From Ktedonobacteria bacterium (GTDB lineage: Bacteria; Chloroflexota; Ktedonobacteria; Ktedonobacterales; JACDGC01), in assembly GCA_027459705.1 (NCBI GenBank), contig DAIDHM010000104.1, forward strand, positions 456 through 64,455: a DNA stretch of 64,000 nucleotides, given 5' to 3'. Under the pieces are notes generated by a model. That model was not told the DNA's origin and ran no database searches. It saw only the letters and a program-made list of their open reading frames with translations. This document shows, in pieces, positions 1-64,000 of this stretch. Positions within the stretch are counted from its first letter, which is position 1. The number at the start of each line of letters is the position of its first letter. The translations under genes were made by a program, and so were the position numbers.

Positions 1-293
1 GCCGCCAGCGCCGCCCGCAACCGCGGTGTCAGCGCCAATTGCCCGTCGAAGCGCGTGGACTGCGGATCGGCCGCCAGGTGGCGCAGCGCCCCGCGCAGTG
101 CGGCGGGAGTGACGGCGATCTGCTCCAGCAGCCGCGCCGTGGGGCCGCCCTCCGCGCGGGTCAGGGCGATCAGGACATGCTCCGTGCCGAGATAGGTGGT
201 GTGCCCCAGCGCGAGCGCCTCGCGCGGCGCCACGTGGTGCATTACCTCGGCGGCGATGGGGTCGGCGAAGCGCAGATCGCCAATGGTGTACAT
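1..293 (-). CDS. Clp N-terminal domain protein, ClpC-like N-terminus (partial, runs off the window start)
   Basis: Not in the ORF track. Manual translation from ATG 293 (RBS AAAGGAG at about 304-310): MYTIGDLRFADPIAAEVMHHVAPREALALGHTTYLGTEHVLIALTRAEGGPTARLLEQIAVTPAALR...LTPRLRAALA, matching the Clp_N motif EA..LGH.YLGTEH.L.AL. Confidence 0.85.
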   Translation of the reverse strand, partial: MYTIGDLRFADPIAAEVMHHVAPREALALGHTTYLGTEHVLIALTRAEGGPTARLLEQIAVTPAALRGALRHLAADPQSTRFDGQLALTPRLRAALA

Positions 294-325
294 GTTCGAC
301 TTGCTCCTTTCACTCGGGGGGCACC

Positions 326-2860
326 TCAGCGCGGATCGCGCAGATCGCTGATGGTGACGTGGACGATAGGGAGAGCGCTGCTGAGCGTGGCGGTGGGGGC
401 CAGTTCGGAGTCCTGGTTACCACGGAAGCGGGCACGGATGCAGGCCCAATGCAGCCGCTCCAGCGCCGCCCCGGGCAGGACCCGCGCGCGATCCGCCATG
501 GCGGCGGCGACGCTGGCCGCCGCCAGTCCATCGTCCAGCGCGGCGCGATAAAACGCGCTGATCGCCGCGCAATGCGCCGCCACCTGGTCGCGCGCCGTCG
601 CCGGATCGGGTGGGGCCAGCGTCAGGGGCAGGAAGGCGCTCGCCACATCGGGATGGTCGCGCCGCACCTGATTGAAATCCGTGTCGCGCGCCGTCGCCAG
701 CAGCCGGATGCGCGGGTGCGTCGCCAGCGCGCGCAGCAAGAACACCGTGCCTTCACGCGCCGTCGCGTCCGGGTCCGCCAGTAGTTCTGGCAGATCGGTA
801 AGCAACAGGATCGCGGGGGTCGGCAACGCGTCCAGATCATGGCGCAGCCGCGTGGCGGCGCGGGCAGCGTCGGGGCGGTGCAAGCGATAGATGGCGTGGT
901 CGGCGAAGCTCGCCACGTGTAGCGCGTCATCCTGGCGGGCGATGCGTCTCGCGATCTCCAGCGCCAGCGCGTCCTTACCGACGCCCGACGGTCCCAGCAC
1001 GACGACATGCCCGCGTGCCAGCAACCGCAAGGCGGCCAGCGTCTCAGCGGCGCGGCCCACGAAGGCGGTCGCATGGCGCAACGCGCTGTCGGACCCTTCT
1101 GCCGTCGCCAGCCAGGGGCGCAGATCGCGCAGGGCCTCGCGGCTGGTGCTGTCGCTGCTGGCCTGGGCCTGGTCAAAGGCGTCGGGCGGCCGCAGTGCCA
1201 GGCGGACCGGGGCGACCCTTTCCCCGCGGGTCGCCGCCAATACCGTCGCGGCGTCCACCCCCAGCATTGTCAGCATGATGTGGAGGCTGCCGCGCGACGG
1301 GGCGCCGAGCAGAGCCGCCAGCAGATCGCTTTCGGTGACCACCGCGTCTGCCCCGCCCCGCGCCGCCCCGGCCCAGGCCCGGCGCAGGGCGCTTTCCACG
1401 GCGGGGGTGGCGCCAGGCGCCAGGCGATCGCTGGCCGCGGTGCCCAGGACGCGCAGCGTGATCTGTTCCAGTAGCGCGGGGTCCAGCCCCAGCGCGCGCA
1501 ATCCCAACGCCAGCTGGCTCGCGGGCTGCGCGGCCAGCCCCGCCAGCAGATGTGCCTGGCGCAGCCTCGCCTGGCCCTGCGCTTCACAGTGGCGCAAGGC
1601 GTTCTCCAGCGCGGCCTGGACGACCGGGTCCAGCGAGATCTCTTCATCGGGGTCCAGTGTGTAGAGGAAGAGAGCGACGCGTGGACTGAGCCAGAGCTGA
1701 GGATAGTCGGCAGCGAGCTGCAATGGCGGGATGGTGACGCGCGCGTCGGGCGCGGGAGTGTCGGCGCGCTCGACCAGGTCCGGCTGGCGCAGGGCGTCCA
1801 GCGTCAGCCGCGGATCGCCATAGAGCACGTAGGCTGCCCAGGTGGGATCGATGCCCCGGGTGGCGGCGAAGGCCTGGCGCGTCCAGCGCAGCGCCTCGCC
1901 GAACGGGACGCCGCGCAAGATCTGCGCCCAGCAGGCGCGGTCAAAGGCTGTGGCGCCCTGGCTATGCACCTCCCAGAGCGTGCCGACGACGGCGCGGGCG
2001 CCGCGGCTGAAGGCGGCGCCCGGCAAACCGCGCCCACCGCGCCCCGGGCCCAGCGATGCCGGTCGGGCGCGGCGCGCGCTGCGGCAGCCACCCAGATAGA
2101 CCAGCCCCGCGCCGCCCCAGTCACCGAGCAGATCTCGGACGCTGAGCGTGCCACCCTCATAGGCCAGCCCATCGATCGCGTTGCGGTCGGCCTCGGCGAT
2201 GTGGCCGGTGTAGTAGAGCAGATCGACCATCGGACGCAGGGCCGCCAGCAGCGCGGCGCGGTCCATGCGGGTCACGTGTGACGCGCCGTCGATGCCCTGC
2301 GCCGCCAGCGCATCCGCCAGCCAGCGCGCCGCCAGGTCACAGTACGGGCGGTCGCCGCGCGTATCGCCGATGATCGTCGCGGCCAGCGCCGCCCCCGGCC
2401 CGCGCGCGCCGCCCGGCATCGGCAGATCCTGCGGGATGCGGGCGACGGGCCGGAACATCCCCAGGCAACCAGCAGGGTCACCGAGATCCGCGCCCGGATG
2501 GCGTAGCACCTCCCAGGGGAAGGCGAGATCGTCGGTGACGATCGCCAGCGGAGCGCGATCCTGGAAGAGGAAATCCAGGACGCGCGGCGGCAGATAGTCG
2601 CGCGCCAGCCGCGCCCCCAGCCGCCCGAAGGTCGCCAGGCCACCCGCTGGCACGGGGAGCTGGCCGTGGCTATCCAACGCCGCCAGCACCAGCGCGGCGT
2701 TGCCCAGCTGGCGCTCGTCGGCGGCGCGCGACATCCCCAGTTGCTCGCCCGCGATCGCGCTCTCCGCGCCCGGGCGCGACGAACTGGGCAGATAATAGGT
2801 CAGCAGGACGCGGCCGCCGGATTCTTCGCGCCGCACCCGCAGCATCGCCAATGGCGCCAT
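326..2860 (-). CDS. CHAT (caspase-like) protease + double Clp_N + degenerate ClpA/B-type AAA+ NBD1 fusion
   Basis: CHAT motifs LLYYTGH, LVYLGGC, GARAVVGTLWEV, WAAYVLYGDP; Clp_N repeats (AHLLAGL, ESDLLAALL); FVGR..E and Walker A GPSGVGKD; ATG 2860 with GGAGG RBS. Confidence 0.85.
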   Translation of the reverse strand: MAPLAMLRVRREESGGRVLLTYYLPSSSRPGAESAIAGEQLGMSRAADERQLGNAALVLAALDSHGQLPVPAGGLATFGRLGARLARDYLPPRVLDFLFQDRAPLAIVTDDLAFPWEVLRHPGADLGDPAGCLGMFRPVARIPQDLPMPGGARGPGAALAATIIGDTRGDRPYCDLAARWLADALAAQGIDGASHVTRMDRAALLAALRPMVDLLYYTGHIAEADRNAIDGLAYEGGTLSVRDLLGDWGGAGLVYLGGCRSARRARPASLGPGRGGRGLPGAAFSRGARAVVGTLWEVHSQGATAFDRACWAQILRGVPFGEALRWTRQAFAATRGIDPTWAAYVLYGDPRLTLDALRQPDLVERADTPAPDARVTIPPLQLAADYPQLWLSPRVALFLYTLDPDEEISLDPVVQAALENALRHCEAQGQARLRQAHLLAGLAAQPASQLALGLRALGLDPALLEQITLRVLGTAASDRLAPGATPAVESALRRAWAGAARGGADAVVTESDLLAALLGAPSRGSLHIMLTMLGVDAATVLAATRGERVAPVRLALRPPDAFDQAQASSDSTSREALRDLRPWLATAEGSDSALRHATAFVGRAAETLAALRLLARGHVVVLGPSGVGKDALALEIARRIARQDDALHVASFADHAIYRLHRPDAARAATRLRHDLDALPTPAILLLTDLPELLADPDATAREGTVFLLRALATHPRIRLLATARDTDFNQVRRDHPDVASAFLPLTLAPPDPATARDQVAAHCAAISAFYRAALDDGLAAASVAAAMADRARVLPGAALERLHWACIRARFRGNQDSELAPTATLSSALPIVHVTISDLRDPR

Positions 2861-2879
2861 CAATGGCCTCCGTTCGCGC

Positions 2880-4619
2880 TCATGGCCGCGGGTGCGCGCG
2901 GCGCACCTGCTCGGCCTCATCCGCGCGTCCCAGGTGAGTTAATGCCTCAATGGTATATTCCCAACATGCTTGCAGCGAGGCATCGAGCGAGAGCGCCTGT
3001 TGGGCGGCGACTAATGCCTCATGCCACCGCTCAGCGCCGCACGCTATTTCTGCCCGACTATCCCACCAAGCAGCTTCTTTAGGGCTTAGTGCTATAGCAT
3101 GATCGATCGCGGCCAGAGCCTCATTGAAATGGTGTTGGGCAAAATGGATATACCCCAACCTATTCCAGCTACGCGGATCGTCCGAAGCAATCGCAATGGC
3201 ATGTTCAGCCGCCTGGATAGCGCGGGCATAGGCGTCCAGGGCCTCGGTGGGTCTCCCCAGGTCACTGAGCGCGTTGCCCCGCCCGTACCAGGGGAGGGCA
3301 GATGCCGGGTCCAGGTCGGTGGCGCGGGCAAAGGCGTCCAGGGCCTCGGCGGGTCTCCCCAGGTCACTGAGCGCGTTGCCTCGCCCGTTCCAGGGGAGGG
3401 CCTCGGCCGGGTTCAGCTCGGTGGCGCGGGCATAGGCGTCCAGGGCCTCGGCGGGGAGGCCGATATCGCTATAGACCTTGGCCCAGTTGGCCCAGATCTC
3501 GCCACAGGCGGCTGGTGTGCGCTCGTCGATCTCGGGAGTATAAGCCGCATCGCCTGCGACGGTGGCGAGCAGTGCGGCGATCTGCCGCGCGGTCAGCGTG
3601 CGCTGCGCTGGCTGGCGCCGGGTGCAGATCTGGTAGATGGTCTCGATGGCGTCGGGGAGATCGGGGACGACGGCCGCCAGGTCGGGGAGCTGGCGGCGAT
3701 AGATCAACGCGTGGTCCGGCGGGTCGCCAGGAACACGCGGCGCGGCGATATCCTGCGCTGGATGATGGCCGGTGTAGAGTTCGTAGAGGATGATGCCAAA
3801 CGCGAAGAGGTCCGCCCGGTAATCGACCGTGGCGGGCAGCCCCAGCAGATACTCCACCTGCTCGGGCGCGGCATAGCCCACCGTCCCACCGCCCAGCATG
3901 GTCTGGCCAGCGCGCGGGGCCCGGGATGTCGTTGCGGCCAGCGTCTCGGCGGCGATGCGCGCCAGCCCCAGGTCGGTCACACAGAGCTGGCCAGCGTGGA
4001 AGAGCAGGTTAGCGGGTTTGAGATCCAGATGGGCGATCGGATCGGGTCGGGCCATGCCGGTCGCTGGGTCATTGTCGGGCTCGTGCAGATATGTCAACGC
4101 CGCCGCGAGCTCCTGCGCCCAGCGCAGCGCCAGAGCGCGATCCGGCGTCTGCCCCACCCCGCGCCAGAGACTCAGCATCTGCGCCAGCGTGTGTATGCGC
4201 TGGCTGGTGTCGCTGATCGCGATGCCTTCCGCGTAGTCAAGATAGATAAACGGCTGGCCGGCGAAGACGTGGCCCGGCTCCAGCGCGGAACGGCAGGTGA
4301 TCGTCACCAGGCTGACGGCGCGCATGATGTTGGGGTGCGGCCAGAGGCCGCACCAGATCTCGGCCTCGTGGCGCGTGAAGACGCGGCGATAGCGGTCCAG
4401 TGCCTCTTTGGGATAGAGCTGGTCGTTTTCGTCATAGGGATTGTAGGTCTTGAGGACCATCATCCGGTTGTCGTGACGTTCATCGTTGCCGATGGCGACG
4501 ACGCCCATCCCGCCGCCGCGCACCTCGGTGACGCGCAGACGAACATTCGTGCCGTCGTCCAGGATATCGCCGATCTGGATAAACCGTTTTTTGGCCGTAG
4601 CCACCCGATATGGAGACAT
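2880..4619 (-). CDS. Hanks-type Ser/Thr protein kinase with C-terminal TPR repeats
   Basis: GGGMGVV, MVLKT, HPNI, HLDLKPANLL, TDLGLA, GTVGYAAPEQ, DLFAFG; about 5-6 TPRs (W.GRGNALSDLGRP.EAL). Confidence 0.92.
   Translation of the reverse strand: MSPYRVATAKKRFIQIGDILDDGTNVRLRVTEVRGGGMGVVAIGNDERHDNRMMVLKTYNPYDENDQLYPKEALDRYRRVFTRHEAEIWCGLWPHPNIMRAVSLVTITCRSALEPGHVFAGQPFIYLDYAEGIAISDTSQRIHTLAQMLSLWRGVGQTPDRALALRWAQELAAALTYLHEPDNDPATGMARPDPIAHLDLKPANLLFHAGQLCVTDLGLARIAAETLAATTSRAPRAGQTMLGGGTVGYAAPEQVEYLLGLPATVDYRADLFAFGIILYELYTGHHPAQDIAAPRVPGDPPDHALIYRRQLPDLAAVVPDLPDAIETIYQICTRRQPAQRTLTARQIAALLATVAGDAAYTPEIDERTPAACGEIWANWAKVYSDIGLPAEALDAYARATELNPAEALPWNGRGNALSDLGRPAEALDAFARATDLDPASALPWYGRGNALSDLGRPTEALDAYARAIQAAEHAIAIASDDPRSWNRLGYIHFAQHHFNEALAAIDHAIALSPKEAAWWDSRAEIACGAERWHEALVAAQQALSLDASLQACWEYTIEALTHLGRADEAEQVRRAHPRP
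3231..3470. repeat. 102-bp near-identical tandem repeats encoding TPR units
   Basis: ggcgtccagggcctcgg recurs at 3231, 3333 and 3435 (period 102 bp = 34 aa). Confidence 0.85.
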
Positions 4620-4649
4620 CGCTCAGTCCTTTCCATGCGCTCTGCGCGT

Positions 4650-5135
4650 TCAGGGGAGTTCAGGCGGCGGGTTGAGCCGCAACCACAGGTCGGTATGCCC
4701 CAGCTGGAGGCGCGTGCCTGGCGCCAGCGGCGTCGGCGCGCCTTCGGCCAGCGCGTGGTCGTCCACGTGCGTGCCATTGGCGCTCTCCAGGTCAGTGATC
4801 CACCACTGGCCGTCGCGCCAGGCCAGTTCGGCGTGGGGATTCGAGACGAAGCCATCGGCCAGGGCGATCGTTGTCGCGGGCCGATCGGGTTTCGGGGGGG
4901 CGCCACTGCGGCCGATCACGTTGTGGTCGGCGTCGATGGCGATGGTGCGGCCGTCCTCTGGCCCGTTGAGGATCTCCAGCCAGGCGGGGGGGCGCGCCAC
5001 CGCCGCGCGCATCTGGTCGATCCGCGCGGCGGCGCCCGGCGTGAGGTTTGTGCCTGGTGCGGCGGCCGCGATGGGTGTTATGTCCGGTTCTTCCGCCGAC
5101 GAGTCGGCTGGGGTGTTTGCTGCTGTTGGTTCCAT
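4650..5135 (-). CDS. FHA domain protein
   Basis: IGR, VSNPHAEL, DLESANGT FHA motifs; ATG 5135 with GGAGA RBS. Confidence 0.9.
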   Translation of the reverse strand: MEPTAANTPADSSAEEPDITPIAAAAPGTNLTPGAAARIDQMRAAVARPPAWLEILNGPEDGRTIAIDADHNVIGRSGAPPKPDRPATTIALADGFVSNPHAELAWRDGQWWITDLESANGTHVDDHALAEGAPTPLAPGTRLQLGHTDLWLRLNPPPELP

Positions 5136-5190
5136 GCCGCATCTCCGTGAAGCCGTATGTGAAATCGTGGTTGGCTTTATCATACTACTT

Positions 5191-5438
5191 CGCTGCGCTG
5201 GAGGGATACCCTCCAGCACTTCCCGTGCGCCGCTGCGCGGCGCTTCTTCGATAAAATGGATTGGGCGGGGACACCCCGCGCCCCGGCAGGGGCGGCTGCC
5301 CCTGGCACCCCGCTGCGCTGCTCCTCCGCGATCCGCCTCCCGCGCTTCCGTGCGCCGCTGCGCGGCGCTTCTATACTAAAAAATTATTTGGGCGGGGACA
5401 CCCCGCGCCCCGGCAGGGGCGGCTGCCCCTGACACCCC
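5191..5438. repeat. Two tandem ~125-bp GC-rich palindromic units (REP/MITE-like)
   Basis: ccgtgcgccgctgcgcggcgcttct and ttgggcggggacaccccgcgccccggcaggggcggctgcccct each occur twice (about 5223/5348 and 5261/5388). Confidence 0.85.
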
Positions 5439-5443
5439 GAATT

Positions 5444-5941
5444 GCCGGGACCCAACCCGCTTCAGCGGGTTTCGCCGCCCGCAGGCGCTTAGCCGGGGGA
5501 TTGCAACCCCCGGCGGCCCCATGCACCCTGCACCCCATGTATGCCTCGCCCGCCCAATCCCCAGCGCCCCCGACCATGGCGCTGGCTCTGCACACTCTGC
5601 CCGCCCATCCCCCGGCGCCCCCGACTATGGCGCTGGCTCTGCACACTCTGCTCACCCAATCCCCGGCGTGCCTAGACCATGGCGCGCACCATCTTCGTCC
5701 ACCGCGCGGCCCACTTCCTGGGCAACCCGCGTGGCCCCGACCGCCGGGGGATCAATCCCCCGGCTAAGCGGCCTGCGGGCCGACGAAACCGGATGAATCC
5801 GGTTAGGTTCCGGGCGGGCTGTAGTGCGCGTGGGTCCTGTCCCTTTGGGAAGCTGCACCGATGCGGTTGGTGGGGTTGCCTCCACCATGCTCGCCGGGAC
5901 CCAACCCGCTTCAGCGGGTTTCGCCGCCCGCAGGCGCTTAG
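5444..5941. repeat. REP-like double-hairpin element in three copies (5444-5516 +, 5741-5814 inverted, 5893-5941 + partial) flanking a 51-bp tandem repeat (about 5548-5685)
   Basis: gccgggacccaacccgcttcagcgggtttcgccgcccgcaggcgcttag is identical at 5444 and 5893; the inverted copy has compensated hairpins. Confidence 0.85.
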
Positions 5942-6897
5942 ACGGGCGGGATTCCCGCAGTCGGGGGCGGACGCAAGAGTTGGAGCATCGACGTCACCTG
6001 GCCTTCGCGCAGGATGGCGGCGCGCAGTTCGCTGACGTCGATGTGCAGGGAGAGCGTGAGATATTCGAGCGACTTGCTGGTCGGGACTTGCTCCAGGATT
6101 GCCAGCATGACGTGGTCGTCGCGAGTCCAGGGGGCATAGGCATCGCGTGCGATCGCGCGGGCGCGATCCAGGATGCGCACGGCGTTGGGAGTCATGGGGT
6201 CGGCGACGGGACCGGCGTAGGGCTGGATGGCGTCGCGCAGGGCGGCGATCGTTTGCTGTGGGGTAATGTGGCGCTGACGCAGCAGCGGCGGCACTAATCC
6301 TTGCGCCTGCACCTGCACGGCGTAGAAGAGATGCGCGGTGGTGACATATCCATGGCCCAGGTCCGACGCGCTGGCCACCGCCGCATCCATGATCCGCTCG
6401 CGCAGACCGGGGAGATACTCCGGCGTCGGCATTAGGCGATGCAGGTCTTCGCGCATCTGCTCGCCCCGCAAGATCATCACCGTCTGGTGCAGCTCGGGTA
6501 GCATGCCCACCTCGGTGTGCGTCAGACTGATCAGGCGGCGGGCGGCGGCGTGGCAACGGTGCGTGGCGATCGTCGGGACAAGCTGGTGCAGCATGCCGGC
6601 CAGTTCCAGCTCGGCGGCATGGGCGGCCTGTTGGCCGGTGGCGACACGCGCCAGCAGCGCCGCGATGGCCGGATTCTCGTCGAAGCGCGCCGCCTGGAGC
6701 GCGTGTGTCAGCTCCTGGTCGTCGCTTTCGGCAAGAAAGCGCGCACCCGCGTTGTCGACGGCCGCACGGACCTTGCCTGCCAGCAATTGCTGATTGATCG
6801 GGTCGAGTATCTGCTTGCGCGCCGCGTCACCGATGGCCGACTCCGCCATATTCATAATGATCTGGCCGATGGCCGCGACGATGATACTGCCAAACAT
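5938..6897 (-). CDS. Helical N-terminal domain + C-terminal double Clp_N domain protein
   Basis: C-terminal ASDLGHGYVTTAHLFYA and TPNAVRILDRARAIA...DDHVMLAIL are Clp_N repeats; hydrophobic N-terminal helix; AAGGAGG RBS. Confidence 0.8.
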   Translation of the reverse strand: MFGSIIVAAIGQIIMNMAESAIGDAARKQILDPINQQLLAGKVRAAVDNAGARFLAESDDQELTHALQAARFDENPAIAALLARVATGQQAAHAAELELAGMLHQLVPTIATHRCHAAARRLISLTHTEVGMLPELHQTVMILRGEQMREDLHRLMPTPEYLPGLRERIMDAAVASASDLGHGYVTTAHLFYAVQVQAQGLVPPLLRQRHITPQQTIAALRDAIQPYAGPVADPMTPNAVRILDRARAIARDAYAPWTRDDHVMLAILEQVPTSKSLEYLTLSLHIDVSELRAAILREGQVTSMLQLLRPPPTAGIPPV

Positions 6898-6925
6898 GCC
6901 TTGCCTCCTTTCGTGCGCGCGGGTA

Positions 6926-7339
6926 TTATAGACGCCCCACCGCTACGGGTATGGCGAACCGGGCAGATGTCGCCTGCATCGCGCTCCAGGCCTGCGCCAG
7001 ATTCGTCCGGCGGACGCCCAGCAACAGGCTGATATGCCAGAGCAGGTGCGCGGTGGCCACCGCGGCGTCTGGCGCCGGGTCGTCGCGCAATGCTCGCAGC
7101 GCAACGAAGAGCAGGCCGATCGTATCGATCTCGGTCAGCACGATGATATACTGTTCGAGGTAGGCGCGGGTCGCCGTGAGATCGCCCGCGTCGATTAAGC
7201 CCGCGAGGATGCGGGCGTCGCGCGCCAGCGCGGCCTCCGCGGCAGAGGACAATGCCAGGATGAAATGCTCGCCAGGGATCTGCACCTTTTGCCGCGCCGC
7301 TGGAGATAATGGTTGTCGGATGTGCCAGTTATTCATCAT
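6926..7339 (-). CDS. Hypothetical helical protein, first gene of the Clp_N cluster
   Basis: 137-aa ORF with GAGGAG RBS, co-oriented and 28 bp upstream of the next gene. Confidence 0.6.
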   Translation of the reverse strand: MMNNWHIRQPLSPAARQKVQIPGEHFILALSSAAEAALARDARILAGLIDAGDLTATRAYLEQYIIVLTEIDTIGLLFVALRALRDDPAPDAAVATAHLLWHISLLLGVRRTNLAQAWSAMQATSARFAIPVAVGRL

Positions 7340-7704
7340 GCCGATACTCCTCTTGCATAGCGGGAAGGCAACAGTCGCTTCCCGACTACATGAGGCGGTA
7401 ACATGCCATGTACATCATGGGTGTTGCCCGTCTACTCTGTAATTGCACGGGCAACATGTTTTTTGCGGCAAATGTCGCGAAATGTGATCAATTTCACATC
7501 TTTGTGGACGCGGGCGTCCGCGCGGGCAATGCGGCGGGGGGGAGAACTATGCCAGAGAGCGGCGCTATGCAGACATCGCGCGGAGGTATCCACCAGCTGG
7601 AGCACGTCGGTCAGGTGCGCCGTGGTATGGCGACGTAGCGCGCCGTGCGGTCACGACACGCGCACCAACCGGGAGCGGTGTGCGTGGCGCGTGATGCTGC
7701 TGAC

Positions 7705-7950
7705 TCAGCGCGTGAAGAAGACCCCGACGACGATCAACACCGCCAGCATCGCGCAGAGCGCGATCAGCGTGCTGACGAGGAGCTGTTTGCGTTGCTGAGA
7801 GCGCGCCTCCAGGACCATGCGCCGCACGATGTTGCGATGGTGAATGGGCAGCTTGTCCCAGGAGATGGCGCCGTCATCGGGTTGCGCGCTGGAGGGGACC
7901 AGCGGGTAGCGGCTGATCGCCGCGGAGGTTCGCCGCACTTCGCGCGCCAT
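7705..7950 (-). CDS. Small membrane protein (C-terminal TM helix)
   Basis: 81 aa, hydrophobic C-terminus, AAAGGA RBS, downstream of purS. Confidence 0.6.
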   Translation of the reverse strand: MAREVRRTSAAISRYPLVPSSAQPDDGAISWDKLPIHHRNIVRRMVLEARSQQRKQLLVSTLIALCAMLAVLIVVGVFFTR

Positions 7951-8003
7951 ATCGTCCAGATCCTTTCCTGCAATGGTGAGGAAGCCGATCCCTCACCCAC
8001 TGT

Positions 8004-8267
8004 TCATGCCAGCATAGTTTCCGACACCGTAAAGTTGAAGCGTTCAATGACCGGGTTCGCCAGCAGTGTCGTGCACATCACGGTGACTCGTTCCTCGGCG
8101 GTCGCCGCGTCGGGAGCATCGAGGGTGACTTCCAGATATTTGCCCATGCGCACGCGTTGCACACTATCGAAATGCAGTTGGTGCAGGGCGTCCTGGATGG
8201 TCAACCCCTGCGGATCGACCACGGCGTCTTTCAGTGTGACGTGAATCTTGGCGAGCCAGGTGGTCAT
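8004..8267 (-). CDS. purS: Phosphoribosylformylglycinamidine synthase subunit PurS
   Basis: VTLKDAVVDPQG...VRMGKY...LLANPVIE. Confidence 0.95.
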   Translation of the reverse strand: MTTWLAKIHVTLKDAVVDPQGLTIQDALHQLHFDSVQRVRMGKYLEVTLDAPDAATAEERVTVMCTTLLANPVIERFNFTVSETMLA

Positions 8268-8364
8268 CGTTGCGTTTCCTTTTCTGTGGACTGAACATGG
8301 TGTATGCGACCCGCTAGATCTTCTGTCTGGGCGGTGAGTCCAGGGCGGTGAGTCCAGGGCGGGG

Positions 8365-8739
8365 CTACGAGGTCGCGGCGGCGTCGCGGGCGGGCTGCCC
8401 GCGTTGCTGGCGGCAATCGTCGCAATCGCAGAGGTCGCGGAGACGTTCATACGTATAGATGCCCGTCTTATGGCCATCGCCCCAGACAGGGGTGAGGCCA
8501 TAGCGTCCGACCATCTGTAACTCGTAGAGGATCGTCTGTTCAGGGGTCAGCACCGTCTCTGGCGTCATCGTACCCGCGAAATTACCCTCGCCCGCGCACC
8601 AGGCACAGGGGCAAGCGCGGCGAAGCTGCTCATAGGCATAGACGCTCGCATGGTCATCGGACCACGCCAGATGCAGCAGCGCGTGCTCCTCATCCAACTC
8701 ATAGCTGGTTGGGACGACATTATTGGGTAACTGTGCCAT
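8365..8739 (-). CDS. DUF971 / gamma-butyrobetaine hydroxylase-like N-terminal domain protein
   Basis: WSDDH, LRRACPCAWC, VGRYGL..WGDGHKTGIY. Confidence 0.9.
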   Translation of the reverse strand: MAQLPNNVVPTSYELDEEHALLHLAWSDDHASVYAYEQLRRACPCAWCAGEGNFAGTMTPETVLTPEQTILYELQMVGRYGLTPVWGDGHKTGIYTYERLRDLCDCDDCRQQRGQPARDAAATS

Positions 8740-9037
8740 GAATACCGCTCGATCCTCTCAATGGAGTCACGTTTCGCCGCGACAACGTTATGTACCGTCA
8801 CCATTGAGTATAGCCCATTCTCGTCGATCTTGAAAGTAGCTGGAAAGTTTGTCTGCGCCGTGATACGATACAGAAATGCTGTCATCGTGTCGGCTTCTGT
8901 CGCGGAGATGGCCCTTTTGCCCTTGTCGGCGCGTGCTATGCTGTTGCCATAGATGCGTGCCTGTTCATTGATCCTTCCGCGGGGCACGGCAGCCGGGTCA
9001 CGCAGACGCAGCGTAAAAATGGAGCACCGCACCACAT

Positions 9038-11536
9038 ATGGCGAAACATCTCGTCATCGTCGAATCGCCCGCCAAGGCCAAGACGATTGAAAAATTTCTG
9101 GGCAGCGACTATGAGGTCCGCGCATCGATGGGCCACATCATGGATCTGCCTAAGAAGGGTCTGGGGGTGGATGTCCGCCACAGATTCTCCCCCAAATATA
9201 CCATCATCGAACGCAAAGAACATTTGATAGATGAGCTCAAAGCCGCCAGTAAAAAAGTCGATGACGTGTATCTGGCTCCAGACCCCGACCGCGAGGGCGA
9301 ATTTATCGCCTGGTCGCTCAAAGAAGCTCTGCACCTGAATGCTCCCAAACGCGCGGTCTTCAATGAGATCACCAAGCAGGCCGTGCGTAATGCGATTGCC
9401 CACCCGCGCCAGATTGATGAAGACCTCTTCAATGCGCAACAGGCGCGTCGCGTCCTGGATCGCCTGGTTGGCTACAAGATCAGCCCGCTGCTCTGGCGCC
9501 GGGTCCAGTCGAATACCAGCGCGGGGCGCGTGCAGTCGGTCGCTTTGCGCTTGATCTGTGACCGCGAGGTCGAAGTGCGCGCGTTTCAACCCGAAGAATA
9601 CTGGACGATCGCCGCGCGGCTGTCCAAGGGCGAGACGCCCCCCTTTGTCGCGCAGCTCTTCGCTCGCGTCGGCGATGCGGAGAGTGCCACCAGCGAGGAC
9701 GAGGAGGAGACCACGCGCGACCACGACCGCGAGGCGCATGAGCGCGCGTTGAAACTCAAGATCACCAATGAGACCGACGCGCGGGCGATCGTGGCGCAGC
9801 TGAATGGCGCGACCTATAAGGTCGCGCGGGTAGTGCAGCGCGATGTGCGCCGCCAGCCTTACCTGCCTTATACGACGAGCACGCTGCAGCAAGATGCGTC
9901 GGTGCGGTTGCGCTTCAAGCCAAAACGCACGATGAGCCTGGCCCAGGAACTCTATGAGGGCATCGAACTCGGCGAACGCGGCCACCAGGGTCTCGTCACC
10001 TACATTCGCACCGACTCGACGCGCATCTCTTCCGAGGCACAGACAGCGGTCAAGGAGTATATTCGCGCGCACTTCGGCGCGGAGTTCGTCGGCCCCGGTC
10101 GCGTAGGTCGCCAGAAAGCGACCACCCAGGATGCTCATGAGGCAATCCGCCCGACCGACCCGGCGCTGACACCGGATATCGTCAAGCGCTATCTTTCTCC
10201 CGACCTGTTCAAGCTCTATCAACTCATCTGGCGGCGCTTCGTGGCGTCCTTCATGATGCCCGCTGTGCTGGACACCCTGCGCGTCGATATCGCCGCGCGC
10301 GAATATCTCTTCCGCGCGACCGGTTCGACGGTGAAATTCCAGGGCTTCTATGCTGTCTGGCCGCGCGATGATGGCGACGAAGACACGCTGCCCGTGCTGG
10401 TGACGGGCGATACGCTGCAGCTGCGGCAGTTGGATCCGCGGCAGCATTTCACCCAGCCGCCGCCACGCTTCACCGAGGCCAGCTTGATCAAAGAACTCGA
10501 AGAACGCGGTATCGGTCGCCCCAGCACGTATGTGCCGATCATCTCGACCATCCAGGATCGTGGCTATGTGGAGCAGCAGGAACGCCGCTTCGTGCCAACC
10601 TGGCTGGGCGAGACGGTGAATGAGCTGATGGTCAAGCATTTCCCGGAGATCGTGGATACGAACTTCACCGCCGATATGGAACGGCGCCTGGACGATGTGG
10701 AGGAAGGCAAGCGCGAATGGACGGCCTTCCTGAACGAATTCTATGAGCGGCTGCGCGCGACGCTCTCCGAGGCCGAGAAGGCGATGGATAAGGTGCAGAA
10801 GCCGACCGAAGAACTCGGCGAGGCCTGCCCTGATTGTGGCCGACCGCTGTTGATCCGTATGGGGCGCTTCGGCCGTTTCATCTCCTGTTCTGGCTTCAAC
10901 GCCGCCGAGAATCCCTGCGCGTATAAGCGCAGCATCGTCAACAAAACCGGCGCAGCCTGTCCCAAGGATGGCGGCGATCTGGTGGAACGCAAGTCGCGCG
11001 GTCGCGGCAAGATCTTCTTCGGGTGCGCTAACTATCCGAACTGCGATTTCGCGGTCTGGAATCGCCCGTTGCCGCAGCCCTGCCCGGAGTGCGGTGGGCT
11101 GTTGACGCAGGCCAACGGCGCGCGCGAAGCGGTCTGTTATGGCTGTGGCGCGCAGGTGGCGGGGATTGCCGAGGGCGCCCCGGTGGTCACTGGCCACCGC
11201 GCCGTCCCGGAGTCGCAGGAACCGAAACGCCCACGCCGCGATGCCACCCGCGCGGAGGGCGAGCAGGCGGCCGCTACCGCGCCTGCCCGTCGCCCACGCA
11301 CCTCGCCCGCCGCCAAGGTCGCGGGAGCGGCCAAGACGCGGAAGCCGCCTGCCGCGCGCAAATCGACGGCGCAAGCCGCGACGACCACGACGCGCAAGGC
11401 CACGACCACCCGCAAGGCGGCGGCATCGACCACGCGCAAGACTACGACGAAAGCCGCGACGCGATCCACCGCCGCGACCCCGCGCCGCACGGCGGCGTCC
11501 AAAACACGGGGTGTCTCGACGGGGGTGGAGTCGTGA
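9038..11536 (+). CDS. topA: DNA topoisomerase I with Zn ribbons and basic C-terminal tail
   Basis: LVIVESPAKAKTI, DPDREGE, SAGRVQS, TYIRTDS, GIGRPSTY; C4 Zn ribbons. Confidence 0.98.
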   Translation: MAKHLVIVESPAKAKTIEKFLGSDYEVRASMGHIMDLPKKGLGVDVRHRFSPKYTIIERKEHLIDELKAASKKVDDVYLAPDPDREGEFIAWSLKEALHLNAPKRAVFNEITKQAVRNAIAHPRQIDEDLFNAQQARRVLDRLVGYKISPLLWRRVQSNTSAGRVQSVALRLICDREVEVRAFQPEEYWTIAARLSKGETPPFVAQLFARVGDAESATSEDEEETTRDHDREAHERALKLKITNETDARAIVAQLNGATYKVARVVQRDVRRQPYLPYTTSTLQQDASVRLRFKPKRTMSLAQELYEGIELGERGHQGLVTYIRTDSTRISSEAQTAVKEYIRAHFGAEFVGPGRVGRQKATTQDAHEAIRPTDPALTPDIVKRYLSPDLFKLYQLIWRRFVASFMMPAVLDTLRVDIAAREYLFRATGSTVKFQGFYAVWPRDDGDEDTLPVLVTGDTLQLRQLDPRQHFTQPPPRFTEASLIKELEERGIGRPSTYVPIISTIQDRGYVEQQERRFVPTWLGETVNELMVKHFPEIVDTNFTADMERRLDDVEEGKREWTAFLNEFYERLRATLSEAEKAMDKVQKPTEELGEACPDCGRPLLIRMGRFGRFISCSGFNAAENPCAYKRSIVNKTGAACPKDGGDLVERKSRGRGKIFFGCANYPNCDFAVWNRPLPQPCPECGGLLTQANGAREAVCYGCGAQVAGIAEGAPVVTGHRAVPESQEPKRPRRDATRAEGEQAAATAPARRPRTSPAAKVAGAAKTRKPPAARKSTAQAATTTTRKATTTRKAAASTTRKTTTKAATRSTAATPRRTAASKTRGVSTGVES

Positions 11537-12105
11537 AAGAGCGCATCCGGTCGACGACGATCATCGCGGTGCGCCGGGAGGGCGAGACCGCGCTGGCCGG
11601 TGACGGCCAGGTCACGCAGGGTGACCAGGTGATGAAGCGCACGGCACGCAAACTGCGCACGCTGCGCAATGGGACGGTAGGGACCGGGTTCGCGGGGTCC
11701 ACCGCTGATGCCCTGACCCTGTTTGATCGCTTCGAGCAACAGTTGGAACGGGTGAGCGGCAATCTGCGCCGCGCCGCCGTGGAATTGACCCGCGATTGGC
11801 GCACAGACAAGTACTTACGGCGACTCGAAGCGATGCTTTTAGTCGCCGATGCCGATCAGATTTTCGTGCTTTCGGGCGATGGCGATGTCATCGAACCAGA
11901 TGACGGCGTGGCGGCAATCGGCTCAGGGGGCGGCTACGCGCTGGCGGCGGCGCGGGCGATGCTCCGCTACACCGCGCTGGATGCGACGACCATCGCGCGA
12001 TCAGCACTGGAAATTGCCGCCGCGATGTGTATCTATACGAATGATGAAATAGCGGTTGTGACACTTGGACATTCCGACGCGCACGGCACGCCTTCACAAC
12101 CTTAA
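11533..12105 (+). CDS. hslV: ATP-dependent protease peptidase subunit HslV
   Basis: GTG start overlapping the topA stop; STTII, AGDGQVT, GFAGSTADA, WRTDKYLRRLEA, GSGG. Confidence 0.95.
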   Translation: MKERIRSTTIIAVRREGETALAGDGQVTQGDQVMKRTARKLRTLRNGTVGTGFAGSTADALTLFDRFEQQLERVSGNLRRAAVELTRDWRTDKYLRRLEAMLLVADADQIFVLSGDGDVIEPDDGVAAIGSGGGYALAAARAMLRYTALDATTIARSALEIAAAMCIYTNDEIAVVTLGHSDAHGTPSQP

Positions 12106-12162
12106 CTCTGGCGATGGCGCGATCCAGCGGATCGACGCCGCTCCATGGCAGAAGGGATTGGC

Positions 12163-13662
12163 ATGAAAGATCTGACCCCGCAAGCAATTGTGCGGGAACT
12201 TGACCGCTATATCATCGGACAGCAGCGCGCCAAACGCGCCGTCGCGGTGGCGCTCCGCAATCGCCAGCGTCGGATGAAGCTGGCCGAGGATCTGCGCGCC
12301 GAAGTGACCCCCAAGAATATCCTGATGATCGGCCCGACTGGCGTCGGGAAGACCGAGATCGCGCGGCGCATCGCCCGCCTGATCAGCGCTCCGTTCATCA
12401 AAGTTGAGGTCACGAAATTCACCCAGGTTGGCTATGTCGGTCGCGATGTCGAGTCGATCGTACGCGACCTGATGGATACCGCGATCCATCTGGTCCAGGA
12501 GGAGAAAGAGGGCGAGGTCCATCAGGAAGCGGAACAGCGCGCGCAAGATCGCATCCTCACCTATCTGCTGGCTCCCAAGACGGCGCGCGAGATCGAAGCG
12601 ACGCTGGGTGGCAATGAAGAAGCTCCCGAGGAGCCGGAACGCGCGCGTCTTGAACCAGCGCCCGCGCCGGTCGGGAAAGCCGCGCGCCGCAACGCTGGAG
12701 TGGAGACCGGCGGGGCCCTGATGACCGCGGCGGCAGCCCAGGTGGCCCCCGCTCGCAAAGATTCGCCGCGCGCGCGCGGCGCGGCGCGCAAACAGCGCAT
12801 CGCCGAGGCGCTGGCGAATCACCTCCTCGAAGAGCGCATGATCGAGATCGAGCTGGAGAGCGACGATGCGCTGGGGTCGATGATGGATTTCATGACGACG
12901 ATCAGCGATGATCCGGTCGAGATGATGCCGGGTTTCCTCACGACTTCGCTCAACGGCCATAAGCGCACCCGCCGCGTCTCCGTCCGCGATGCCCGACGCA
13001 TCCTGGCGCAAGAAGAGGCCCACAAGCTCATCGACTTCGACCGCGTGATCGAAGAATCAACCCGGCGCGTCGAAGAGAATGGCATCGTCTTCCTGGACGA
13101 AATGGATAAGATCGTCGGCTCCAAGGTCGACATGGGGCCGGATGTCTCAGGTGAGGGCGTGCAACGTGACCTCTTGCCGATTGTCGAGGGCTCCACGGTC
13201 ATGACGCGCTTCGGTCCCGTCAAGACTGATCATGTCCTCTGGATCGCGGCGGGCGCGTTCCATAAAAATAAGCCGTCGGATCTGATCCCGGAGATCCAGG
13301 GCCGCTTTCCCCTGCGCGTGGAGTTGGAATCGCTGACCGAGTCGGACTATAAGGCCATTCTGGCGCAACCCGAGAACGCGCTGACGCGCCAGTACGCTGC
13401 CCTGCTGCAGACAGAGGGCGTCGAATTGCAGTTCCGCGAGGATGGACTGGACGCGATGGCGCGCTATGCTCGCCTGATGAATGAGCGCATGGAGAATATC
13501 GGCGCCCGCCGCCTCCATACGATCATCGAGAAGGTGGTCGAGGAGGTCTCGTTCAATGCGACCGAGATGACCGGCCAGACGATCCAGATCGACGCGCGCT
13601 TTGTCGAGGAGCGCATCGGGCCGATCATCGCCGATGAGGACCTGGGGCGGTATATACTTTAA
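12163..13662 (+). CDS. hslU: ATP-dependent protease ATPase subunit HslU
   Basis: LTPQAIVRELDRYIIGQ, GPTGVGKTEIARR, GYVG, GVQRDLLP, ENIGARRLHT. Confidence 0.97.
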   Translation: MKDLTPQAIVRELDRYIIGQQRAKRAVAVALRNRQRRMKLAEDLRAEVTPKNILMIGPTGVGKTEIARRIARLISAPFIKVEVTKFTQVGYVGRDVESIVRDLMDTAIHLVQEEKEGEVHQEAEQRAQDRILTYLLAPKTAREIEATLGGNEEAPEEPERARLEPAPAPVGKAARRNAGVETGGALMTAAAAQVAPARKDSPRARGAARKQRIAEALANHLLEERMIEIELESDDALGSMMDFMTTISDDPVEMMPGFLTTSLNGHKRTRRVSVRDARRILAQEEAHKLIDFDRVIEESTRRVEENGIVFLDEMDKIVGSKVDMGPDVSGEGVQRDLLPIVEGSTVMTRFGPVKTDHVLWIAAGAFHKNKPSDLIPEIQGRFPLRVELESLTESDYKAILAQPENALTRQYAALLQTEGVELQFREDGLDAMARYARLMNERMENIGARRLHTIIEKVVEEVSFNATEMTGQTIQIDARFVEERIGPIIADEDLGRYIL

Positions 13663-13954
13663 CAGCACATCACCGGACAAGGGAACGGTCAAATCACCTT
13701 TCCCCTGTCTGATGGTTGCTCTGTCGGTCGTTGGGCGCCGTTTACAGGCTATGCTGTAAGCACCAATGCTCAGATGCCACGACCGTTTCAGGAGATCAAG
13801 GCAGAGCGTTCTCGCGATCACGATTGATCTCTGTTGGACATTCCGCTTATTCTATTGACAGCAGCCTGCAAGTTTATTACAATATTCCCATAAGTGAGGG
13901 CATCGCTGTATTTATTTCAGCCATAAATTATTTGTGATGGAGTGAGGTTTTCAA

Positions 13955-14467
13955 ATGAGCGCATCATCACATTCCACCCCTGCCCCTGGCGCCGCGCGGC
14001 GGCGTCCACACAAAACTGGGAAGATCACGCCAACGCCGACCCATAGTACCCACCACATCCCTATCATGGAACATATGACTCTGCATGCTAGCCGCCACCC
14101 TTATCGCGATTTGCAGCAAAAAGCCCAAGCAAATACGCGGATGCGCGTCATGCGTTTGGCCGCAATCATGGGGGGAAGTGTGCTTGGAATCGGTCTCATC
14201 GCGTATTCCGCATCGGCCAACAGCATACAGTTACCCTGCCCCGTACCAGTGACGGAGACGACCAACACGACCAATCAAACAGCACTCAATTGTACGACTA
14301 ATAATGGCAATCATTATGTCTGGATACCTTCAAGTGGCGGATGGGTGCAAAGTGATGAATACGGAAATCCGCTGCCAGGCGCGCGAGGCATTGGCGCGGA
14401 TAGTGGCAGTGACGGTGTGGGGAGTGGCAGCGATGGCTCTGGTCACGGTGGCGGAGACGCGGGATAA
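13955..14467 (+). CDS. Single-TM protein with Gly/Ser/Asp-rich C-terminal tail (YgiB-like partner of the downstream ligase)
   Basis: TM AIMGGSVLGIGLIAYSA; tail GSDGVGSGSDGSGHGGGDAG; stop directly abuts the next start. Confidence 0.7.
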   Translation: MSASSHSTPAPGAARRRPHKTGKITPTPTHSTHHIPIMEHMTLHASRHPYRDLQQKAQANTRMRVMRLAAIMGGSVLGIGLIAYSASANSIQLPCPVPVTETTNTTNQTALNCTTNNGNHYVWIPSSGGWVQSDEYGNPLPGARGIGADSGSDGVGSGSDGSGHGGGDAG

Positions 14468-15760
14468 TTGAACGGTCAGTCCGCGGTATTTGATTTACCG
14501 CAATATCGTACCTGGCGTCGCGAGTACTATAGTCGCTTCTCAGAGTTCTGGGGAACGCTGCCAGGTGAACCGATTGAAGAATACGCGATTTTAGGAGCGC
14601 TCAAACTGCCCCTGTCGCAGGTGCGCGGATTGCGTCGCGCCGCGATGCGGCTCTTGCAGCTCTTTTCGCGAGTGACGGCAACGTTGCAGCGTGGCGACGA
14701 TGCGGCGTTGATCGCGCTTGGCCTGGGCATTGGCACGCTGCCCTATGCCCGCACGATTATCGCAGCAATGCCACCTACGGTGGTTGGCCGCTTCGAGTTT
14801 GGGATGACTGCCCAGGGACCGAAGTTGCTTGAATTTAACTCCGAGACACCGACTTTTATCGTGGAACTCTTCCATATGAATGGCGCCGTCTGCGCGGATT
14901 TCGGGTTGCGTGATCCGAATCCAGGGTGCCAGGAGCAACTGTCTCAAACTATGCATGAGGCGCTCTTAGCGGGCTTGCAGTGGGTAGATTCCCACAATGC
15001 GGAACCGCTGGTGGCTTTCACCTCATACCGGGATCGACAAGAGGAAAGGATTACCGCCACATATCTGCTGTCCTTGGTGGAGCAGCGCGCTGATCGACCA
15101 TATCGCGTCACCTATGTGGGTCTGGATGAATTGCGGGTCGCGCCGCACGGTCTCTTCACTGCGGATGGACGCGCCATCGATGTCCTGTACAAATTGTATC
15201 CTACTGAGCATTTGGTGGAGGATGAGTCGCGCGATGGGCAGCCCGTAGGCCTGGGCTTGATAAGTCTGGTAGCGCGACGGCGTCTGGCGGTGATCAATCC
15301 ACCTGGGAGTTTTATCCTGCAAAATAAGGCGCTCATGGCTTTGCTCTGGGCACTACATCTTATACGCAGCCCGCTCTTCTCTCCACAAGAACATAATTGG
15401 ATCGCGCGTTATCTTCCCCCTACCTACCTGGGCCCTTTCGATCCTGCAGAGCCATTGCCGATTGCAGGTCCGTATGTGCTCAAACCAATCTATGGCCGCG
15501 AAGGCGTCTCGGTGGCGATTGTGGAAGATAATCACACGGTCGAGGTGAGTCCACAGCATCTGTATGATGCGCAACCAATGATCATTCAGGCATATGTGCC
15601 TCTGCCTACCACGACTATCATGACCGAACGCGGTCTGCTGGAAGTCCGGTTGGTCCATAATTGCTTCGTGTGCGGCGCTACAGCCACCGCGGTAGGCATA
15701 CGCGCGTCGCCGCGCCGCATCCTTGATGACGCCGCGTTTTTCTTGCCTGTCTGCATCTGA
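14468..15760 (+). CDS. Glutathionylspermidine synthase-family ATP-grasp ligase (YgiC-like)
   Basis: GRFEF...KLLEFNSETPT, YKLYPTE, QNKALMALLW, KPIYGREG. Confidence 0.92.
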   Translation: MNGQSAVFDLPQYRTWRREYYSRFSEFWGTLPGEPIEEYAILGALKLPLSQVRGLRRAAMRLLQLFSRVTATLQRGDDAALIALGLGIGTLPYARTIIAAMPPTVVGRFEFGMTAQGPKLLEFNSETPTFIVELFHMNGAVCADFGLRDPNPGCQEQLSQTMHEALLAGLQWVDSHNAEPLVAFTSYRDRQEERITATYLLSLVEQRADRPYRVTYVGLDELRVAPHGLFTADGRAIDVLYKLYPTEHLVEDESRDGQPVGLGLISLVARRRLAVINPPGSFILQNKALMALLWALHLIRSPLFSPQEHNWIARYLPPTYLGPFDPAEPLPIAGPYVLKPIYGREGVSVAIVEDNHTVEVSPQHLYDAQPMIIQAYVPLPTTTIMTERGLLEVRLVHNCFVCGATATAVGIRASPRRILDDAAFFLPVCI

Positions 15761-15978
15761 ATGGCTTTGGTGGTATGTCAGGTGGCGTGAACAGCGAGGA
15801 CTGACAAAAATCCATGCATCCTCCAGGTGATCATCTCGCCTACCCTTGCAAAGATATATGCGATCGCGCTGGTCGACAACTAGAGCCTGTTCCCCCCTTC
15901 ACCCATGGCATCTCCCAGCCGATAGAGTAACCATGGCATTATGCGTGACCGATATGCCTTGCTGGGAGGAGCAACCCG

Positions 15979-16542
15979 ATGCCCACGGAACATGGCTGGC
16001 TGATCCCGCGCTATCGCCCAGTGGACAAGGCGTCGACGATGCACCTGCCCGTGGTGGCACAACCCCAAAGTGCCGCTGAGCAGGCGTCGACGATGCACCT
16101 GCCCGTGGTGGCACTCCCCAACAGATCGGTGGATCCACTGGCGACTGGCCCGATCCCCCAGGTCATCGCCGCGGAGGCGACCATGGTTCTGCCCGTGGCG
16201 CACGTTGCCCCAACGACGGCGATCTTGCCTGCCGTCAAGGCGGAGCCGACCACCGCCATCTTGCCAACCAACGCCAACGCCGCGACAACCCTGCGCTCGT
16301 TTAAGCAAGCGCCGACCCACCGGCCTCTGCCAAATAAAAATGCCAACAGGACCACCTTGCGGCCTGTACCCGCGCACTACTGCTTTCAGTGTGGTCAGCC
16401 AGTGCCGCCATGGCGCGAAGACTGTCCGTGGCATGACCTGCGTCAGGGGCGTGGACTGCCTCCTCCTGTCCGGCTCATCCCCTGGGACGCCGGCCTCAGC
16501 CGCGCGCCCACCCTCCCCCTGCTCGCGATCAGTGCCGCTTGA
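15979..16542 (+). CDS. Hypothetical Pro/Thr-rich protein with internal repeat and C-terminal CxxC...CxxH
   Basis: GGAGGAG RBS; ASTMHLPVVA x2; HYCFQC...CPWH. Confidence 0.5.
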   Translation: MPTEHGWLIPRYRPVDKASTMHLPVVAQPQSAAEQASTMHLPVVALPNRSVDPLATGPIPQVIAAEATMVLPVAHVAPTTAILPAVKAEPTTAILPTNANAATTLRSFKQAPTHRPLPNKNANRTTLRPVPAHYCFQCGQPVPPWREDCPWHDLRQGRGLPPPVRLIPWDAGLSRAPTLPLLAISAA

Positions 16543-17596
16543 TCCCCAGCAGAATGGTCACCACCGGGATCAGCAGGATCCCGATGAGCGCGAGCCAACT
16601 CTGAGGTCGGGCGAAGTTGAACGTATAGCCATAGCCGCCGCGGCGTTCGACGAGCCAGGCGGAGTCCGCGGGGTTGAAATAGATGATGCCACCGATCCAG
16701 GCGCTATCTGGCATCCCATCGCCCCGGGCGGCGCTGGGATCGCTGCGCCAGCCGCTCTGCCCCGCGCGTACGAAGGCGACCAGCACGACGGCGAATACCA
16801 CAATCACGAAGCCCAATGTCATCCCCAAAACCGCGCCGCTCGGCTGTGTCCCCTGAATCGCACTCTTGGTCGTCACGACAGCAACGACACCGAGTTGCGT
16901 CAGGATCAGCGCTTTCAGGATGAAAAGGACGCGGATCATCGTGCGGCGTCCAACCTGACGAACGGAGGTACTCGCCATGCGTGCCTGTACCAAGAGCACG
17001 CCGATCCCGGTCAGTAACAGCCAGATGGCGAGTTGTATCCAGATAGGCAAGAAGGCGGAGGCGATCGATTTTGTGGCAAAACCATTGGCCTGTCCGTTGA
17101 GATCCCAGTGGATGGGGTAGACCGCGGGAAGGCCAGGGTAGAGCCACGCTATCGCCGCAGTGGATGCGCCAATGATGGCCAGCGGAACTGCCTCCCACCA
17201 CGGAGCGAGGTACTCCGCATAGCGACGTGGCACGAGTGGCGCCGTCCGCTCTTCACCGCTGCTGGGCAACGAAAATGCGAGGGCTTGGTGATGAAACAGC
17301 GTGTAGATGACCGTCTGTGACAGGGCGATAGCAACCGGCATGAGCGTCAGGATCAGAAGAGCTGCCTGGCCGGTGAAATAGATTGCCAATACCATCAGTA
17401 GCGCGCAGATGATGGTGGTCGCGACCACCGAGATCCTCCAGCGCGCGATCATCGCCCGCCCTTCAGGGTGCCGCTTCGTATCGGGCGCGACGGTGACGCT
17501 GAAGAGATTGTCGGGACGTTGCAGAGTTGGCAGCAACCATTCCATAATGGCGATGAAAGCGAGTAAGATGAAGCTTACGCTTATCAAATACGGCAT
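16529..17596 (-). CDS. DUF1648/DUF5808 membrane protein (SdpI-like immunity family)
   Basis: YPIHWDLNGQANG, YFNPAD..WLVERRGGYGYTFNFA; many TMs. Confidence 0.88.
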   Translation of the reverse strand: MPYLISVSFILLAFIAIMEWLLPTLQRPDNLFSVTVAPDTKRHPEGRAMIARWRISVVATTIICALLMVLAIYFTGQAALLILTLMPVAIALSQTVIYTLFHHQALAFSLPSSGEERTAPLVPRRYAEYLAPWWEAVPLAIIGASTAAIAWLYPGLPAVYPIHWDLNGQANGFATKSIASAFLPIWIQLAIWLLLTGIGVLLVQARMASTSVRQVGRRTMIRVLFILKALILTQLGVVAVVTTKSAIQGTQPSGAVLGMTLGFVIVVFAVVLVAFVRAGQSGWRSDPSAARGDGMPDSAWIGGIIYFNPADSAWLVERRGGYGYTFNFARPQSWLALIGILLIPVVTILLGIKRH

Positions 17597-17632
17597 AGAT
17601 ACCTCTTCTCGTCTTGAGATCGTTTCGAGCGA

Positions 17633-18043
17633 TCAACCCTCGTGACTCTCCGTATCGAGTTGTGGGAAGACGCTGGTGATGACGCGCCAGATCTCATGCG
17701 GTGTAAGACCAGCCAATAGCGCGGCCGTGCGCGCGCGGACAAGCTGTTCTCGCAGATCGTCGAGCGCCTGAGGGTTGGCGGGCGACCTGGGCGGCTCGAC
17801 CGCCAGAACCGTCGCGCGACTCCCCTGGCGAAGGCGAACGATGCCCTGGCGATCCAGTTCGCGATAGGCCAGTGCGATTGTATTCAAATGGACTCCCAGA
17901 TCGTGCGCCAGCTGGCGGAGCGATGGCAACTCTGAGCCAGGTGCGAGCCGACCGTCGGCGACGGCGCGTCGGACTTGTTCGACAATCTGGCGATAGATAG
18001 GTTCTTTACTGTGCATATCAATCATGATGAGCATCGCTTTCAT
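17633..18043 (-). CDS. GntR family (YtrA subfamily) transcriptional regulator
   Basis: PIYRQIVEQV...LPSLRQLAHDLGVHLNTIALAYREL. Confidence 0.93.
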   Translation of the reverse strand: MKAMLIMIDMHSKEPIYRQIVEQVRRAVADGRLAPGSELPSLRQLAHDLGVHLNTIALAYRELDRQGIVRLRQGSRATVLAVEPPRSPANPQALDDLREQLVRARTAALLAGLTPHEIWRVITSVFPQLDTESHEG

Positions 18044-18048
18044 GAAAT

Positions 18049-18069
18049 TATACTAGCATAATTAGCACA
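18049..18069. promoter_or_regulatory. YtrA-type palindromic operator upstream of gntR
   Basis: TATACTA-N7-TAGCACA imperfect palindrome immediately upstream of the gntR start. Confidence 0.6.
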
Positions 18070-18146
18070 GTTAGGCAAGTGGCGCGATACCCGTCTGTAG
18101 TGTTAGACTTGGGACAGAACCCGTCCATATGGAAAGGAATGATCAG

Positions 18147-19136
18147 ATGACTGAGCAGCTCAGCATCGTGACCGATTTCGGCTTCGACGAAGGCGACCTG
18201 GAGATCTTGCGGGCGGCCGTCGGGGATCGGGGTCATGTTGAACATTTCAACGATATCGCCGCGCTACGACGCGCGTTACCGCAGGCCGATGTGCTCTGCA
18301 CTTCACGACCCCCCGCCGACCTACTGGCGATCGCACCGCACTTGCGCTGGTTGCAATACCCCTATGGCGGCATCGATACTCTGCAACGTTCGGGGCTCAT
18401 CCGCGTCGGCCAACCATTGCGGATCACAACGATCAGTTCGGTGATTGCCGGGCCTATTGCTGAATATGTCACTGGGGCAATGTTGATCTTCGCGCGCAAA
18501 TGGGATGAGATGTTTCAGTTGCAGGCGCGCCACGAATGGGCGACCGGGCGTGCCTGGGGCGCGTTGCGCGGCGTTCCCCTGGAAAACCAAACCGTGGGGA
18601 TTGTGGGGCTGGGGGCGATTGGGCGGCGGGTCGCGCGACTGGGGCGAGCCTATGGTATGCGCGTGCTGGGGCTGCGCCGCAAGGTTAACCGGGGCGAGCA
18701 TGACCCCGATTGTGATGAGCTTTTTCAAAGCGAACAATTACTCGAATTGCTGGAAGCCAGTGATTATGTTGTCGTCAGCGTACCTCTGACCCAGCAGACC
18801 ACGAACCTCCTTGGCGCACGCGAATTGCGAGCAATGCATTCGCATGCTTATCTGATCAATGTCGCGCGTGGCGAGGTGATCCAGGAGTCCGCATTGATCC
18901 GCGCGTTGCAAGAACGCTGGATTGCTGGCGCGGCGTTGGATGTCGTGGTCGAAGAACCTCTGCCCAGCCATCATCCCCTCTGGTCGCTGCCAGGCGTGCT
19001 GATAACACCGCATCTCTCCGGGCTGATCACGGGCTACACCCGGCGTGTCGCGGAGCATTTCGCCGACAATCTAGGCCATTTTGTACGCGGTGAATTGCCG
19101 TTGTTGGACGAGGTCGATCCAGCCGACGGTTATTGA
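18147..19136 (+). CDS. D-2-hydroxyacid dehydrogenase
   Basis: GIVGLGAIG, LINVARG, GAALDV..EPL, TPHLSG. Confidence 0.93.
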   Translation: MTEQLSIVTDFGFDEGDLEILRAAVGDRGHVEHFNDIAALRRALPQADVLCTSRPPADLLAIAPHLRWLQYPYGGIDTLQRSGLIRVGQPLRITTISSVIAGPIAEYVTGAMLIFARKWDEMFQLQARHEWATGRAWGALRGVPLENQTVGIVGLGAIGRRVARLGRAYGMRVLGLRRKVNRGEHDPDCDELFQSEQLLELLEASDYVVVSVPLTQQTTNLLGARELRAMHSHAYLINVARGEVIQESALIRALQERWIAGAALDVVVEEPLPSHHPLWSLPGVLITPHLSGLITGYTRRVAEHFADNLGHFVRGELPLLDEVDPADGY

Positions 19137-19265
19137 TCCCTTGAGTAAACACGCGCTTTCCCGGACGATTGGTGCTATCGATCGCGGATCGCGCGTGTTA
19201 TAATCATCAGGAGTTCCCTCAGGAACGCGCACCCGTACTGTTCACGGGTTGACGAAGAGGGAGAC

Positions 19266-20384
19266 GTGAGCTTGACAAAAAAGGCGACGGCGGCAATGGG
19301 TTACGATATCACCCTGATTCCTGGTGATGGTACTGGTCCGGAGATCACTGAAGCGACGCGTCGCGTTCTGGAAGCGACCGGCATCGAGTTTCGCTGGCAT
19401 GTCCAGGAAGCTGGCATGAGTGTCCTGGAGCGTGAGGGAACCATCCTCCCTCAACGCGTCATCGACTCAATACGCAAGACCAAGGTGGGCCTCAAAGGGC
19501 CGATCACGACCCCGATCGGACGCGGGCTGCGTAGCGCCAATGTGACCCTCCGCAAATCCCTGGATCTCTATGCTAATTTGCGGCCTGCAAAATCGTATCC
19601 AGGCCTACGCTCGCGCTACCATGATATCGATCTGATCATCGTGCGTGAGAACACCGAGGATCTTTACGCGGGTATCGAGTTCCCGCGTGGCTCTCCCGAT
19701 CTCAATGAATTGATCGACTGGCTGGGTGAGCACCATCAACCACACCTCGACAAGGAAGCCGCGATTAGCATCAAATATATCTCGGTCGCGGCGACACGAC
19801 GCATTGTGCATTTCGCCTTTCAGTACGCGGTGGCGAACCGCAGGCACAAGGTGACGGCGGTGCATAAGGCGAACATCATGCGCCACTCCGATGGCCTCTT
19901 CCTCACGACCGCGCACGAGGTGGCAAAAGAGTATCCCCAGATCCAGTTCGAAGATCGCATCGTCGATAATATGTGTATGCAACTGGTGCAGAAACCGGAG
20001 CAATACGATGTGCTCGTCCTGCCCAATCTGTATGGTGACATCCTCTCTGACCTCTCAGCCGGACTGATCGGTGGGTTGGGGGTCGCGCCTGGCGCGAATA
20101 TCGGCCAGGAGTATGCGGTCTTTGAGCCAGTGCATGGTAGCGCGCCCAAATATGCTGGCCAGAACAAGGTGAATCCGATGGCGATGATGTTCTCGGGTGT
20201 GTTGATGCTGCGCCATCTCCAGGAATATGACGCCGCCGACCGGCTGGACCATGCGCTGGGAGCGATTATCGCCGAAGGGCACTATGTCACCTATGATCTG
20301 AAATCGGCGCCAGATGATAAAACTGCCGTCGGAACTTCGCAGGTTGCCGATGCCGTCATCGCGCGGCTCCGCGCTGCCCATTGA
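19266..20384 (+). CDS. icd: Isocitrate/isopropylmalate dehydrogenase family (NAD-IDH-like)
   Basis: LIPGDGTGPEI, KGPITTP, SANVTLRK, RENTEDLY, HKANIM, NLYGDILSD, EPVHGSAP. Confidence 0.85.
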   Translation: MSLTKKATAAMGYDITLIPGDGTGPEITEATRRVLEATGIEFRWHVQEAGMSVLEREGTILPQRVIDSIRKTKVGLKGPITTPIGRGLRSANVTLRKSLDLYANLRPAKSYPGLRSRYHDIDLIIVRENTEDLYAGIEFPRGSPDLNELIDWLGEHHQPHLDKEAAISIKYISVAATRRIVHFAFQYAVANRRHKVTAVHKANIMRHSDGLFLTTAHEVAKEYPQIQFEDRIVDNMCMQLVQKPEQYDVLVLPNLYGDILSDLSAGLIGGLGVAPGANIGQEYAVFEPVHGSAPKYAGQNKVNPMAMMFSGVLMLRHLQEYDAADRLDHALGAIIAEGHYVTYDLKSAPDDKTAVGTSQVADAVIARLRAAH

Positions 20385-20522
20385 GCGCGTGGTGAAGCCC
20401 GAGCACCTGGCCAGTAACGACAGGTTGGCTGCCAGGTGCCGACTGTTTGCGCCGCGATGTGATATGATCTCTTCTGGTTTCATCCACCGAACTCCCATGC
20501 AATAAAAAGGAAGACTGTACCT

Positions 20523-22418
20523 GTGGCTACTTCTAAACCGTCAAAGGATCGCGACCGCGATCGACCGCGCAAGACACCGGCGGCGCCTGGCAAGCGCAGC
20601 CCCAAGGCGACCACCCTCCGCACGGTGACCTGTGGCGATCTCAATATCACGGATGTCGGGACCGAGGTCACCCTGGTTGGCTGGGTCAATCGCCGCCGCG
20701 ACCATGGGAAACTGATCTTCATCGATCTGCGCGATCGCTATGGCGTGACACAGATTATCGTCGACCCTGAGCGCACACCCGCAGGCAGCACATTGCTTGA
20801 GACTGCTGCCGAGACGCGATCCGAGTATGTTCTGCGCGTGGTGGGTACGGTGGCAAAACGCACCCCCGAGACGGTCAATGCCAACCTCAGCACCGGGGAG
20901 ATCGAGATTATCGGGCAGCAGATCGAATTATTGAACGCCGCCAAGACGCTGCCTTTTCCTATCTCGGATAGTAATCTACCGGTTGATGAAGCGCTGCGCA
21001 TGCGTTACCGCTATCTGGATCTGCGGCGCGGACCTATGCGCTCGCGACTGGAACTGCGCCATCGCATGGCGTTGGCAATGCGCAATTTCCTCGATCAACG
21101 CGCCTTCGTTGAGGTCGAGACGCCCATTTTGACGAAAAGCACGCCCGAAGGCGCGCGCGATTATCTGGTGCCCAGTCGTGTCTGGCCAGGTGAGTTTTAT
21201 GCTCTGCCCCAGGCGCCACAGCAGTTCAAGCAATTGCTGATGGTGGCGGGCCTGGATCGCTATTTCCAGATTGCCCGCTGTTTTCGCGATGAGGATCTGC
21301 GCGGTGACCGCCAGCCCGAGTTTACGCAGCTGGATCTGGAGATGAGCTTCGTCAATGAAGAGGATGTGATGGGGCTGATCGAAGAATTGGTCACCCATCT
21401 GATCGAGACGCTCTCCACGCGGCGCATCAAGCAGAAGCCTTTCCCGCATGTCCACTATGCCGACGCCATTGAACGCTATGGCATCGACCGACCGGATATG
21501 CGCTTCGATCTCCCCTTAAAGACGCTGGGCGATCTGGCGGAACTGGGTGATTTCAAAGTCTTCAAGGATGCGCTGAGCCAGGGTGGCGTCGTGAAGGGGT
21601 TCCGCATCCCTGGCATGGGGGGCGCCACGCGCAAAGAACTGGATGAATTGACCGAATTCGCGCGGTAGCTGGGCGCCAAAGGGCTGGTGACGCTGACGAT
21701 CGGTCTGGATGGCGCTATCAAGTCGCCGCTCACCAGGGCGCTTTCACCAACTGACCTGGGCAAAGTGACCGCGCACTACAACGCCGAGCCGGGCGATCTG
21801 ATCGTCTTTGTCGCCGATAGCCTGAAGGTCTGCAACGATGTGCTCTATCGCTTGCGCATCCGCATGGGCGAGAAGCTGGGCCTGATCGATCCCAACGAAG
21901 CGGCGCTCTGCTGGGTGGTCGATTTCCCGATGTTCGAGGTGATCGAGGAGAATGGCGAGCAGCGCTACCACGCCACCCACAACCCGTTCTCTGGCGTCAA
22001 GCCGGGGCACGAAGCGCTCTTTCAGAGCGATCCGCTGGCGGCGACAGCGCGCCAGTATGATATCGTCTTCAATGGCTATGAGATCGGTGGCGGATCAATC
22101 CGCATTCATAAAGCCGAGTTGCAGCGCGAGGTTTTCGGCTTGTTGGGTCTGGATGCGTCACAGATCGACGAACAATTCGGGCACATGCTTGAGGCCTTCG
22201 AACTCGGCGCGCCGCCCCATGGTGGTATCGCGCTCGGCTTCGATCGCCTGGTGATGCTTTTGGCAGGGACGGACAATATCCGTGAGGTGATGGCCTTCCC
22301 CAAGAACGCCAATGCGCAAGATCTCCTGATGCACGCGCCCTCGCCGGTGGACAGCGCGCAGTTGGATGAACTGCATCTGTCGGTCAAGTTGCCACCGCCC
22401 GACCCGGCAAAATCCTGA
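20523..22418 (+). CDS. aspS: Aspartate-tRNA ligase interrupted by an in-frame TAG at 21666-21668
   Basis: [44 protein letters not shown], then in the same frame GGGSIRIH and [14 protein letters not shown]. Confidence 0.93.
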
Positions 22419-22490
22419 GCGGCGCACTCCAGAACGGTGTGAGTGATGCGACTCGGCTCACGCCGTTCTGGTGGACGAATGCCACCATGC

Positions 22491-25400
22491 CTATGGGGCA
22501 CGCTGCTCTGGCATCGCCTGGGTTGTGGCGGCCGCGATCTGCCCCAACGCCACTTCGATGGCGCGCTCCAACTGCGGATCGCGTCCCTGGGCATAGTCCT
22601 GGGGGCGATATTCCACGGGGATGGTCGGCTCAGCGCCGTAGTTCTCCAACCCCCAACCGACATCGGGGAACCAGGTCGGGTACTCTGGTTGCGTCGTCAG
22701 GGTGCCATCGACGAGCTGGATATAGGCATTGTAGCCAATGACCCCACCCCACGTTCGCGTCCCAATCACCGGGCCGAGCCCCAGCAGGCGGAACGCGTGA
22801 CTGAAGACATCGCCATCCGATCCGGTGCTCTCATTGACGATCGCCACCATCGGCCCACGAGGCGATTCCACGGGATATGGTATCGGGGGCCCCCAACGCG
22901 GAAAGTCATAACCCAGCCGCCGCCGCGCCAGTTTCTCCAGCAGCAACCACGAAACGTAGCCACCGCTGTTCCAACGCGCGTCGATGATCAGCGCTTCATG
23001 GTCATATTCCGTCAGATACGCACGATGAAACTCGGCAAATCCCGTGGGGCTCATATTCGGAATGTGGATATAGCCGACGCGCCCGGCAGTTGCCGCGCGG
23101 ACGTGGCTACGGTTGGCATTCACCCAATCGCGATAACGTCCCTCAACCTCGTCATCCAGCGCTTTGACAGTGATATGGCGCATCTCGCCATTAGCGGCCG
23201 CGCGAATCAACAACGTCACTTCGCCCATCGACTGATTCACCAACAGGTGTTGCGGACCACGTGTCGCGCTCAATCGTTGGCCATTGATCGCAACGACCTC
23301 ATCGCCGCGCTGCACTTGCAAGCCTGGTCCCAGCAGCGGCGATGTCGTCTCGGGATCCCAGGGATCGCCGCGGACGAAGCGTTCGATGCGGTAGGCGCCC
23401 GTGGCGTCATTGAGTCGCCAATCGACGCCCAGATATCCCTGGCGATAGACAGGGTGGGGACGATACTCACCACCCATCTCATACGCGTGTGATGTGCCCA
23501 GCTCGCCCTGCATCTCATGGATCAGATCCGAGAGTTCGCCACGTGTGGCGATGCGTTCCACCAGCGGTTCGTAGCGGGCGCGCACCGCCAGCCAATCGAT
23601 ACCATTCATATCGGCGGTCCAGAACTGCTCGCGCTGCAGTCGCCAGGCCTCACCAAACATCTGGCGCCATTCCAACGCTGGCTGCAGCCCAACCCGGACC
23701 CGACTGAGATCTAACCAGCCGGTCTCACGACCAGCACGATTCTCAGGGGCGATCTTCTCACCGAGGCGCAAGACGCGGAGCCGGTCGCCCGCGCGGTAGA
23801 GGATCACGCGTGGATCGGTAGCTTGCCCGACACTTCCCACGCCATCTACCAGCGATTCAGCGCGCATCTTCTCATAGTTGTAACTGAGCAAGACGCCGCG
23901 CGAACTGGATGACGCATATGCGCTGGCACTGATCAGACCCTCAACCGGTTTCACAAGGAAGAGAGCGCCGTCGATAGTCCCGATTACTTGCTGATAGCGC
24001 CCCTCCGGAATGGGAAACGCCACGATGCGCTCGCGTATTCCTGCGAAATCGATGCGGATGCCTTCTTCTTCCGCTTTTGTCTGCTCGTCTTGCGCTGGCG
24101 CTGTGGGGGCCTTGGTCGCCTGGGCTGGCTCGGCTGATGACGACACGGGATCGGCGCGCTGTTCCTGGTCGGTCTCTGGTGTAGGGTGAGCAGCGTCGTC
24201 AGTGGAAGACGCTTGGTCGATGCTGCCGGCCGTCGTTGGTACGCCATCCGCTGGCGGATCTTGATCGTCGGAAGTCTTTTCATCCGCGACATCTTCCGTT
24301 GCCAGATCAGGGATGACCGGACGGAAAGGCGACGGCACGGTATCGCGCAACGTGATCAGATAGGGTCTGACGGCCTTGGGGAAGCTCATCTCTAATTGCA
24401 ACATATCACGGACAGGATCAAAGCTGCGTTCACTCAAGAAGAGAAGGTAGCGGCCACGCGGATCAAAGGCGGGGCGGTAATCGATCGTTACGGGATCGGT
24501 GACTTGATAGGTCTCACCGGTTGCGACTCGCGCGATCTTGATGGCCATCTGGTGCGGTGCGATAGCACTGCCATAGGCGACCCAGTTGCCATCTGGCGCC
24601 CAGGCCAGGCCACCCGTCAGCGCTGAGACACCGCCCTGGCCAAACTCCGCCCGATCCAGCACGCGCATGGTCTCAGCGGCCAGATCCACCAGCAGAATCT
24701 CGTTGCGATGATTGGCGATCATGACGAGATCTCCCGTGGGGGCCGCCGCCAACTCGACTACATGACCGATATCCAGCGTGGTCAGCAGCCGATCGGGTTC
24801 GGCGCCATCGACGCGACAGACCACCAGCCGCGGCTCGGAGCCATCATCCGCCACCGCCACGATGCGCCGCCCGTCGGCCAACCAGTCCAGATGTCGATAC
24901 CGAATGCCATCTGGCTCCCCGAGCTGCGAGACCGCGCCATCGAAATTCGGCATGCTGAAGATCTTGCCACGCGCGATCATGGCGATGGTGTGGCCATAGG
25001 GATGAAGCGCTGCCTCCTCCAGATTGCGGCTGGCAGAGACAAAACGGCGCTGGCGCTGCGCGCGTGTCCCCGCGAGATCCACGTCCAGTCGCCGCGCGTT
25101 GCCTTCACGCGGGTCGAGCAGGTAAAGATCGCCGCCCGCGTGAAAGACGGCGCGACGCCCATCGCTCTTCAGATCGCGAGCATAAAACTCGCCCAATGCG
25201 CTATGACGGCGGAGATCTTCGCCTTGCGCGTTCACAGAATAGACTGCGCCTATGCCTTCATGGTCCGCGATGAAATACAGACGGTCAGCGATCCAGCAGG
25301 GCGTCGTCAGATTCTGGATCTCTGGGACGATGCGGGTGAATGCTCCATCCCCCGCGCGATCAATCCAGAGCTTCCCGGTGGCACCACCGCGATAGCGCTT

Positions 25401-25916
25401 CCAGAAGGCAGGTTCGCCGGTATGGCGCCCCAGGACCACCATGCCGTCCGGTCCATAGGCAATGGCCGAGGCCAGGCCATATGGCAGGGGCAACGCTTCA
25501 CCGCCAGTGGGCGCGATCGCCATCAGCGCGCGCCAGCGATCCATCGGTTGCCGCGATGCCGTCGAAAAGATGATCAGCGCGCCATCAGGCGACCAGGCTT
25601 CGGCGACCGGGCCACCCTCCTGATAGGTGAGGCGCGTAGCCGCGCCACCCGACGCAGGGATGACAAAAATCTCTGCAGGCCCCTCCTCGTGACCCGTAAA
25701 CGCGATCCACGCGCCATCGGGCGAGAAGAGCGGCAACCTGGTCGGCGCGAGATGGGCAGTCAGGCGCTCGGCGCGGCCACCGATGCTCTGGACACGCCAG
25801 AGATCATCCTCAGCGGTGAAGACCAGTGTATCATCGTGTATGGTTGGATAACGCAGATAGACTTGCGGAGCGTCATTGGAGGGCATGCGGCTGGTGCCAT
25901 ACCTTTCGTCGCGCAT
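22491..25916 (-). CDS. Tricorn protease homolog (S41 peptidase with beta-propellers and PDZ)
   Basis: YLRYPTI..VFTAEDDLW, WKRYRGG, GELGTSHAY, GYIHIPNM, GSDGD, GTRTWGG, ENYGAEP. Confidence 0.95.
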   Translation of the reverse strand: MRDERYGTSRMPSNDAPQVYLRYPTIHDDTLVFTAEDDLWRVQSIGGRAERLTAHLAPTRLPLFSPDGAWIAFTGHEEGPAEIFVIPASGGAATRLTYQEGGPVAEAWSPDGALIIFSTASRQPMDRWRALMAIAPTGGEALPLPYGLASAIAYGPDGMVVLGRHTGEPAFWKRYRGGATGKLWIDRAGDGAFTRIVPEIQNLTTPCWIADRLYFIADHEGIGAVYSVNAQGEDLRRHSALGEFYARDLKSDGRRAVFHAGGDLYLLDPREGNARRLDVDLAGTRAQRQRRFVSASRNLEEAALHPYGHTIAMIARGKIFSMPNFDGAVSQLGEPDGIRYRHLDWLADGRRIVAVADDGSEPRLVVCRVDGAEPDRLLTTLDIGHVVELAAAPTGDLVMIANHRNEILLVDLAAETMRVLDRAEFGQGGVSALTGGLAWAPDGNWVAYGSAIAPHQMAIKIARVATGETYQVTDPVTIDYRPAFDPRGRYLLFLSERSFDPVRDMLQLEMSFPKAVRPYLITLRDTVPSPFRPVIPDLATEDVADEKTSDDQDPPADGVPTTAGSIDQASSTDDAAHPTPETDQEQRADPVSSSAEPAQATKAPTAPAQDEQTKAEEEGIRIDFAGIRERIVAFPIPEGRYQQVIGTIDGALFLVKPVEGLISASAYASSSSRGVLLSYNYEKMRAESLVDGVGSVGQATDPRVILYRAGDRLRVLRLGEKIAPENRAGRETGWLDLSRVRVGLQPALEWRQMFGEAWRLQREQFWTADMNGIDWLAVRARYEPLVERIATRGELSDLIHEMQGELGTSHAYEMGGEYRPHPVYRQGYLGVDWRLNDATGAYRIERFVRGDPWDPETTSPLLGPGLQVQRGDEVVAINGQRLSATRGPQHLLVNQSMGEVTLLIRAAANGEMRHITVKALDDEVEGRYRDWVNANRSHVRAATAGRVGYIHIPNMSPTGFAEFHRAYLTEYDHEALIIDARWNSGGYVSWLLLEKLARRRLGYDFPRWGPPIPYPVESPRGPMVAIVNESTGSDGDVFSHAFRLLGLGPVIGTRTWGGVIGYNAYIQLVDGTLTTQPEYPTWFPDVGWGLENYGAEPTIPVEYRPQDYAQGRDPQLERAIEVALGQIAAATTQAMPEQRAP

Positions 25917-25986
25917 ATGATCGCGTAGATTAAAAAATGGTAAACTACACGGTATCCTACGCGCAGCAAAGACCCTGTGTCAAGCG

Positions 25987-26202
25987 CTAATTCGCCCCGC
26001 AAGTTTGCTGGTGAGCCAGGAATCGGCCGACCTTCTCGAGCAGCGGGCGGAGCTGGTTCTGGTTGAACTGTGGTGTGTATCGACTGAATGGGGTCGTGCG
26101 GATATCGACGAGGCAGGTAATTCCCGCACGCTGCAAGATTGCCAGCAAGGCTTCGAACGGGACGTTGCTGTGTCCAACTGTGTAGACAATACTCTCTGTC
26201 AT
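25987..26202 (-). pseudogene. Truncated DUF488 family gene
   Basis: YTVGHSN...LVDIRTTPFSR..PQFN; only 71 aa, and the family is normally much longer. Confidence 0.75.
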
Positions 26203-26508
26203 CTTTCACCCATCCTGCTGAGATCGCGCTCTCCACGCGAACCAGATCAGACGTGCCAATAGCGATTAATAGCCTCCATGCTGTAGAAAAGAAACGTTGA
26301 AAACATCATACACCAGGTTTGGATGCCTGTTCAAGTCTGAAAGGATCCCATTGCGATCGATCGATGCTGGGTCGGCGTCGCCACGTGGTGACGCAGCGCC
26401 TGTTGGTGCGGCTGACCAGTGTGGGGTGTGTTGGTATGGGAATTTTTGGATTGGGCGATTGGCCAGCCCGGCGGCCGGAGAAACCTACGGTCGCCGGGCT
26501 GCGCGCTG

Positions 26509-29076
26509 TTATGGCGTCAGCTTCAGGATATTGACCGCGGCAGCTTTGACGGCCGCGGACGAGAAAGTCATCGGCTGATACTGTCCCTGATCCCAGAGGG
26601 GGAGCAGATCGAAATTGTGTGGGGCGAAGGGCAGGCCAGATTCGCCGGTGGTGGTGATGTACTTTGAATTGTCCAGATTGCTCATATCGATGATCTCGCG
26701 CATCGACGGCACGGTATCCTGGCTGTAATCGCCATCTGCGAAGTTCCCAGCGCCGCCGACATTGACCGTCGACGAGTCCCCTGGCCGCTGGACCGTCTGG
26801 TCAGGGAAGATCAGATTGAGGGGGGGAACGCTCGCTAACTGACTGGCGAAAGTGGCATGGTGCAGACTGCCCCAGAGCCAGCGCGTCGGATCGCTCGTGC
26901 CGTAGGTCTTCGTGAGATCGCTGGCCGCCTCATCTTCTGCATGCCGTACGGCGGTGGCGCAGTCCGCTGCGGTCGGACATAATGGCGCTTGGGGTGCATC
27001 CAACAGATTGCGAACGATCAGGAACTTGTCGATCGCGTAGACGTTCTGGTCCCATTGGTTATAGGACGTCTTATTCAGCACCGGGTGGAGTAAGTCTTGC
27101 AACAGATGGGTGGTTGTCACCTCATAAAAGGTCGCCGCCGCGCTGTTGCGGGGCATGGAGCCATCCCAACCCGCTAGCAAGGTTTGCGCCGCCCGCGCGC
27201 CAGCGCTGGTCTGGCCATCGGCCGCACTCAGGTAGAGCGGAGCGATCTGTTGTGCCGGGATCGAGGTGACATCCAATTGCACTTGCGCGACATCCGCCGG
27301 GCTGAATTGGGGTTTCGCCAGCAAGAGTTGCTCGATGCGTTTGGCGCGATAGCCAATATCCCAATCGTTGGTGATGAAGTAGGGATAATTCGGCGAGGTA
27401 ATGCGGTTGTTGGCAGTCAGGATGATACCGGTTGGTGGATTAAAGAGGTGCGGCATGGCATCGAAAGGCACACGCCCGGTCCAGTCAAATGCCCCATTCG
27501 CGCTCTCCACTGGAACAAGCCCGTTGAGTAGCGGGCGGATCGGCAACCAGCCAGAAAGGCGATAGCCGATATTGCCCTGGGTGTCGGCATAGACAAAATT
27601 CTGACTGATCGAGATATTGCGCAAAGCATCCTCGAATTCCGACCAGTTGCGGGCGGCGCCGAGCATGAAGAAGCCAGCGAACGTATACCCTGGCTGGAGG
27701 GCTGTCCATTGTAGTGCCATTGGTGCGGCGGATTTGAAATCCTTCCCCAGCACATCATTCAGGATCGGGCCGTGATTCGTGACGCGGACAGTGATATGCT
27801 GATCGGCCCCGCCTTTGACATGGATCACTTCATCGCGTGTCTGCAGGGGAACCATGGTGCCGCCGTGCAAATATTCCGTCTTATCAGCGGAAAGGTGCTC
27901 AATGTACATATCCGTATCATCGACCATGCCATCAGTCACCCCCCAGGCGATGTGGTCATTATGGCCGATGATGATCCCCGGAACGCCGGGAAAAGAGAAG
28001 CCGATGGCATTATAATGGTCCGCGGGGTTGTCATCATGCAACCCAATCTCGTACCAGATCGCAGGATACTGGATACCGAGATGGGGATCATTCGCCAGGA
28101 TCGGCAAGCCGGTGGTGGTGTGCGACCCAGCAATCACCCAGTCATTACTCCCCAGGACGCCACCGGTCCGGCCGAGTAGCGCTTGCAATTGGGCAACCCC
28201 AGGACCTAATGTGGCGTGGCTGAGCGTCGCCAGATCTGCCGCTTCGTTAGCGGGCAGATTGCGCAAGAGCGCCGCAGTGCTGGCAGATGGTGTTGGCGCA
28301 GGCGCCTCGCTCCCAAGTGGCAGCTCGGTGGTGCCCGTTGCGTCGATCAAGGTCGGGTTGTCGGCGGGATAGCTGGGGAAAAGCTGCGCAGTGAGGGTGG
28401 GCCCGACCTGCGCCAGCACCATTGCGCGCGCGAGCTTGATGCTCCAGGATCCATCCAGGTCGAGCGCGACCACCTTGCCATAGGCAATCGAATCCGTGTC
28501 ATGCCATGGTTCCGGCGTGAATCCCAGGACGCGGAACTCCAGGGGCAGGCTGTTCATATGTGTCGATATGTAGGCATTGACCCCCTGGGTATAGGCATCT
28601 AGTTCAGCGTGCAGGTCAGATGGCAACGCGTCAACATCGGCCTGGGCGGTGCGAGTGAGGCCCAGCGTGCGCAAGAATTCGTCTGTGGGGACGACACTCG
28701 CGCCAAAAATCTCAGACAAGCGTCCAGCCGCGACACGGCGATTGAACTCCATCTGAAATAGGCGATCCTGGGCGGTCACATAGCCTTGCGCAAAGAAGAG
28801 ATCGTGCTGATCGCTGGCATCGATATGGGGGACGCCATAGGCATCGCGTGTGACGGTGATGGGGGCATGGACGCCCGCGATCTGGATGGTGCCGCTCGTC
28901 TGCGGGATGGCAGTGCGGATAAGCAACGTGGCGCCCAGGGCGATATCAGCCACGAGGATGACCAGGGTCGCCAGGCTGAGCGTCAGGCGGCGGCGCCAGC
29001 GACGGGGACGCGGCGGCGGGGAAAGCTCAGAATCAGGAGATGAGGACGAACCTATCGTCTGCTCGCCAGTGGTCAT
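26509..29076 (-). CDS. Penicillin acylase family Ntn-hydrolase, membrane-anchored
   Basis: RDAYGVPHI, AQDRLFQM, GSNDWV (Ser nucleophile), LANDPHL, QNFVYAD, TANN. Confidence 0.95.
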   Translation of the reverse strand: MTTGEQTIGSSSSPDSELSPPPRPRRWRRRLTLSLATLVILVADIALGATLLIRTAIPQTSGTIQIAGVHAPITVTRDAYGVPHIDASDQHDLFFAQGYVTAQDRLFQMEFNRRVAAGRLSEIFGASVVPTDEFLRTLGLTRTAQADVDALPSDLHAELDAYTQGVNAYISTHMNSLPLEFRVLGFTPEPWHDTDSIAYGKVVALDLDGSWSIKLARAMVLAQVGPTLTAQLFPSYPADNPTLIDATGTTELPLGSEAPAPTPSASTAALLRNLPANEAADLATLSHATLGPGVAQLQALLGRTGGVLGSNDWVIAGSHTTTGLPILANDPHLGIQYPAIWYEIGLHDDNPADHYNAIGFSFPGVPGIIIGHNDHIAWGVTDGMVDDTDMYIEHLSADKTEYLHGGTMVPLQTRDEVIHVKGGADQHITVRVTNHGPILNDVLGKDFKSAAPMALQWTALQPGYTFAGFFMLGAARNWSEFEDALRNISISQNFVYADTQGNIGYRLSGWLPIRPLLNGLVPVESANGAFDWTGRVPFDAMPHLFNPPTGIILTANNRITSPNYPYFITNDWDIGYRAKRIEQLLLAKPQFSPADVAQVQLDVTSIPAQQIAPLYLSAADGQTSAGARAAQTLLAGWDGSMPRNSAAATFYEVTTTHLLQDLLHPVLNKTSYNQWDQNVYAIDKFLIVRNLLDAPQAPLCPTAADCATAVRHAEDEAASDLTKTYGTSDPTRWLWGSLHHATFASQLASVPPLNLIFPDQTVQRPGDSSTVNVGGAGNFADGDYSQDTVPSMREIIDMSNLDNSKYITTTGESGLPFAPHNFDLLPLWDQGQYQPMTFSSAAVKAAAVNILKLTP

Positions 29077-29304
29077 CAGTGTCCACCTTTCGCGATGAAG
29101 TTGCTGTGGAGATTGGGCCAGCGGCCCACGGGTAGCCAATTGGGGATGATAGCTGTACTATAGCAGGTGAGCACGCGCGCGACAACCCGCCCGCGCCTGG
29201 CTTTCGTGAGATAGGGCCACCGCTTTCATCGCCACAGGTTAGTGCTAAAATCTGTGGAGGCTCACTCAAGCCAAATCATAGCAACAGGTAAGAAGGTAGC
29301 GGTG

Positions 29305-29667
29305 ATGACTAACGTGCGTATCGGTTCGATTGTACTGCGGGTAGCCGATCTGCAACGACAAACGGCATTCTGGTCGGCGGCACTCGATTATGTACCCCGC
29401 GAAGGGCAGAGCGATGATTTCGTGCTGCTCCGTCCCCGCAACGGGGTTGGCCCCAATCTGTCTCTCGATCTCCATCATTCAGAACTGTCTGTGCCACCGC
29501 GCCTCCATCTGGACCTCTACACCGATGATCAGATGCATGAAGTCAGCCGCTTGATAGCATTAGGCGCCTCACGGGTCGAATGGAGCAAACGGCCCGTGGA
29601 TGCGGACTATGTCATCCTCGCGGATCCCGAAGGCAATCGCTTCTGTGTCATTGATACGACCCGCTAG
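29305..29667 (+). CDS. VOC/glyoxalase family protein
   Basis: FWSAAL, RLHLDL, LADPEGNRFCV. Confidence 0.9.
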   Translation: MTNVRIGSIVLRVADLQRQTAFWSAALDYVPREGQSDDFVLLRPRNGVGPNLSLDLHHSELSVPPRLHLDLYTDDQMHEVSRLIALGASRVEWSKRPVDADYVILADPEGNRFCVIDTTR

Positions 29668-29800
29668 CTGGGTGACGTGCCAGTGGGTGGATGTACGGCT
29701 CAGGTGGGTATGCCGGGGTGAGAGGGGCGACCTGATGCGCAAAAAACAGCAGCCATCCTGGCGAACGACGCCGGGTCGGCTGCTGGTGGTTTTCAGGATC

Positions 29801-30034
29801 TTACTTGCTCGCGCCAATTTTTGCGCCATTGAGTGGTCCGCCGAAGAGAGGAGCCAGGACACAGATATTGAAGATGCCGACGGCCATGAAGAAGAGGCCA
29901 ACGACGCCCAGCACAGCACCGAGCACCGGCGCGCCCGCTACAAATTGCATGATGCTCACGACAACCAATGCCAACCCGATGATGGCACGCGCTGCGCGCC
30001 CAAAGCCACTTGCCATGAATTTTGCGAATCCCAT
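29801..30034 (-). CDS. YgaP/DUF2892-like small membrane protein
   Basis: FMASGFGRAAR, two TMs, NICVLAPLFGGP. Confidence 0.8.
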   Translation of the reverse strand: MGFAKFMASGFGRAARAIIGLALVVVSIMQFVAGAPVLGAVLGVVGLFFMAVGIFNICVLAPLFGGPLNGAKIGASK

Positions 30035-30308
30035 TGTTGTACCCTCCAGCTGGTCAAACATGATACCGGTCTAGTCAGGCCGATGAATCTTGAACGCTCA
30101 ATGCGTTCTGTGTATGGAATGCATTGAGCGCGCGAAAGGTTACATCGATCAGCCCTGAATATCGTGCATTGCGAAAAACCGCTATTCCTGCGCGGGATGC
30201 TGCGATTCAGGAGCGAATGTCCATGCCCCATGCCCAGTTCCATGTGCTATAGTTCAGCATGAATCGATGCCTGGGTGGCGAACTCACTATGATCTGGAGG
30301 GGATCCTG

Positions 30309-30923
30309 TTGGACGTGGAGACCGAAGCGAGATTGGTCGCGCGATTGCAACAACGCGACCCTGAGGCTTTCGCCATCTTCTTCGATGCCCAGGTCGACCG
30401 GGTCTATCGCCTGGGCTATTCAGTGATGGGAAATCGCGAAGATGCCGACGAGGTGGTGCAGGCGACCTTCATCGCGGCTTATGACGCCATCGAACGCTTC
30501 GAGCCCCACGCGCGCCTTGCCACCTGGCTCTATCGCATCGCTTATCATCACTGTCTGATGCTGCTACGTCAACGCCATCCCACTGAGGCATTGCCCGATG
30601 AGGATGGCGCGCTACCGCAACCGGCCGCGCTGGTGGACTGGAGCGCCTGGCCAGAGAGTGTCGCGCTGGATGCTGAGGCGCACGCGGTGTTGCAGTCTGC
30701 CATTGCGACGCTCCCACCGCTGCTGCGCGCCGCCTTCGTCCTGCGCGATGTCGAGCAGATTCCAACAGCAGAGTGCGCCCACGTCCAGGGGATCAGCGAG
30801 AGCGCCTGCAAGGTGCGGCTGCACCGCGCGCGGCTGCTGCTGCGTGAACGGCTCGGCGAATATTTTGGCGACCGGATCGCGACACCGCATGCGGCTGGCG
30901 CGCCCCAGGAGGATCACCCATGA
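30309..30923 (+). CDS. ECF RNA polymerase sigma-70 factor
   Basis: DADEVVQATF, TWLYRIA, VRLHRAR; TTG start after GGAGGG. Confidence 0.92.
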   Translation: MDVETEARLVARLQQRDPEAFAIFFDAQVDRVYRLGYSVMGNREDADEVVQATFIAAYDAIERFEPHARLATWLYRIAYHHCLMLLRQRHPTEALPDEDGALPQPAALVDWSAWPESVALDAEAHAVLQSAIATLPPLLRAAFVLRDVEQIPTAECAHVQGISESACKVRLHRARLLLRERLGEYFGDRIATPHAAGAPQEDHP

Positions 30924-31165
30924 CGTGCGATGAGCTACTGGTTTACCTCTCAGACTATATCGACCGCGATCTCAATGATGAATTTGTGCAGGTCGCGCGC
31001 GACCACCTGGCGACCTGCCAGCATTGCCAGGTGGTCCTCAATACGACCCAACGGGTCGTTGCCCTGGGTCACAACGAGCAACGCAAGCTGGACGCTGGCC
31101 ATCGCGCCCTGCTCTTTGATAGGCTGCATTCCACGCTCGTCGCGCGCGAGACACCGAAGGCGTGA
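30920..31165 (+). CDS. zf-HC2 anti-sigma factor
   Basis: MTC...LSDYID...HLATCQHC; ATGA overlap with the sigma gene. Confidence 0.9.
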   Translation: MTCDELLVYLSDYIDRDLNDEFVQVARDHLATCQHCQVVLNTTQRVVALGHNEQRKLDAGHRALLFDRLHSTLVARETPKA

Positions 31166-31385
31166 ATCGCGATCGACAGAGGGATATGGTCGGGGCCACT
31201 ATTGCTAGCAATGGTCGTGCATCGAGTGATTCTAGATTGCCGAGAACCAAGCGTGATCTATCGATCCACTGCACCTCAGCGATCAGGTGCTAGCGTACAA
31301 CACAGCAACGCGGAAGACGCCAACTAAGGCAAACCGTGCACCACGGCGACCAGGGCGGTAGCGGCGCTGCACGCGCCAGCGTTCC

Positions 31386-31557
31386 TCCGCCGAGCACCCG
31401 TTCCTCACGGAGGATTGCGGCTTCGTCCCGGCGCAGACGCTGCGGGTAGGCGAGCAGGTGGTGCGGGGCGCGATGGCAGCGCGGGCGTGTTCGCGACGGT
31501 GTGGATGGAGCCCGGTGCGGCGGTGGGGTATAATCTATGCACACACCTATTTGGTTC
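31386..31557 (+). pseudogene. Frameshifted remnant of a polymorphic-toxin-type Hint domain
   Basis: Across frameshifts it reads SAEHPFLTEDCGFVPAQTLRVGEQVVR / DGSAGVFATVWMEPGAAVGYNL / HTYLV. Confidence 0.7.
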
Positions 31558-31663
31558 GATGACAACGGATAGGCAAAGGAAGAGTAGGTCATCATCGGAC
31601 ACTGAACGCTTTGCCGAATCCCATACCTCGCTCAATTTGACCAAATAGAACGAAAGTTGGCCA

Positions 31664-31912
31664 ATGCTGGATGTACAACTCACTCGCGACTTCGCTCTCT
31701 TTATCGCTAACCAGCCTACTGCTGAACAGATCTTGGCATTTACAGCATCTGATGCCGCGATCGAACGTGCCTATGTCTTCATTGATGCGGAGCGTGAACG
31801 CGCGCTCTCCGAAGAAGAACGACATGAAATTGATACCTATTTGCTTATCCAGCATATTATGATTTTAGCCAAGGCGAAAGCGCGTCGTAAACTGCAACGA
31901 CGAACCTCATAA
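31664..31912 (+). CDS. Small helical protein, putative antitoxin/partner of the HNH nuclease
   Basis: 82 aa, 1 bp upstream of the HNH gene; EQILAF...LSEEE..E...Y..HIMILAKAKAR. Confidence 0.65.
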   Translation: MLDVQLTRDFALFIANQPTAEQILAFTASDAAIERAYVFIDAERERALSEEERHEIDTYLLIQHIMILAKAKARRKLQRRTS

Positions 31913-31913
31913 T

Positions 31914-32275
31914 ATGGCGGCGAGGAAATCCATTCCAGAACGTCTGAGAATCCAGGTACGGGAACGTGCTCTGGGACGATGCGAGTATTGATTGCTACCG
32001 GATGATATGGTATTGCTCCCGCATGAAGCGGATCATATCATCGCGGAACAACATGGTGGACTTACCCAGTTCGAGAACCTTGCCTGGTCGTGCTTTGCGT
32101 GCAACCATTATAAAGGGCCTAATATATCTTCGATAGATCCGGAGACTGGAAAGGTCGTAGCGTTATTTCTTCCGCGAAACCAACGATGGAATCGCCATTT
32201 CAAGCTGCTGGGGGCAAACATTCAGCCACTCACTGGACCAGGAAGAGTGACGGTCAGCTGACTATTATTGAATAC
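31914..32275 (+). pseudogene. HNH endonuclease with in-frame TGA stops (31989 and 32259), 3' end cut by an IS remnant
   Basis: VRERALGRCEY*LLP...DHIIAEQHGG...NLAWSCFACNHYKG...GRVTVS*LLLN. Confidence 0.8.
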
Positions 32276-32797
32276 ACCAACATCCCTATGGTGCGCGGCT
32301 ATCTCTCTTTGGTAGCCGTGATCGATTGGTACAGTTGCTACATGTGAGCATGGGAACTTTCGAACACGGACGAGACCGGTTTCTGTCTAGCAACCTTGGA
32401 ACGAGCGTTGAGAGGACGACGACCGCGCATCTTCAACACCGACCAAGGAAGTCAATTCACTAGTGAGCAGTATCTCCAGCAGCTCATACAAGCAGGCATC
32501 ACTTTCATCTGGGATGGGAGAGGGCGAGCATTGGATAACCTAATTGTCGAGCACCTGTGGCGATCCGTCAAATTTGAGCAGGTCTATTTGCGCGAATATG
32601 CGGATGGCCATGAGGCACACCGTCACCTGGCAGCGTATTTTTGTTTTTACAACGAAGAACGCTTGTATCAATCCCTGGGATATCAAACCCCGACAGCGGT
32701 GTATTTTCAACCTGTGGGTGGATTCCCGCGCAATTCAGCCCGCTCTTTTTAACTTTTTATCGTCGTTTTGAGGTCCATATTACGGGGGGCACCATAG
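32276..32797 (+). mobile_element. IS3-family transposase (rve integrase core) remnant
   Basis: IPMVRGYLSLVAVIDWYS..*AWELSNT, IFNTDQGSQFTS, GRALDN..VEHLWRSVKFE, YNEER.YQSLGYQTP; 5'-truncated, with an internal stop. Confidence 0.88.
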
Positions 32798-33058
32798 GGC
32801 TGATACTCAGCGAACCAGTGTAAATGAAAACAATGTTAAATCTGAATTTTTTTATAACGGTATCTGGTGAAAACTATTGACAAGTTGGACTGTACATATT
32901 ATTATTGCTATGTAAGTGAGAGTTCTACTGTTCAAGAGAGGCAGGTGAGCAATCTCTCGCCACTTATAACTTGGTGATTTTCGTTTGCAGAACTTAGTAC
33001 AATTCATACAATCAGAAGAGGAGAATGTACACATGTCTCGCACACCGCACACCGCACG

Positions 33059-33607
33059 TTGATTCAAATTTTTACTGTTGTACTATCACTATTTGCCCTA
33101 TTCTGGGGTGCTTCGGGATCTATAGTACCGGCTTATGCCAGTACAGTAAATAGCCCACCTGGGGGTAATCCATCACATGGAATCGAAAACAAGGCAACAT
33201 ACGGTCCATCAGCGGGTAGTTCTCCGAATATCAACTATGGTGGTGGAGGGGTAAGTACGTGGCCCTGTACAATCATGGTATTCGCTAGCAAATCTGGCAC
33301 AACACTTCAAGCTGATTCCCTTAACTATTGCAGTGGACCTTGGCAAAGTTCAATTGTTCAATTACAGGCTTGGCATTGTGTTGTGAGTTTTATGAACGAT
33401 TGTTTTAACTGGTCATATCAAGGTCCAATGAATAACGGATCTTGCTCTTGGGGGGCCGGGCTGTATGATGAATGGTGTCCAGGTATGGGAGTCGCTACAT
33501 ATCCAGCGGGATCAGGCCAATTGTGGGATGTCATTGCCACAGTTTTTACAATCGCCCCAAACGGTCAAAGTGCTTCCACGCAGGTTGATCAGAGAATTCA
33601 GTTTTAA
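33059..33607 (+). CDS. Secreted Cys/Trp-rich protein (start uncertain)
   Basis: Signal-peptide-like N-terminus, 6 Cys, AT-rich coding. Confidence 0.65.
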   Translation: MIQIFTVVLSLFALFWGASGSIVPAYASTVNSPPGGNPSHGIENKATYGPSAGSSPNINYGGGGVSTWPCTIMVFASKSGTTLQADSLNYCSGPWQSSIVQLQAWHCVVSFMNDCFNWSYQGPMNNGSCSWGAGLYDEWCPGMGVATYPAGSGQLWDVIATVFTIAPNGQSASTQVDQRIQF

Positions 33608-33700
33608 ATGAAGCTTGTGGCGTGAACGCATTGCTCTGCAGGTCAAGCTACAAATTGTTGCTTGCCTGCGGTAGCGATATAAAGAAAGGGTACTAAAGGT

Positions 33701-34126
33701 ATGGAAATACCATTGTATGGCATCGAGGCTTACATAGAGCTTATTACGAGATGGAGTGAAAAAGCTTTCGAATTGGAAGAACGCAAGTCATTGTTCTTTT
33801 TTTGGCTTACTCTTCTATCACTTCTGTACGAAGATGGCCATTTTAATAAAAATCCTGGGGGTGAACTTACCCGATCCGCATTTGATGGATATCCACCCAT
33901 TGAGTTATTCAGAAGTAGATTGCAAGATCTGCAACATATCGGTGTGAATGAAGGTTTCCTTGTAATTGCTATGCGAGATACATCTGAGCAATTGATTGGG
34001 ATTGAAATGCCGAATAAACTGAAAGATTGGGTGCGAATCGCGGATGAAATTTTGCCAAAATGGATGCGATTCTCTCGCCAGGAAGGAACGTGGCATCGTT
34101 CTCATACTTCTTATCGACCCGAGTGA
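33701..34126 (+). CDS. Hypothetical low-GC protein (possible immunity protein)
   Basis: 141-aa ORF, AT-rich, upstream purine-rich RBS. Confidence 0.55.
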   Translation: MEIPLYGIEAYIELITRWSEKAFELEERKSLFFFWLTLLSLLYEDGHFNKNPGGELTRSAFDGYPPIELFRSRLQDLQHIGVNEGFLVIAMRDTSEQLIGIEMPNKLKDWVRIADEILPKWMRFSRQEGTWHRSHTSYRPE

Positions 34127-34399
34127 CACTTGTGAAAGTGATATATTTGCGGGAATCTTTCCCGCGCGACAAGTCATGAATATGGATGTCATTCACGCTT
34201 CACGAGAGGAGTGAATCTCTAATGCATGCATTCATGCGAAGGCTGATACGGGCATTCGGTGTGTGTGGATGTGGCTCTAGCGGCACGTGGGAGTCCACAA
34301 CCATCTCCTATAACTGCTCAACGTCCCATATATCTCCTACCGGTGAAAAATCAAAGATGGTGCTGGCTGTGGTCAAGAGTCTGGCGTATACACTAATTT

Positions 34400-34585
34400 G
34401 CCGCGCTGGTGGACTGGAGCGCCTGGCCAGAGAGTGTCGCGCTGGATGCTGAGGCGCACGTGGTGTTGCAGTCTGCCCTACGATGCCCCCATCACTGCTG
34501 CGCGAAGCCTTCGTTCTGCGCGATGTCGAGTAGATTCCGACGGCAGAGTGCGCCCATGTCCAGGGGATCCATGAGAGTGCCTGCA
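34400..34585 (+). pseudogene. Degenerate partial duplicate of the ECF sigma gene (copy of about 30624-30810)
   Basis: gccgcgctggtggactggagcgcctggccagagagtgtcgcgctggatgctgaggcgcacg is identical to 30624 onward, then diverges with indels. Confidence 0.9.
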
Positions 34586-34710
34586 CTTCGCGGACACCAC
34601 ATCACCCGCCGACACGCTCGATCACCTCATCGTGCAGAGCGACGGAAGGATTCGCGGTGACCGTGAGCATAGGCGCTAAAACATCCCTGGGGCGGTGGTC
34701 GGCGCGAGCA

Positions 34711-35355
34711 TCAATGCGGTAGCACATGCTGAAACATCGCCAGGGCGAAGGCCAGACCTCCGGCGATGGTGAAGAGGTGGAAGACCTCATGGTAGCCAAA
34801 GATGTGTGGCCAGGGGTCTGGGCGCTTCAGGGCATAGATCACGGCACCCAGCGTATAGAGCGCGCCGCCGATCAGTAGCAGCACAACCAGCGACCAGCCG
34901 GAGGCCGCCACGAAAGCGGGCAACGCCGCCACTGCCACCCAGCCCATCGCGATGTACAGCACTGGCGAGAGCCAGCGTGGTAGCCGCGCCGTGAAGATCG
35001 CTACCACCACGCCGCCGATCGCCAAGCCCCAGATGACGCTGAGGAGGACAACTCGCAATGGCCCATGCAGGAGATTCCAGCACAGCGGCGTATAAGTTCC
35101 CGCGATCACCAGAAAGATGTTGATATGGTCGAAGACGCGCCAGCGTTTCCGGACCGCTTCCGGCCAGGTGCCGATGTGGTACATAGCGCTGACCGTGTAG
35201 AGCGTGATCAGCGTCAAGCCGAAGATCAGCAGTGAGATGCTCTTTGCCCAGTGGGGAATGCTCAAGCTGACCAGGGCGATGGTGATCATCAGCGCGCCAA
35301 CGGCGGCCGCTGCATGAGACCATCCGCGCATCAGCGGCTTCAGTCGTTGCGTCAC
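34711..35355 (-). CDS. Hemolysin III / PAQR family membrane protein
   Basis: RGWSH, SAMYH, DHINIFLVIAGTYTP, GYHEVFHLF. Confidence 0.93.
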   Translation of the reverse strand: MTQRLKPLMRGWSHAAAAVGALMITIALVSLSIPHWAKSISLLIFGLTLITLYTVSAMYHIGTWPEAVRKRWRVFDHINIFLVIAGTYTPLCWNLLHGPLRVVLLSVIWGLAIGGVVVAIFTARLPRWLSPVLYIAMGWVAVAALPAFVAASGWSLVVLLLIGGALYTLGAVIYALKRPDPWPHIFGYHEVFHLFTIAGGLAFALAMFQHVLPH

Positions 35356-35415
35356 CCGCGTTACTCCCGCGATTTCTTTGCTCTCTCAAGAGACGAGCGT
35401 GACGTACCATCGGTC

Positions 35416-36144
35416 TCAATGCGCGCCTTGTTGGCGGATGGACTTCGCGATCAGATCTTTCCAAAATTGCTCAAGCAGTTCGCAAGCCATCAACGCTTCG
35501 ACCACCCCCGGTTCATATGCTTGCCCGTGGACGATAGCGTTGATCCGCGCTATCGTCAACTCTGGGCAGGGTCGTTCTGTGAGCGTCATTTCCATCCCTG
35601 GCGTGATCAATCCTTCATGCAGGACCCCACAATACCAACCGGTCCGCCCGGTCGACGCCACTTGCGCGCGCAGATCAGCGATGCGCCAGCGCCGTGCGAT
35701 ATTTTGGCAAGGATAGCGCGGACCCGCAACCTGAATGCGCGCCTCACCCAGCGCGAAACTATCGCCGATACAGACATTCGACTCGTTGAAGACGGTCACG
35801 GTGAAATTTTCGCCCAGCCCACCTGGCCCGAACTCCGTAAGCCCCGTCTCGGCCTGCCAGCGAGGATAGTGTTCCAGGGCATAGATCAACACTGCCTGGT
35901 TCGGGTGGCCATGATGTTTGGTGTCTGCTTGCTGATTACCTGCCAGATGCGTTGTAAAGAGCCAGCGCGGTTCTGCGCTGGGTGTACGGAAGAAGGAGGT
36001 GCGCCACGTGTGCTTGCGTGTGGAATCCGCTGTTGCATCGCTCGTGCGCGTGTTCAACACTGGCAATGGGTGGCGTTGTGGTGACCCTACTTGCACGCTA
36101 AATAACACGCCACTCGCCCCGATCTGTTCACGTCCCACCGTCAT
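35416..36144 (-). CDS. MOSC domain protein (YiiM-like)
   Basis: QAD.KHHG, GENFT, CIGD, PRYPC, GRTGWY. Confidence 0.92.
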   Translation of the reverse strand: MTVGREQIGASGVLFSVQVGSPQRHPLPVLNTRTSDATADSTRKHTWRTSFFRTPSAEPRWLFTTHLAGNQQADTKHHGHPNQAVLIYALEHYPRWQAETGLTEFGPGGLGENFTVTVFNESNVCIGDSFALGEARIQVAGPRYPCQNIARRWRIADLRAQVASTGRTGWYCGVLHEGLITPGMEMTLTERPCPELTIARINAIVHGQAYEPGVVEALMACELLEQFWKDLIAKSIRQQGAH

Positions 36145-36221
36145 GCTATGCTCCTTATCGTTGCTATGCTCTGTGCGATCTCATGGGCTGTTCTTGCAAG
36201 TTTACCCGTACATCCTGGCCG

Positions 36222-36998
36222 CTAGGCAGAAGCGCCCCCATAGTGCCGCAAACCGAAGAACCAGAACCAGCGCGCGAAGCCCAGCAACAACAGCGCCAGG
36301 GCTGCCGCGCCGACCATCGTCTGCCACGTGAGCCGATTGGTGATCGCCTCCGCCGGAACAGTCACAGCAAAGGCAATCGGTACCAGGAAGGTGAGCCCGA
36401 GGCGTAGCCAATCTGGATAGACCGTCACCGGCCAACGTCCGGCTTGATAGACACCCTGGAAAAGCTCCACAATGTTGTCCATTCGAATCACCCAGAAGGC
36501 GCCCGTCGTCAGGATCAGCCAGAAGCAATAGATCATCAGGCCGCCGAGCAGCAGCGCGACCACGAACGCCAACGCATCCACAATACCGACATGACCACCT
36601 AACTGGACGATCGCCACGATGACGATCCCCGCGCCCAGCAGGATGTTCAAAACCTGCCAGATGCGCACCTCGCGGACACTGACCAACAACTGCGAGTCGG
36701 TCGGCTTGGTCAGTGCATAGTCCAGCGTCCCCTGCTGCACGTCCTCCATCAACCGCTGCATGTTGGGATTGATCGTTGTGGCAATCAAGCCACCCATCAT
36801 CGTATACACCCCCATGACGGCCAGCAACTCTGGCGACGTCCAGCCGCGCAACGTCGCCGTATGGCTAAAAACCAACGCCAGACCGATGAGTCCCGTCCCC
36901 AACGAAATTAGTGATTGGAAGAATTGAATGAAGAAGTTGACCCGGTACTGTAGCTCGTTCATTGCGCCGACGCGAAAAAAAAGCCAGAGCAATCGCAT
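36222..36998 (-). CDS. ABC-2 family transporter permease
   Basis: LQYRVNF, GTLDYALTKP, GLRHYGGASA. Confidence 0.9.
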   Translation of the reverse strand: MRLLWLFFRVGAMNELQYRVNFFIQFFQSLISLGTGLIGLALVFSHTATLRGWTSPELLAVMGVYTMMGGLIATTINPNMQRLMEDVQQGTLDYALTKPTDSQLLVSVREVRIWQVLNILLGAGIVIVAIVQLGGHVGIVDALAFVVALLLGGLMIYCFWLILTTGAFWVIRMDNIVELFQGVYQAGRWPVTVYPDWLRLGLTFLVPIAFAVTVPAEAITNRLTWQTMVGAAALALLLLGFARWFWFFGLRHYGGASA

Positions 36999-37057
36999 GG
37001 GACTATGCCGCCTTCCCGATAGACTCTTCCCGTGTTTTTGTATATCGTGGTGGGCGG

Positions 37058-37870
37058 TTAGTTCCCCACCGAGGTGAACTGACGGATACCCGCGCGCCAG
37101 ACGACAGCGAGAATCAGGCTATAGATGACGACCCACAGTGCTTGCAACCCCAATCCGCTCACCAATTGGCTGATGGAGAGCGAGCCAATCAGTGATTCAA
37201 TCGGAAAGTTGAACGTCCACTGGAAGGGCAGGAAGTTCGAGACCTGTTGCACCCAGGCGGGCATCAGTGACATCGGCACCAACCGCCCGGAAAAGATCAG
37301 CTCCAACGCCATATACAACTCGAAGATCGCGGCAGTGCGCGTCGTCCAAAATGTAATCATCCCGAGGAGCCAGAGGGCCAGTGAGCGGATCAAATAGCCG
37401 CCCCAGATCGCGATCAAGAAGGTCACGACACCAGGCGCTGTCGGGTTGAAGGTGGGATGGAAGACGAGGGTCAGCGCAATCGCGATGGGGATCCACATGA
37501 CGATCCAGGCGATCTTAGCGCCGCCGAACCAGGCAAGATCGTAATGGATTGGATGCAATGGGCGCAGCAACATCGCTGAGAGTTCGCCGTGTTGAATGCG
37601 CTGTTCCCAGCCATAGGGCGTGAAGACAATATTCATGCTGCGCACCAGCGTCCAGACAATATAATACGCAGCAAAACCTCCGGCAGTGAAGCCGCCGACC
37701 GAACCACCCTGAGCGTTGGCAATCGTCGACCAGACGACGAGATAGATCACTGGCTCTGCCACCATTCCCAGCGTATAGAAATAATGCGAGACACGGTACT
37801 GGAATTGGTTGATGATGGCCGTCTTGATCGTCGCCAGATAAAACTGGACCAGGTAACTGATCGCGGTCAT
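37058..37870 (-). CDS. ABC-2 family transporter permease
   Basis: FQYR, IQHGELSAMLLRP, LPFQW, GIRQFTSVGN. Confidence 0.9.
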   Translation of the reverse strand: MTAISYLVQFYLATIKTAIINQFQYRVSHYFYTLGMVAEPVIYLVVWSTIANAQGGSVGGFTAGGFAAYYIVWTLVRSMNIVFTPYGWEQRIQHGELSAMLLRPLHPIHYDLAWFGGAKIAWIVMWIPIAIALTLVFHPTFNPTAPGVVTFLIAIWGGYLIRSLALWLLGMITFWTTRTAAIFELYMALELIFSGRLVPMSLMPAWVQQVSNFLPFQWTFNFPIESLIGSLSISQLVSGLGLQALWVVIYSLILAVVWRAGIRQFTSVGN

Positions 37871-38868
37871 GTCGCGGCCACCTCCGCGGTCGCTCCCTGC
37901 GCGAAGACCTGCTCGATGACGTCTTCAATCGGCGGATCTTCAATGGTCAGGTCCAACACCGGGTAGTCCGCCAGGATGCGCGAGGTGACGCGCGAAGCCT
38001 CATTCCGTGGTACCTGGAGCTTGGTGAGTGCTCCATCACGAGCCACGATCGTGCCATAGCCCGCGAGATCCACGGTGACATCATCCAGTGTGATGCCGAT
38101 GGTCTTATAAGCAGCGAAGCGGTCGCTGAGCGCGCTGAGCTGGCCATCGAAGAGAATTGTCCCATGGTGAATGACGATCACGCGCTGGCAGAGTGCGGCG
38201 ACATCAGCCATATAGTGGCTGGTGAGCAGGACAGTCGCACCATAGCGCTGGTTGTAATCAGCGACGAAAGACCGAATGCGCTTCTGCATCGTCACGTCCA
38301 GGCCAATTGTCGGCTCATCCAGGTAGAGGACGCGCGGGCGGTGCAGGAGCGCGCCGATGATCTCCATCTTCATACGCTCACCCAGCGAAAGGTTGCGGAC
38401 CGGCTTGTGGACCAGGTCGCCAACTTCTAGCAGTTCGATGAACGCATCGCGGGTCGCGATATATTGATCCATGGGAATGCGATAGATCGCCCGGTTGAGA
38501 TTAAACGAGTCCAGTGCCGGAAGGTCCCATTGAAGCTGGTTGCGGTTCCCCATGATCAACGCGATCTGGCGTAAGAATTCTGGTTGGCGACGTGACGGAG
38601 TATGCCCCAGCACGCTGGCGACCCCATCAGTGGGATAGAGCAATCCGGACAGCATCTTCAGCGTCGTCGTCTTGCCTGCGCCATTTGGCCCCAGGAAACC
38701 GACGACTTCGCCGGGCGTGACCGCGAAGCTGATGCCACCGACCGCGGCAATATCACGCGTCTTGCGCTGAACCAGGCTGCGCAATGCCGCGCGCAGCCCG
38801 TCCTCGCGGACAGGGACGCGATAGATCTTGCGTAATGCTTCCACTTGGATGATAGGCTCAGGGGCCAT
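37867..38868 (-). CDS. ABC transporter ATP-binding protein
   Basis: GPNGAGKTT, LSLGERMK, LDEPTIGLD, LTSHYM. Confidence 0.95.
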   Translation of the reverse strand: MAPEPIIQVEALRKIYRVPVREDGLRAALRSLVQRKTRDIAAVGGISFAVTPGEVVGFLGPNGAGKTTTLKMLSGLLYPTDGVASVLGHTPSRRQPEFLRQIALIMGNRNQLQWDLPALDSFNLNRAIYRIPMDQYIATRDAFIELLEVGDLVHKPVRNLSLGERMKMEIIGALLHRPRVLYLDEPTIGLDVTMQKRIRSFVADYNQRYGATVLLTSHYMADVAALCQRVIVIHHGTILFDGQLSALSDRFAAYKTIGITLDDVTVDLAGYGTIVARDGALTKLQVPRNEASRVTSRILADYPVLDLTIEDPPIEDVIEQVFAQGATAEVAAT

Positions 38869-39075
38869 GACATGGTTCCCCTTTCTTTGGACAACCCGCG
38901 AGAGGACTCTTCCAGGCGCGGTCTTCAGCATACGCCTCGCACCAGCACGACGTCAAGCAATCCTTGAAGGCCTGGGAGAGTCCACGTTCATTCTCGGACC
39001 GCCTACCAGAGAGCACACCCTGGTACATTCTCCTGATGCCATGATTCCGGTATGCTATAATATATTGCATAGGGG

Positions 39076-39456
39076 TTGATGCACGTGAATGATTCTTCAG
39101 GAGGCAGTGCGCTGGATAGTGCCGAGAGTGCACGGCGGATGGTTGACGCCGCGGTAGACAAAAAGGCTCAAGATGTTGTTTTGCTTGATATTCATGATGT
39201 CTCATCCATTGCGGATTACTTTGTGATCTGCACTGGGGGAAATCCACGACAAATCTCCGCCATCGCCGAAGCGATCGACGAACAACTGGGAGATGTCGGA
39301 GTTGATCTTATTCGACGTGAAGGCAAACCAGACTCGGGCTGGATGCTACTGGATTTCGGGGATGTCGTCTGCCATATCTTCGGCCCCGTCGAACGCGAAT
39401 TCTATCGGCTCGAGCGCATCTGGAGTGCCGCGCCACGTCTCCTCTATGTTGAGTAA
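39076..39456 (+). CDS. rsfS: Ribosome silencing factor
   Basis: DKKAQDV..LDI..SIADYFVICTG, WMLLDFGDVVCHIF, REFYRLERIW. Confidence 0.95.
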   Translation: MMHVNDSSGGSALDSAESARRMVDAAVDKKAQDVVLLDIHDVSSIADYFVICTGGNPRQISAIAEAIDEQLGDVGVDLIRREGKPDSGWMLLDFGDVVCHIFGPVEREFYRLERIWSAAPRLLYVE

Positions 39457-39599
39457 CCCCGATCCCATCATCTTGCCTGGGTTGCGGAGCGTTCCCACAC
39501 AAAACGCCCAGTCTCCCACTGGGAGACGATGTATCAGTTTCAGAAAGCGAGGCAGCATCTTTTTCCCAACCGCTGGAGTTGGTGGATGCTGAAGGTGTG

Positions 39600-39782
39600 A
39601 TGACAACGACGTTCCGCAATCGCTTCTTTCTTGCGGGCATTCTGTTTGGGAGCCTTTTTGGACTGCTCACCGGCTCGCTTGTGGCATTCCAGGTCGGTTC
39701 CAACCGCCAGGCCATGCAACAAATCATTGTGCGGCGGTGGCGCCGTCGCCAACCGATCCCTTATAACAATATTCGCGTCTGA
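39600..39782 (+). CDS. Small membrane protein
   Basis: 60 aa with one TM (FFLAGILFGSLFGLLTGSLVA). Confidence 0.55.
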   Translation: MTTTFRNRFFLAGILFGSLFGLLTGSLVAFQVGSNRQAMQQIIVRRWRRRQPIPYNNIRV

Positions 39783-39862
39783 TCGCTTCCCCCATTGCCT
39801 ATCCCTGGTTGCGGGCCAAACAGCTATCGGTTGTTCAGCCCGCAACCACTGTATGCTACCTA

Positions 39863-40522
39863 TCACGACGACACGCGGGCCGCCCGTCGTGCGTCCCACC
39901 AGAATGCGACTAAAGCACAGCTCGCGGCAAGTACCGCGAGGCCGGCCAGTTCCAGGCCGAGTGGCGACGAGCGCGTCGGAGTTGTGGATAATGGAAGACG
40001 TTGTGTTTTGGTAGCGAGAATGTTCATTGCAAAGGGTGATAATTGCCCATCTACCTCAATCTGATAATTGCCCGGCGCCACCATCTGCAATCCGAGCGTC
40101 GCGCTAAAGGTGCCGCTGGCATCAGCTTTCGTCACGATACTGAGGGCAGCGGCAGGCGTTGCAGTGGTCGGCGTTGGTGAGACTGTGGTCTGAGAAGGCG
40201 CGGCAGACCGCGCCATCAGTGCGATAACCACTCTGGCCTCCGGTGCATCCGCGGAGCCTGAGACCATCAGTTGATCACTCACCTGGACCTGACAGATGGC
40301 CGCCGCATCGCAGGATATTCCGCCGACGCTCCGCACGGCCAGGACGCGCGCACCTGGCTGAGGGGTCGGTGTCGCCGACAGAGCGCGTAGCTGTGGCATC
40401 GATCCTGTACCGGACGTGGCGAACGTCACTGGCAACGCACCTAGACAGATCGTCAACATGGTCAGGATTCCGAGCGCGCGCGTGCCGTGCAGCAACATCG
40501 GTGGATTCCTCCAGAATCTCAT
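39863..40522 (-). CDS. Exported protein with C-terminal TM anchor, last gene of the vWA/PP2C/kinase operon
   Basis: Signal peptide, beta-rich middle, C-terminal TM followed by basic residues; GGAGG RBS. Confidence 0.7.
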   Translation of the reverse strand: MRFWRNPPMLLHGTRALGILTMLTICLGALPVTFATSGTGSMPQLRALSATPTPQPGARVLAVRSVGGISCDAAAICQVQVSDQLMVSGSADAPEARVVIALMARSAAPSQTTVSPTPTTATPAAALSIVTKADASGTFSATLGLQMVAPGNYQIEVDGQLSPFAMNILATKTQRLPLSTTPTRSSPLGLELAGLAVLAASCALVAFWWDARRAARVSS

Positions 40523-40573
40523 GCAGTTACCTCCGCGGTGCGATCCGCGCCTGAAGGCGTGAATTGAGCGAGA

Positions 40574-41881
40574 TCAGCCATGGGCATTAGCCACCATGAT
40601 AAATAAGACTGCCAGTACGACGAGGATGACGATAATGATGGTCGAGATTGTGCCCATATCCAACCTCATCCACGGCCTGGATGGCCGGGTGATTGGTAGT
40701 GGGGACGATCGTCGTGGCGAGGAAGACGAGCGACGTATGGGTGGAGGTGGTGGAATGGGTGCACGCTCACTCATTTGACTCGCATAGGGTGAGCCGGGTG
40801 CGATGGGTGACGGTTGTTTACCCATCAGAATGATGTCGCCTCCGGGTCGGGGCGGAGTCAAGGAGAGTGGTCGCCGTGGCGCGGCTGCCGGAGATGGTGT
40901 GGCCTGGGGACTCACTGGCAAGACTCCGGCATCCGCCAGATCCGCATCGGCAGCAATCGTGACGAGTGATCTGGGCATGCGCGCCTCGCGCAGACTGGCC
41001 CGCAACTCAACAATATAGGGCCGGAGCAGGGGATAGCGCTCCAATGCGGCGATACGCCCGTCGGCGCGGGTAGGATCCTGGTAGTCCGCGGAGAGTAACA
41101 ACAAGAAGGATGTCTCGTCAGCTTCCCAATCGTCATACAAGCCTGGGTTCAGTGCGATCGCTTGTAGCGAGATAAAGATGGTGAGGGCGGAGAAGCGATC
41201 CATCGTTTGATCATAGGGGCGTTGACGCGGCGGAAGAAACGCGGGATGCTGAAAGTGCTCATGGCCGCCTTCGGTCTGGGTCCGACCCTGCAATGTCGGA
41301 ATCCAGATGTTATCATAATCAACCAGTCGTAATTGTATCCCTTTCGCCGTCTCCTCAACCAGCACATTAGTCAGGTCGAGATCGCCGTGGGCCATGGGGA
41401 TTGCTTCCATTCTGGCTATCAATTCTTGCCAGGCCCGCGTCAGTTCCTCCATGCGACGCTGGTCGTTATGATTGACCTCCACATAATGCCCAAGCGCGAT
41501 GGAATTCAGGACGTAGGGCATCGTAACGATGGGCAGCATGCGCGCTCCGACCCGGATGCCATTGGCCTGGACTCGCACCGGAACCAGCGCCGGGAGCCTG
41601 GACGCTGCCTCGTGACAGAATCGCTCGATGTGTTGATAGCGCTCGATGATGTCATCAGGGGGATAGCGTTTGGGTGGCGTGGCGCGGAAACACCGAATCA
41701 ACCAGTTATCAATACGATAGACACAGACATACAGGTTCGCACCGCCCATACTCCGCGGACCATAGTTATCTCGCAGCAGCACCCCCTGGCGTAGCACCGG
41801 ATCCTGAATGGTATGGACCCAATCGGCCATGGCCAGATCATATTCGGCTTTTGTGGGCCACACCACTTGCTGTTGTTGCAT
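40574..41881 (-). CDS. Kinase-like protein of the TerY-P-associated type, with Pro-rich linker and C-terminal TM
   Basis: WLIRCF, AHGDLDLTNVLV, LVDYDN, EGGHEHFQHP, DRFSAL. Confidence 0.82.
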   Translation of the reverse strand: MQQQQVVWPTKAEYDLAMADWVHTIQDPVLRQGVLLRDNYGPRSMGGANLYVCVYRIDNWLIRCFRATPPKRYPPDDIIERYQHIERFCHEAASRLPALVPVRVQANGIRVGARMLPIVTMPYVLNSIALGHYVEVNHNDQRRMEELTRAWQELIARMEAIPMAHGDLDLTNVLVEETAKGIQLRLVDYDNIWIPTLQGRTQTEGGHEHFQHPAFLPPRQRPYDQTMDRFSALTIFISLQAIALNPGLYDDWEADETSFLLLLSADYQDPTRADGRIAALERYPLLRPYIVELRASLREARMPRSLVTIAADADLADAGVLPVSPQATPSPAAAPRRPLSLTPPRPGGDIILMGKQPSPIAPGSPYASQMSERAPIPPPPPIRRSSSSPRRSSPLPITRPSRPWMRLDMGTISTIIIVILVVLAVLFIMVANAHG

Positions 41882-41895
41882 CTTGCCGCCTTCTG

Positions 41896-43215
41896 TTATG
41901 GTAGCTGTGGCCGATAGAGCGCTAAAGGCACCAGGACCGCCGTGATATCATCGTCTTCCAACGTCCCCAACTGGCGCTGTTGCGCGATCAGTTCGGCGAA
42001 ACGAGTTGGCGCGGAACTGGTCGCCAGGAGCAAACGAAGGTGATCGATCGGATCGCGGAGGAGCCATTGCCCCAAGGCATCGGAGGTCAGGATGACGAGA
42101 TCGCCATAATCGACGTCATAGACTACTGATGTCATGCGCGACCACCCTGCCGCGATCAACTCACGGCGCGTCCCTAAAGTCGCGGGATTCGCATTGAACT
42201 GCGCGGGGTCTTGCAGTGGAAACGCGGAGATAATGCGCTTTTTCCCTTGCTGGGGATCTGGCCGGACGAGGAAGCATTGCGCATCGCCTACACTCGTGAG
42301 CATGAGTTGTGGCGATGATGGCCCCGGCACGACCGCGCAGCCGATCAATGTAGCCTGCGCTCCTTTGTGGTCGATCTGTTCCGTGTAGTCGACGGGAGGT
42401 TTCCCGGCGATCCGTCGTTGGCGGGCGATGGTAGGCACCCAGCGATCGCGCATCCATTGCGACCAGGTGATGGCGCATTGCGTCAGCCAGGCTTCGCACG
42501 ATTGCTGATCCCGGGCGGCATCGGGCTGGTCGACGAAGGATCGCGCGATAATCCGCGCATATGGCCGTGGAACGAATGAGGTCGCCACCCCGTCAGTCAC
42601 CGCGAAGCGCCCTGCCGCGCCATGAATCGCGTAATTATCTTCGTACTCCAGCGCCAGCTGCATCTCTTCTTTGGGGAGCGTCAATACTATAATTCCCGTC
42701 GGCGGAGTTTCGAGGGCGAAGAGCGGATCCTGGTCGAAAGGCACCGGGGGATGAATGGGTTCCGTCATCGCTTCATGGTCCTCGATCGCCGGGAGGGCTT
42801 CACTGGGGGCGTTAGCGTAAAGCGGCCTGGGTGGAGTGAAGCCAGGGCGCGTGGAGGCTGGATAGTCCAGCGGGCGCGGCGCGCCGGTCGGGGGTAGCTG
42901 GTCGTTTTCTGTATAGGCGAATGTGACGTCAGCTCGCGCGGATGTAGAAACCAGGCGCACTCCTCGCCAGTGCCGAAGTAGCGCGCCGCTGGCAAGTAAC
43001 GCGGCGAGCAAGAGCAACCCTGCCGTGTAGCCACGATCGGAATTTGGCAACTGGCTGAATTGGCTGATACTCAGCGCGATCCCCAGGAAGGACAACACAG
43101 ACGCACCATATCCGATCCACAGCAGTGGCGATTGGCCACGCCGAGCGACCAATCGGTCATCTGCACGCATCAGTGGTGGTGTCATGGACGATACCTCTTC
43201 CTGGTTATCGGACAT
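41896..43215 (-). CDS. PP2C-like protein phosphatase with two N-terminal TMs
   Basis: YEDNY, FAVTDG, GAQATL, VGDAQ, LTSDAL, DDDIT. Confidence 0.85.
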   Translation of the reverse strand: MSDNQEEVSSMTPPLMRADDRLVARRGQSPLLWIGYGASVLSFLGIALSISQFSQLPNSDRGYTAGLLLLAALLASGALLRHWRGVRLVSTSARADVTFAYTENDQLPPTGAPRPLDYPASTRPGFTPPRPLYANAPSEALPAIEDHEAMTEPIHPPVPFDQDPLFALETPPTGIIVLTLPKEEMQLALEYEDNYAIHGAAGRFAVTDGVATSFVPRPYARIIARSFVDQPDAARDQQSCEAWLTQCAITWSQWMRDRWVPTIARQRRIAGKPPVDYTEQIDHKGAQATLIGCAVVPGPSSPQLMLTSVGDAQCFLVRPDPQQGKKRIISAFPLQDPAQFNANPATLGTRRELIAAGWSRMTSVVYDVDYGDLVILTSDALGQWLLRDPIDHLRLLLATSSAPTRFAELIAQQRQLGTLEDDDITAVLVPLALYRPQLP

Positions 43216-44110
43216 ATCCTTCACCGGCGCCGGTGCCCAAGGTTCCCCAATTTAGGAACTGGACAAGCAATTCAATATTGCCGTTATAGATAAAGCCCTT
43301 TGCGCCAGTTTGAATCGATCTTCCTGCCAGATCCGAGGCCTTGGCGAGTAATGGGTCGGGAATCGTGCTGCTCATAGCGAGCATGCGCGGGGCAAACTCA
43401 TTGACCTGCGCCACCTCACTCTCATATGTGGGAAAGACGATAGGTTGATGCATGGTGGCGGTGAAGTGGCAATTGAAGATCAGCGTGGCACCCTGCTGTG
43501 TCCCCTCGCTGCGAATTTCATAGGCAAGCGGTTCGGGATCGAAATCGCCGGTGTGTTCGCCATCCGTGATATGGACGAGAATTGGTGGAAAACATTGATT
43601 GCGTGGTGCTTGCCCGGCATCAGGAGTCTGGTTCAGCCAGAGCCGAACAGTATCGCGCGCCATGGTGAAGGCCTTGCCCATATGGGTCGCATTGAGCGTC
43701 TGGGGTTTGATCCAGATAGGTCGATTACTGTCTTGCACCTGCCGCATGGTGCCGGTCGCCGTGTCCAGGATTTCGCGGACCACGGTGGTGACACCGAGGG
43801 GATGATTCGCGAGATAGGGGAGATCGATCGGCGATCCATCGCGAGTCAACAAGGGATAGGCCTCATCGCTATAACCAATAACCGAGAGGTAGACATACTT
43901 GCGCCGCTCGCCGGTGATAGGGTCGTGTGGGGAGTTGGCGATCATCGCATTGATGAGTTCGTTGATGGCCGTGGTCGCGAATTCCGATTTCGTGATTCCC
44001 ATGCCCTGGACGGGTTCGAGCATCGAGCGCGATTGGTCGAGCAGGATGATGAAGAGGCCGGGATATTTGCGACTGAGGCGGCGGGTATACAGCGGCAGGG
44101 CAAGCGTCAT
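43205..44110 (-). CDS. TerY-like vWA domain protein
   Basis: MIDAS LLDQSRSM, THMGKAF, HITDGE, LIFNCH; GGAGG RBS before ATG 44110. Confidence 0.88.
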   Translation of the reverse strand: MTLALPLYTRRLSRKYPGLFIILLDQSRSMLEPVQGMGITKSEFATTAINELINAMIANSPHDPITGERRKYVYLSVIGYSDEAYPLLTRDGSPIDLPYLANHPLGVTTVVREILDTATGTMRQVQDSNRPIWIKPQTLNATHMGKAFTMARDTVRLWLNQTPDAGQAPRNQCFPPILVHITDGEHTGDFDPEPLAYEIRSEGTQQGATLIFNCHFTATMHQPIVFPTYESEVAQVNEFAPRMLAMSSTIPDPLLAKASDLAGRSIQTGAKGFIYNGNIELLVQFLNWGTLGTGAGEGYVR

Positions 44111-44230
44111 CGTGTGGACCTCCAGGAGCGAGCGAAGCTCTAAACGCTCAGAAAGCTTCTTGCTGGAAGGTACCATATCGCTGATTCTTGTGTCAATCAT
44201 GCGCAGACCTGCTCCCGTCATGTCCAGCGC

Positions 44231-45175
44231 TCAGCGTGGCTCGTGCGATGCGGCCATGGGGGCGCCTGGCGGGTGCGTGACCACCGGGCGCAATGCCAGC
44301 CAGCACGCGACCGCGACGACAAACGCGCTGCCAAGGGGCACCCACCAGTAATCCGCGCTGAACCGTTCGCCAGCGCCATCGAGCCACTCGAAGCAAAGAA
44401 ACTGTATGAACACCGCCAGAATGCTCGCGCCGCCAGTCAATAGTGCATCATTGAATGGGCGACTGTGTAGTTGTTTTACGCGCTCCAAAGGCCAGCGGGC
44501 GAAGAAACGGGCGCCCAGCAGCCCCAAGCCCGCGCAGGCCCCGGCGACCAGGACGATCACCACGAGCAGTCCGGGGAAATAGGCAATCATCTCGAGGGCC
44601 CAGAACGGTTGGTGATCGACTGCGGGGGTGACCGCGACATGGTGCAATAGACTGATCTCACCACCCAGCAGTAAGAACAGCATGCCAAAGATCACTACCG
44701 CCAGAACCCAGGTTTGCAGCCAGATACGTGGGGCAAACTCCTGATACAGGCGGCGCATGGCATACCAATAGGCGCCGGCAATAACGGGTGGCACGCAGCT
44801 CAACAGCAGAAACATCGTGAAGGCATATCGCAGAAAGAGCACGGGTTGTGTCGGCAACGGCGAGAAGGCGTGGCTCGTGTAGATCAGTCGAAAGAACCAC
44901 GCATCCAGTTGTGGATTGGGACGCGTCAATTGCCACCATAGCAGCAAGACAATGAGCGCCATCAAGACGCCGACGCCCGTGGTGACACCGATAGCGCGCG
45001 ATGGAGTGGTCCGCCCGGCGAGGCCTCCTGATTGCCGCACTGGCGTCACCGCTTGGGGAGTAGCACCTGAAGGCGCCTCATTGAGGGCGACAAAAGGGCG
45101 ATTACAGAATGGGCAGAAGAGTGGCGATGCGGAGTAGCTTTGTCGGCGACAATGAGCGCAAGTTGGATTCCCCAT
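44231..45175 (-). CDS. Zn-ribbon + multi-TM membrane protein
   Basis: CAHC...CPFC N-terminus, about 6 TMs; GAAGGAG RBS. Confidence 0.75.
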   Translation of the reverse strand: MGNPTCAHCRRQSYSASPLFCPFCNRPFVALNEAPSGATPQAVTPVRQSGGLAGRTTPSRAIGVTTGVGVLMALIVLLLWWQLTRPNPQLDAWFFRLIYTSHAFSPLPTQPVLFLRYAFTMFLLLSCVPPVIAGAYWYAMRRLYQEFAPRIWLQTWVLAVVIFGMLFLLLGGEISLLHHVAVTPAVDHQPFWALEMIAYFPGLLVVIVLVAGACAGLGLLGARFFARWPLERVKQLHSRPFNDALLTGGASILAVFIQFLCFEWLDGAGERFSADYWWVPLGSAFVVAVACWLALRPVVTHPPGAPMAASHEPR

Positions 45176-45195
45176 AGCGCGACTCCTTCAGACTC

Positions 45196-45855
45196 CTAAA
45201 TATCTGGCCGCAGTTCACGCTGTGCGACAAAGATCGCAGCGACCAGTGCGGTTGCCGCGAAACTTAAGATGGTCGTGGTAGGGAAGATGGCAAGGATATC
45301 ACTCGTCTGAGGTGTCATGGGCAGATTGGGGATAAACTTATGAACGATCGTACAGAGAGCATTGCCCGCGATAATCCCCACGATACCGCCGATGATGCAG
45401 AGCAGCAGTGACTCGCCCAACAATTCGCCCATGATCACTTCGCGATATTGCCCTTGTTGGATGTCCAGACCAATCTCGCGACGGCGTTGTCCCATGGTTG
45501 TCCAGGTCACCAGCGCCACCAGCGCCGCGGTGAACCCGATCGCGAGTTTCGTCAACAGATCGCGCGTATCTTGTAGCACGGCCTGAATCGTATTAATGTC
45601 GATGCCGGATTGTTGCAGTTCTTGGGGCGAGTGGTTGCCCACCAAGAGATCATTGATACGGGTCTGGATGCCATTGCTCGCGGCGATGATGGCAATCGCC
45701 AGGGCGACGCCGACAGCGACAGCGATCGCTACGCCGACCGACCGGCCAGGGCGGTGGCGGATGGTTCGGAGGATGCGCGTGAACGAGTGTGACACCTGGG
45801 CTGAGGGGTCACGACGCGCACGAGGGCGAAAGCGAGGCGGAGCTGGGACTCCCAT
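45196..45855 (-). CDS. Minimal FtsX/MacB-type ABC permease
   Basis: R.IRHRPGRS, QRRREIG, LGESLLLCIIGGIVG; 4 TMs. Confidence 0.85.
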   Translation of the reverse strand: MGVPAPPRFRPRARRDPSAQVSHSFTRILRTIRHRPGRSVGVAIAVAVGVALAIAIIAASNGIQTRINDLLVGNHSPQELQQSGIDINTIQAVLQDTRDLLTKLAIGFTAALVALVTWTTMGQRRREIGLDIQQGQYREVIMGELLGESLLLCIIGGIVGIIAGNALCTIVHKFIPNLPMTPQTSDILAIFPTTTILSFAATALVAAIFVAQRELRPDI

Positions 45856-45888
45856 AGCGATTCCTCCATCTTGAGCGCGCGGGCCGCT

Positions 45889-46761
45889 TCAGCTATGCAG
45901 GCGGATCGGGGTGAGTTGCGCATTGCGCTTATCGCCGATCACGCGGCCCTGCCGCATCTCAATGATGCGATGAAAATACGGTTTGAGGTCTTCCTGGTGC
46001 GCGACAATAATAACGGTGTAGCCCTGCGACACAACATACTGAAAGAGCGCGAGGATCTGCATGCGACTCTGTTGGTCGAGCGCTGGCAGGATCTCATCCG
46101 CCAGACAGATCGGCCGCTGCGAAGCGATGAGCTTGGCGATGGCGACCCGCGCTTTCTGGCCACCAGAGAGATCGCTCGTCGAACGGCTATAGCATTCTTC
46201 TGGTAAGCGTACCGCGTGCAATGCTCGCAAGGCCATCTCACCAGCAGTATCCCAGGCGATGCCATCGAAGTCTACCAGCAAGTGGCGGATGTTGTCAATC
46301 GGAGTATTGCTGGTCAACCCATAGAGATCCTGGGGAATGTAGACCAGGCCACCGCCCCGGAGGTCATCCTGTTCATGGGTAGAGAGGCGCACGACAGAAC
46401 GACCGAGCACCACGATGTCCCCACTGTCTGGCCGAAGGTTCAGGGCGAGCATGCGCATCAGTGTGGTCTTGCCTGATCCACTCTCGCCGCCCAGATAGGT
46501 GAGTTCACCTGGATAAAAATCGAGCGCGGGGACCTGGACGGTGAAGCCATTCTTGGGCTGGCGATAGCTCATTTGGCGGATCTGAATGCTCGGAACGGGG
46601 GTAGATCGCGTCACTCGCGGCTGCGGTGTGCCCTGCCGTTGGGGCATTCCGGGTACTGGGCCAGGGTGGGGAGGATAGAGCGGCACGCCGCGATATTGGG
46701 GTGGCTGATTCGGCCCGTGTGGCCCATTTGGTTGCTGGCCAAACGGTGGATTTCGTTGCAT
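45889..46761 (-). CDS. LolD/MacB-type ABC ATPase with Pro/Gln-rich N-terminus
   Basis: GESGSGKTT, LSGGQKARVAIA, LADE, VAHQ. Confidence 0.9.
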   Translation of the reverse strand: MQRNPPFGQQPNGPHGPNQPPQYRGVPLYPPHPGPVPGMPQRQGTPQPRVTRSTPVPSIQIRQMSYRQPKNGFTVQVPALDFYPGELTYLGGESGSGKTTLMRMLALNLRPDSGDIVVLGRSVVRLSTHEQDDLRGGGLVYIPQDLYGLTSNTPIDNIRHLLVDFDGIAWDTAGEMALRALHAVRLPEECYSRSTSDLSGGQKARVAIAKLIASQRPICLADEILPALDQQSRMQILALFQYVVSQGYTVIIVAHQEDLKPYFHRIIEMRQGRVIGDKRNAQLTPIRLHS

Positions 46762-47174
46762 GCTTTGCCTCTATCACGAAAAGGATGGTCCTTTGAACAT
46801 GCTCATGTGAGCAGGAAATTTTGTCCACACATGCGTAACTATAGCACATGGCAGACTGCAAAGGCGCCGATAGCCCACATGATGCGCATGAGAGTGAACA
46901 AGGTCACACTGGCGCTGCACCCCGGCAGATCGCGTAGAAGGAATTGGGGGCACCACATGTGGATCACCCGGCAGCACGCCTGAACATCACGAACAAGCGT
47001 AGAGTACATCGCATATGAGGATGATGCAGACCCCAGCGAGCGTTGCACATTGGCGCCATTGGGAACGGTAAGCAAGACATCTCGGCATGCGGCCTGATCT
47101 TTGACAGGGCCAACCATGGCGTGTACACTGAGAACAGCAATCGCACTGAGCAAGCACAGAATGAGGGTTAGGGC

Positions 47175-47849
47175 GTGACCGATTACGGAGTGATTATCAA
47201 GGCGGCGCAGGGCGAACTGAGCATGAAACATGCGGCCCGCGAGCAAGCGTTCCCTTTGTCACGCATGGCAATTCGCCAGTGCGCCAATGCGATTCGCGCG
47301 ACTCACCGGGGCGAGTTCGAGGCCGCGACAGAGCTATTAGCGGAGGCGCGCCGCCTGGTCCGCACGATGGTGACCACTCTCGCGGAACATCCCGATATTC
47401 TCTATGCCGGGTTTGTTGGTGACGCGCAGAAAGAGCTCGCGGAGGCGGCTATCACGCTTGCGGTTATCGGTGGCCATGATATCCCCATGCCCGCTGAGCT
47501 TGCTATCGATTGGCCTCCCTATCTCAATGGACTGGGCGAAGCCATCGGTGAATTGCGGCGGCATCTGCTTGATGAACTGCGACGGGGCCATATCCCACGC
47601 AGTGAGGCGTTGCTGATCGTGATGGATGATATGCTCGGAGTGTTGATGTCCTTAGATTTTCCGGATGCCATTACCAATAATTTGCGTCGCACCACTGATT
47701 CCGCGCGCGGCATCATCGAGAAAACGCGAGGTGATCTGACCCTGGTGGCTGTACAAACCCAGATAGCGCGGCAAATGCAGCACATCTCGACACAACTCGG
47801 CGATGGACAAGTCCCGGTGAATGGACCATCAGGGGATGATGTGGCGTGA
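47175..47849 (+). CDS. Translin/TRAX-like protein (C3PO RNase family)
   Basis: REQA..LSR..IR....AIRATHRG, QKELAEA, YLNGLGEAIGELRR, LRRTTDSARGIIEKTRGD. Confidence 0.85.
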   Translation: MTDYGVIIKAAQGELSMKHAAREQAFPLSRMAIRQCANAIRATHRGEFEAATELLAEARRLVRTMVTTLAEHPDILYAGFVGDAQKELAEAAITLAVIGGHDIPMPAELAIDWPPYLNGLGEAIGELRRHLLDELRRGHIPRSEALLIVMDDMLGVLMSLDFPDAITNNLRRTTDSARGIIEKTRGDLTLVAVQTQIARQMQHISTQLGDGQVPVNGPSGDDVA

Positions 47850-48955
47850 GGAGGGACAATACCATGGAGACCGATACCACTCGCAACGCGGATCAGCTGA
47901 GGGAAGATCGTCAGACTCCGCCAGCCACCGAACAGGCGCCACGGGCGCGCGGGGCGGCACTGCCCGACCCCGATGCGTTCTTCAAGCATGAGAGTGGCGA
48001 TAATAGGCGTGCTGCGCTGACCCATGACCGCGCCCAGCAGACAGCACCAGCCACGTTGGTCATGCAATGGGCGCGTGCTGTGCATGCTCAGACAGCGCTC
48101 TGGAGCGTGATTACCATCGCGACGGCGGCGGCTATGCTCTGGTCGGGTGCGCCACACGCCGCCTGGTCGCGATCTTCGCTGGAGGATCTCCTCCTCCTGG
48201 CAGTAGGCGCGATTCTGGTCACGTTTGGTGTGAATCTCGTCCATACCACCAGTGCGACGACATTGCCAGGCGCGTTGACACAATCGCGCGCCGCGCAGAT
48301 AGGCGTGGCGCTTTTCGTAGTGGGCACGATTATTGGCGCGGTGGGTGTCCGCGGCAGTGCTTCTGGTGGCATGCTTTGGGCGGGGTTGGGCATTGTTGGC
48401 GCGGCGGGGTACGCCCTGGCGCCACTGGCCAACCGCCATCTTCCAGGCTTGGAATTGCTTCCCGCGGTGCTCGTAGGGCCACTGCTCTATGGCGTCGCGT
48501 TGCTGGCAGCGCATCGCGCGCATTTCGCGGTCTCGAACGGTACCTGGATGGTCGCGCTGGCACTCGGTTCCTTCTATGCGGCCCGTCAATGCGCCGCATC
48601 ACTCGCCACTGCGGTGGGCACCGGAAGACAAACCTTGCGCGATATCGTGGGAGAGCGCAATCTGCGTCTGCTCTTCGTACTGGCACTTGTTGCCGCCTAT
48701 GGGCTTGTCGTTCTGGCTGGCGTGGGTCACCATCTGACACATGGGGTCTTAGCGGTGCTGCTCTCGCTACCGATCGCCATCCTCCCACTCAGCGGCGCCC
48801 TGCTCGCGCAACAATCGGCGGCGTTAGGGGTCCTGACACGCCAGACCCAACGCGCTCTGGTGGTTTTCGGCGCCTGGCTTATCTGCGGGCTTTTGCTCGG
48901 TGGTCTCTATATGCGGTTTCTGGGCTCGTTGCACGTGCTGCACAGCATCAAATAA
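47846..48955 (+). CDS. UbiA/MenA-like membrane protein lacking the Asp-rich motifs
   Basis: About 9 TMs, GRQTLRDIVGE matching MenA GKxTL; overlaps the translin stop. Confidence 0.65.
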   Translation: MRRDNTMETDTTRNADQLREDRQTPPATEQAPRARGAALPDPDAFFKHESGDNRRAALTHDRAQQTAPATLVMQWARAVHAQTALWSVITIATAAAMLWSGAPHAAWSRSSLEDLLLLAVGAILVTFGVNLVHTTSATTLPGALTQSRAAQIGVALFVVGTIIGAVGVRGSASGGMLWAGLGIVGAAGYALAPLANRHLPGLELLPAVLVGPLLYGVALLAAHRAHFAVSNGTWMVALALGSFYAARQCAASLATAVGTGRQTLRDIVGERNLRLLFVLALVAAYGLVVLAGVGHHLTHGVLAVLLSLPIAILPLSGALLAQQSAALGVLTRQTQRALVVFGAWLICGLLLGGLYMRFLGSLHVLHSIK

Positions 48956-49033
48956 AAGCCCGGTTCTGTGGATGTCGGTCCCGAACTCCGTGTGGTCGGG
49001 ATGGTGTAGTGGGAGAGGAATGGTCTGGGCGGG

Positions 49034-50449
49034 ATGTCGGATGGTCTTGGGATAGCGGCAGTGATCGAACTTGACCTCGTGGATATGGCGAATGGTGGCG
49101 ATGCGGTCGGTAAGCTGGATGGTCGTGCCGTCTTTGTCAAAGGTGGTCTCGCGGGGGAGCGCGTGCGCGCGCGCATCGTTGATTTGCGGCGCGATTACTT
49201 GCGCGCCACGGTAACGGAGATCCTGAGTCCATCGCCCGATCGAGTTGCGGTCCCTTACCCCGATCTAAGCGAGACGGGTGGTCTCCAATGGCAACATATC
49301 GCGTATCCGGCCCAACTTGAATGGAAGACGCGCATTGTTCGCCAATTGCTGCAACGCGTCGGGCATATCGCGCAACCACCGGTCGAGCGGATGCTGGGAT
49401 CACCGGTCAATGGCGATCCCTGGCGGCAACGCAGCGTCGCACAGTTTGCGATCGGCGATGATGGCGCCATCGGCTTCCGCCGAACAGGCAGCCATGCGGT
49501 CCTGGATATGCCAGCCTGCCCTATTGTCCATCCCGGGCTTGATGCCACGTATCAAACGATGCGCCGCTGGCTCCAGACCCGTTGGGGTAGCGAGGCTGGG
49601 CATTATATCGATCGCTTTACTTTGCGCATCGCGACACAACCACCACTGCGCGTCACGACATCTTCAGGCGAATTGCCGGTCGTCGGCGCTCCCGCGCAAC
49701 CAGGATCGCGCCGACGGCTGCCCGCGCTCCTGAGCATAGAGGCGCACCCTGGCGGTGGCATTCTCAGCGATGGTGGCCCGGAAGTGATCGGACGCGAGCT
49801 TATGCGTGTGATGCCCGCGCTGGTCGGGGTGGTCTTCGTCGGGCTGGCGGGTCGCCGTGGTCGCGCCATCATCGGGCAGGATCATCTGCTGGAACAGGTC
49901 ATCGACCGGACTTTTCGCATCTCAGCGGGTTCTTTCTTCCAGGTCAACGCGACGCAGACACCGGTATTAGTACAACAGGCGCTCGACTTCGCGCGGGTTC
50001 AGCCGCACGAACACGTACTGGACGGCTACAGCGGTGTAGGTCTTTTCTCGCTCTTCTTCGCCGCTCGCGCCGCGCAAGTCACTGCCATCGAATCGCAGCC
50101 CAGCGCGATTGCTGATGCCCGCACCAGCGCGGCATTCAACCACGCGGGGAACATCACCATCATCGAAGGTTTGCTCGAACGCGTGGTAAGCCAGCTGGCC
50201 TTTGATCACCACCACTACGATGTCGTTCTTGTAGACCCTCCCCGCGCCGGCTGTCATCCGCGCGCGCTCCAGGAGATCAAAAATCTCAACCCACGAGCTG
50301 TAGTATATATCTCGTGTGATCCCGCGACGCTGGCACGCGACCTGCAAACATTCACCAGTGATGGCTATCATGTGGTCCGCGTACAGCCAGTAGATATGTT
50401 CCCCAATACTGCGCACATCGAGACGGTCACGCTGATCGCGCGGAATTGA
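49034..50449 (+). CDS. rlmD: 23S rRNA m5U methyltransferase (TRAM + SAM domains)
   Basis: TRAM N-terminus, SFFQVN, DGYSGVG, VDPPRAG, YISCDPATLARD, VDMFPNTAHIE. Confidence 0.9.
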   Translation: MSDGLGIAAVIELDLVDMANGGDAVGKLDGRAVFVKGGLAGERVRARIVDLRRDYLRATVTEILSPSPDRVAVPYPDLSETGGLQWQHIAYPAQLEWKTRIVRQLLQRVGHIAQPPVERMLGSPVNGDPWRQRSVAQFAIGDDGAIGFRRTGSHAVLDMPACPIVHPGLDATYQTMRRWLQTRWGSEAGHYIDRFTLRIATQPPLRVTTSSGELPVVGAPAQPGSRRRLPALLSIEAHPGGGILSDGGPEVIGRELMRVMPALVGVVFVGLAGRRGRAIIGQDHLLEQVIDRTFRISAGSFFQVNATQTPVLVQQALDFARVQPHEHVLDGYSGVGLFSLFFAARAAQVTAIESQPSAIADARTSAAFNHAGNITIIEGLLERVVSQLAFDHHHYDVVLVDPPRAGCHPRALQEIKNLNPRAVVYISCDPATLARDLQTFTSDGYHVVRVQPVDMFPNTAHIETVTLIARN

Positions 50450-50458
50450 TGGCGAGCG

Positions 50459-50725
50459 TCAGCCGCGCATCGCCCGCAAAATCTCGCGGAGCGCGGCGGC
50501 GCGGCCACGGTACCAATCCGCCGGGTATGGTCGTGGCCCTAGTGTTGGGACGGGTGTGCCAGTGCGCGGCGGCAGGGCAGAGTGCTCCAGGCGCAGGATC
50601 TCACGGACGATCAACCGTTCGGGTACAGACCACCCCCGTCGCTGTGCATGGTCGTGCATCCGCATCATATCGGCATAGCCCTGGCGATATGCCAGCGACT
50701 CGTCATCGCTTCCACTGTCTGTCAT
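50459..50725 (-). CDS. Hypothetical protein
   Basis: 88 aa with GGAGAGGA RBS, co-oriented behind rimI. Confidence 0.55.
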   Translation of the reverse strand: MTDSGSDDESLAYRQGYADMMRMHDHAQRRGWSVPERLIVREILRLEHSALPPRTGTPVPTLGPRPYPADWYRGRAAALREILRAMRG

Positions 50726-50814
50726 ATATCCTCTCCCCTGGCAATGATGCGTCCGCTTGACCGCGTCGTACATGTTTACGTATGCTCTTCGTACCTTGTC
50801 CACGCCCTATTTGT

Positions 50815-51459
50815 TCAACTCATGACCATCTCGTCGCGGCTCAATCGGTCATACAGTTTGGTCTTGAGATCGGCGAAGAATGCCTGATACTTGGGCTGCG
50901 TGATCTCGTCAGTCCACATGATGTAGGCATCTTCATTGTTGTCGCTGTAGTAGTGTGGTCGCGTGCTGACGATCTGGAAGCCGTATTTATGGTAGAGTGC
51001 CTGGGCTGAAGCATTGGTGACTCGCACCTCCAGCGTGACCCACCGTGCGCCGATCTCCATCGCAATGTCGATTAAATGCACCAGCAACAGTTCCCCAAGA
51101 CCCCGTCGTCGGACGCTGGGATGGGTAGCAATGGTGGTGACGTGCCCTTCGTCATACATCAGCCATAGCCCGGCATAACCAACAATCGACGCCAACTCGG
51201 GATCGGACGTCGCGGGTTTCGCACTATGAAACATCGAGAATGGGAAGGCACGGCGAGCGAGCAACGCATCACCGCCAGACGGGGCGGGCTGATCTCGCAC
51301 AAGGGTATCGCGCACGACAAGGTAATGCGCCCAGCGATTTTCGCGCAGTTCTCGCTGGTAAGCACTCTCTGGCCACTGGGATGTCGGATAGGCCAATTTT
51401 TCAATCTCCAGGACCCGCGGCAGATCGCTCAATGTCATGCGATTGACGACATAACGCAC
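50815..51459 (-). CDS. rimI: Ribosomal protein S18 alanine N-acetyltransferase
   Basis: GHVTTIA..RRRGLG, TLEVRVTN..AQALY.KYGF, YYSDNNEDAYIM. Confidence 0.92.
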   Translation of the reverse strand: MRYVVNRMTLSDLPRVLEIEKLAYPTSQWPESAYQRELRENRWAHYLVVRDTLVRDQPAPSGGDALLARRAFPFSMFHSAKPATSDPELASIVGYAGLWLMYDEGHVTTIATHPSVRRRGLGELLLVHLIDIAMEIGARWVTLEVRVTNASAQALYHKYGFQIVSTRPHYYSDNNEDAYIMWTDEITQPKYQAFFADLKTKLYDRLSRDEMVMS

Positions 51460-51492
51460 TGCTCTTCCCCTCTCCCACAACACCGGCCCGCT

Positions 51493-52215
51493 TCAGCCTT
51501 CCGGCGGCAACGGATACCGGGTGCTTATCGTAATATTTGGTCGGCGAATGTAAGTTGGCTCCAGGGTGAGGATCGCGTCATGATCACCGAGAGCCAGGCG
51601 CGCGCAGGCCAGCCGTGCGATCCCACTGGCGCGATTTGACGCCGCAGGATCGAGTACCCAATGGAGGCGATCCCCCAGTGCGTCCCGCAGGGCCGCGTCC
51701 TGTTCATTCCGCAACTCGCCCACCACGCCGACTGGATTCTCGCGCATTTGGATGGCGCTGAGCAGGTCTTCCAGGCGACTGATCGCCAGCGGAACCTGCC
51801 GTGAAACCAGACCACTATCCATCAGATCATACCAGCCGAAGTACAGTTCTCCACGACCAGCATCCAGCAAAGCGAGCAGTGGCGCGGTGGTTGTGCCGTG
51901 ATCGCAGGCAGACTGCGCCATGCCGTCTAATGTTGGGATGCCTACCAGGGCAGTCTTCCAGACATACGCCAGGGTCTTGGCAACGGTGACGGCGACGCGC
52001 ACCCCATTGAACGACCCAGGTCCGGTCGCCACGGCAATCGCGTCAATCGCATCGTACGTGATACCCGCCCGCGCGACCAGACCAGCGATACCGTCGAAGA
52101 TTTGGGTGGAATGTTGCTGGCCGATGGCCCAGTGATGCGCAACGATGACCGTTTCTTCGGTCGCGAGCGCCAGGCTGGCCCAATGGGTCGATGTATCGAT
52201 CGCCAATAACATCAT
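51493..52215 (-). CDS. tsaB: t6A biosynthesis protein TsaB
   Basis: LAIDTS, GPGSFNGVRV, DAGRGE, LEPTYIR. Confidence 0.95.
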   Translation of the reverse strand: MMLLAIDTSTHWASLALATEETVIVAHHWAIGQQHSTQIFDGIAGLVARAGITYDAIDAIAVATGPGSFNGVRVAVTVAKTLAYVWKTALVGIPTLDGMAQSACDHGTTTAPLLALLDAGRGELYFGWYDLMDSGLVSRQVPLAISRLEDLLSAIQMRENPVGVVGELRNEQDAALRDALGDRLHWVLDPAASNRASGIARLACARLALGDHDAILTLEPTYIRRPNITISTRYPLPPEG

Positions 52216-52697
52216 AGTGGCTCCCGGGTGGCTGTTAACCACTCCTCCGCCCGCTGACCCTGCGCGCGCCAGTGGATGATTCGGCCGTGGTTGTTGGGGG
52301 TGGTGATGGTGGCCTGAAGCCAGTCGCTCCCGAAGATTTCGTTCGCAACGCGGTCAGCCCATTCGACGACCGCGACGCCATCTCCTCCAAAGTACTCGCC
52401 GAAACCTAAATCGATTAACTCGCTGGCGCGTTCGATTCGATACAGATCGAAATGATAGAGGGGGACACGGCCGCTGCGATGCTCTTTGAGCAGCGTAAAA
52501 GTAGGACTATTCACTACTTCTCCGATGTCCAGGCCGCGGGCCAGACCCTGCGTCAGCGCCGTCTTGCCCGCGCCAAGCTCCCCAATCAAGAGCAGGATAT
52601 CACCGGGCCGCGCGGCCGCGCCAAGGCGCTGGCCAATGGCTCGTGTCCGCGCGACACTCGCGCTTCGCTGCTCCCAATTCGCCTCAGTCACCAGCAC
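52212..52697 (-). CDS. tsaE: t6A biosynthesis ATPase TsaE
   Basis: GELGAGKT, VNSPTF, YHFDLYR, VVEWA. Confidence 0.95.
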   Translation of the reverse strand: MLVTEANWEQRSASVARTRAIGQRLGAAARPGDILLLIGELGAGKTALTQGLARGLDIGEVVNSPTFTLLKEHRSGRVPLYHFDLYRIERASELIDLGFGEYFGGDGVAVVEWADRVANEIFGSDWLQATITTPNNHGRIIHWRAQGQRAEEWLTATREPL

Positions 52698-53400
52698 GAC
52701 TCCTCCCGGGCGCTGCTGTCGCGATCAACGAGTCGCAGATCGCCAGGCCGTCGGTGCCGCCCAGGCGCATCTCGCAACAACGTTCAGGGTGAGGCATCAA
52801 TGCCATGATATTCCCGCGGGTATTGATGACCCCCGCGATATTATTGCGCGATCCATTGGGATTTGCCGCTGCTGTGATCTCGCCCTCGGCGGTGCAATAA
52901 CGAAACATGACTCCCTGGCGTGCTTCCAACATCGCCAGCTCGGCATCATCCAGGAAAAAATTCCCTTCACCATGCGAGATCGGGATTCGCAGGACCTGGC
53001 CGGGGGAGCACCGATTGGTAAATGGGGTATCGGTGCGCTCGACGCGCACATGGACCCATTCACAGCGGAAACTCAGGCTGGCGTTCCGCATCAACACGCC
53101 CGGCAGCATCCCAGCTTCGGTCAGAATCTGAAAGCCGTTACAGCTCCCCAGCACCAGTCCGCCCCGGTCCGCATACTCCGCGACGCGCTCCATGACCGGC
53201 GAGAACCGCGCGATGGCGCCCGCACGCAGATAATCGCCATGGGCGAACCCACCTGGGACGATCAGCGCATCATAGGCGTTGAGATCCGACGAATCGCCAT
53301 GCCAGATGTAGGTGGCGGTGTGGCCCAGCACTCGCGTCAATACGTGGTGCCAATCGCGCTCACTCCACGTGCCAGGAAAGACCAAAATGCCGAACTTCAT
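52684..53400 (-). CDS. purQ: Phosphoribosylformylglycinamidine synthase subunit PurQ
   Basis: VFPG, PGGFAHGDYLRAGA, GSCNGFQIL, HGEG, MPHPER. Confidence 0.96.
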   Translation of the reverse strand: MKFGILVFPGTWSERDWHHVLTRVLGHTATYIWHGDSSDLNAYDALIVPGGFAHGDYLRAGAIARFSPVMERVAEYADRGGLVLGSCNGFQILTEAGMLPGVLMRNASLSFRCEWVHVRVERTDTPFTNRCSPGQVLRIPISHGEGNFFLDDAELAMLEARQGVMFRYCTAEGEITAAANPNGSRNNIAGVINTRGNIMALMPHPERCCEMRLGGTDGLAICDSLIATAAPGRSRAGD

Positions 53401-53682
53401 GCTATCGAGACCTCTCAAGAGGATGGAGATTGACTCTAGATGCGCGCGGTGCACGCTGTATGCCGAAGCAATACGTCAGGATAATGTAGTATACAACCTT
53501 TAGCACACTGATGGGCGACGCACTGTGGTTGCGAAAAATCACTGACAGTGAATTTGGACCAGCACCTGTCAGACCAACAGTTCTCGATCGTACAACAATG
53601 TGATGGCGGCAATGGTTCAGTGCCTTGAGATCAGGTCGAGTATCTGCACACTCTACTGCAAGCAGAGACTCTTGCACAGACT

Positions 53683-54453
53683 TCACCATACGACTGTTAA
53701 CTTCTGCCCCGCCTCCAGCAAGACCAGCCGCTCTGTGAGGCCAACCGCCGCGAAGGCCTGGGCGACATCGGATTGACTCTGAGTGAAGTGTGCCCAACTG
53801 TCGCAATGGATTGGCATGACGGTGGCCTGTGGGCAGACACTGGCCGTCTCGATGGCATCGTTGGTGTTCATTGTCAGGTAGAACGGGCCGCGCGTCCGCG
53901 CCGCGCCGACGAAAGGCACAACGAGCGTGATCGGAAAGCGGCGCGCTACCTCAGCCACACCGCTGAAATAGGTCGTGTCGCCAGTCAGATAGATCGCGTG
54001 GTCGGGCGCGTCCCCCAGCGTCAGAACAAAGCCAATCACCTCGCCGACCAATGGCTCGATGCCCGCTGGACCATGCCGTGCGGGTGTCGCTGCCACGCGC
54101 AGGACCTGGCCGGAGGGCGTGGGCAGTTCAAAGACATCCCAGGGTGCCAGCCCACGGACGTGGCCACCAAGCCGAGTCGCGCCTGCCATGGTTGTCAACA
54201 CGGTTGGTACGTTGGCCAGCAGGGCGCGGCCCGTGTTGTCGAGATTGTCTGCATGGTGGTCGTGGCTGAGCAGTACGAGATCAACCGGGGTGATGGCATC
54301 GATCCCCAGCGCGGGGCCGGTGGTTTTGGTCAGGATCACTGCGCCAGTCGTGTACGATCCCGGTGCGTCGAAAGTCGGGTCGGTCAGAATGCGCAGACCA
54401 GCAATCTCCAATAACAGCGTTGGGCCACCAATCAATGTCGCTAGCACTTCCAT
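53683..54453 (-). CDS. MBL-fold metallo-hydrolase
   Basis: LTDPTF, SHDHHADNLD, PARHG, TGDT, PIH. Confidence 0.92.
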   Translation of the reverse strand: MEVLATLIGGPTLLLEIAGLRILTDPTFDAPGSYTTGAVILTKTTGPALGIDAITPVDLVLLSHDHHADNLDNTGRALLANVPTVLTTMAGATRLGGHVRGLAPWDVFELPTPSGQVLRVAATPARHGPAGIEPLVGEVIGFVLTLGDAPDHAIYLTGDTTYFSGVAEVARRFPITLVVPFVGAARTRGPFYLTMNTNDAIETASVCPQATVMPIHCDSWAHFTQSQSDVAQAFAAVGLTERLVLLEAGQKLTVVW

Positions 54454-54680
54454 TGATCACCTCATCACTCGCGCGCATCGCGCCCGCGTTCAAAACTCTA
54501 CGAAAGGGTCGTACCGTATAATGTAGCGCACTGTCAATAGCCTGGAGCAATGGGCGCCTATTCCGCGTGCTTGCGATGGCGCGGGGGTCCGTGCTACACT
54601 CGAAAGGTAGACTGGTGATTTCACGATCGCTCCCCTGGTCATCCCTGGCAGGGGTGCGGCGTGTGTGAGGAGTTCAACAT

Positions 54681-55640
54681 ATGGCAACACTCGCTGGCGA
54701 GGTGATCAAATTACAATTTGGCGCCGTCGTCGAAGCCACAGATGGCGAGGCTGGATCCATCACCCATCTCGTCATCCAACCCGGACAACGGACCGTGACA
54801 CACATCGGCGTCCGTCTCCCCGGTGGAACACGCGTCGCTGTCCCACTGCAGCGCGTCCTCGACGCAACCGCGGATCAGATCTCTGTAAATCTGACCCGCG
54901 AGGCTATGCTCCAGACGATGCCACCGTTACCTACCGATCAGATCGTTCTCGCAAATAACACGCGCGTCACGGCGAGCGGCCGTACTGGTAGCCTGACGCA
55001 TATCTCGCTCACGGTGAGCAACGCGAAGTTCCACACCATCGGCTATAAGATGGGCATGAATAGCGCCTTTGTGGCGGACGCGCGCTGGATTACCGACATT
55101 GCCGATGATGGCAGTGTGACGGTGCAACCACCGCAAGGCACTGAACCCCGACCATATCGCGCGGATGCCGATGTCTTATTAGATGCACAGACAGCGCTCT
55201 TCAACTATCCGCGCCTCCGGCTGGATCTTCGTGCCGTTCAGTTGCGGGTAATTGATGGCGAGATCTGGATGACGGGGAATGTCTCATCGACGTTAAATCA
55301 ACGCGTCATGGCAGAACTCCTGGAGAGTGTCAAAGGCCTGTACTCGATCCACAATGCCCTGGTCGCTGATACGGACCTGGCGGTCACGGTGGCGCGCGCG
55401 TTGTCGCAAGATCCGCGGACGCATGGCCAACCGATCGGCGTGTATCCGTTGCTGGGCAAAGTCTTCCTGCGTGGACGCGCGCATGATACGAGTATTGCTC
55501 AGGCGGCGACGGAGGTCGTATCCCGCATCAGTGGCCACAAGGAAGTCGTCAACCAACTCGCGATCCTGCCGTCAGCGACCTTCATCCCCGTCCTGGCTCC
55601 TGTCACTGGCGATGAAGATATCATCCCGGGCGGTGATTAG
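54681..55640 (+). CDS. PRC-barrel + tandem BON domain protein
   Basis: GAVVEATDGEAGSITHLVI (PRC); D..L...V..AL..DPR...G.V.LRG (BON). Confidence 0.75.
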   Translation: MATLAGEVIKLQFGAVVEATDGEAGSITHLVIQPGQRTVTHIGVRLPGGTRVAVPLQRVLDATADQISVNLTREAMLQTMPPLPTDQIVLANNTRVTASGRTGSLTHISLTVSNAKFHTIGYKMGMNSAFVADARWITDIADDGSVTVQPPQGTEPRPYRADADVLLDAQTALFNYPRLRLDLRAVQLRVIDGEIWMTGNVSSTLNQRVMAELLESVKGLYSIHNALVADTDLAVTVARALSQDPRTHGQPIGVYPLLGKVFLRGRAHDTSIAQAATEVVSRISGHKEVVNQLAILPSATFIPVLAPVTGDEDIIPGGD

Positions 55641-55811
55641 CGACGTTGCAGGGTGATCGCGACAACCTGGCCTTGATGTTTCGCGGATGTCGCGAAATAC
55701 CGAGCGTTCTCGCTGGCGCGATCACCAAGCGATCGGAATACTTGCGTTCTGTCAGATCATTGGCTGAGATATCACAGAGACACAACAAAGGCCAGCAACC
55801 ACGATCTTTCC

Positions 55812-55841
55812 TTGACACCCTTGATAGTCATCAGATACACT
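55812..55841 (+). promoter_or_regulatory. Sigma70-type promoter upstream of catalase
   Basis: TTGACA-N18-TACACT. Confidence 0.5.
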
Positions 55842-56160
55842 GATCTTGTGTCCTGGTGTTGCGCGATAACGAACACGGGGAGGCAGTTGACCCGCGCCAA
55901 TAGGGATGGTCAGACCTGGAAAGCGACCGCGGGGAACCATCGGCTCGCCCATCGCACTGGACGGGTCTCTGATGCCTGCGACACGCGTCTGTACACGGTG
56001 ACGCACGCTGATAATCCTGGATATGGGGAATCCGAGCGTCTGCTCCGTGCCATTCCGCTCCTCAATTTCGACTTGTCTGTAACCTTGCTTGAGGCATCGC
56101 GGGAATCCACGTTGCGAGTTGCATCGCAACGTTTTTCCTCTTGAGAAAGAAGTTCGCACC

Positions 56161-57675
56161 ATGAGTAACGATCATCGTCCACCCCACACGACCAATGATG
56201 CTGGTATCCCGATCGCCAGTGATGAGCATTCCCTCACTGTCGGCCCCGATGGCCCAATTCTGTTGCAGGACCACTATCTCATTCAGAAGATGGCGCAGTT
56301 CAATCGTGAGCGCGTGCCCGAACGCGTCGTACATGCCAAAGGCAGTGGCGCCTTCGGCTATTTCGAGGTGACGGCGGATGTTAGCCAGTGGACGAAGGCG
56401 GCTTTCCTGAACACCGTCGGGAAACGCACTCCAGTCGTCGCGCGCTTCTCGACCGTCGCTGGCGAGCAGGGTTCGGCTGATACAGTCCGCGATCCCCGTG
56501 GGTTTGCGGTGAAATTCTACACCGAAGAGGGCAACTATGATCTGGTCGGCAATAATACGCCGATCTTCTTCGTGCGCGACCCTCCGAAGTTCTCGGATTT
56601 CATCCATTCGCAGAAACGCATGGGTGACACGGGGATGCGCAGCAATAACGCCCAGTGGGATTTCTGGTCACTCGCTCCCGAGTCGCTGCACCAAGTTGCT
56701 TTCCTGATGTCGGATCGCGGCACTCCGCGTACGTACCGCCATATGAACGGCTATGGCAGCCATACGTTCATGTGGGTTAACGCGGGTGGCGAGCGTTTCT
56801 GGGTCAAGTATCATTTCAAGACCGAGCAGGGGATTGAGAATTTCACGGATTCCGAAGCGGCTGAGATGGCGAAACAGGATCCTGATTTTCACCGTCGCGA
56901 TCTGCGTGAATCGATTGCCAATGGCGACTTCCCGGTCTGGCGGCTCGAAATGCAGATCATGCCTTTCGAGGAAGCGGCCGCCTACCGCTTCAATCCATTC
57001 GATCTGACCAAGGTCTGGCCGCATTCAGACTATCCAGGAATCACGATCGGGCGCCTCGTGCTCGATCGCAATCCGGCCAATTTCTTCGCGGAGATCGAGC
57101 AAGCTTCATTCGAGCCCGCTAATATGGTGCCAGGCATTGGACCGAGCCCAGATAAGATGTTGCTGGGCCGCTTGTTCAGCTATCCGGATGCGCATCGCTA
57201 TCGCATCGGCACGAACTACTTGCAGTTGCCCGTCAACCGCCCGCAATCGCCAGTCCATAGTTATTCCCAGGATGGCTCGATGCGCTATGAGCACCATGGC
57301 GCGCAACCGGTCTATGCGCCGAATAGCTACCATGGGCCACAGGCCGCACCTGAATACGCGGCCGAACCCACCTGGAGCGCCGACGGCGAATTCGTGCGGA
57401 GCGCGTATAGTTTGCATGCTGAGGATGATGATTTCGGCCAGGCGGGAACCTTGTTCCGCAAGACCCTCTCCGCCACCGACCGTGAGCACCTGATCAGCAA
57501 CATCGTCGGCCACATGAGCCAGGGCGTCGAGCGACACATTCAGGAACGTGCCGTCGCACTCTGGCACAAGGTGGACGCGAACCTGGGCGCAGGCATCGCT
57601 CGCGGCATTGGCTTGAGCGGCGAAGCGGCTCCGTCTGGCCACAACGGCACGAGCGGCAAACGCGCCAAAAAATAA
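56161..57675 (+). CDS. katA: Monofunctional heme catalase (small subunit)
   Basis: FNRERVPERVVHAKG, RFSTV, RDPRGFAVKFYT, VGNNTPIFF, RLFSYPDAHRYR. Confidence 0.96.
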   Translation: MSNDHRPPHTTNDAGIPIASDEHSLTVGPDGPILLQDHYLIQKMAQFNRERVPERVVHAKGSGAFGYFEVTADVSQWTKAAFLNTVGKRTPVVARFSTVAGEQGSADTVRDPRGFAVKFYTEEGNYDLVGNNTPIFFVRDPPKFSDFIHSQKRMGDTGMRSNNAQWDFWSLAPESLHQVAFLMSDRGTPRTYRHMNGYGSHTFMWVNAGGERFWVKYHFKTEQGIENFTDSEAAEMAKQDPDFHRRDLRESIANGDFPVWRLEMQIMPFEEAAAYRFNPFDLTKVWPHSDYPGITIGRLVLDRNPANFFAEIEQASFEPANMVPGIGPSPDKMLLGRLFSYPDAHRYRIGTNYLQLPVNRPQSPVHSYSQDGSMRYEHHGAQPVYAPNSYHGPQAAPEYAAEPTWSADGEFVRSAYSLHAEDDDFGQAGTLFRKTLSATDREHLISNIVGHMSQGVERHIQERAVALWHKVDANLGAGIARGIGLSGEAAPSGHNGTSGKRAKK

Positions 57676-57824
57676 ACAGCGCAACGAGACGTAGCACAGA
57701 GCGTCAGCTGATAACTCATATCAGCCGGCACTCTGTGCTGCCTTGCATGAGAAACCTGATTAGGCATGCGCAATAATGCTATTCAACGTATCCCAAAACG
57801 TGTTGTCTGTGATGAGTCGTAGTT

Positions 57825-58073
57825 GCTCACCCTTCAGAGCGTAATTGACACTCCGCATGGGATAAATCCCTAGCGGATTCTTGGTTCAGCCAGTGCGCTT
57901 ACCACGATGAATCGTTCCATCGTGCCAGAGGTGCCTCTGTCCCCAAGCGTTTTCCTGATGCAAGACCAGGCTGTTCCCGTCTGCCCGACGGTACAGAAAG
58001 GAAGTATGCTCTGAAGTCCAATCGTCCGGTAGGAGGATATTGCTTCGGCTTGCGCCTCTTCTAGCGAGACTTC
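57825..58073 (-). ncRNA. Putative TnpB-type omegaRNA/reRNA (scaffold + flanking guide)
   Basis: ACCGTCGGGCAGACGGGAA...AACGCTTGGGGA...GAACCAAGAATCC-hairpin-GTGTCAA resembles tnpB 3'/RE scaffolds; upstream promoter; 5' end inferred. Confidence 0.7.
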
Positions 58074-58179
58074 ATCAAGAGTATACTACAGATTCAGCCG
58101 AGGTACAACCACTGGCTGAAGCCCACGCAAGCCCTTACATCTGCCTGGGCTAAAGCCACAGCAGCTTTACGGGCTTTCT
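57845..58179 (-). mobile_element. 335-bp non-autonomous IS200/IS605-family element (PATE) with LE and RE hairpins and no ORF
   Basis: Minus strand: TTAC|AGAAAGCCCGTAAAGCTGCTGTGGCTTTAGCCCAGGCAG ... GAATCCGCTAGGGATTTATCCCATGCGGAGTGTCAA|; TTAC target and TCAA right end; exact excision restores the host ORF. Confidence 0.88.
58080..58108 (-). promoter_or_regulatory. Sigma70-type promoter inside the element, pointing at the omegaRNA scaffold
   Basis: TTGTAC-N17-TATACT on the minus strand. Confidence 0.65.
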
Positions 58180-58880
58180 GTAAGCACATTGCAACCGCCC
58201 TTATTTGCCACGACCTGAAGAACCTCCTTCTTATCCATAAAAATTCGTAACGTATATACCGCCGTGGGAGTCGCCGCGCAAGGCTGTACCGCGGACCCTG
58301 ATGGGAGAGTCGGAATAGGAACGAGGTCCTGGGTATCATGCATGATATACGTATAGAAATTTTCGACATCAATCGGATCACGCGTGATCTTCGCATTCAA
58401 GAACATGACACCCTGGGGCGAAACCGCGGACACCATGAGCGTATTTGGCAACGCTTCTGCTTGGATGCTACGTTGGCAACCGACCAAGAACAGCGTGGTA
58501 ACGCAAAAAACTATGCCGATAAGCCATTCCCTTCGTATGGTTGTACGGATAGAGCGATCTCTTGAGTAGCCCCGTCTTTTGCTCATGATAAGTGGCATCT
58601 TTTCCTCCTCGGGCAAACTGGCCATCTTGTCCCACACAGATAATCATAAGTTGGTATAGTTTGCTCCAGTCCGATCTTTGAAACAGCGGAGAATCAAGCC
58701 GCTGTCTTGACGTCAAACTTATAACGACATGCTAAGTTGTTGTTTTGCCTCCATTTCCTTATCCCCATCAACAATTGGATGTGCCAGGTGATTGCCAGTA
58801 GTCTGTAAAACTACCACCATTATTAGAGCTCATGCCACCAGGTGATGCAAGCGACCCCTCCACCATAGTTGCCAGCAAAC

Positions 58881-58920
58881 TTAACTTTGTTTTGACATAT
58901 TCATAACAACAATCCACTAT
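58881..58920 (+). promoter_or_regulatory. Pho-box-like 11-bp-spaced repeats overlapping a -35 element upstream of pstS
   Basis: TTAACT (58881), TTGACA (58892), ATAACA (58903). Confidence 0.5.
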
Positions 58921-59000
58921 GCTGAAAAAGCCCAATCAAACATCAATGGCAATCGCAGATGAGGTCATCAAAAAATCTACCTGCCGAGGTGATCGTGCGC

Positions 59001-59948
59001 ATGGCATCTCCAGGATATAAGCATGGTCAGATGGTGTGGAGAGTCGCGGTATGTATCCTGAGCCTGAGCCTGAGCGCATGTGCGGTGTTTCCATCGCCCA
59101 GTGCGCCGCTCTCTGGCACTTTGCGCGTCTGGGGCTCGTCGGCGCTTGACCCGCTGGTGCGCGACGCGGCGCAACCATTTATGCAGCTCCATCCGGGAGT
59201 AACCATCGATGCTCAGGCAATCGGCAGCTTCAATGGCCTCGATGCCGTCACGAAAGGCTATAGTGACACACGCATCTCTGGCAAAGCAGAGATTGGCACC
59301 TCCGATGTGTATGCCGACCCCGCGCTGTATCCACAACCCGACCTGACTGACCACCTGGTCGCGGTGATCCCCTTTACGATGGTCGTCAACCCTGGCGTCC
59401 CAATAACGACCTTAACAAAGCAGCAACTTATCAATATTTTCTCGCTGGGTACGATCACCAATTGGAAACAGGTGGGCGGGCCGGATCTCAAGATTATTCC
59501 GGTCGTCCGGCCTCCAACCTCGGGGACACGCGCGACCTTTCGCAAATACATCCTGGATGGTCGCGATGAACATGGTTTGCTGAGTACCGACGTTTCGGCG
59601 ACCATTCGCGACACCGTCGCCAAAACTCCCGGGGCGATCAGCTATCTGGCTAAATCTTACCTGGATGGCACCATTACGCCGATCTCCATTGACGGGTATG
59701 ACGCGACGGCCGCCAATATCGCCGCTGGTAGCTATAATTTTTGGAGTTTCGAGCATATGTATACGCTCGATGACACCCCCCCTCTGATCGCCAGTTTTCT
59801 CAATTTCATGCTGAGCCCCACGGTTCAGGCGCTGGCCACCAAAGATGGCTATCTGCCCATTGTGAGCATTCTACCAGTGCAGACTCCCTCCGCCAGCGCG
59901 CTATCTCATCAGCAAGAGGATGTGCCGCGATGCATGTGCACCAAGTGA
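59001..59948 (+). CDS. pstS: PstS-like phosphate-binding lipoprotein (no pstCAB adjacent)
   Basis: Lipobox LSAC, GSSALDPL, GS..G, IGTSD, R..TSGTRATF. Confidence 0.85.
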   Translation: MASPGYKHGQMVWRVAVCILSLSLSACAVFPSPSAPLSGTLRVWGSSALDPLVRDAAQPFMQLHPGVTIDAQAIGSFNGLDAVTKGYSDTRISGKAEIGTSDVYADPALYPQPDLTDHLVAVIPFTMVVNPGVPITTLTKQQLINIFSLGTITNWKQVGGPDLKIIPVVRPPTSGTRATFRKYILDGRDEHGLLSTDVSATIRDTVAKTPGAISYLAKSYLDGTITPISIDGYDATAANIAAGSYNFWSFEHMYTLDDTPPLIASFLNFMLSPTVQALATKDGYLPIVSILPVQTPSASALSHQQEDVPRCMCTK

Positions 59949-61747
59949 GCCAGGCCCAATCCGGGCGACATGCCAGTCGTCAGCGTTTGAATCCTCTCCT
60001 GAGGCTCCCTATCGCGACACAGTTGACGATTGGTTTCTTGCTGGCTGCCCTGATCGCCGCAGTGGGGGCTGGCACGGCAGGCGCGCGGCAAAACCAGACG
60101 CTCAGTCAGGAAGCCGCTTTTTATCGATCGCTCTCTGATAACAATACGACCTTGACGACCGGGACCTATTACCTGGAGATCACGCAACTGGCCTTGCAAT
60201 CAGTGGTGGACGACGTCTCTGGTCCAATCGTCTCCGCTGAGAATCTGCAGACGGACACCGTCGCCCTCAATAATGACATCGCGCTCGTCGATCATATTAC
60301 GCAGACGAATGTGACGCCTGGACTGGATCAGCAGTTTCCCAGTGTGCAATCGCTCATCTCCTCGCAGGCGCACGCTGATGCCGTCCGCAACTTCGCGATT
60401 TACTCTGCCAGCGCGAATCGCGCCTGGCAGGTCTATCGCAACGCGGTCAATGACGTGCAGAATCTGGCGCATAGCGGAGCCGCAACGGATCTCACCAATG
60501 CTAACCAGTTGGTCAAAAGTCAGGCAGAGCCTCTTGATGCGGAGGCGACCAGCGCATTGCGCGCCATCATCCGTTTCAATAGCCAGTTGGGCGTCCGCAT
60601 TCAGACCGAGAGCGCCAGCCAGTCGCAGAGTCAAATTTTGTTGACTGGTCTGGCGGCCGTCTTGGGATTCATTTTCATCCTGATGGTGGGTATCTTTATC
60701 TCGAATGGCATCGTGCGTCGCCTCGGTCAGTTACAGCGCGTTGCGCTGGCCATCGATGGTGGGGATGTGGAACAGCGCGTCCCGGTCATTGGTCGTGACG
60801 AGATTGCGACGGTCGCACGCTCCGTGAACGGAATGCTTGACACCATCGTTGGTTTGCTGGAAGAGACACGCCGACAACGCGACGCGCTGACCTCAGCGGC
60901 GGATCGCCTCTTCGCGGATATGCGAGTGGTTGGGGCTGGTGATCTGCGCGTGAATGCGCCGGTCAGCAATGACCCTATCGGTATGTTGGGCAATGCTTTT
61001 AACCTCACGATCGGTCGATTTCGGCGCTTCGTCCTCCGTACGCAAGGCATAACTGACCAATTAGAGGTCATTGCGCGGCGGCTCGCTGGTCGCACCCAAC
61101 ACTATCATCAGGCGGTTTCGCCTGGTGCACCATCACAAAGTCGGCCGGGATCCTCTAGTGTTGGCCCGGTGACCAATAGTCGCGAAGTCCCTGAGGGTAC
61201 GGATACACTTAATCAGTCGATCTTTCAGGCGCGGTCGGTCGTCACGCTGCTCGCCAGCGAAGGCAAGTTGGCACAGTTGCGTCAGGTGTTAGAGGTCGCT
61301 GAGGAGGTTTTCCTCTCAGCACGTCGCTTACGCCAACTGACCGCAGGCTTCAGTGAAGCTCGCAATAGGGGGACGCTGGACCGTCTGGCACGCTTGCAAG
61401 AACAAGAGATTGGCCGACTGGAAGGGACACTGCAGCAATTGGGTACGATGTCCTATATGCTCCAGCGGCAGATGGCAACTGAGTTACGCGATCTCAATCA
61501 CACCCTGGACCAGATCGAGCAATCCATCTCGACCGTCGTCAATACGCGAACGGCGCAAGCCTTCCCGCAAGGCCGCGAGTCACAGGTCCTGCAACTCGCG
61601 ACAAATTATAGCCGCGAAGTGCACGAGATTACCCAGGAATTGTACTTGCTAACACAAGACTTGCGCGGCGGCGTTGTTCCCTTCCGCACGGATGGTGAGA
61701 CGATGGACTTCCCTGTGGATCGAGCACTGAGTCGTGCAGAGCCCTAA
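59930..61747 (+). CDS. Membrane sensor with 2 TMs, tandem HAMP domains and coiled coil (chemoreceptor-like)
   Basis: TM-sensor-TM, GDVEQRVPVIGRDEIATVARSVNGM, GDLRVNAPVSNDPIGMLGNAFN; overlaps pstS. Confidence 0.8.
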   Translation: MHVHQVSQAQSGRHASRQRLNPLLRLPIATQLTIGFLLAALIAAVGAGTAGARQNQTLSQEAAFYRSLSDNNTTLTTGTYYLEITQLALQSVVDDVSGPIVSAENLQTDTVALNNDIALVDHITQTNVTPGLDQQFPSVQSLISSQAHADAVRNFAIYSASANRAWQVYRNAVNDVQNLAHSGAATDLTNANQLVKSQAEPLDAEATSALRAIIRFNSQLGVRIQTESASQSQSQILLTGLAAVLGFIFILMVGIFISNGIVRRLGQLQRVALAIDGGDVEQRVPVIGRDEIATVARSVNGMLDTIVGLLEETRRQRDALTSAADRLFADMRVVGAGDLRVNAPVSNDPIGMLGNAFNLTIGRFRRFVLRTQGITDQLEVIARRLAGRTQHYHQAVSPGAPSQSRPGSSSVGPVTNSREVPEGTDTLNQSIFQARSVVTLLASEGKLAQLRQVLEVAEEVFLSARRLRQLTAGFSEARNRGTLDRLARLQEQEIGRLEGTLQQLGTMSYMLQRQMATELRDLNHTLDQIEQSISTVVNTRTAQAFPQGRESQVLQLATNYSREVHEITQELYLLTQDLRGGVVPFRTDGETMDFPVDRALSRAEP

Positions 61748-61837
61748 GCGCTTGCAAGGCGACACTTTCTCGGAATCGCGAGTATCGCATGGACCAAACG
61801 ACTATTCAGCAATTGACCAACGTACGCGGCTTGGTGA

Positions 61838-62392
61838 TTATACATACGGTTTGGCGGTGTCATCAGAGGGTGTCTCGGTAGATGACAAAGACGCATCTTC
61901 GGTTGGTCGTATGAAGTCACCACTCCGGCCACCAGATTTGCGCTCCAGGCGAATATCGCTGATGACCATCGCGCGATCGATCGCTTTTGCCATATCATAG
62001 ATGGTGAGCGCTGCGGCGCTCACTGCCGCCAGCGCTTCCATTTCGACGCCCGTCTGGTGGAGCGTCTGTGCCGTCGCAGTGATTGTGACCGCATGCTGCG
62101 AGTTGTCCAGAGTGAAATCGACCGTGACGCTGGTCAAAGGCACCTGGTGACAGAGTGGAATGATCTGTGGTGTGGCTTTGGCAGCCATAATACCGGCCAC
62201 GCGCGCCACGGCCAGCGCATCGCCCTTTGCCAGCGCATTATCGCGCAGCGCTGCCAGGGTCGCAGGCGCCATCACCACGCGCCCTGAGGCGACGGCGATC
62301 CGCCGGGTGAACATCTTGTCGCCAACATCCACCATGTGCGCCTGGCCGGCCGCGTCGACATGTGTCAAGTGGGGTGTGTCGTCCTCTGCCAT
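61838..62392 (-). CDS. moaC: Cyclic pyranopterin monophosphate synthase
   Basis: [44 protein letters not shown]. Confidence 0.96.
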
Positions 62393-62776
62393 ATCTCCGC
62401 CTTCTGCATCGCTGCCCTATAGGGGGCACCATGGTACCGGTCGACTTGTGCATATCTCCCGCTCGAAAACAACCACCCGTTGCCACATGCCTGGGTGATC
62501 CGCTTTTAAGCAGGCAAGCATGAAATGTCGACCTTGCTTATCATATCACGCGAACCAGCGCGGGATCAGGATTGCTGATTCCTCGACATCTCATCATGCA
62601 CTCGCAAGCACGCGCATACTGGCAGGAGCGCGGACGCATCGCGTATGATAATGAGGGCAATCTGTGCATTGTGAACCGATCGGTTTGATTTCCCTGAGAT
62701 TGTGTCCGACCGCATGCCTGCCAGATCCTGCGGGCTGGCCCGCGTGGAAATTCTGTAACCAGAGGATGTCTCATCT

Positions 62777-63157
62777 ATGTCAAATCAATCAGGCGGCGCG
62801 GATGACGAGGCCCCGCCATCGTCGACAAATCCTTCCACCTTTCGCCAGGAACTCGACGCGATCCTCCTGCGGCGTGACCCGGTAGCACTACGCACTTTCC
62901 TGGTGGAGCGAGGCCAGTGGGACGAAGATACGACCATGGACCCTGAAGTAGCCATGTGGATGATGCTTGCCGCCAGCCCCAAACATGCCCAATACCATGC
63001 CGAGGCCAAGCGCTGGCTCACGCTACATGGACGTGGCGACGACGCCGCGGCGATCGGCGGCGACCAACCAGATCGCGCGAGCACGTCGCGCCGCGCAAAA
63101 CCTCAGCACAAACGGCCACCCCAGCATCCCAGTAGCGGCAAGTCTCCGCGCGGATGA
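62777..63157 (+). CDS. Hypothetical protein
   Basis: 126 aa with AGAGGA upstream; plausible codon usage. Confidence 0.55.
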   Translation: MSNQSGGADDEAPPSSTNPSTFRQELDAILLRRDPVALRTFLVERGQWDEDTTMDPEVAMWMMLAASPKHAQYHAEAKRWLTLHGRGDDAAAIGGDQPDRASTSRRAKPQHKRPPQHPSSGKSPRG

Positions 63158-63453
63158 TCAGAGATGATCCTTGCCTGGTCCAGTGGTAAGGCATGGATTA
63201 ACCAGCCTGACCATGCACTAGCGAGTTTGATTTGTTTGCGACGGTAGCAATACCAGAGAGGTGAGGAGTATGCCTAAAGCAAGCATATCATCGCATGATT
63301 GAGCAAAAAATGGGGATTTCAGCGGAGTGGAGTAGCCCAAATGGGGAAATTGGGTCGCTTGTACGACATTCGTAGGTTATAGTGATGATACGGAACGTTG
63401 TTCTCCCCACCTCTTCCGGTGGGCATTCTAAAACAGAAACGGAAATACAGAAA

Positions 63454-63738
63454 ATGCCACTGTCAAAATCGGACCTGGTCAAAAAGGTTGCCGAGAAGAG
63501 CGGCAAGTCGGCCAAGGAAGTTCAGGCCATCACGGATACCCTGCTGGACATCGTCCGCGAGACACTGGTCGCCGGCGACACGGTCCGCCTGATCGGATTT
63601 GGCGCCTTCTCCACCGCTATGGCGGCAGAGCGCGAAGCCACCAACCCCCGCACCGGTGAAAAGGTGAAGGTTGAGGCGAAGCGCCGCGTCAAATTCACCC
63701 CAGGCAAGGATCTTGCAGACGCGGTCAACGAGAAATAA
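63454..63738 (+). CDS. hup: HU family DNA-binding protein
   Basis: SKSDLV..VAEK, VRLIGFGAF, NPRTGE, FTPGK.L. Confidence 0.95.
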   Translation: MPLSKSDLVKKVAEKSGKSAKEVQAITDTLLDIVRETLVAGDTVRLIGFGAFSTAMAAEREATNPRTGEKVKVEAKRRVKFTPGKDLADAVNEK

Positions 63739-63806
63739 ATCGCATCCCGTTCAGTCTGTTGCGTGAGTCCGCGTTTCCTTCGCGAATTCACGCAGCCAAC
63801 TGAGTA

Positions 63807-63859
63807 GAAAATACGCAAGGGGGATTTTGTTCACGCCAAAATCCCCCTTGCGTATTTTC
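63807..63859. terminator. Perfect 23-bp inverted repeat, bidirectional terminator
   Basis: gaaaatacgcaagggggattttg-N7-caaaatcccccttgcgtattttc between convergent genes. Confidence 0.85.
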
Positions 63860-63873
63860 CTGGCCATCGCGGA

Positions 63874-64000
63874 CTAGTGTCGCCGCAACTCATCTTCCAG
63901 TTCAGCGCGCATGCGCACGTAAGTCGGCGCGTCAATCTCGCCACGCTCCAAGCGTTGACGGAGAATCTCTAGCGGAGGGAGCGCGGGGACGCGTTGTTGC
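63874..64000 (-). CDS. 3' end of a SHOCT-domain protein (partial)
   Basis: ...PLEILRQRLERGEIDAPTYVRMRAELEDELRRH*. Confidence 0.75.
   Translation of the reverse strand, partial: QQRVPALPPLEILRQRLERGEIDAPTYVRMRAELEDELRRH

Follow-up and report, generated by a model that had tools for sequence, protein, structure and literature searches.

Gene content of the segment

The window analysed here is a 64,000 nt stretch of DNA from a Ktedonobacteria bacterium. Positions 1 to 7,339 hold six co-oriented open reading frames on the minus strand. ORF translation and Pfam searches bore out the order given in an earlier note made from the sequence alone: a hypothetical ORF, a helical protein with a Clp_N domain, an FHA protein, a Ser/Thr kinase with TPRs, a CHAT protein and a Clp_N-starting gene that runs off the window. 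The GC content of this segment is 64.5-73.2% versus 58.2% for the genome; it therefore looks acquired by horizontal transfer, with only part of the foreign DNA visible. The assembly is of the metagenome type (245 contigs, 3.2% contamination), and the GC jump, located 7.3 kb from the contig end, may be a chimeric assembly join. Seven open frames of the genome match Clp_N, three of them inside the 7.8 kb of the cluster, and CHAT matches number only three in the whole genome. Chance clustering is therefore unlikely.

The outermost open frame (6926..7339, minus strand, 137 aa) matched no Pfam family and had no detectable relatives. It shares the raised GC content of the segment and may or may not be a real gene. 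Next to it, a 319-aa protein is encoded (5938..6897, minus strand), in which a helical N-terminal region precedes a Clp N-domain (Clp_N, 27.4 bits). Residues 167-296 correspond to a whole ClpC N-domain (E 0.0018, S. aureus ClpC NTD), while the N-terminal 160 residues are helical and matched no Pfam family. A single-sequence model of this protein was poor (pLDDT 52.5), and no DNA-binding domain was detected in it. We found no homologue elsewhere in the genome, and a word-based search returned only the protein itself. Look-alikes in the Atlas were ~340-aa proteins described as 'Clp repeat (R) N-terminal domain-containing'. The earlier note had counted both genes as parts of the cluster, but neither has a counterpart in the four related loci described below. 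Membership of the 319-aa protein in the system is thus uncertain.

Between the 319-aa and FHA genes lies a repeat-filled spacer of 718 nt (5220..5937). It contains direct repeats of 51-60 nt that fall into three families, and two of the repeat copies bear terminator-like hairpins on the minus strand (5403-5390 and 5276-5263). Short repeats related to these occur on ~10 other contigs, in some cases at contig ends.

The FHA gene (4650..5219, minus strand) encodes a small protein of 189 aa when read from the first GTG; its true start may lie further in. A Pro/Ala/Thr-rich N-terminal tail is followed by the FHA domain (residues 101-174; 52.7 bits, cut-off 20.7) with GR, SxxH and NGT motifs. The NCBIfam FhaB/FipA model scored 67 bits, under its cut-off of 125. 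Downstream, positions 2880..4619 (minus strand) encode a Hanks-type Ser/Thr kinase domain (~residues 33-367; Pkinase, 58.6 bits) with C-terminal TPRs (~375-570; TPR_1, 92.4 bits). Its translation carries VLK, HLDLKPAN, DLG and YAAPE, which we take to be the catalytic Lys, the HxDxKxxN loop and the DxG and APE motifs. Pfam detected Clp_N in neither the kinase nor the FHA protein.

A CHAT domain joined to half a Clp unfoldase

The gene downstream of the kinase (326..2860, minus strand) encodes 844 aa, and its translation equals our protein P0001; an alternative upstream ATG at 2920 would give 864 aa. Within the 326-2920 ORF, Pfam recognized CHAT (PF12770) with 56.6 bits (cut-off 24) and a P-loop domain, together with Clp_N at 15.5 bits (cut-off 20.7). 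The CHAT domain, a caspase-fold protease domain, covers ~residues 75-355 (1796..2638, minus strand). By alignment, the catalytic residues are His220 (codon at 2201-2203) and Cys259 (codon at 2084-2086, both minus strand), whose counterparts in other CHAT proteins lie in HY[SA]GH and LNAC motifs. This dyad is invariant in alignments A1 and A3 and was kept in 12/12 family rows. Judged by its sequence, the effector belongs to the caspase-fold CHAT proteases and retains both the His and the Cys of the dyad.

The remainder of the chain is related to ClpC. A profile of the CHAT-half-Clp family, searched against the PDB, aligned with ClpC residues 7-422 (E 7.2e-37), and family profile positions 412-536 matched N-domain structures of ClpC. 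In P0001, comparison with ClpC structures placed the N-domain at ~residues 408-545 (1226..1639, minus strand). The presence of Clp_N on three proteins of the cluster, as claimed earlier, was thereby borne out, even though the copy in the CHAT protein is sub-threshold in Pfam. A degenerate D1 AAA+ module follows at ~residues 590-816 (413..1093, minus strand), with large and lid subdomains identified by profile and by Foldseek. The AF2 model of P0001 reached a mean pLDDT of 84.5 and a pTM of 0.72, with the N-domain helices present. Foldseek searches with this model returned ClpC, ClpB, ClpA and Hsp104 as best matches, and the TPR-CHAT protein Csx29 of Craspase at ranks 32, 48 and 49. A STAND NTPase was also considered for the ATPase region. 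Both nSTAND1 (22.2 bits, cut-off 27.1) and NACHT (15.1 bits, cut-off 26.7) stayed below their cut-offs, and this reading was rejected because the same region is a Clp D1 by profile and by fold.

The D1 motifs of P0001 (all minus strand) read GPSGVGKD at Walker A (971-994), LLLTDL at the Walker B position (791-808), SAF at the RRF position (623-640) and LPGAAL at the lid motif (461-478). We tabulated these motifs for ten family members against the genome's own ClpC. The Walker A Lys was kept in five of the ten and a complete GK[ST] in one, whereas the Walker B DE and the RR finger pair were found in none. The pore loop was deleted in all ten, the window protein included. AAA_2 and ClpB_D2-small had no Pfam match in P0001, and the last residue, 844, comes after the D1 lid. 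That is, the half-Clp stops where the M-domain would start, and has neither M-domain nor D2. The CHAT domain is fused to a ClpC-type N-domain and to a D1 that kept the fold and lost the ATPase and translocase motifs. The earlier description of the protein as CHAT-Clp_N-AAA therefore holds for its first two parts; the third is a degenerate Clp D1 module, neither a generic AAA domain nor a STAND NTPase.

The lost D1 motifs and the foreign composition of the segment could also mean that a CHAT-Clp fusion is decaying here into a non-functional remnant. This is very improbable. Open frames of 840-977 aa are kept intact across lineages that are 26-48% identical, the identical motif losses are common to 10/10 members examined, many columns besides the CHAT dyad are invariant, and the fold is predicted with confidence by AF2.

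Conservation and related architectures

The same order of kinase(s)-TPR, CHAT protein and Clp_N-starting ATPase recurs in four further loci, G029 (L009), L014, L020 and L021, which represent Chloroflexia, Ktedonobacterales and two metagenome contigs. An FHA gene is present in 3/3 loci with a visible upstream side, and is located upstream of the kinase genes in both G029 and L020. The window kinase is closest to the kinases linked to the cluster in L014, L020 and L021, which match it better than any paralogue in its own genome does, and G029 and L014 each contain more than one kinase-TPR gene. Since the genes co-occur elsewhere, the objection foreseen in the earlier note, that homologues might not be found together in other genomes, fails. 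We conclude that the FHA protein, the TPR Ser/Thr kinase, the CHAT-half-Clp protein and a dedicated Clp ATPase form a conserved core operon of Chloroflexota. Among 401 sampled genomes of the phylum, only two contained the half-Clp form.

Related proteins combine the same domains in other ways. Sister Chloroflexia have a fusion in which the full Clp is live and the CHAT domain is dead. CHAT-full-Clp fusions were found in 15/15 genomes of the f3 family, the commonest fused form, in which the catalytic His of CHAT is lost in 9/9 rows; a fusion therefore does not always join protease to unfoldase activity. A metagenomic protein, P0089, unites a live CHAT dyad with a full Clp in which all motifs can be recognized.

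Clp_N could also be a homotypic adaptor, similar to a death domain, that sits on three components and couples sensor, scaffold and effector. Three Clp_N proteins lie inside 7.8 kb, and the combination of CHAT with Clp_N does recur, as the earlier note led one to expect: seven of ten tested proteins consist of CHAT and Clp_N only, and one further is a TIR-CHAT-Clp_N protein. Such an arrangement would fit the 'effector-associated domain' logic of conflict systems (in the parts of PMC8195603 consulted), and rare vWA proteins fused to ClpN repeats are mentioned in the consulted part of PMC7159879. However, the Clp_N of the CHAT protein comes with a whole collinear D1 module, and was therefore inherited as half an unfoldase rather than shuffled as a lone adaptor. 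In addition, the third Clp_N carrier (319 aa) is missing from the four other loci, and the kinase and FHA protein are devoid of the domain. We consider the adaptor explanation unlikely. Of the earlier interpretation, the recurrence across genomes was upheld; the role of Clp_N as a free-standing adaptor in the CHAT protein was not, the domain being part of an N-domain and D1 half-unfoldase whose catalytic motifs are lost.

In a tree of N-domain plus D1, the half-Clp, fusion and partner groups formed one clade apart from housekeeping Clp proteins (support 99/97). The stem of the half-Clp clade is long (1.87 changes per column), and its position as sister to the fusions (91/87) is possibly due to long-branch effects.

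The adjoining Clp ATPase

Positions 3..293 (minus strand; Clp_N, 40.5 bits in Pfam) hold the 5' portion of the gene for the partner Clp/Hsp100 ATPase, which runs off the window. Whether this gene is a full ClpC-like ATPase, a point raised by the earlier note, could be answered in part: it continues for 455 nt to the start of the contig, so that 249 aa are visible, and the remainder is unassembled. A search with this query located the remainder on no other contig of the genome. The visible part comprises two Clp_N repeats, a linker and a Walker A motif (GPPGCGKS), and is 37% identical to the 806-aa two-ring Clp of G029 (E 3e-31). The latter has all domains except an M-domain, keeps Walker A, Walker B and Arg fingers, and carries an LGF loop as well as GYVG as the pore loop of D2. 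Walker A, Walker B and Arg fingers are likewise kept in the L014 partner. At the D1 pore loop, the G029 partner has an aromatic EYR and the L014 partner TLH. The partner reached no NCBIfam equivalog cut-off among ClpA, ClpB, ClpV, ClpK and ClpG. The window partner is therefore the orthologue of a complete two-ring Clp unfoldase without M-domain; as its own sequence breaks off after 249 aa, its D2, its lack of an M-domain and its loop are predicted from one orthologue (G029). Because of the LGF loop, the partner may simply feed ClpP, with CHAT acting separately.

Housekeeping ClpC-like and ClpB-like genes exist in the genome (C68, C190, C28), and ClpC2 is a known example of a stand-alone N-domain paralogue working alongside ClpC1 (consulted part of PMC13345244). 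The CHAT-half-Clp protein might thus be a decoy or regulator of housekeeping ClpC, competing for adaptors or substrates or poisoning rings, with the adjoining Clp an unrelated stress chaperone. We regard this as improbable, as a Clp gene adjoins the CHAT gene in 4/4 loci with a visible downstream side (window, G029, L014 and L020) and clusters with the half-Clp/fusion clade, away from housekeeping Clp.

A proposed phosphorylation-gated proteolytic module

A protease with a dead half-Clp, a live Clp, kinases and a phosphothreonine reader point to a phosphorylation-controlled protein-cutting switch. With a probability of about 0.5, we read the whole cluster as an acquired, phosphorylation-gated CHAT/Clp proteolytic module in which the half-Clp is the docking part. 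The TPR kinase(s) would respond to a signal by phosphorylating threonines, either of a component or of a substrate, and the FHA protein would read the phosphothreonine mark. Through its dead Clp half, which would act in docking or co-assembly, the CHAT protease would be recruited to the live unfoldase, making target cleavage or unfolding dependent on both phosphorylation and ATP. The output might lie in the controlled destruction of a regulator, with which the sigma/anti-sigma-like pair of some relatives may be compared. Alternatively, the module might respond to invaders or decide the fate of the cell.

An alternative that differs from this explanation in target and output only is phosphorylation-dependent degradation of a regulator with a transcriptional output, after the pattern of PknB-RseA-ClpC1P2-SigE, in which the kinase would mark the regulator and CHAT and/or Clp would destroy it. 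Directly upstream of the CHAT gene, G029 encodes a protein with a weak Sigma70_r2/HTH match and another, of 350 aa, that carries two HxxxCxxC motifs, and residues 26-306 of P0008, a sequence homologous to this 350-aa protein (E 5e-14), are fused to CHAT-half-Clp. The regulator of the window could be the 319-aa, ClpC2-like Clp_N protein, given that ClpC2 is a stand-alone Clp-N-domain transcriptional repressor (consulted part of PMC13345244). However, the zf-HC2 and sigma matches in the relatives (12-18 bits) are under the Pfam cut-offs, and no sigma/anti-sigma gene lies between the kinase and CHAT genes in the window, L014, L020 or L021. A Pfam scan of the segment's proteins detected neither a sigma/anti-sigma pair nor a phosphatase. 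The 319-aa protein, with no DNA-binding domain detected and a poor model, does not help this alternative either, which we consider possible, yet rather doubtful.

Within the preferred reading of a phosphorylation-gated CHAT/Clp module, a bolder version would be a new ATP-dependent protease, in which CHAT instead of ClpP is the partner of an Hsp100 ring, the fossil N-domain and D1 recruit it, and Ser/Thr phosphorylation read by the FHA protein switches it on. We put this forward tentatively, as an idea with the odds against it. If true, this would give bacteria a counterpart of apoptosome-type proximity activation, with a Clp ring as its base.

Comparison with known systems

PADLOC-DB v2 matched no named system to the cluster. 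The kinase was hit by generic kinase models only (PD-T4-6, mad6 and others), the CHAT protein by DrmD (15.6 bits) and mad8 (12.6 bits), both on its P-loop, and four cluster proteins had no match or chance-level matches only. Our literature search returned no named system or paper for this gene set.

The M. tuberculosis PknB-RseA-ClpC1P2-SigE pathway uses ClpP as its peptidase, and scattered housekeeping genes encode its kinase, Clp and ClpP. This pathway was reportedly described by Barik et al. in 2010. As is also proposed for our cluster, a Hanks-type Ser/Thr kinase there labels a protein, which is then handled by an unfoldase bearing a Clp N-domain, and some relatives of our cluster have sigma/anti-sigma-like genes. 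In contrast, the present genes form a dedicated operon, in which CHAT is fused to a dead half-Clp and is accompanied by an FHA protein as putative reader and by a Clp of its own that is predicted to lack an M-domain.

The threonine-phosphorylation pathway of type VI secretion comprises the PpkA kinase, Fha1/TagH and ClpV/TssH. It shares with our cluster a Hanks kinase, an FHA protein and an N-domain Clp/Hsp100 ATPase in one locus, but is not known to include a CHAT protein. We rejected membership in this system: TagH (VI_FHA) scored 40.4 bits against an NCBIfam cut-off of 120.25, and VI_ClpV1 scored 527.8 bits for the G029 partner against 884.95. No T6SS structural families were found within the loci scanned.

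The arginine kinase McsB writes phosphoarginine, which is read by the ClpC N-domain before degradation follows (consulted parts of PMC11046695 and PMC13345244). This is a precedent for Clp N-domains as phospho-readers, although the kinase belongs to another class, the mark is pArg rather than pSer/pThr, and the McsB pathway is not known to involve FHA or CHAT.

CHAT/caspase effectors are also known from NTPase-centred conflict systems (Kaur et al. 2020, 2021; consulted parts of PMC7159879 and PMC8195603). Like these systems and Csx29 of Craspase (PDB 8d9f, 8eex), our cluster combines a caspase-fold effector with TPRs, a P-loop module, a kinase and FHA; patchy distribution and multiplied kinase-TPR genes (G029, L014) are further similarities with conflict systems. 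Here, however, the NTPase is a catalytically dead Clp N-domain and D1 instead of STAND, the second, live Clp is a separate gene, and there is no CRISPR or nucleotide-signal component.

At the domain level, the 319-aa protein resembles ClpC2 in that a non-Clp N-terminal region precedes a complete ClpC-like N-domain, but its gene is not conserved in the other loci and no DNA-binding domain was detected. Finally, Lon and FtsH are fused AAA+ proteases, and the CHAT-full-Clp relatives similarly put a peptidase fold and an unfoldase on a single chain. In contrast to Lon and FtsH, the peptidase has a caspase fold and sits at the N-terminus, where the ring is entered and not where it is left, and in the window form the fused ATPase is dead and shortened.

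Results

An earlier note, made from the DNA sequence by itself, had described six co-oriented genes at window positions 1-7339, three of them carrying a Clp_N domain. This description held: all six open reading frames lie on the minus strand and the Pfam domains agree. In order of transcription they are a 137-aa ORF (6926-7339, no Pfam family), a 319-aa gene (5938-6897; Clp_N, 27.4 bits), an FHA gene of 189 aa (4650-5219; FHA, 52.7 bits), a kinase-TPR gene of 579 aa (2880-4619; Pkinase, 58.6 bits and TPR_1, 92.4 bits), the gene of a CHAT-half-Clp protein (326-2920, 864 aa, or 844 aa from an ATG at 2860, as in the database entry P0001; CHAT, 56.6 bits) and the 5' part of a partner Clp gene (3-293; Clp_N, 40.5 bits), which runs past the window edge. 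Throughout the 4.6 Mb genome, Clp_N matches were found in seven open frames, three of which lie inside the cluster, and CHAT matches numbered three. The six-gene arrangement is not due to chance, and we regard the domain anatomy of the cluster as virtually certain.

The CHAT protein contains only half of a Clp. A single-sequence PDB search matched the N-domain and D1 of ClpA collinearly (E 0.014). While a word-based homologue search recovered the query alone, HMMER, run exhaustively against 1.84 billion representatives, gave 1992 proteins at E <= 0.001, mostly CHAT-only, and a family of 10 proteins including the query at E <= 1e-30. P0003, the one named member of this family, bears no annotation beyond 'CHAT domain-containing protein [Ktedonobacterales bacterium]'. 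With a nine-member family profile, positions 412-829 aligned to ClpC residues 7-422 (E 7.2e-37), a span that comprises the N-domain together with the large and lid subdomains of D1 and stops at the start of the ClpC M-domain. An AlphaFold2 model from a 52-row alignment (mean pLDDT 84.5, pTM 0.72) had ClpC, ClpB, ClpA and Hsp104 as its top Foldseek matches, and its CHAT portion resembled Csx29 of Craspase. Pfam scored Clp_N below threshold in this protein (15.5 bits) and the P-loop domain weakly (nSTAND1, 22.2 bits; AAA_16, 19.5 bits). A STAND identity of the P-loop domain, as these weak matches would have it, was ruled out by the ClpC profile match and Foldseek; judged by Pfam and the ClpC profile, the protein does not qualify as a STAND protein.

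We then compared the D1 motifs of the ten family members, aligned with the genome's own ClpC. The Walker A lysine is kept in five of them and GK[ST] in one (window protein GPSGVGKD). None has the DE pair of Walker B (window protein LLLTDL) or the RR arginine-finger pair (window protein SAF), and the aromatic pore loop of D1 is missing by deletion in all ten. The window protein also lacks D2. The CHAT dyad, His220/Cys259, is invariant in 12 of 12 alignment rows; among these, the metagenomic loci L020 and L021 probably represent P0005 and P0003 at the DNA level, and two unrelated 1016-aa ORFs admitted by the length filter (L022, L023) are omitted from the counts. The D1 module is thus predicted to be catalytically degenerate. 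Since the dyad is invariant, the D1 motifs are lost and D2 is absent, the protein is best described as a predicted live caspase-fold protease that carries half a Clp unfoldase as a fossil.

On its contig, C16, the window begins with base 456. As the earlier note had proposed, we retrieved the sequence further left; these 455 bases extend the partner Clp to 249 aa, comprising two Clp_N repeats, a linker and a Walker A motif (GPPGCGKS), before the contig stops. The remainder of the gene was sought on the genome's other contigs and not found. A relative's genome, G029, encodes an 806-aa protein directly after its CHAT gene that is 37% identical to the 249-aa fragment (E 3e-31). It consists of Clp_N, AAA (D1), AAA_lid_9, AAA_2 (D2) and ClpB_D2-small, has canonical Walker A, Walker B, pore loop and arginine fingers, and lacks an M-domain. 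The partner Clp reached none of the NCBIfam equivalog cut-offs for ClpA, ClpB, ClpV, ClpK and ClpG. ClpP-docking loops have the form [LIV]-G-[FL]. Because a loop of the G029 protein carries LGF, aligned with MGF of a housekeeping ClpC-like protein, it may dock to ClpP. A complex prediction for the G029 half-Clp (residues 470-948) and partner Clp (1-470) returned scores of 0.00 and 0.00 and no verdict, which speaks neither for nor against binding.

The earlier note had also asked whether these genes co-occur elsewhere. They do: four further loci show one to several kinase-TPR genes, the CHAT-half-Clp gene and a Clp_N-starting ATPase gene in succession. One is in G029, an 'uncultured Chloroflexia bacterium' from the same taxonomic order but a different family, where FHA, no fewer than three complete kinase-TPR genes and kinase pieces are also present. 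L014, on a Ktedonobacterales MAG contig, has three kinase-TPR genes. Two metagenome contigs carry an FHA fragment at the contig start, kinase-TPR, the CHAT gene and a Clp_N start (L020), and kinase-TPR and the CHAT gene followed by the contig end (L021). FHA is found in all three loci with a visible upstream side, and a Clp gene comes next in all four with a visible downstream side. Six genomes of the same family gave no match over the CHAT part; two of them matched the Clp region only, in frames of ~860 aa. Among 401 genomes sampled from the phylum, a CHAT plus Clp match in a frame of half-Clp length occurred only in the window's own genome and G029; other strong matches were CHAT fused to BNR/Sortilin repeats, to cyclase and AAA_16, or to a kinase. 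The distribution of the gene set is patchy and rare.

The translated kinase contains VLK, HLDLKPAN, DLG and YAAPE, and the FHA domain GR, SxxH and NGT, which we take to be the functional motifs of these domains. Because its four motifs are present, the kinase looks active. Its closest matches are the kinases adjoining the CHAT-half-Clp genes of L014, L020 and L021 (31-33% identity over 351-512 aligned residues), and these locus-linked kinases outscore all paralogues that the window's genome encodes. A second member of the cluster's kinase family (39% identity to the window kinase) is cut by the start of another contig of this genome (L035, G000:C176, 2-568). Beside it, a 502-aa ORF (1026-2534) is homologous (E 7e-9) to a 304-aa ORF lying ahead of the G029 FHA gene; L035 may be another piece of the window locus or a second locus. 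The G029 locus (L009, G029:C15:697500-717400) holds at least six kinase or kinase-TPR paralogues with 65-83% mutual identity on both sides of the CHAT/Clp pair, a local tandem expansion; two kinase genes come after the partner Clp there.

For the two most upstream genes, no homologue was found in the four other loci or the rest of the genome. The 137-aa ORF had no usable match in an Atlas search, and a word-based search with the 319-aa protein recovered the query alone. Residues 167-296 of the latter form a complete ClpC-type N-domain; its single-sequence AlphaFold2 model was poor (pLDDT 52.5), and a language-model search placed it beside stand-alone 'Clp repeat (R) N-terminal domain' proteins of ~340 aa. 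The architecture recalls ClpC2, described in PMC13345244 as a transcriptional repressor with a Clp N-domain. These findings bear on the central proposal of the earlier note, in which Clp_N is the coupling module shared among the components, that is, a homotypic adaptor as we read it. Three carriers in one cluster speak for it. However, Clp_N is missing from the kinase and FHA proteins, and the third carrier, the 319-aa protein, is not conserved, which weakens the idea. Overall, the interpretation given in that note is partly supported.

In G029, two other genes sit between the kinases and the CHAT gene. One (L009 7661-8293) encodes a protein of 210 aa that matches Sigma70_r2 and HTH weakly, below the Pfam cut-offs, the other (8368-9420) a 350-aa, ZAS-like protein with two HxxxCxxC motifs, whose relevant Pfam scores are likewise below the cut-offs. 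Residues 26-306 of P0008, a database relative of the CHAT protein, are homologous to the 350-aa protein (E 5e-14, 315 columns) and fused N-terminally to CHAT-half-Clp. The window has no such sigma/anti-sigma-like pair, and no homology was found between the two G029 genes and the 137-aa and 319-aa genes.

The 718-nt spacer between the 319-aa and FHA genes (5220-5937) is made up of direct repeats, 51-60 nt long, that fall into three families. On the minus strand, two copies form hairpins that resemble terminators, and in one family a GC hairpin precedes a T-run. Short repeats related to these were found on ~10 other contigs; as several lie at contig ends (C19, C224), such repeats may break the assembly. 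To the right of the cluster, N-termini suggest housekeeping genes, namely PurS (8004-8501, minus strand) and DNA topoisomerase I (9038-11536); the N-terminus of the product of 12145-13662 is HslU-like, with an AAA_2 match. GC content is 64.5-73.2% in the six cluster genes, 58.5% in the remaining window and 58.2% in the genome, with a step near 7.34-7.4 kb. The GC content of the CHAT gene is reached by 0.06% of 3187 genome windows of 2.6 kb each. Given this raised GC beside housekeeping-looking genes, the segment appears to have been gained by horizontal transfer, perhaps bringing the 137-aa and 319-aa genes along. Neither a tRNA nor an integrase was found at the border, and the step reflects either acquisition or a chimeric contig join.

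All 15 genomes of a sister family, f3, matched the query. The f3 genes examined (three proteins by Pfam, four in motif tables; L010 8530-12135, L011 7423-11076, L012 7957-11670, L013 7956-11642) encode 1200-1247 aa, with CHAT fused to a complete Clp that has all motifs. The CHAT histidine is lost in 9 of 9 rows from 8 different loci, and the cysteine is lost or shifted. By these motifs, the f3 fusion, with a presumably dead CHAT and live Clp, is the mirror image of the window form. A DUF4012 protein of ~950 aa adjoins the fusion in two of three f3 loci examined. P0089, a metagenomic protein of 1317 aa, combines the live dyad with four Clp_N repeats and a Clp with all motifs. Seven of ten further matches tested are metagenomic proteins of 682-799 aa with CHAT and Clp_N only (P0039, P0040, P0062, P0071, P0100, P0110, P0134), and one, P0051, is TIR-CHAT-Clp_N. 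The His/Cys dyad is intact in P0089, P0051 and all seven. A maximum-likelihood tree of the N-domain and D1 (19 rows, excluding the window's 249-aa Clp fragment, which has no D1) separates the three housekeeping Clp proteins from a single clade that unites the half-Clp, fusion and partner groups (99/97). Half-Clp proteins and fusions appear as sisters with moderate support (91/87), a placement that is tentative because the half-Clp stem is long (1.87).

Discussion

Domain anatomy, a predicted dead D1 beside a live CHAT, a live partner Clp at the orthologous locus, gene order and fusions point to a phosphorylation-gated CHAT/Clp module, a reading to which we assign a probability of roughly 0.5. 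The TPR kinases would be the sensors, and their multiplication in G029 and L014 is consistent with sensors that diversify. Phosphothreonine made by the kinases would be read by the FHA protein. Through its fossil N-domain and D1, the protease would dock on the live Clp ring or assemble together with it; this docking step falls somewhat short of even odds. Cleavage or unfolding of a target would thereby depend on phosphorylation and ATP. The target could be a regulator, as in a sigma/anti-sigma reading, or the output could be a broader self-destructive or anti-invader response. The second option fits the apparent acquisition of the segment, the patchy occurrence of the gene set and the existence of a TIR relative.

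To our knowledge, every characterised Hsp100/Clp unfoldase acts alone or feeds ClpP. A Clp unfoldase tied to a caspase-fold protease, in a conserved operon and, in relatives, in one polypeptide, suggests that ClpP is not the only proteolytic partner of this motor family. The boldest reading, in which a caspase-fold peptidase serves an Hsp100 ring in this way, we consider unlikely so far. A pseudo-enzyme copy of half the motor on the protease gives a concrete idea of how both might meet, and since CHAT is live and the Clp half dead in one form while the reverse holds in the other, the two offer a natural experiment on where each activity is needed. With its kinase-TPR and FHA genes, the cluster is a candidate case of bacterial phosphothreonine-gated proteolysis, or of cell-fate control, in Chloroflexota that are multicellular and filamentous. 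One relative, TIR-CHAT-Clp_N, ties the theme to immune-type architectures.

PADLOC, which the earlier note had suggested consulting, named no system for the cluster. Literature searches returned nothing relevant on CHAT with Clp, ClpC or Chloroflexi, nor on orthocaspases with AAA+ proteins. The passages of PMC7159879 and PMC8195603 that were searched do not mention a CHAT-Clp cluster; such architectures may be listed elsewhere in them. The cluster is a conserved, rare gene set for which no description was found, and in which known kinds of domains are newly combined. The threonine-phosphorylation pathway of T6SS shares the trio of kinase, FHA protein and Clp-type ATPase, but differs in that the proteins here stay below the equivalog cut-offs and the loci examined contain no T6SS genes. 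The nearest functional analogies are PknB-RseA-ClpC1P2 and McsB-pArg-ClpC.
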